This document shows positions 1 through 15,694 of a stretch of DNA of 15,694 nt, in pieces. The DNA comes from an uncultured delta proteobacterium (GTDB lineage Bacteria > Desulfobacterota > Binatia > UBA9968). The stretch spans positions 1 to 15,694 of the forward strand of contig CAVWLW010000060.1 of NCBI GenBank assembly GCA_963755715.1, written 5' to 3'. The notes beneath the pieces were generated by a model, which worked only from the letters and a program-made list of their open reading frames with translations, ran no database searches and was not told the origin of the DNA. Position numbers and translations under genes: made by a program. Numbering within the stretch: the first letter of the stretch is position 1; each line of letters starts with the position of its first letter.

Positions 1-861
1 ATGGCGGAGCGACGGGCGGGGAAAAATCTCGCCGATGTCATCGGACTAGGCACTTCGAACTATCGAATCCTACATCTGCAAGCAAAGATGCTCGAACCGA
101 TTCAGCCGGCGCTGATGCTTCCCGAAGTCACCGACGAGTCCCGTTGGTTCGGCGGCAAGCATCGCTATCTCGATCCCGATGGCAAGTACGTCTTCGCCTA
201 CCTGGCCAACGCAAGTTATGCGCAGCTTTACTACAACACGACTCTGATAAATCCGAAGGAGTTCAGTTCTTATTACGATCTGTTAAAACCAAAATGGAAC
301 GGCAAGATTGTCGCCTTGGATCCGCGATCCAAAACCGAGATGGGCGGCACGATGCAGTTCCTCTATTACAATCCGGAATTGGGTCCGGCATTCATCAAAC
401 AATTCTTTGGCAACAAAGCAATCACTTTCAGCCGCGATGCGCGTCAAATGATCGACTGGCTCGGCCAAGGGAAGTTTGCAATCTGTTTCGGCTGTTCCGG
501 CGCGCTCAAGGCGAAGAATCAGGGATTGCCGATCGAAATCTTCGAGACCAGTCGATGGAAAGAGGGAGGGACCTTCTCGGTGGGAGGCGGCACGCTCTCG
601 CTTCCGAACCAATCCCCTCATCCGAACGCGGCAAAAGTTTTCATCAATTGGTATCTCTCGCGCAAAGGCCAGATGGCGTTGCAGAAGCTCGGCGATCCGG
701 ACGAGCCGCCCAATTCCGCTCGCACGGATATTCCCAAGGACGAGGTACTTCCGCAACATAAACTCTTGGCAGGCGGACGTTACTTTGACGTTACGCAGCC
801 TCAATTCGAAGATTTAGAAATCGCATTTAAAGTCGCAGCGCAGGCGATGGAGGGAAGATGA
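1..861 (+). CDS. ABC transporter extracellular solute-binding protein (Fe3+/AfuA-like family), 5'-partial
   Basis: Motifs YNTTLINP, DLLKPKWNGKI and SPHPNAAKVFINWYLSRKGQ. It aligns by eye with the paralog at 6956-7984, where the first residues (ERRAGKNLADV) match internal EARGGRTIGDV, so the true start is upstream of the window. Confidence 0.85.
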   Translation: MAERRAGKNLADVIGLGTSNYRILHLQAKMLEPIQPALMLPEVTDESRWFGGKHRYLDPDGKYVFAYLANASYAQLYYNTTLINPKEFSSYYDLLKPKWNGKIVALDPRSKTEMGGTMQFLYYNPELGPAFIKQFFGNKAITFSRDARQMIDWLGQGKFAICFGCSGALKAKNQGLPIEIFETSRWKEGGTFSVGGGTLSLPNQSPHPNAAKVFINWYLSRKGQMALQKLGDPDEPPNSARTDIPKDEVLPQHKLLAGGRYFDVTQPQFEDLEIAFKVAAQAMEGR

Positions 862-1913
862 AGCTACGCATCGTTAATATCGGAATCGTGGTGGCCGTTG
901 TTTCTGCTTTTGCCGCCAACAACACCTCGGCACAGGAAGCACGGTCCAAACGAAACTTCGAGGCGGAGATCCAGGCCGCGCTCGAGTCGGCCAAGACCGC
1001 GGCCGGGTTCGAACACCTCGGCACTTTGGTGCGGACGTGTCTCTTGCCGCAGAGCGGCGGCGAAAACTTGAGCGACAACGTGCCGGCCTACGTCACGAAC
1101 CCCGCCAGCGCGCCGGCGCGCGATACTTGGTACGCCGCGCCCGCCAAAGTCTTTGACAATCTCTACTTCGTCGGCGGCAAGCTGCACTCATCCTGGGCGT
1201 TGACGACGAAGGAAGGGATTATCCTCATCGACACGATCTATCCCTACAACTCCGAGGAATTGGTCATCGGCGGGATGAAGAAGCTTGGCCTCGACCCGAA
1301 GAACATCAAGTACGTTCTCATCTCTCACGCCCATGCGGATCACATCGGCGGCGCCGAGATGCTGCAGACTCGGTACAAGGCACGAGTCGTCATGGGCGGG
1401 CCCGATTGGGATTGGGTTGAGAAGTATCCGAACCGTTACAAGACGATGGCGCCGAAGCGCGACATCGTCGCCACCGACGGCATGAAGATCACGCTCGGCG
1501 GCACAACCGTGACGATCTGGCTCACGCCTGGCCATACGCCGGGCACGATGTCTTACACTTTTACCGTGTTAGATCGCGGCAAGCCGGTCAACGTGGCTTA
1601 TTCGGGCGGCACCGCTTTCAATTTCGTCAACAACACACCCGATCCGGGTATCAAGAATTTCCAGACCTACATCGACTCGCAGAAGCACATGGCCGAAAAA
1701 GCCGCCGCTACCGGCGCAACCGTCCTGCTCTCGAACCACTCGGAGTTCGACAATGCGTTCAACAAGAACAGAATGCTCGCCGGGCGCGGCAAAGGTCCGC
1801 ATCCATACGAAATCGGCGCCGATTGGGTCCAGCGCTATTTCCAGGTCATGCAAGGTTGCGCGCGGGCAGCGCAGTTGAGGCTGGAGCAGAAAGTGGCGGA
1901 AGGAATGCCGTAA
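858..1913 (+). CDS. Secreted MBL-fold metallo-hydrolase, subclass B3 metallo-beta-lactamase-like
   Basis: Signal peptide; HAHADH (HxHxDH), TPGHTPG and a C-terminal LSNH zinc-ligand pattern; KVFDNLYFVG strand. ATGA overlap with the upstream stop. Confidence 0.88.
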   Translation: MKLRIVNIGIVVAVVSAFAANNTSAQEARSKRNFEAEIQAALESAKTAAGFEHLGTLVRTCLLPQSGGENLSDNVPAYVTNPASAPARDTWYAAPAKVFDNLYFVGGKLHSSWALTTKEGIILIDTIYPYNSEELVIGGMKKLGLDPKNIKYVLISHAHADHIGGAEMLQTRYKARVVMGGPDWDWVEKYPNRYKTMAPKRDIVATDGMKITLGGTTVTIWLTPGHTPGTMSYTFTVLDRGKPVNVAYSGGTAFNFVNNTPDPGIKNFQTYIDSQKHMAEKAAATGATVLLSNHSEFDNAFNKNRMLAGRGKGPHPYEIGADWVQRYFQVMQGCARAAQLRLEQKVAEGMP

Positions 1914-1979
1914 GCAGGATTTTTTTAGCAATCTATAAGAATGATCTTGGCAGCGGCGATCTGCGCAAAAGTCGCGCAT

Positions 1980-2047
1980 TGTCATTTCGAACGAAGCGAG
2001 AGATCTTTCCGAGGAAAGATTTCTCGGCGTAGTCTATCCGAAATGTC
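1980..2047. repeat. REP-like palindromic element (GTCAT family) between convergent genes; possible bidirectional terminator
   Basis: Inner hairpin CGAGAGATCTTTCC-GA-GGAAAGATTTCTCG (1997-2026); outer arms GTCATTTCG/CGAAATGTC. The left arm recurs inverted at 8061-8090. Confidence 0.7.
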
Positions 2048-2092
2048 GAGATGCACGTCGGGAATTTTTTCGAAGGACGTTAGTGTTTTTTA

Positions 2093-2972
2093 TCAGGCTG
2101 TCGTCACACGGACTTCGACTATCGAAGCTGGATCGAGTTCTTTTGCCCTCGGATCTTGCAGCGCCACTTCCTCCAGGATGGAGCTGATCGAACTTAACGA
2201 TGGCGTCAGCGAAGGTTCTAAAAGTTCTGCGAAGAGTTTGTAACAATTCTCGATCACCTGCGGCTTATCGGCCAGAGCCGGAAGCCGGCGGCTGATTTCA
2301 GCGATCGTTTCTTTTGGTTGGGTTTTGAAGAGCTGAATGCTTTCGCGATAAATCGCGCAGATTTTTGTGACCAGCTCGCGGTTGTCGCGGAGAAAACGCC
2401 GCGTCGTCGCCAGCGGCACCCAGTGACAATCTAACGAGAGGCTGTCCGCGATCACGCGAAATCCCTCGCGTCTCAGCCAAAAATGCTTTTTCCGGCGGCA
2501 AGAGCGCGGCGTCGATTTGTTTTTCGATCAGCGCTTCAAAACTTCGATCGTTGATGCCGAGATCGACAAGCTTGAGATCGGTTTCGATCGCCAATCCCCA
2601 TTTTCTTAACAGCGCGAGCATCATCATGCCGGCCATGCGGCGCGGCTGATTGATGCCGACGCGCTTTCCTTTGAGGTCTGCGACGGTCGCGATCGTCGGT
2701 CGACGGCAAGATAAAAAGCCGGACGGTTCAGAAGCCCGCCGACGATGACGATGTCGCTGCCTTCGAGCGACGGAGAAAATTAATGACGGCGCGTTGGGCG
2801 TGCCGATCGGCGTACGTCCAGAGACGATATCAGGAACCGCTTTCTCTTCGTCTTTCTGATTGACGACCTCGACATTCAGATGCTCCCTTTCGAAAAGACC
2901 CGCCGCTTGCGCGATATACGGAGGAAAGCGGCCGATGCTCGGAACGCCGATGCCGATTTTGATTGGATCCAT
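2093..2972 (-). CDS. NMT1/THI5/TauA-like ABC substrate-binding protein, frameshifted (three apparent indels)
   Basis: Reconstructed MDPIKIGIG...SLIFS / LEGSDIVIVGGLLNRPAFYLAV / PTIATVADLKGKRVGI...AFLAE / GFRVIADSL...SIVEVRVTTA. Shifts near 2770, 2700 and 2468; similar to the paralogs at 4777 and 5836. Confidence 0.75.
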
Positions 2973-3068
2973 CAGGAATTTAATCCTTCAGCAAAATTTT
3001 TCTGCTTCAATCTCTGTGGGTCGATTCCGCGCGGCTTGCTGCGTTAAACCAGTTTTCTTTCCGAAATC

Positions 3069-3145
3069 CGTCATTCCCGCATGTTTTAAGCGGGAATCCA
3101 GGCGAGTCCGGAAATGGACCCCCGATAAAAACTTCGGGGGTGACG
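3069..3145. repeat. REP-like doublet (GTCATTCCCGC...GCGGGAATCCA / TGGACCCCCGA...TCGGGGGTGAC)
   Basis: Two small hairpins arranged as an inverted pair, bounded by CGTCA/TGACG. Confidence 0.7.
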
Positions 3146-3178
3146 CCTGTGAAAGAGTTCTCAGGGCGTCCTTCTGAT

Positions 3179-3200
3179 ACCCCGCAGCTAGCTGCGGGGT
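3179..3200. repeat. Perfect 22-bp palindrome ACCCCGCAGCTAGCTGCGGGGT (REP/MITE-like, possible terminator)
   Basis: The sequence equals its own reverse complement; intergenic. Confidence 0.7.
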
Positions 3201-3203
3201 GGC

Positions 3204-3254
3204 TCATTCTTCAATGATGGAGCCGTCGACAAACTCTTTCGGGTCGCGGGGCAT
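3204..3254 (-). pseudogene. Remnant C-terminal fragment of an NMT1-type substrate-binding protein gene
   Basis: PRDPKEFVDGSIIEE matches KRDPKEFVDSSIMDR of the 5836-6828 gene; 30/35 nt identical (3214-3248 vs 5882-5916). Confidence 0.6.
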
Positions 3255-3310
3255 TATGGATTCCAGCCAAACAGATTTGATAGCCGATCTCTCAGTCGTG
3301 AGCGATGCTA

Positions 3311-4748
3311 TCAAGAGCGATGGGCGACATTGCGCTTTATATATTGCCCGACGGAAGCGTCGGTAACTTTCGCGCGTGGTTCGTTCTCCGGCCATTCCAT
3401 GACGACGTTGCCGCGAACCAGTGTCATGACCGGCCAGCCGGTGACTTCCCAGCCTTCGTAGATCGACCACGGCGTTATCGTGTGGAGAAGCTCCTTGGTG
3501 ATTTTCGCGCGCCGTTTCAAGTCGACGACGACTAAGTCGGCGTCGGCGCCGGGGAGGATCGCGCCTTTCTTCGGGTAAAGTCCGAAGATCCGCGCCGGAT
3601 TTTCACTGGCGACCTGGGCAAGCCGTTCTATCGTGATACGCCCCTTGTTCACGCCTTCGCTCAGCATCATCGGCAACATCCCCTCGATCCGCGAGGGAAA
3701 GCCGCTGATGGTGGTCCAGACATTGCCGGTTTCCATCGATTCGCGGGTTCTCGTGTGCGCGACGTGGTCGCTGCCGATGCAATCGATCGCGCCTGAAGCG
3801 AGCGCGTGCCACAGCGTCTCGTGCGTTGCGCGATCGCGCAGCGGCACGTTGATCTTCCACGCGTCCTTGTGCAGGACGAGATAGTGCGTGCCGATTTCGC
3901 TATAGACCGTCAGCCCTTCGGCTTTTGCCTTTTCGATTTCCGCAATTGTTTCTCGGGTCGTCACATGAACGATATAGATCGGACAGCCCGCGACCCTGGC
4001 ATAATAAAGGTAGGTTCTCGCATGCCCCGCTTCGGTGAACGCCGGCGAGCGATCATCCCAAGCGCCCATGTCCGTGCGACCCGCCGCCATCAGACGTTCT
4101 TGGAGGACGCGGGCAATCTCCCAGTTCTCGCAGTGGAGCAGCGCGATGGCCGGCGCGCCGAGCTTGGCGACGGCATCGAAGACGGCGTAAATGCTGCCGT
4201 CGTCAAACGAGTACGCCGGCCAGGAAGATTTCCACGGCCCCTGCATTTGCAAGTGCAATTTAAACGAACTGATCCCGTGTTCCTTGGCCAAGTACGGAAT
4301 CTCTGCCCACATGCTCGTCGGTGCCGAGGATCGGCGTCAGAAAAAAGTCTATTGCCGCGGCGCGCGACGCTTCATAATAGAGCGGCATCGCCCGAGTGAA
4401 TGACGGGATGTCCGCCGGTCCCTTGACCTTCTCCGCGCCGCCCGTGATCGCGAGGCTGACGAGCTGCATTCCCCAGGTGGTCACCCCGGCCGCCGCTGCC
4501 GCGCGGGTCTCGGAATAGAAATCATCGGCGAGCGGACGATGGCTGCCCAAATGGCACTCCGGGTCGATGACGCCAGGTAGAAGATAATTGCCGGCGAGAT
4601 CGATTTCACGCTTCGCGGCCGGCAGAAACGCGTCGCCGCCCACGGCGGCGATCTTGCCGTCGAGAATCGCGACACCGCCTTCGATGGTGCCGGCTGGCGT
4701 GACGATCAAGCCGTTTTTAAAAACAATGTCCGCAGGGTTAGTCGCCAT
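3311..4748 (-). CDS. Cyclic amidohydrolase (dihydroorotase/allantoinase/hydantoinase family), one apparent frameshift
   Basis: PGVIDPECH, AAAAAGVTT, SSFKL (carbamylated-Lys position), LHCEN, IVHVTT, IGSDH, NPARIFGLYPKKG and GADADLVV. Removing one C at 4306-4308 joins the two ORFs into ~478 aa. Confidence 0.85.
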
Positions 4749-4776
4749 GTTTGAATCCGCCAGATCTTTCGTTAGC

Positions 4777-5763
4777 TTACTTTCTTGCTTCCGCCAGATA
4801 GCTCAAGTCGATTACGCCGTCCACCGGCGGGGGAGTCTTTTGCAAGCCGAAGTCTTTCCAGTTCTCCGCGACTTTGCGCGCGCCTTGCACGTCAATGCCG
4901 CCGTCCCGCGGTATGGTTTTTTGGGTTTTCATATACAGCGCGTAAGTTTTTTCGGCTTCGTCTTTCTCGGCTTTGGTGCGATCGGCCAGCGCGCGCACCG
5001 CGGCCTCCTTGTTTTTCGGGTCGTAGAAAAACTCGCAGGCTTTTACGTAGGCGCGCAGAAAGCGCACCACAAGGGGGCGGTTTTTTTGCGCCCAGTCGCG
5101 GCGCGCGCCGGTAATCGTATACTGAAAGTTGTCGACATAGTCGGTCGAGAGTCCGAGCGAGCTGAAGCCGGACGCAAGCGCGATGAAATCCGAAGGCTGG
5201 TTGATCAGCGCGCCTGCCACGCCTCGGTTTTGCACAGCGGCCAAACGCTGGGGCGCGCCGCCGAGGCCGATCATTTCATAGTCATTGGGCGCGAGGCCGT
5301 TAGCGGCCAACATCCGCGTGAGAATATAATTCAGCGGGTCCGTCGGCCCCGTTATCGCCAGCCGTTTTCCCTTTAAGTCGGCGTAGCTCTTGATGGACGA
5401 ATGCACGATCAAGGTGTAGATCGGCACCGTAGAGTCGCCGCCGATCACGATGAGATCGGCGCCGGCCGAGTTGGCGGCGAGCAGGTTCACCAAATTCATT
5501 TGAGCGATATCCGTCGAACCGGCAACCAGCGCTTGCGTGGTGGCGGTGGTGTTGCCGCCGATGACCCGCTTGAAGTCGATGCCTTCCCTTTGGAAAAAAC
5601 CTTCCTGCTCGGCGATCAAGAAAGGCCAAGTGGAAGCGGTCAGGACGATGTTGCCGTAATTGATCGGTGTGAGTTTCGGATTTTGCTGCGCTTGAGTTCG
5701 ATTGGTAACGATCAGGAGCAGAAGCAGCGTAATCCAAGCACGGAGCCTAAGAGCGCAATGCAT
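4777..5763 (-). CDS. NMT1/THI5/TauA-like ABC substrate-binding protein
   Basis: Signal peptide; IAEQEGFFQREGI and SIKSYADLKGKRLAI; GAGGAG RBS upstream. Confidence 0.88.
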   Translation of the reverse strand: MHCALRLRAWITLLLLLIVTNRTQAQQNPKLTPINYGNIVLTASTWPFLIAEQEGFFQREGIDFKRVIGGNTTATTQALVAGSTDIAQMNLVNLLAANSAGADLIVIGGDSTVPIYTLIVHSSIKSYADLKGKRLAITGPTDPLNYILTRMLAANGLAPNDYEMIGLGGAPQRLAAVQNRGVAGALINQPSDFIALASGFSSLGLSTDYVDNFQYTITGARRDWAQKNRPLVVRFLRAYVKACEFFYDPKNKEAAVRALADRTKAEKDEAEKTYALYMKTQKTIPRDGGIDVQGARKVAENWKDFGLQKTPPPVDGVIDLSYLAEARK

Positions 5764-5835
5764 CGTCGGATCTCCTCTCGTCGTTGGACGATTCGAGTGT
5801 CACGGAGCGGGCTCTTATTTCAAAGCGCGATATTA

Positions 5836-6828
5836 CTAATACTTCAATCCTTCCACAAACCGTTCGTTTTTCAGCCGGTCCATGATCGAGCTGTCGACGA
5901 ATTCCTTCGGGTCGCGCTTCGGCGCGTCGGGGTATTCTTTGCCGAAGTTTTCCAGGATCAGCTTGGTGCCTTCGAGCGTCGGCGCGATGTAATCCGGCAT
6001 CAGCGACGCGACGAAGTCGAACTCCGTGGCGGCGAGTTTGGCATCGTTGATCTTCATGTACTTGCTGATGATCCGTTCGCTGTCGGCGCGGTTGCGCTTG
6101 AGGTAGACGATCGCCTCGGTGCCGCATTTCATGTAACGATAGGCGAGCTCGCGATTCTTATTGAGCCAACCTTCGTCGACGACCACGGAAGTCCAGGGAA
6201 ACGGTATCGCCATCTGCTGCGCGGTTGCGAGCACGCGAAAGCCGAGCGCGCGGGCACTGTCTGTCGCCGCAGCGCCGAGAAAAGTGTATTGGATCGTGCC
6301 GGCTTTCATCGCGGCCACACGGCTCGAGTCGCCGCCCATCTGCAGCATCTTCAAGTCGCGGTCGACGTTCAGATTGTTTTTTCGGAACAGATAACGAAAG
6401 CCCTGGTCGGTGGAGGAACCGAAGCGTGAAATGCCGGCGAGTTTTCCGGCGAGGTCGGGGATGGCTTTGATGTCGGGGTGCACGACGAGGTTCGATGCGA
6501 GCCACGGCAGCGGATTGCCGAGGATCGTGAGCTTGATGCCGCGCAGGCGCGCTTCGATCGACACCGGGCCGCCGCCGGCGATCTGCACGCTGCCGCCGAC
6601 CAGCGCGGCGATATTCATGGTGCCGCTGTTGATGTAAAGCAACTCGCCCTCGAGCCCGTGCTTGGCAAAGAAATTCTTCTCTTGCGCGACCCAGAGAAAA
6701 GCTTGAGTGGCGTTAACGGCAGAATAGGAAATGCGCAGCTTGTCGGCGGCGTCAAGCTCCGCGCAAGAATAACCCTGTGTGAAGAACAGCGCGAAAAAAA
6801 ACGAAATGAGAGCTTTCATTTTCTTCAT
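5836..6828 (-). CDS. NMT1/THI5/TauA-like ABC substrate-binding protein
   Basis: Start moved to MKKMKAL (6828), which gives a normal signal peptide; WVAQEKNFFAKHGL and DLAGKLAGISRFGSSTD. Confidence 0.88.
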   Translation of the reverse strand: MKKMKALISFFFALFFTQGYSCAELDAADKLRISYSAVNATQAFLWVAQEKNFFAKHGLEGELLYINSGTMNIAALVGGSVQIAGGGPVSIEARLRGIKLTILGNPLPWLASNLVVHPDIKAIPDLAGKLAGISRFGSSTDQGFRYLFRKNNLNVDRDLKMLQMGGDSSRVAAMKAGTIQYTFLGAAATDSARALGFRVLATAQQMAIPFPWTSVVVDEGWLNKNRELAYRYMKCGTEAIVYLKRNRADSERIISKYMKINDAKLAATEFDFVASLMPDYIAPTLEGTKLILENFGKEYPDAPKRDPKEFVDSSIMDRLKNERFVEGLKY

Positions 6829-6837
6829 GGTACGGGA

Positions 6838-6866
6838 CTGATACAGGGATCGAGGCTTGGCGTCAA
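6838..6866 (-). promoter_or_regulatory. Putative sigma70 promoter TTGACG-N17-TATCAG
   Basis: Lies 9 nt before the ATG at 6828, implying a very short leader and supporting that start. Confidence 0.45.
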
Positions 6867-6897
6867 GCCGTGCTATTGCTCGGCTGAGTCTCATTTC

Positions 6898-6927
6898 TTG
6901 ACAACTCGAATAGCGCTTTGTTACGAA
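6898..6927 (+). promoter_or_regulatory. Putative divergent sigma70 promoter TTGACA-N18-TACGAA with extended TG
   Basis: Perfect -35 and weak -10, upstream of the GGAGG RBS of the 6956 gene. Confidence 0.35.
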
Positions 6928-6955
6928 GGAATACCCTTGAGAATCCGGAGGTCCA

Positions 6956-7984
6956 ATGCTGTCAAACGGCGAAGCCTCGGTGCGAAGTATTTGTTGTCTC
7001 GTAGTTCTGTGCGCGGCGGTTTTTTCCCTCGCGCTCTCCGGTCATGCCCAGAGCATCGACGACACTTACAAGCAGGCCTTGAAGGAAGGCGGCACGCTGA
7101 ACGTCTATGGCACTTTGACGCCGGATACTGCAGTGAAAGTTTTGCCGGTGTTCGAAAAACGCTTTCCCGGGATCAAGACGGTCAACACCGGCGCGAGCTC
7201 CGATAAGATCGTGGCGCGGGCGATCTCCGAAGCGCGGGGAGGCAGAACCATCGGCGACGTGTTTCACATGAACCTCGAAAACGTCATGCAGGTGCATGAA
7301 CAAGGTCTGGTGCTTGAAAAGCTGCCGCCGGAAGCCGACGCATACGCGAGCCATCTCAAAGGTTCTTACTGGCTGGCGACGCGTTTCAATACTTTGGTGG
7401 TGGCCTGGAACACACAGTTGGTCAGCAAAGCGGACGAGCCAAAAAGTTTCGAAGAGTTCGCCGAGCCGAAATGGAAAGGCAAGCTCCTGGCCGAGCCGCG
7501 GGACGCCGAGGTTTTGATCGCCATCGCCGAACAGAAATATAAAAGCAGCGATAAGGCGATCGCCTTGTTTAAAAGAATCGCTGCCAATGGCGTCGAGTTT
7601 CACAGCGGCCATCCGCAATTGGTGGAACTCCTCATGGCCGGGCAGGGCTCCGTTTGTCTAACCTGCTATACGCATCATCTGTTGCCGCGCATGCATAAAG
7701 GCGCGCAGCTCAATTATCTGCGCTCTCTCGGTGTCGGTTTGATCAGCGCGACGGCGGTGTTTAAAAATGCGCCGCACCCGAACACGGCGTGGTTGTTTCA
7801 TCGCTGGGCCGCTTCGGACGAAGGACAGAAAGCCTTCGGCATCGAAGGCCGCGTACCGGCAAATCCAAAAGTCGAACCCGCCGAGCCCATCGATCTCACG
7901 ACGGTTTATGGCTTGGGCGAGAAGGAATACCGCGAGTTTGCCAAATACGAAAAGATTTGGAAGCAGATCTTCAACTTGAGATAA
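6956..7984 (+). CDS. ABC transporter extracellular solute-binding protein (Fe3+/AfuA-like family)
   Basis: GGAGG RBS; signal peptide; ALKEGGTLNVYG, WNTQLV, EPKWKGKL and APHPNTAWLF. Confidence 0.88.
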   Translation: MLSNGEASVRSICCLVVLCAAVFSLALSGHAQSIDDTYKQALKEGGTLNVYGTLTPDTAVKVLPVFEKRFPGIKTVNTGASSDKIVARAISEARGGRTIGDVFHMNLENVMQVHEQGLVLEKLPPEADAYASHLKGSYWLATRFNTLVVAWNTQLVSKADEPKSFEEFAEPKWKGKLLAEPRDAEVLIAIAEQKYKSSDKAIALFKRIAANGVEFHSGHPQLVELLMAGQGSVCLTCYTHHLLPRMHKGAQLNYLRSLGVGLISATAVFKNAPHPNTAWLFHRWAASDEGQKAFGIEGRVPANPKVEPAEPIDLTTVYGLGEKEYREFAKYEKIWKQIFNLR

Positions 7985-8060
7985 GGCGTCGACGAATTGC
8001 TGAGGACGCCGCCGGTTGGCAGTTAGATGCGCATCGCGAGGAGCTCTGGCTCGATGGGCT

Positions 8061-8090
8061 CGAAAGATCTCTCACTTCGCTCGAGATGAC
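8061..8090 (-). repeat. Single arm of the GTCAT-family REP-like element
   Basis: Reverse complement GTCATCTCGAGCGAAGTGAGAGATCTTTCG is 26/30 identical to 1981-2010. Confidence 0.7.
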
Positions 8091-8197
8091 GAATCCCTCA
8101 TGTCGTTGTCGACCCTAGCGAATTCAACATAGGCCGCTATCGGAGTTTGTATTTGCGGACGGCTGCTATATTATAAGCAGATCTGAGGAGGAGAAGC

Positions 8198-8607
8198 ATG
8201 GCAACTCGTTGGTTATTTAAAACGGAACCGTAGGTTTATTCGTATCAGCAACTGGAAAAAGACAAAAGACCATGTGGGACGGCGTGGCGAACAATCTCGC
8301 GCTCAAAAATGTAAAAGACATCAAAAAAGGCGAGCAGATTTTCATTTACCATACCGGCGACGAGAAAGCCGGCGGTCGGCGTGGCCGCGCGCTCGGCGGC
8401 GCATATCCGGATCCGGAAAAGGAAGATCCCAAGCTGCTGGTCGTCGACATCGAAGCGGTACAGGCCTTGGCCAAGCCGGTGACCTTGGCGACAGTCAAAG
8501 CAGATCAAAAGCTCGCCAACTTCGATCTCGTGCGCAACTCGCGCCTGTCGATCATGAAGGTAACCGACGAGCAGTGGGAGATCATGGAAGGAATGGCGCG
8601 ACGATAG
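8198..8607 (+). CDS. EVE domain protein (PUA-like), interrupted by an in-frame TAG and indels
   Basis: GAGGAGGAG RBS then MATRWLFKTEP*VYSYQQLEKDK, joined by a one-base shift in an A-run to MWDGVANNLALKN...IYHTGDEK...AYPDP...LVRNSRLSIMKV. WLxKxEP, WDGV and RLS are EVE hallmarks. ~136 aa if repaired. Confidence 0.85.
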
Positions 8608-8722
8608 TGTGTGGTTTTAGAAACTGGCAACAGGAATGTGATCGCTGCCCGCAAGGTGAAATCGCGAACTCAAAAATGCTCTGAAACTCGCGCAAACATG
8701 ACGGCAAGGAGCGGGAGTGCTG

Positions 8723-10609
8723 CTATCGATTGCGACTGGGCTTTGCTTGATAAACCATCACACGGTCACGCCCGGCATTTTTCGCTGCATACAAGGCCGT
8801 GTCGGCTGCGCGCAGTAATTGGCTTGGGTTGGGGGCAGGATCCTCCGCCTGCGCAACGCCGGCCGATACGGTTATCGCGCGGAGCTGTTGCTCGCCATGG
8901 GGAATCTGCAGTTCCTTGATCTGGGCGCGGATCTGTTCCATGCGCTGCTTGGCATCGGCTGCGGATGAATCGGGCAGAACCAAAACGAACTCCTCCCCGC
9001 CGTAGCGGCATGAGATATCGCTCTTACGTAATTTTCCCAGCAGCAGTCGTCCCAACTCGCGCAACAGCGAGTCACCGGCATCGTGACCGTAAGTATCGTT
9101 GAAGCGTTTGAAATTATCTAAATCGAGCATCGCGACACAGAGCGGGGAATGGGCGCGCTGGGCACGATGCAGCTCGCGCGGCAAAGTTTCTTCCAAATAG
9201 CGCCGATTAAATAACCCGGTCAGCGGATCGTGAATCGCCTCCGCGCGTAGTTCCTCGCGGAGCTTCAAATTGGACAAGGATAACTTGATGGCTTCGCTCA
9301 CCGTCACAGCCAATTGTAGCTGGCTGACCTGATGGTGACTCCTCTTGGCGGGAGCGCCGACGAGACAAAACACTCCCAATGTCTCGCCTTGCACGGTCAA
9401 CGGCACGCACAGGTAGCTAGTCTCCGGTTGGCTGACAAAATGACGGCACAACAAGCCAGCCTGGGGATCGGTGACTTCATGCAGTTGACCCCGGCGCAGC
9501 GCCCAGCAATCCTCCAGTGAAAAGATCGGCTGGCCGAGCGGCCGCTCGCCCCAGCGCGCAACCATCTCAAGATATTGACCCGACGCATGCAAAACTGCCA
9601 GGCATCCGGTCTGCCCGGCAAAGAGCTCGCCGGCGGCCAGGCCAACTACCTTATACGCTTCGTCTTGAGCGGTGCAGCTCTGCAGGAGATCGTCCATGCT
9701 GATGAGCGCCTGCATTTCGCTTTCACGCCGTTGGAGTTCAGCGACCAACGCCATCAGCTCCTCATTGGTTTTCCGTGCGCTTTCCGTTGCCTGTTTGGGT
9801 GCCGTGACGTCGCGCACAACGGCAATCACCATGCTGCCGCTCTCCGTAGTCATCGGACTCAGCATAATGTCTACAGGGAATTCACTCTTATCTTTGCGCT
9901 GACCGAACAGTTCCAAACCGACTCCCATAGGTCGCATGCGCGGATCGGCGATGTAGCCGGTGATGTGTTTGACGTGCCGTTCTCTAAATCGCTCGGGCAT
10001 TAAGAACTCCACAGGTTTGTCCTGCAGCTCGTTGCGGCTGTAGCCGAAAATAGCCTCGACCTGGGCATTCATCTGGGTAATTCTTCCGTGACGGTCGATC
10101 ACCGCGATAGCGTCGGGAAACGATTCATAGATCCCTCTGGCGATTTCCGCGAATCTAACGTCGGTGAGATCCCGGGTGATCAGCGAAAAACCCGTCAGTG
10201 TTCCTTTTGCGCGCCGCATTGCGGTGATGAGCACATTGGCAAAAAAGCGCGAGCCGTCTTTCCGGACCCGCCAGGTCTGTTCTTCATAGCGACCGTGGGC
10301 CCCTGCCGTCTTGAGGACAAACTCCGGCCGGCGGCGCTGAATCTCCTCGGCGGAATAAAAGCACGAGAAGGGTTTGCCGAAAATCTCATCTTGCCGATAA
10401 CCCGTAAGCCGCTCGGCGCCAATGTTCCAACTAGCCACGCGTCCACTCGGATCGAGCATGCAGATGGCGTAGTCCTTGGCGTTTTCGATAAGAAGGCGGA
10501 CGGGGTCATCAGCACCGTCCGCTGTTGATTTTGCCCGCCTCGGCAAAATTGGCGGGGCTGGCGCTTTCTTTACGCCTTTGGCCGCTGGCTTTTTCTTCGG
10601 TGGCTTCAC
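8723..10609 (-). CDS. Cytoplasmic diguanylate cyclase, PAS-PAS-GAF-GGDEF
   Basis: Two PAS/PAC segments (WNIGAERLTGY...RKDGSRF; NAQVEAIFGY...RKDKSEFPV), a GAF-like segment (DCWALRRG, YLCVPL), DPLTGLFNRR, FKRFNDTYGHDAGD, RKSD I-site and RYGGEEF. Confidence 0.93.
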   Translation of the reverse strand: MKPPKKKPAAKGVKKAPAPPILPRRAKSTADGADDPVRLLIENAKDYAICMLDPSGRVASWNIGAERLTGYRQDEIFGKPFSCFYSAEEIQRRRPEFVLKTAGAHGRYEEQTWRVRKDGSRFFANVLITAMRRAKGTLTGFSLITRDLTDVRFAEIARGIYESFPDAIAVIDRHGRITQMNAQVEAIFGYSRNELQDKPVEFLMPERFRERHVKHITGYIADPRMRPMGVGLELFGQRKDKSEFPVDIMLSPMTTESGSMVIAVVRDVTAPKQATESARKTNEELMALVAELQRRESEMQALISMDDLLQSCTAQDEAYKVVGLAAGELFAGQTGCLAVLHASGQYLEMVARWGERPLGQPIFSLEDCWALRRGQLHEVTDPQAGLLCRHFVSQPETSYLCVPLTVQGETLGVFCLVGAPAKRSHHQVSQLQLAVTVSEAIKLSLSNLKLREELRAEAIHDPLTGLFNRRYLEETLPRELHRAQRAHSPLCVAMLDLDNFKRFNDTYGHDAGDSLLRELGRLLLGKLRKSDISCRYGGEEFVLVLPDSSAADAKQRMEQIRAQIKELQIPHGEQQLRAITVSAGVAQAEDPAPNPSQLLRAADTALYAAKNAGRDRVMVYQAKPSRNR

Positions 10610-10883
10610 GTCCGGCTTTCTACTGCATCCAGTCGATCGAAAAGAACACGCTGCTGGAGGCTAATCCAGTTGCGCTCTATCGCCTGAGAAATCAAGGGCT
10701 GGAATGGCTCGCCCAAGCAATCTGAACGAGTCTGGGATGATTGCGACATGAGTTGATTTTTTCACACGCGTGGGCGGCGCGCTGGAATCCTATTCGAGGC
10801 CAACCCGCTCGTTAACGCTTTTATCAGAAGACCGTTCAGTTTCCGAGTACTGATTTAAAGAATCGGCAGGCAATCTAAGCGGC

Positions 10884-10944
10884 TTGAACGAAGAGAGTAA
10901 TCTGGGATAACTTTGAACGGTAGCAAGTAAAACAGGGAATAACT
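10884..10944 (+). repeat. Imperfect tandem repeat upstream of the His-rich methyltransferase (possible operator/promoter)
   Basis: TTGAACG-AAGAGAGTAATCTGGG-ATAACT followed directly by TTGAACG-GTAGCAAGTAAAACAGGGA-ATAACT. Confidence 0.5.
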
Positions 10945-10968
10945 CTCAAAGAATAGGAAAACAGGAAA

Positions 10969-12029
10969 ATGGCGGACGAACACAAACACGAGCACAAAGG
11001 CGAGCACGCGCACAATCACGACCAAGATCATGGCCACGAGCACGGTGATTCTCACGGGCATGAGCACGAACACACGCACGCGCCCGATCACGGTCATTCG
11101 CACGATCGCGAGCACCAACACAGTCACGACCACGATCACGAGCACGGACCATCCGCATTCCCATGGTCACGAACACGGGCACGGCCATTCCGATCACGAG
11201 CACGAACACGGCTCCTCCCACGGTCACGGCCACGACCACAAGACGCGCTTTCACGATCCGGCGCACGCCGCCGACTTCGACCGGCGCGGGTTGTCCGGTA
11301 TCCGCAGCTTCCCTGACGGACAAATTGATCGAAATGCTCACGCTCAAGGGCGAGGAGTTGGTGCTCGACGTCGCCACCGGCACCGGACGGGTGGCCCGGC
11401 CGCTGTCCAAGCAGATCAAAGGCGGGAAAATCATCGGCGTCGACCAGGCCCAGGCGATGCTCGACGTCGGCCATCACCATGAGGAACCGATTCCAAGCTA
11501 TCTGCAGAGCGCCGGCGAGGCCGATAAGCTGCCGTTCAAGACCAACACGTTCGATCGGGCGTTTGTCTCCTTCAGCCTGCATCATTTCGGCAATGCCGCC
11601 GGCGTGGTGGGCGAGGTGCTGCGCGTGCTCAAGAACAGCGGCCGCTTCGTCGTGCTCGATCCGATCATCGAGGAAGCCAAGGACGCCATCGATATCGCGC
11701 TCGAAACCAAGATCAACCAAGTGTTTCGCCGCACCCACGGCGAAGACTTTCGCTTTCACACCTCGAACAGCATTCAGCGTTTGCTGACCAAAGCCGGTTA
11801 CCGCGTGCCGCGCAGCAACGTTCTTTCTTATTCTTTCAATCAGGAAGGCATGGACGGCATTCCCACCGGACAACACTGGCTCGAAGCCGCGCTGGAGTTG
11901 GAAAAGGAAGCGCCGGAGCTGGCCGAGCGCATGAAGAAAAACTATTTCACCTGGCACTCGCACGGCGATCATGCCCACGTGAAGGGAAGTTTTTCCTTCG
12001 CGCTGATCACGGGCGTGAAGCCGGCCTAA
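10969..12029 (+). CDS. Class I SAM-dependent methyltransferase with long His-rich N-terminal extension (two apparent +1 indels)
   Basis: AGGA RBS. The His-rich frame continues across a shift at ~11146, and a second shift at ~11306-11310 leads into VLDVATGTG (motif I), IGVD, LPFKTNTFD, SLHHF and RVLKNSG. ~352 aa if repaired. Confidence 0.82.
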
Positions 12030-12044
12030 AGATTATATGGATTC

Positions 12045-12070
12045 GTAGGGGCGCAGCATGCTGCGCCCCT
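12045..12070 (+). repeat. GTAG-type REP palindrome GTAGGGGCGCAGCATGCTGCGCCCCT
   Basis: Perfect 24-bp palindrome at 12047-12070, with GTAG at the 5' end. Confidence 0.75.
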
Positions 12071-12091
12071 GTCTGATAGGAGCGATCGATC

Positions 12092-12352
12092 TTGAAGAAA
12101 GCCGATTTCCGAACCTTTTACCGCGATGCCCACGCCGTCGAATGTCTCACCGAGCGCGAGAAGATGCTCATCGGTCTCACCGTCGCGATGATGCGGCTCT
12201 GCGATCCATGAGTTGACCGGCGCCTTGCGGACGCAAGGAAAGCGGGGATGACGGAAGAAGAATTGGAGGCTGCGGTCGATGTGATCGCCGCGGTCGATGC
12301 CGGGGTGCTGCAATCGTTGAATCAGCGCATCAAGCAGAGGAACAAGACATAA
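12092..12352 (+). CDS. Putative selenoprotein: AhpD/carboxymuconolactone decarboxylase family, CxxU (Sec40 at TGA 12209-12211)
   Basis: AGGAG RBS and TTG start; MKKADFRTFYRDAHAVECLTEREKMLIGLTVAMMRLCDP-U-VDRRLADARKAGMTEEELEAAVDVIAAVDAGVLQSLNQRIKQRNKT. CMD-like pattern on both sides of the TGA, a SECIS-like hairpin, and the TGA conserved in the second copy. Confidence 0.85.
12212..12247 (+). promoter_or_regulatory. Bacterial SECIS-like hairpin
   Basis: Stem CCTTGC/GCAAGG (12223-12238) with apical loop GGAC starting 17 nt after the UGA. A G at the start of a small loop fits the bacterial SECIS consensus. Confidence 0.7.
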
Positions 12353-12488
12353 ACTCTGAAGTGCCGAGGTACAGTACACATCGGAACTCAGATATGAAGA
12401 AAGGGCATCGTAAGGACGACGAAATGGGCGATCATTCTCCGTTTATTAGCGGTTATGCCTGAATACTCGATTCTGCTAAAAGACAGTC

Positions 12489-12749
12489 ATGCCGATTATT
12501 TCAACGTTTTTCGGAATCATTATCCGAATGTATTTCGGAGATCACAATCCTCCGCATTTCCATGTCGAGTTTCAGGGCGAGAAGGCGACTTTCAATTTTG
12601 ACGGTCAACTTGTGAATGGAAATATTTCTTCCGGGACGGCTCGGAAACTGGTGCGTGATTGGGCTCGTCGTCATAGACTTGAGCTCATGATAAATTGGAG
12701 AAACGTTGAGAGGGGACGCCCGCTCAATCGAATCGAGCCATTGGAGTAA
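12489..12749 (+). CDS. DUF4160 domain protein (putative toxin of a DUF4160/DUF2442 TA-like pair)
   Basis: MPIISTFFGIIIRMYFGDHNPPHFH...LVRDWA...ELMINW...IEPLE, the typical family pattern. Confidence 0.9.
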   Translation: MPIISTFFGIIIRMYFGDHNPPHFHVEFQGEKATFNFDGQLVNGNISSGTARKLVRDWARRHRLELMINWRNVERGRPLNRIEPLE

Positions 12750-12753
12750 TTTT

Positions 12754-13050
12754 ATGAGTTATCTGCCGCAAGTAATCGAAGCGCGTCATATAAGCGGATT
12801 TATTGTTTCAGCTCGCTTCGATGATGGAACTGAGAAGCGCATCGATGTTTCTCAATGGTTCAAGGGCCCGGTGTTCGAACCTCTCAAGGATCTGAAGCTT
12901 TTTAAGAAATTTTTTATCGAAGCGGGAACACTCGCTTGGCCGAACGGTGTCGATATCGCTCCTGAGGCGCTGTACGCTGCGCGTGACTCGATAGGCAAGA
13001 AGCATAACAAAAGGACGGAGCGAACGCGGAAAACACGTCGCTCATCCTAA
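12754..13050 (+). CDS. DUF2442 domain protein (putative antitoxin)
   Basis: GGAG RBS and ATG at 12754; FDDGTEK, GPVFEPLKD and TLAWPNGVDIAPEALY. The C-terminal tail runs through the attC. Confidence 0.9.
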   Translation: MSYLPQVIEARHISGFIVSARFDDGTEKRIDVSQWFKGPVFEPLKDLKLFKKFFIEAGTLAWPNGVDIAPEALYAARDSIGKKHNKRTERTRKTRRSS

Positions 13051-13054
13051 AACG
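13002..13054 (+). mobile_element. Degenerate attC site closing the TA cassette
   Basis: R'' GCATAAC; arms AGGACGGAGCGA / TCGCTCATCCT with an extra base. R' has lost its TT (AAAACG-CGCC). R'' is the exact complement of GTTATGC at 12452-12458. Confidence 0.65.
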
Positions 13055-13091
13055 CGCCGCGACTCTCGTTCGCGCGTCTCGGAATTGCTCA

Positions 13092-13295
13092 ACCGAACAG
13101 GAAAAGATGCTCATCGGTCTCACCGTTGCGATGATGCGGCTCTGCGATCCATGAGTGGATCGGCGCCTTGCGGACGCAAGGAAAGCGGGGATGACGGAAG
13201 AAGAGCTTGATGCAGCAATAGATGTGATCGCCGCGGTAGACGCGGGAGTCTTGCAGTCGCTCAATCAGCGGATCAAGCAAAGAAGCAAGTCTTAG
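13092..13295 (+). pseudogene. Second, 5'-truncated copy of the CxxU AhpD/CMD gene (TGA 13152-13154; possible restart at ATG 13107)
   Basis: TEQEKMLIGLTVAMMRLCDP-U-VDRRLADARKAGMTEEELDAAIDVIAAVDAGVLQSLNQRIKQRSKS. It lacks a recognisable equivalent of the first ~17 codons and RBS of copy 1. Confidence 0.75.
13155..13190 (+). promoter_or_regulatory. SECIS-like hairpin, copy 2
   Basis: CCTTGC-GGAC-GCAAGG at 13166-13181, identical to copy 1. Confidence 0.65.
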
Positions 13296-13348
13296 GCGAA
13301 ACGCGGGGCAACACGTGGACCACATGACTCACGACAATAAGACCGGGG

Positions 13349-13378
13349 TTGCCAGAATTTAGACCCGTCGCGTATAAT
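13349..13378 (+). promoter_or_regulatory. Putative sigma70 promoter TTGCCA-N18-TATAAT
   Basis: 5/6 -35 match and perfect -10; points into the cassette array. Confidence 0.55.
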
Positions 13379-13695
13379 CCACCCCATTTGAATCTAGGGT
13401 ATCCTTCCGCACTGTTGTGAACGTGGGAAAGGCGAGCAGAATCGATTAAGAGTTTGGATGCGGCGCGATCGCGGCAGCGGACGCGAGCGTTGCAATCACA
13501 GTAGAGGGATCGTGATTCGACGCGCAAAATACGAGATGGCGGGTATCGAATATTTTGGAGTGCCCGGAATAACGAAGGAGTGCCGAGTTGCCGTCTTAGG
13601 ATTGCTGCAGTACGGGAACTGCGTAACAAAGGTGCGCATATTGTCCTCGGCTCAGGAACATGGACTCTTGCTCACGGTCAATGCGGGTGACCTGA

Positions 13696-13941
13696 TTGCT
13701 GTCAAATCTGGATTTGCCTCCAAGTGCCCACAGCGCCGTGCCACCGTTTAAACAGGCTCTAAAAAAAGACGGAATTCCCTTTACGTCGTTCGAGGTAGAC
13801 AACATCGAACGAGAGTTTAATCGGCTTCAATCGCTGAACGTCGAGTTCACTCAAAAACCGACGCCAGCAGGCGAAGTCATCATTGCCGTGTTTGATGATA
13901 CGTGCGGAAACCTTATCCAAATCATGCAACGCGTCGCGTAA
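13696..13941 (+). pseudogene. VOC/glyoxalase/bleomycin-resistance family gene, C-terminal part only
   Basis: PFKQALKKDGIPFTSFEVDN and IAVFDDTCGNLIQI are characteristic. Similarity starts near 13720, and I found no N-terminal half in the upstream frames. Confidence 0.75.
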
Positions 13942-13945
13942 TGCC

Positions 13946-14045
13946 GCACAACAATGCGCTGCAGCGGACATTTGCCGCTAAAGGTTTTCGGCGCAGATAT
14001 GAACGTTGGTGTTGCGGCAAACGCCGCTGAGCTTAAACGTTGAGA
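13946..14045 (+). mobile_element. attC site
   Basis: R'' GCACAAC, 5-nt spacer, L'' GCTGCAGC, inner stem TTTGCCGC/GCGGCAAA, L' GCTGAGC, 6-nt spacer, R' GTT at 14039. Begins 4 nt after a stop codon. Confidence 0.82.
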
Positions 14046-14067
14046 TCCGCACGGGACAGGTCCTGAT

Positions 14068-14478
14068 ATGAGCGAGCGGCATATCTTCCATCTCTCCATT
14101 CCGGTCAGTGAGCTTGCGCCGGCGAAGCGATTTTATGTCGAGGTGCTTGGTGCGAGAACAGGTCGAGAAAACGACGAGTGGCTAGACGTCCTCCTGTGGG
14201 GCCACCAGATTACGTTGCAACGGAGGCCCGAAGAGGTTCTTCCTTTGGAGCGCCAGGGCAAGCGTCACTTTGGCGTCATCCTTCCTTGGGCGGAGTGGGA
14301 GCATGAGGCGGCGCGCATTCGGGCCTTGGGGGTTTCATTTCTATCTGAGCCTGCGGTCCTGCTCAGCGGTACGTCGGAGGAGCAGGCCAAGTTCTATCTG
14401 CAGGACACGAGCCACAATGTCATTGAGGTCAAGGCGTACAGAAATCTTGCGGATACGCTCGGTACTGATGGAAATTGA
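14068..14478 (+). CDS. VOC family (glyoxalase/extradiol dioxygenase-like) protein, gene cassette
   Basis: FHLSIPV, AKRFYVEVLG, WGHQITL, RHFGVIL and HNVIEVKAY. Confidence 0.88.
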   Translation: MSERHIFHLSIPVSELAPAKRFYVEVLGARTGRENDEWLDVLLWGHQITLQRRPEEVLPLERQGKRHFGVILPWAEWEHEAARIRALGVSFLSEPAVLLSGTSEEQAKFYLQDTSHNVIEVKAYRNLADTLGTDGN

Positions 14479-14493
14479 GTCTCGCGTGCGCGG

Positions 14494-14577
14494 ACCTAAC
14501 CCGCCGCTTGAGCCGCTGATGAGATTGCTGAGTAACTATTTCATTTCCGTTAACGGCTCAGCGGCATCGCGTTAGCC
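14494..14577 (+). mobile_element. attC site
   Basis: R'' ACCTAAC; arms CCGCTTGAGCCG / CGGCTCAGCGG with one extrahelical base; R' GTTAGCC. The next gene's RBS and ATG follow within 17 nt. Confidence 0.85.
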
Positions 14578-14593
14578 GTGAAAAGGAAACTTT

Positions 14594-15331
14594 ATGTCAG
14601 GAACCGAAGGCAAGGTCGTCGTAATCACGGGCGCAAGCAGCGGTATAGGCGAGGCGACTGCGCTCTTGCTCGCTGAACGCGGTGCGAAGGTCGTACTCGG
14701 CGCGCGCGGATTGGATCGCCTTGAGGCTCTCGCTGACCGTATCGTGAGAGCGGGCGGCGAGGCGGTCTATGCACGCACGGACGTAAAACGGCGCGAAGAC
14801 TTATCCAACCTCGTGAACTTGGCATGTGAGCGGTACGGCAAGCTTGACGTTCTCGTCAACAATGCCGGCATCATGCCGATTTCTCCCCTCGACGACCTGC
14901 GCGTCAAGGATTGGGAGGAGATGATCGACATCAACATCAAAGGTGTTCTGTACGGCATCGCCGCAGCGCTGCCTGTTTTCCGCAAGCAGGGTTTCGGACA
15001 TTTCGTCAACATCGCTTCTACAGCAGGGCATAAGACTGTACCGAACCAGTCGGTCTATTCCGGCACGAAGTTCGCCGTGCGCGCCATCTCCGAGGGTTTG
15101 CGCCAGGAGGCCGGTGATAAGCTGCGCGTGACGATCATTTCGCCTGGCTTCGTCCAGACGAACTTCGCGGAAGGTATGACAAATCCGGAGGTGAAAGCCC
15201 AGATCGCCGCGTCCCGAGACAAGTTCGCGATGCCGCCGGATGCGATCGCCCGCGCTATTGCGTTCGCGATCGAGCAGCCGGCCGATGTTGATGTGAACGA
15301 GATAGTTATCCGTCCCACTGCGCAGGGGTAA
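14594..15331 (+). CDS. Short-chain dehydrogenase/reductase (YdfG-like classical SDR)
   Basis: TGASSGIG, NNAG, catalytic YSGTK, ISPG and C-terminal EIVIRP; AAGGA RBS. Confidence 0.93.
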   Translation: MSGTEGKVVVITGASSGIGEATALLLAERGAKVVLGARGLDRLEALADRIVRAGGEAVYARTDVKRREDLSNLVNLACERYGKLDVLVNNAGIMPISPLDDLRVKDWEEMIDINIKGVLYGIAAALPVFRKQGFGHFVNIASTAGHKTVPNQSVYSGTKFAVRAISEGLRQEAGDKLRVTIISPGFVQTNFAEGMTNPEVKAQIAASRDKFAMPPDAIARAIAFAIEQPADVDVNEIVIRPTAQG

Positions 15332-15549
15332 ATCCGCCTTGCCTGGACCTCCGCCCCACGCATCAAGTTGAAACGAATGCGGCCGTAAACGCCGCGCCTA
15401 GGACCTTCAAGTGTAATGTGACCGGCTTCGGGAGCCTAACGTGCCGTGCCAATCGGTCTCTCGAGTGCACTCAACAGAGCTTTGACGCGAAAACGATGGC
15501 TCTCGACGACTTAGAGGAACCACGCCTTCGCGCGAAAAACTCTGATCTT

Positions 15550-15694
15550 CTAAAAATTAATTGCCACTTGAGTGCCCAACACAAATGCGTTTCGGATTGC
15601 GCTGCTGCCGTTGGGCCGGATTACATACTGCACATCGGGCGTTATCGAGAGCCAGCGATTGAAGGTGATCTGGTAATTTATTTCCAACACCGTC
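15550..15694 (-). CDS. Carbohydrate-selective porin (OprB family), 3' end only
   Basis: My translation TVLEINYQITFNRWLSITPDVQYVIRPNGSSAIRNAFVLGTQVAINF*: E-x-x-Y, PDxQYVIxP and terminal Phe of OprB-type porins. Absent from the ORF track. Confidence 0.8.
   Translation of the reverse strand, partial: TVLEINYQITFNRWLSITPDVQYVIRPNGSSAIRNAFVLGTQVAINF

Follow-up and report, generated by a model that had tools for sequence, protein, structure and literature searches.

What does it mean that a methyltransferase (MT) gene with a histidine-rich arm and a gene for a small AhpD-like selenoprotein lie next to each other in an uncultured soil bacterium, and do the two proteins act together? The original prediction, made from the letters of a single stretch of DNA (here called the window, 15,694 nt in full), saw in them a candidate module that captures, reduces, and methylates metals or metalloids, or else a metal-regulated system for methylating a cofactor or small molecule, and did not recognize it as a described one. 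In the window, the pair represents genes 2 and 3 of a block with the order EVE-MT-AhpD(Sec), and the features used throughout are the following.

8198..8601, + strand: EVE-domain gene, first in the block, damaged here (in-frame stop and local frame garble)
8723..10609, - strand: PAS-PAS-GAF-GGDEF gene between EVE and MT (Pfam), outside the block
10904..10968, + strand: imperfect direct repeats upstream of the MT start codon
10969..11305, + strand: poly-His arm (H/D/E/G-rich) and FHDPxHA motif of the MT, in two frames (1-nt shifts: ca. 11147, ca. 11305)
11307..12029, + strand: class I SAM-dependent MT domain, Cys-free, with stop TAA at 12027-12029
12047..12070, no strand: REP-like perfect palindrome in the 62-nt spacer, from its sequence and its genome copies
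12078..12082, + strand: AGGAG Shine-Dalgarno-like motif, 9 nt upstream of the TTG start
12092..12352, + strand: AhpD/CMD-like selenoprotein gene of 86 codons, with start TTG at 12092, TGA (Sec40) at 12209-12211, and stop TAA at 12350-12352
12223..12238, + strand: SECIS-like hairpin CCUUGC-GGAC-GCAAGG, beginning 12 nt past the UGA
13082..13295, + strand: partial second copy of the selenoprotein gene (ca. codons 17 to 86), with TGA and hairpin retained

The CxxU center claimed for the second gene of the pair was confirmed. The 86-residue protein carries C37-D-P-U40 and matches the Pfam family CMD (PF02627) at 40.7 bits (cut-off, 23); the second, partial copy, which sits behind an inserted DUF4160/DUF2442 pair, reached 34.1 bits. 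Among 25 close-relative loci, TGA was found at the CxxC position in 22, and of the other three, two lie on contigs that end just past the MT (L020 and L031) and one (L023) has no TGA gene. Along similar lines, full-length AhpD matches were present in 77 of the 123 genomes of the order, with TGA in every one, and codon 40 was TGA in all 30 aligned genes. There are also homologues with 87 to 93% identity that have Cys at the Sec position (P0280 to P0287). The hairpin, with a 6-bp stem and a GGAC loop, lies within the predicted minimum-free-energy fold, and the third positions of codons 44 to 50, which contain it, were identical in 29 to 30 of the 30 genes, compared with 10 to 24 of 30 for the flanking degenerate codons. 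Its folding did not differ significantly from that of shuffled sequences (z = -1.08), and no covariation was seen among the aligned genes, the hairpin showing invariance only. The Sec machinery of the genome comprises selA (617 bits), selB (416 bits), and tRNA-Sec (76.7 bits), all above their cut-offs, and selD (213 and 155 bits, above cut-off), which spans two frames and contains a TGA itself. Because of the conserved TGA, the Cys homologues, the invariant hairpin codons, and the presence of selA, selB, selD, and tRNA-Sec, comparative evidence identifies gene 3 as a genuine selenoprotein gene whose UGA is predicted to be recoded through the hairpin 12 nt downstream.

Two other residues of this protein, Cys18 and His14, were invariant, and its start is preceded in the relatives by GGAG-type motifs at the same place, before ATG, GTG, or TTG. 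Public gene calls end the protein at the UGA, so that the family is misannotated across an abundant group of soil bacteria, and most of its database entries are pieces of 47 to 80 residues. For the same reason (database proteins stop at the UGA), a search for longer proteins is mute on natural fusions; four longer proteins were considered as fused AhpD forms and were rejected, since they look like frame-shifted or chimeric calls.

Regarding the first gene of the pair, the Cys-free MT domain that had been predicted was found as such, with no Cys in 240 aa, nor is there any in the intact relative P0007 (353 aa), which has 38 His among its first 100 residues. A total of 952 homologues were recovered, the best of them 98 to 99% identical and 350 to 354 aa long, the size range of the intact relatives P0006, P0007, and P0009. 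The domain matches Pfam Methyltransf_11 (PF08241) with 61.4 bits against 21.2, while the cut-off of UbiE/MenG (TIGR01934) was not reached (76.3 versus 158.35 bits, covering the SAM-binding half only). Its glycine-rich SAM motif LDVATGTGR is invariant or nearly so, and the AlphaFold model has pLDDT values of >90 over the domain. YcgJ (1xxl) and BH2331 (1vl5) were the best profile matches (E = 3e-27 and 9e-28) and also the best fold matches to the model, with TM-scores on the target of 0.76 and 0.81, C-terminal lid included. Both are methyltransferases without an assigned substrate or function, are 22 to 23% identical to the window MT, and differ from it in having neither the His arm nor the FHDxxHA N-terminal motif. 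Sequence and model together thus characterize the protein as a predicted YcgJ/BH2331-like SAM methyltransferase of the small-molecule type, without cysteine. The arm itself is hypervariable: the N-terminal poly-His tract was acquired within the window's family, some members of which have no tract at all and others one of over 100 residues.

The MT was originally read as one His-armed gene. Arm and domain are both real, but in the window they do not form a single open reading frame, and two +1 shifts within 160 nt had been read through silently. The arm runs from 10969 to ca. 11147 in one frame and from ca. 11150 to 11305 in another, followed by the MT domain in yet another (11307 to 12026). 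One explanation is that the MT is truly broken in this strain and that the locus, with its decayed EVE gene and intact selenoprotein gene, is degenerating. The two frameshifts lie less than 160 nt apart, and the EVE gene has a stop and further shifts. The assembly also carries an unbroken rpoB, which shows that errors do not affect the whole genome evenly; all of this would fit a pseudogene. However, near-identical contigs from three other runs do not have the extra bases: the one at 11147 is absent from the public contig of run X2, and the one at 11305 is absent from those of X1, X2, and the RNA run X15. The window also lacks one intergenic base, at 12434, that is present in all three public DNA runs. 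Moreover, past the shifts the MT domain stays open for 240 codons and is 98 to 99% identical to intact relatives, and the frame is single in 20 of 25 relatives, four of the five broken cases being metagenome-assembled genomes (MAGs) of one series. Breaks also affect further genes of the contig. We consider a decaying locus unlikely. Since near-identical short-read contigs from other samples are without both extra bases, the frame breaks are most likely consensus errors of a short contig, as judged by these alignments; in a short, low-quality contig, such breaks can pass for biology. Programmed +1 frameshifting was rejected for both breaks because the relatives and the public contigs simply do not have the extra bases.

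The arrangement of the two genes was as described previously: both genes share one strand, and a spacer of 62 nt separates the TAA at 12027-12029 from the TTG at 12092. The REP palindrome in the spacer is also as claimed. It is a perfect palindrome, and the 7.4-Mb genome holds 7 exact copies of its 22-nt core and 18 with two or fewer mismatches, spread over at least 10 contigs. The same element occurs in the spacers of four relative loci (L014, L015, L017, and L037), and a diverged variant is found in L021. The only two Rfam matches were sub-threshold sRNA hits, both on this element. A search between the MT and AhpD genes gave neither a promoter-like nor a terminator-like site. RNA-library contigs cover 10936 to 11086 and 11187 to 11338; none of the public RNA contigs listed bridges 12029-12092, which is no evidence against cotranscription, and the public-contig coverage of the spacer derives from other REP copies. 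The two genes are probably cotranscribed, each with its own ribosome-binding site; the strong REP hairpin in the gap would do no more than attenuate transcription or stabilize the RNA. The tandem repeat upstream of the MT, which had been taken as operator-like, did not hold up. It is made up of imperfect direct repeats of 14 nt in two pairs, 29 to 32 nt apart (10926-10939/10955-10968, 86% identity, and 10904-10917/10936-10949, 79% identity), and these repeats are not conserved in an alignment with the upstream regions of 16 relatives (17 sequences with the window). As a weak and unconserved feature, it was rejected as an operator.

The constant neighbor of the pair lies farther upstream. An EVE open reading frame was present in 25 of 26 loci, and the intact EVE protein of L014 (Pfam EVE, 128.6 bits) aligned by tblastn to 8198-8386 of the window in one frame with stops and to 8257-8601 in another. 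This upstream gene had been missed in the original prediction. Of the 26 loci, only four (L015, L017, L037, and the window itself) have the PAS-PAS-GAF-GGDEF family that lies here between EVE and MT, and other open reading frame families outside the block were found in at most 15 of 26. The flanks are thus poorly conserved, but the block persists. The EVE-MT-AhpD(Sec) block is lineage specific and was found in one order of uncultured soil bacteria.

In order to establish how tightly the MT and the selenoprotein are associated, we used the 68 published genomes of the order that have both genes. They are at most 400 nt apart in 37 and 401 to 1,500 nt apart in 4, giving 41 of 68 within 1.5 kb. 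In the remaining 27 they are unlinked, either at least 0.97 Mb apart on one contig (16 genomes) or on different contigs (11 genomes). In the sister genus g280, they were unlinked in 22 of 22 genomes, and an MT without an AhpD gene was found in 18 further genomes, 11 belonging to genus g272. The adjacency seen in the window therefore stood for its own family, where the genes are same-strand neighbors, but not for the order as a whole. All three pairwise arrangements of EVE, MT, and AhpD occur in the order: besides EVE-MT-AhpD, AhpD follows EVE immediately in g280, the MT being absent from this position (27 of 27 genomes), and in G402 and G403, EVE and MT are adjacent with AhpD megabases away. 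The pairing of MT and AhpD is conserved but facultative, and we consider it probable, as an overall reading, that this is a lineage-specific EVE-MT-AhpD(Sec) block with a real selenoprotein, a Cys-free MT, and facultative coupling between them.

Whether this coupling reflects a partnership is a separate matter. The genes may be neighbors merely by descent or through a shared EVE promoter. In that case, the selenoprotein would serve in general antioxidant defense or disulfide reduction, and the MT would act on an unrelated small molecule. The alternation of arrangements and the genomes with an MT alone point in this direction, and so does the conservation of the selenoprotein across relatives (72 to 98% identity), far higher than that of the MT (43 to 90%), as expected for a protein that has its own function. 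In a metagenome scan that started from a three-sequence MT alignment and yielded 54 loci, the 54th belonging to the window's clade, none of the 53 loci of the distant MT clade had an EVE, AhpD, or MBL neighbor. On the other hand, the block persists despite its poorly conserved flanks and despite PIN or MBL genes inserted between MT and AhpD in some loci, and elsewhere there are fusions of methyltransferases with AhpD domains of this CDPU type. Synteny without partnership is, in our opinion, a strong possibility that stops somewhat short of probable.

As for the metal or metalloid module originally proposed, in which the arm captures, the selenoprotein reduces, and the MT methylates, several observations would fit: the His-rich arm itself, a downstream CDF transporter (limited to 6 of the 25 relative loci), a DtxR-like regulator sequence in L023 (read by eye), and the resemblance of the AhpD protein to AhpD domains attached to ArsM and arsenosugar enzymes. 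ArsM, however, binds As(III) through conserved cysteines, and the window MT has none, which excludes As(III) binding of the ArsM type. Arm-less MTs are paired with AhpD in G404, G405, G510, G513, and G438, and in G495, G497, and G451 the MT has a short His arm but no AhpD gene accompanies it. No metal or metalloid resistance gene was a conserved neighbor among the relative loci, and a Pfam scan of the window was free of ars, mer, czc, and tellurite genes. Since inheritance does not keep arm, MT, and selenoprotein together, the capture-reduce-methylate scheme is unsupported, and we regard a dedicated module of this kind as quite improbable. Nothing yet ties the pair to metal or metalloid handling.

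The EVE gene raises another alternative. The EVE domain is a reader of modified bases, and EVE and MT might form a reader and modifier pair on RNA, at times with an RNase Z-like MBL protein, the selenoprotein being incidental. In the sister family f112 (L095, L096, and L098), EVE and MT overlap or are ca. 90 to 100 nt apart, and in the window's family, most genomes have a gap of 510 nt or less. In g280 and three loci of the window's family, the downstream neighbor of the MT is an RNase Z/GntH-like MBL-fold gene, although its RNase Z match is sub-threshold (120.7 versus 293 bits). Against this, the closest folds and sequence families of the MT are small-molecule methyltransferases, the MBL protein of L023 has an N-terminal hydrophobic segment like a signal peptide (read by eye), and in g280 the MT is separated from EVE altogether. 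The main text of a survey of EVE gene contexts has no mention of AhpD, UbiE, or SAM-dependent methyltransferases (PMC7641849). A nucleic acid modification module appears very improbable to us.

In order to put the pair into perspective, we compared it with described selenoproteins. AhpD-like or CMD-like CxxU selenoproteins were reportedly among the finds of metagenome papers of 2005 to 2008. Like them, the window protein has a CMD/AhpD fold with Sec for the second Cys of CxxC, Cys homologues, and a hairpin after the UGA; it differs in having only 86 residues. Classical AhpD has a His after the motif, and the window protein has an Arg there. Its scores are below the NCBIfam cut-offs of GSU3128 (27.8 versus 110), TIGR04169 (38.7 versus 120), and ahpD_dom (25.8 versus 27.8), the best matches being MduS (40.1 bits), ArsM/AhpD (38.7), and TIGR04169 (38.7). 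The view that the system was undescribed has to be qualified, since CxxU AhpD-like selenoproteins and fusions of MT and AhpD are both listed in the table of a 2026 review (PMC13188914; see also PMC1976440 for the former). The pair itself falls below the cut-offs of the corresponding models. No stated function for the fusion selenoproteins was found in the parts of the literature examined.

The closest parallel is MduS (NF045649), the methyltransferase domain-containing double selenoprotein, attributed by the review to Haft & Tolstoy 2025 (PMC13188914). It shares with the window a SAM methyltransferase, an AhpD-type domain, and C-D-P-U but is one polypeptide with two Sec residues, unlike the two genes 62 nt apart with one Sec described here. 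In an example from the same phylum, the AhpD domain and the window protein share 39% identity over 67 aa along with the CDPU motif, whereas the MT domains share 19% identity in the SAM core only. The MduS cut-off was not reached by the window (40.1 versus 380 bits, AhpD part only), no MduS match was found in genome G000 at E <= 1e-20, and 4 of 401 genomes of the phylum had one above the cut-off. The ArsM/AhpD selenoprotein (NF041537) also combines an MT with an AhpD(U) domain, and both window proteins match it weakly (MT 32.5 and AhpD 38.7 versus 510 bits). By analogy, the link between an MT and a CxxU AhpD domain is supported by the precedent of these fused selenoproteins, and it is a tentative possibility that the selenoprotein serves the MT in the window's family, as presumed for the fused AhpD in MduS or ArsM/AhpD.

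The selenoprotein is probably a thiol/selenol oxidoreductase in which Sec40 would attack an oxidized or chalcogen- or metalloid-bearing substrate and Cys37 would resolve the selenenyl-sulfide, perhaps assisted by Cys18 and His14, and the His arm probably binds a divalent metal. That the substrate is in fact a metalloid or chalcogen is unlikely. The most ambitious version, a working two-gene "split MduS" in which selenium, sulfur, or metalloid species held by Sec/Cys would be methylated by the Cys-free MT, with the expanding poly-His arm adjusting the dependence on metal and EVE linking the module to modified nucleic acid or a nucleotide-derived signal, is likewise doubtful. Should it be true, the uncharacterized selenoproteins of the MduS type would gain a genetically separable model. 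In any case, the pair is the naturally split counterpart of the MT-AhpD fusion selenoproteins, which makes the partnership approachable with two separable proteins, and sister lineages with the genes uncoupled, or with one of them lost, provide natural controls. Public relatives in the order carry the labels Candidatus Binatia or "delta proteobacterium."

The original prediction placed a poly-His methyltransferase (MT) gene directly upstream of a short selenoprotein gene. Both the arm and the MT domain are present, but in the window they form a single gene only across two +1 shifts. The window covers all 15,694 bases of its contig, one of 76 in an assembly of 7.4 Mb.

Features of the MT-selenoprotein region
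10969 (ATG) to ~11147, + strand: MT arm, first frame, beginning MADEHKHEHKGEHAHNHDQDHGHEH; sense is lost past ~11147
~11150 to ~11305, + strand: MT arm, second frame, His-rich, passing through KTRFHDPAHAADFDRRGLSGIRS
11307 to 12027-12029 (TAA), + strand: MT domain, third frame, 240 residues
12047-12070: perfect 24-nt palindrome in the spacer
12092 (TTG) to 12350-12352 (TAA), + strand: selenoprotein gene, 86 codons, one TGA at 12209-12211
12223-12238, + strand: hairpin CCUUGC-GGAC-GCAAGG, covered by selenoprotein codons 44-50

The closest database proteins (98-99% identity over the domain) are intact, with 350-354 residues and the same arm in one frame. Public genome bins supplied 25 close-relative loci, of which 20 have the gene in one frame and 5 have it broken, four of the latter coming from one bin series. 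Contigs from four public runs were aligned to window positions 10800-12450. The base at 11305 was absent, at full depth, in runs X1 and X2 and in the RNA run X15, and the base at 11147 was absent in X2, the sole run reaching that position; all three DNA runs had an extra C after 12434 relative to the window. Elsewhere in the window, an amidohydrolase gene (3323-4802) shifts frame near 4307 and an EVE-domain gene (8198-8601) is interrupted by an in-frame stop and garbled over part of its length. On another contig, matches to selD (G000:C3:71086-72013) are split over two frames; rpoB of the same assembly is intact. The two MT frameshifts are likely to be consensus errors of a poor contig, the alternative being that the MT gene is a strain-specific pseudogene. 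Within window positions 13458-13941, a glyoxalase-family match (13696-13941) takes in only the C-terminal half of the profile and is overlapped by an upstream ORF in another frame, which may be another frame break.

The MT scored 61.4 bits against Pfam Methyltransf_11 and stayed under the cut-off for every NCBIfam match (best UbiE/MenG, 76.3 versus 158). With a profile of 23 family members, the top solved structures were YcgJ (1xxl) and BH2331 (1vl5). The AlphaFold model had a pLDDT above 90 across the domain and below 50 in most of the arm, and Foldseek returned 1xxl and 1vl5 as its top two matches (TM on target of 0.76 to 0.81), followed by natural-product and phosphoethanolamine methyltransferases. 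YcgJ and BH2331, nearest to the MT by profile and by fold, are both methyltransferases of unknown substrate. As predicted, the domain contained no cysteine, ruling out arsenite binding of the ArsM type. The family is recognizable by an N-terminal FHDxxHAxEFDRR and a C-terminal DQxGxxGIPxGxHW signature. The length before FHDP is almost nil in arm-less members, about 20 to 30 residues in some genera, and >100 in others. Each of the order's three families includes arm-less MTs. In a 41-sequence tree, the arm-bearing MTs grouped as a single clade (support, 100/99) nested within the window's family, and the His arm is confined to this clade. The window's MT is a Cys-free class I methyltransferase with an arm of metal-binding type, and this arm may bind metal. 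In genus g272 (L160-L162), some genomes have a His-arm MT and others an arm-less one, both adjoining EVE; the selenoprotein gene was absent from all 12 g272 genomes.

The selenoprotein scored 40.7 bits against Pfam CMD (cut-off, 23), with LCDPUVDRRLADARKAG around the TGA. By tblastn, 22 of the 25 close-relative loci have the gene with an identically placed TGA, two of these copies (L030 and L033) being damaged; in two of the other loci the contig stops just past the MT (L020 and L031), and the third is without the gene (L023). In the order as a whole, matches came from 77 of 123 genomes, with one TGA in every full-length match. Cys18, His14, Cys37, and Sec40 are invariant, and Cys homologues of 86 residues share 87 to 93% identity. 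The hairpin was included in the predicted fold. Its folding energy by itself is ordinary (z = -1.08), and across 30 aligned genes it showed invariance instead of covariation: third positions of codons 44-50 were identical in 29 to 30 of 30, and Arg44, Leu45, Ala46, and Ala48 used one codon each, versus 4 to 9 for degenerate flanking codons. selA, selB, selD, and tRNA-Sec are in the genome, each over its curated cut-off. On sequence evidence, the gene product is a recoded CxxU AhpD-fold protein, and the selenoprotein call is sound and of a kind already known; CxxU AhpD-like, CMD-like, and "distant AhpD" selenoprotein families are tabulated in a 2026 review (PMC13188914). Distant homologues (P0292-P0296, 67 to 70% identity) carry W or R where the selenoprotein has Sec (CQPW and CQPR), which could be a real substitution or a gene caller reading TGA under another code.

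A truncated second copy, comprising the gene's 3' portion, TGA and hairpin included, lies at 13082-13295 (85% DNA identity), separated from the full gene by a DUF4160/DUF2442 pair (12489-12749 and ~12755-13050). The DNA past it is syntenic with that downstream of the selenoprotein gene in the relative locus L013, and further partial copies were seen in L015, G481, G465, and G518. Positions 12353-13295 look as though a cassette had inserted within the gene's 3' portion and carried in a replacement end.

The pairing of the two genes was examined by comparing positions in the 123 genomes of the order (matches to the MT domain, 90; selenoprotein, 77; EVE protein, 98). Arrangements were counted in published genomes, excluding four unpublished ones.

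Arrangement of the MT and selenoprotein genes in published genomes
Both present: 68
Within 400 nt: 37 of the 68
401-1500 nt apart: 4 of the 68
Same contig, separated by 0.97 Mb or more: 16 of the 68
On different contigs: 11 of the 68
MT only: 18, of which 11 in genus g272
Selenoprotein only: 6

The predicted adjacency therefore holds within the window's family but fails in sister lineages. Close pairs were seen in some 17 genera of the family to which the window belongs and in genus g279 of a sister family; they include arm-less MTs at just 46 to 50% identity to the window's MT. At relative loci with inserts of the 401-1500-nt size, the gene in between was PIN-domain or MBL-fold. Unlinked pairs occurred in genus g280 (22/22), in g277/g278, and in G471 and G291, two ambiguous genomes of the window's own family with the genes on different contigs.

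The original prediction missed the EVE-domain gene (Pfam, 128.6 bits), which precedes the MT at 25 of the 26 loci; the window and three relatives have an opposite-strand GGDEF gene inserted between the two. The EVE and MT genes of the sister family f112 (g277-g279) either overlap or are separated by about 90 to 100 nt. In g280, the selenoprotein gene directly follows EVE (gap, 37 to 77 nt) at loci L084-L087 and L090 and in all 27 genomes with both, and the MT is located away from this pair, directly followed in 4 of 4 loci examined (L091-L093 and L097) by an MBL-fold gene whose matches to RNase Z and GntH are sub-threshold. Judging from arrangements across the order, EVE is the constant element, and every pairwise combination of EVE, MT, and AhpD occurs somewhere. 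The three form a block that is conserved yet breakable. An ancestral EVE-MT-AhpD block broken in differing ways fits these arrangements; genes sharing a promoter region fit them equally. No EVE, AhpD, or MBL neighbour was found in 53 of 54 metagenome loci of a distant MT clade, the 54th being a member of the window's clade. None of the terms AhpD, carboxymuconolactone, selenocysteine, UbiE, and SAM-dependent methyltransferase occurs in the main text of a survey of EVE contexts (PMC7641849). In the window's family, L023, L025, and L034 have an MBL-fold gene of the same RNase Z/GntH-like kind immediately behind the MT, either between MT and selenoprotein or in the latter's place. Downstream of the block, 6 of 25 relative loci (L019, L022, L025, L026, L029, and L034) encode a CDF-family cation efflux protein whose N-terminus is Cys-rich (MDDCC).

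Among described systems, the best NCBIfam matches of the selenoprotein, all far under cut-off, were the AhpD part of MduS, the methyltransferase domain-containing double selenoprotein (40.1 bits), the ArsM/AhpD fusion selenoprotein (38.7 bits), and the AhpD-like partner of arsenosugar radical-SAM enzymes (38.7 bits). A true MduS in the same phylum scored 620 bits, with two TGA. The AhpD part of this MduS carries an identical C-D-P-U motif and is 39% identical over 67 residues to the window's selenoprotein. Between the MduS MT domain and the window's MT family, the SAM core is all that is shared. The pair thus resembles a split MduS in domain kinds but not in families.

The proposed "capture-reduce-methylate" scheme is weakened because the arm, the MT, and the selenoprotein were not inherited as one; overall, the original observation was partly confirmed and its interpretation partly supported. 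Redox chemistry would take place at Sec40/Cys37. The chances that the MT and selenoprotein genes are co-transcribed appear about even, a role of the selenoprotein in serving the MT is rather doubtful, and a metalloid or chalcogen substrate is improbable.

The spacer between the two genes measures 62 nt in the window, with an AGGAG motif 9 nt upstream of the selenoprotein TTG. Across L013-L037, spacers ranged from 52 to 323 nt and were a hot spot of varied small repeats: the window's REP palindrome, tandem AGTCAGAA-type repeats, and GTTCCAAxC repeats. Whole genes were inserted in the spacer at four loci, with a PIN domain in L026 and L027.
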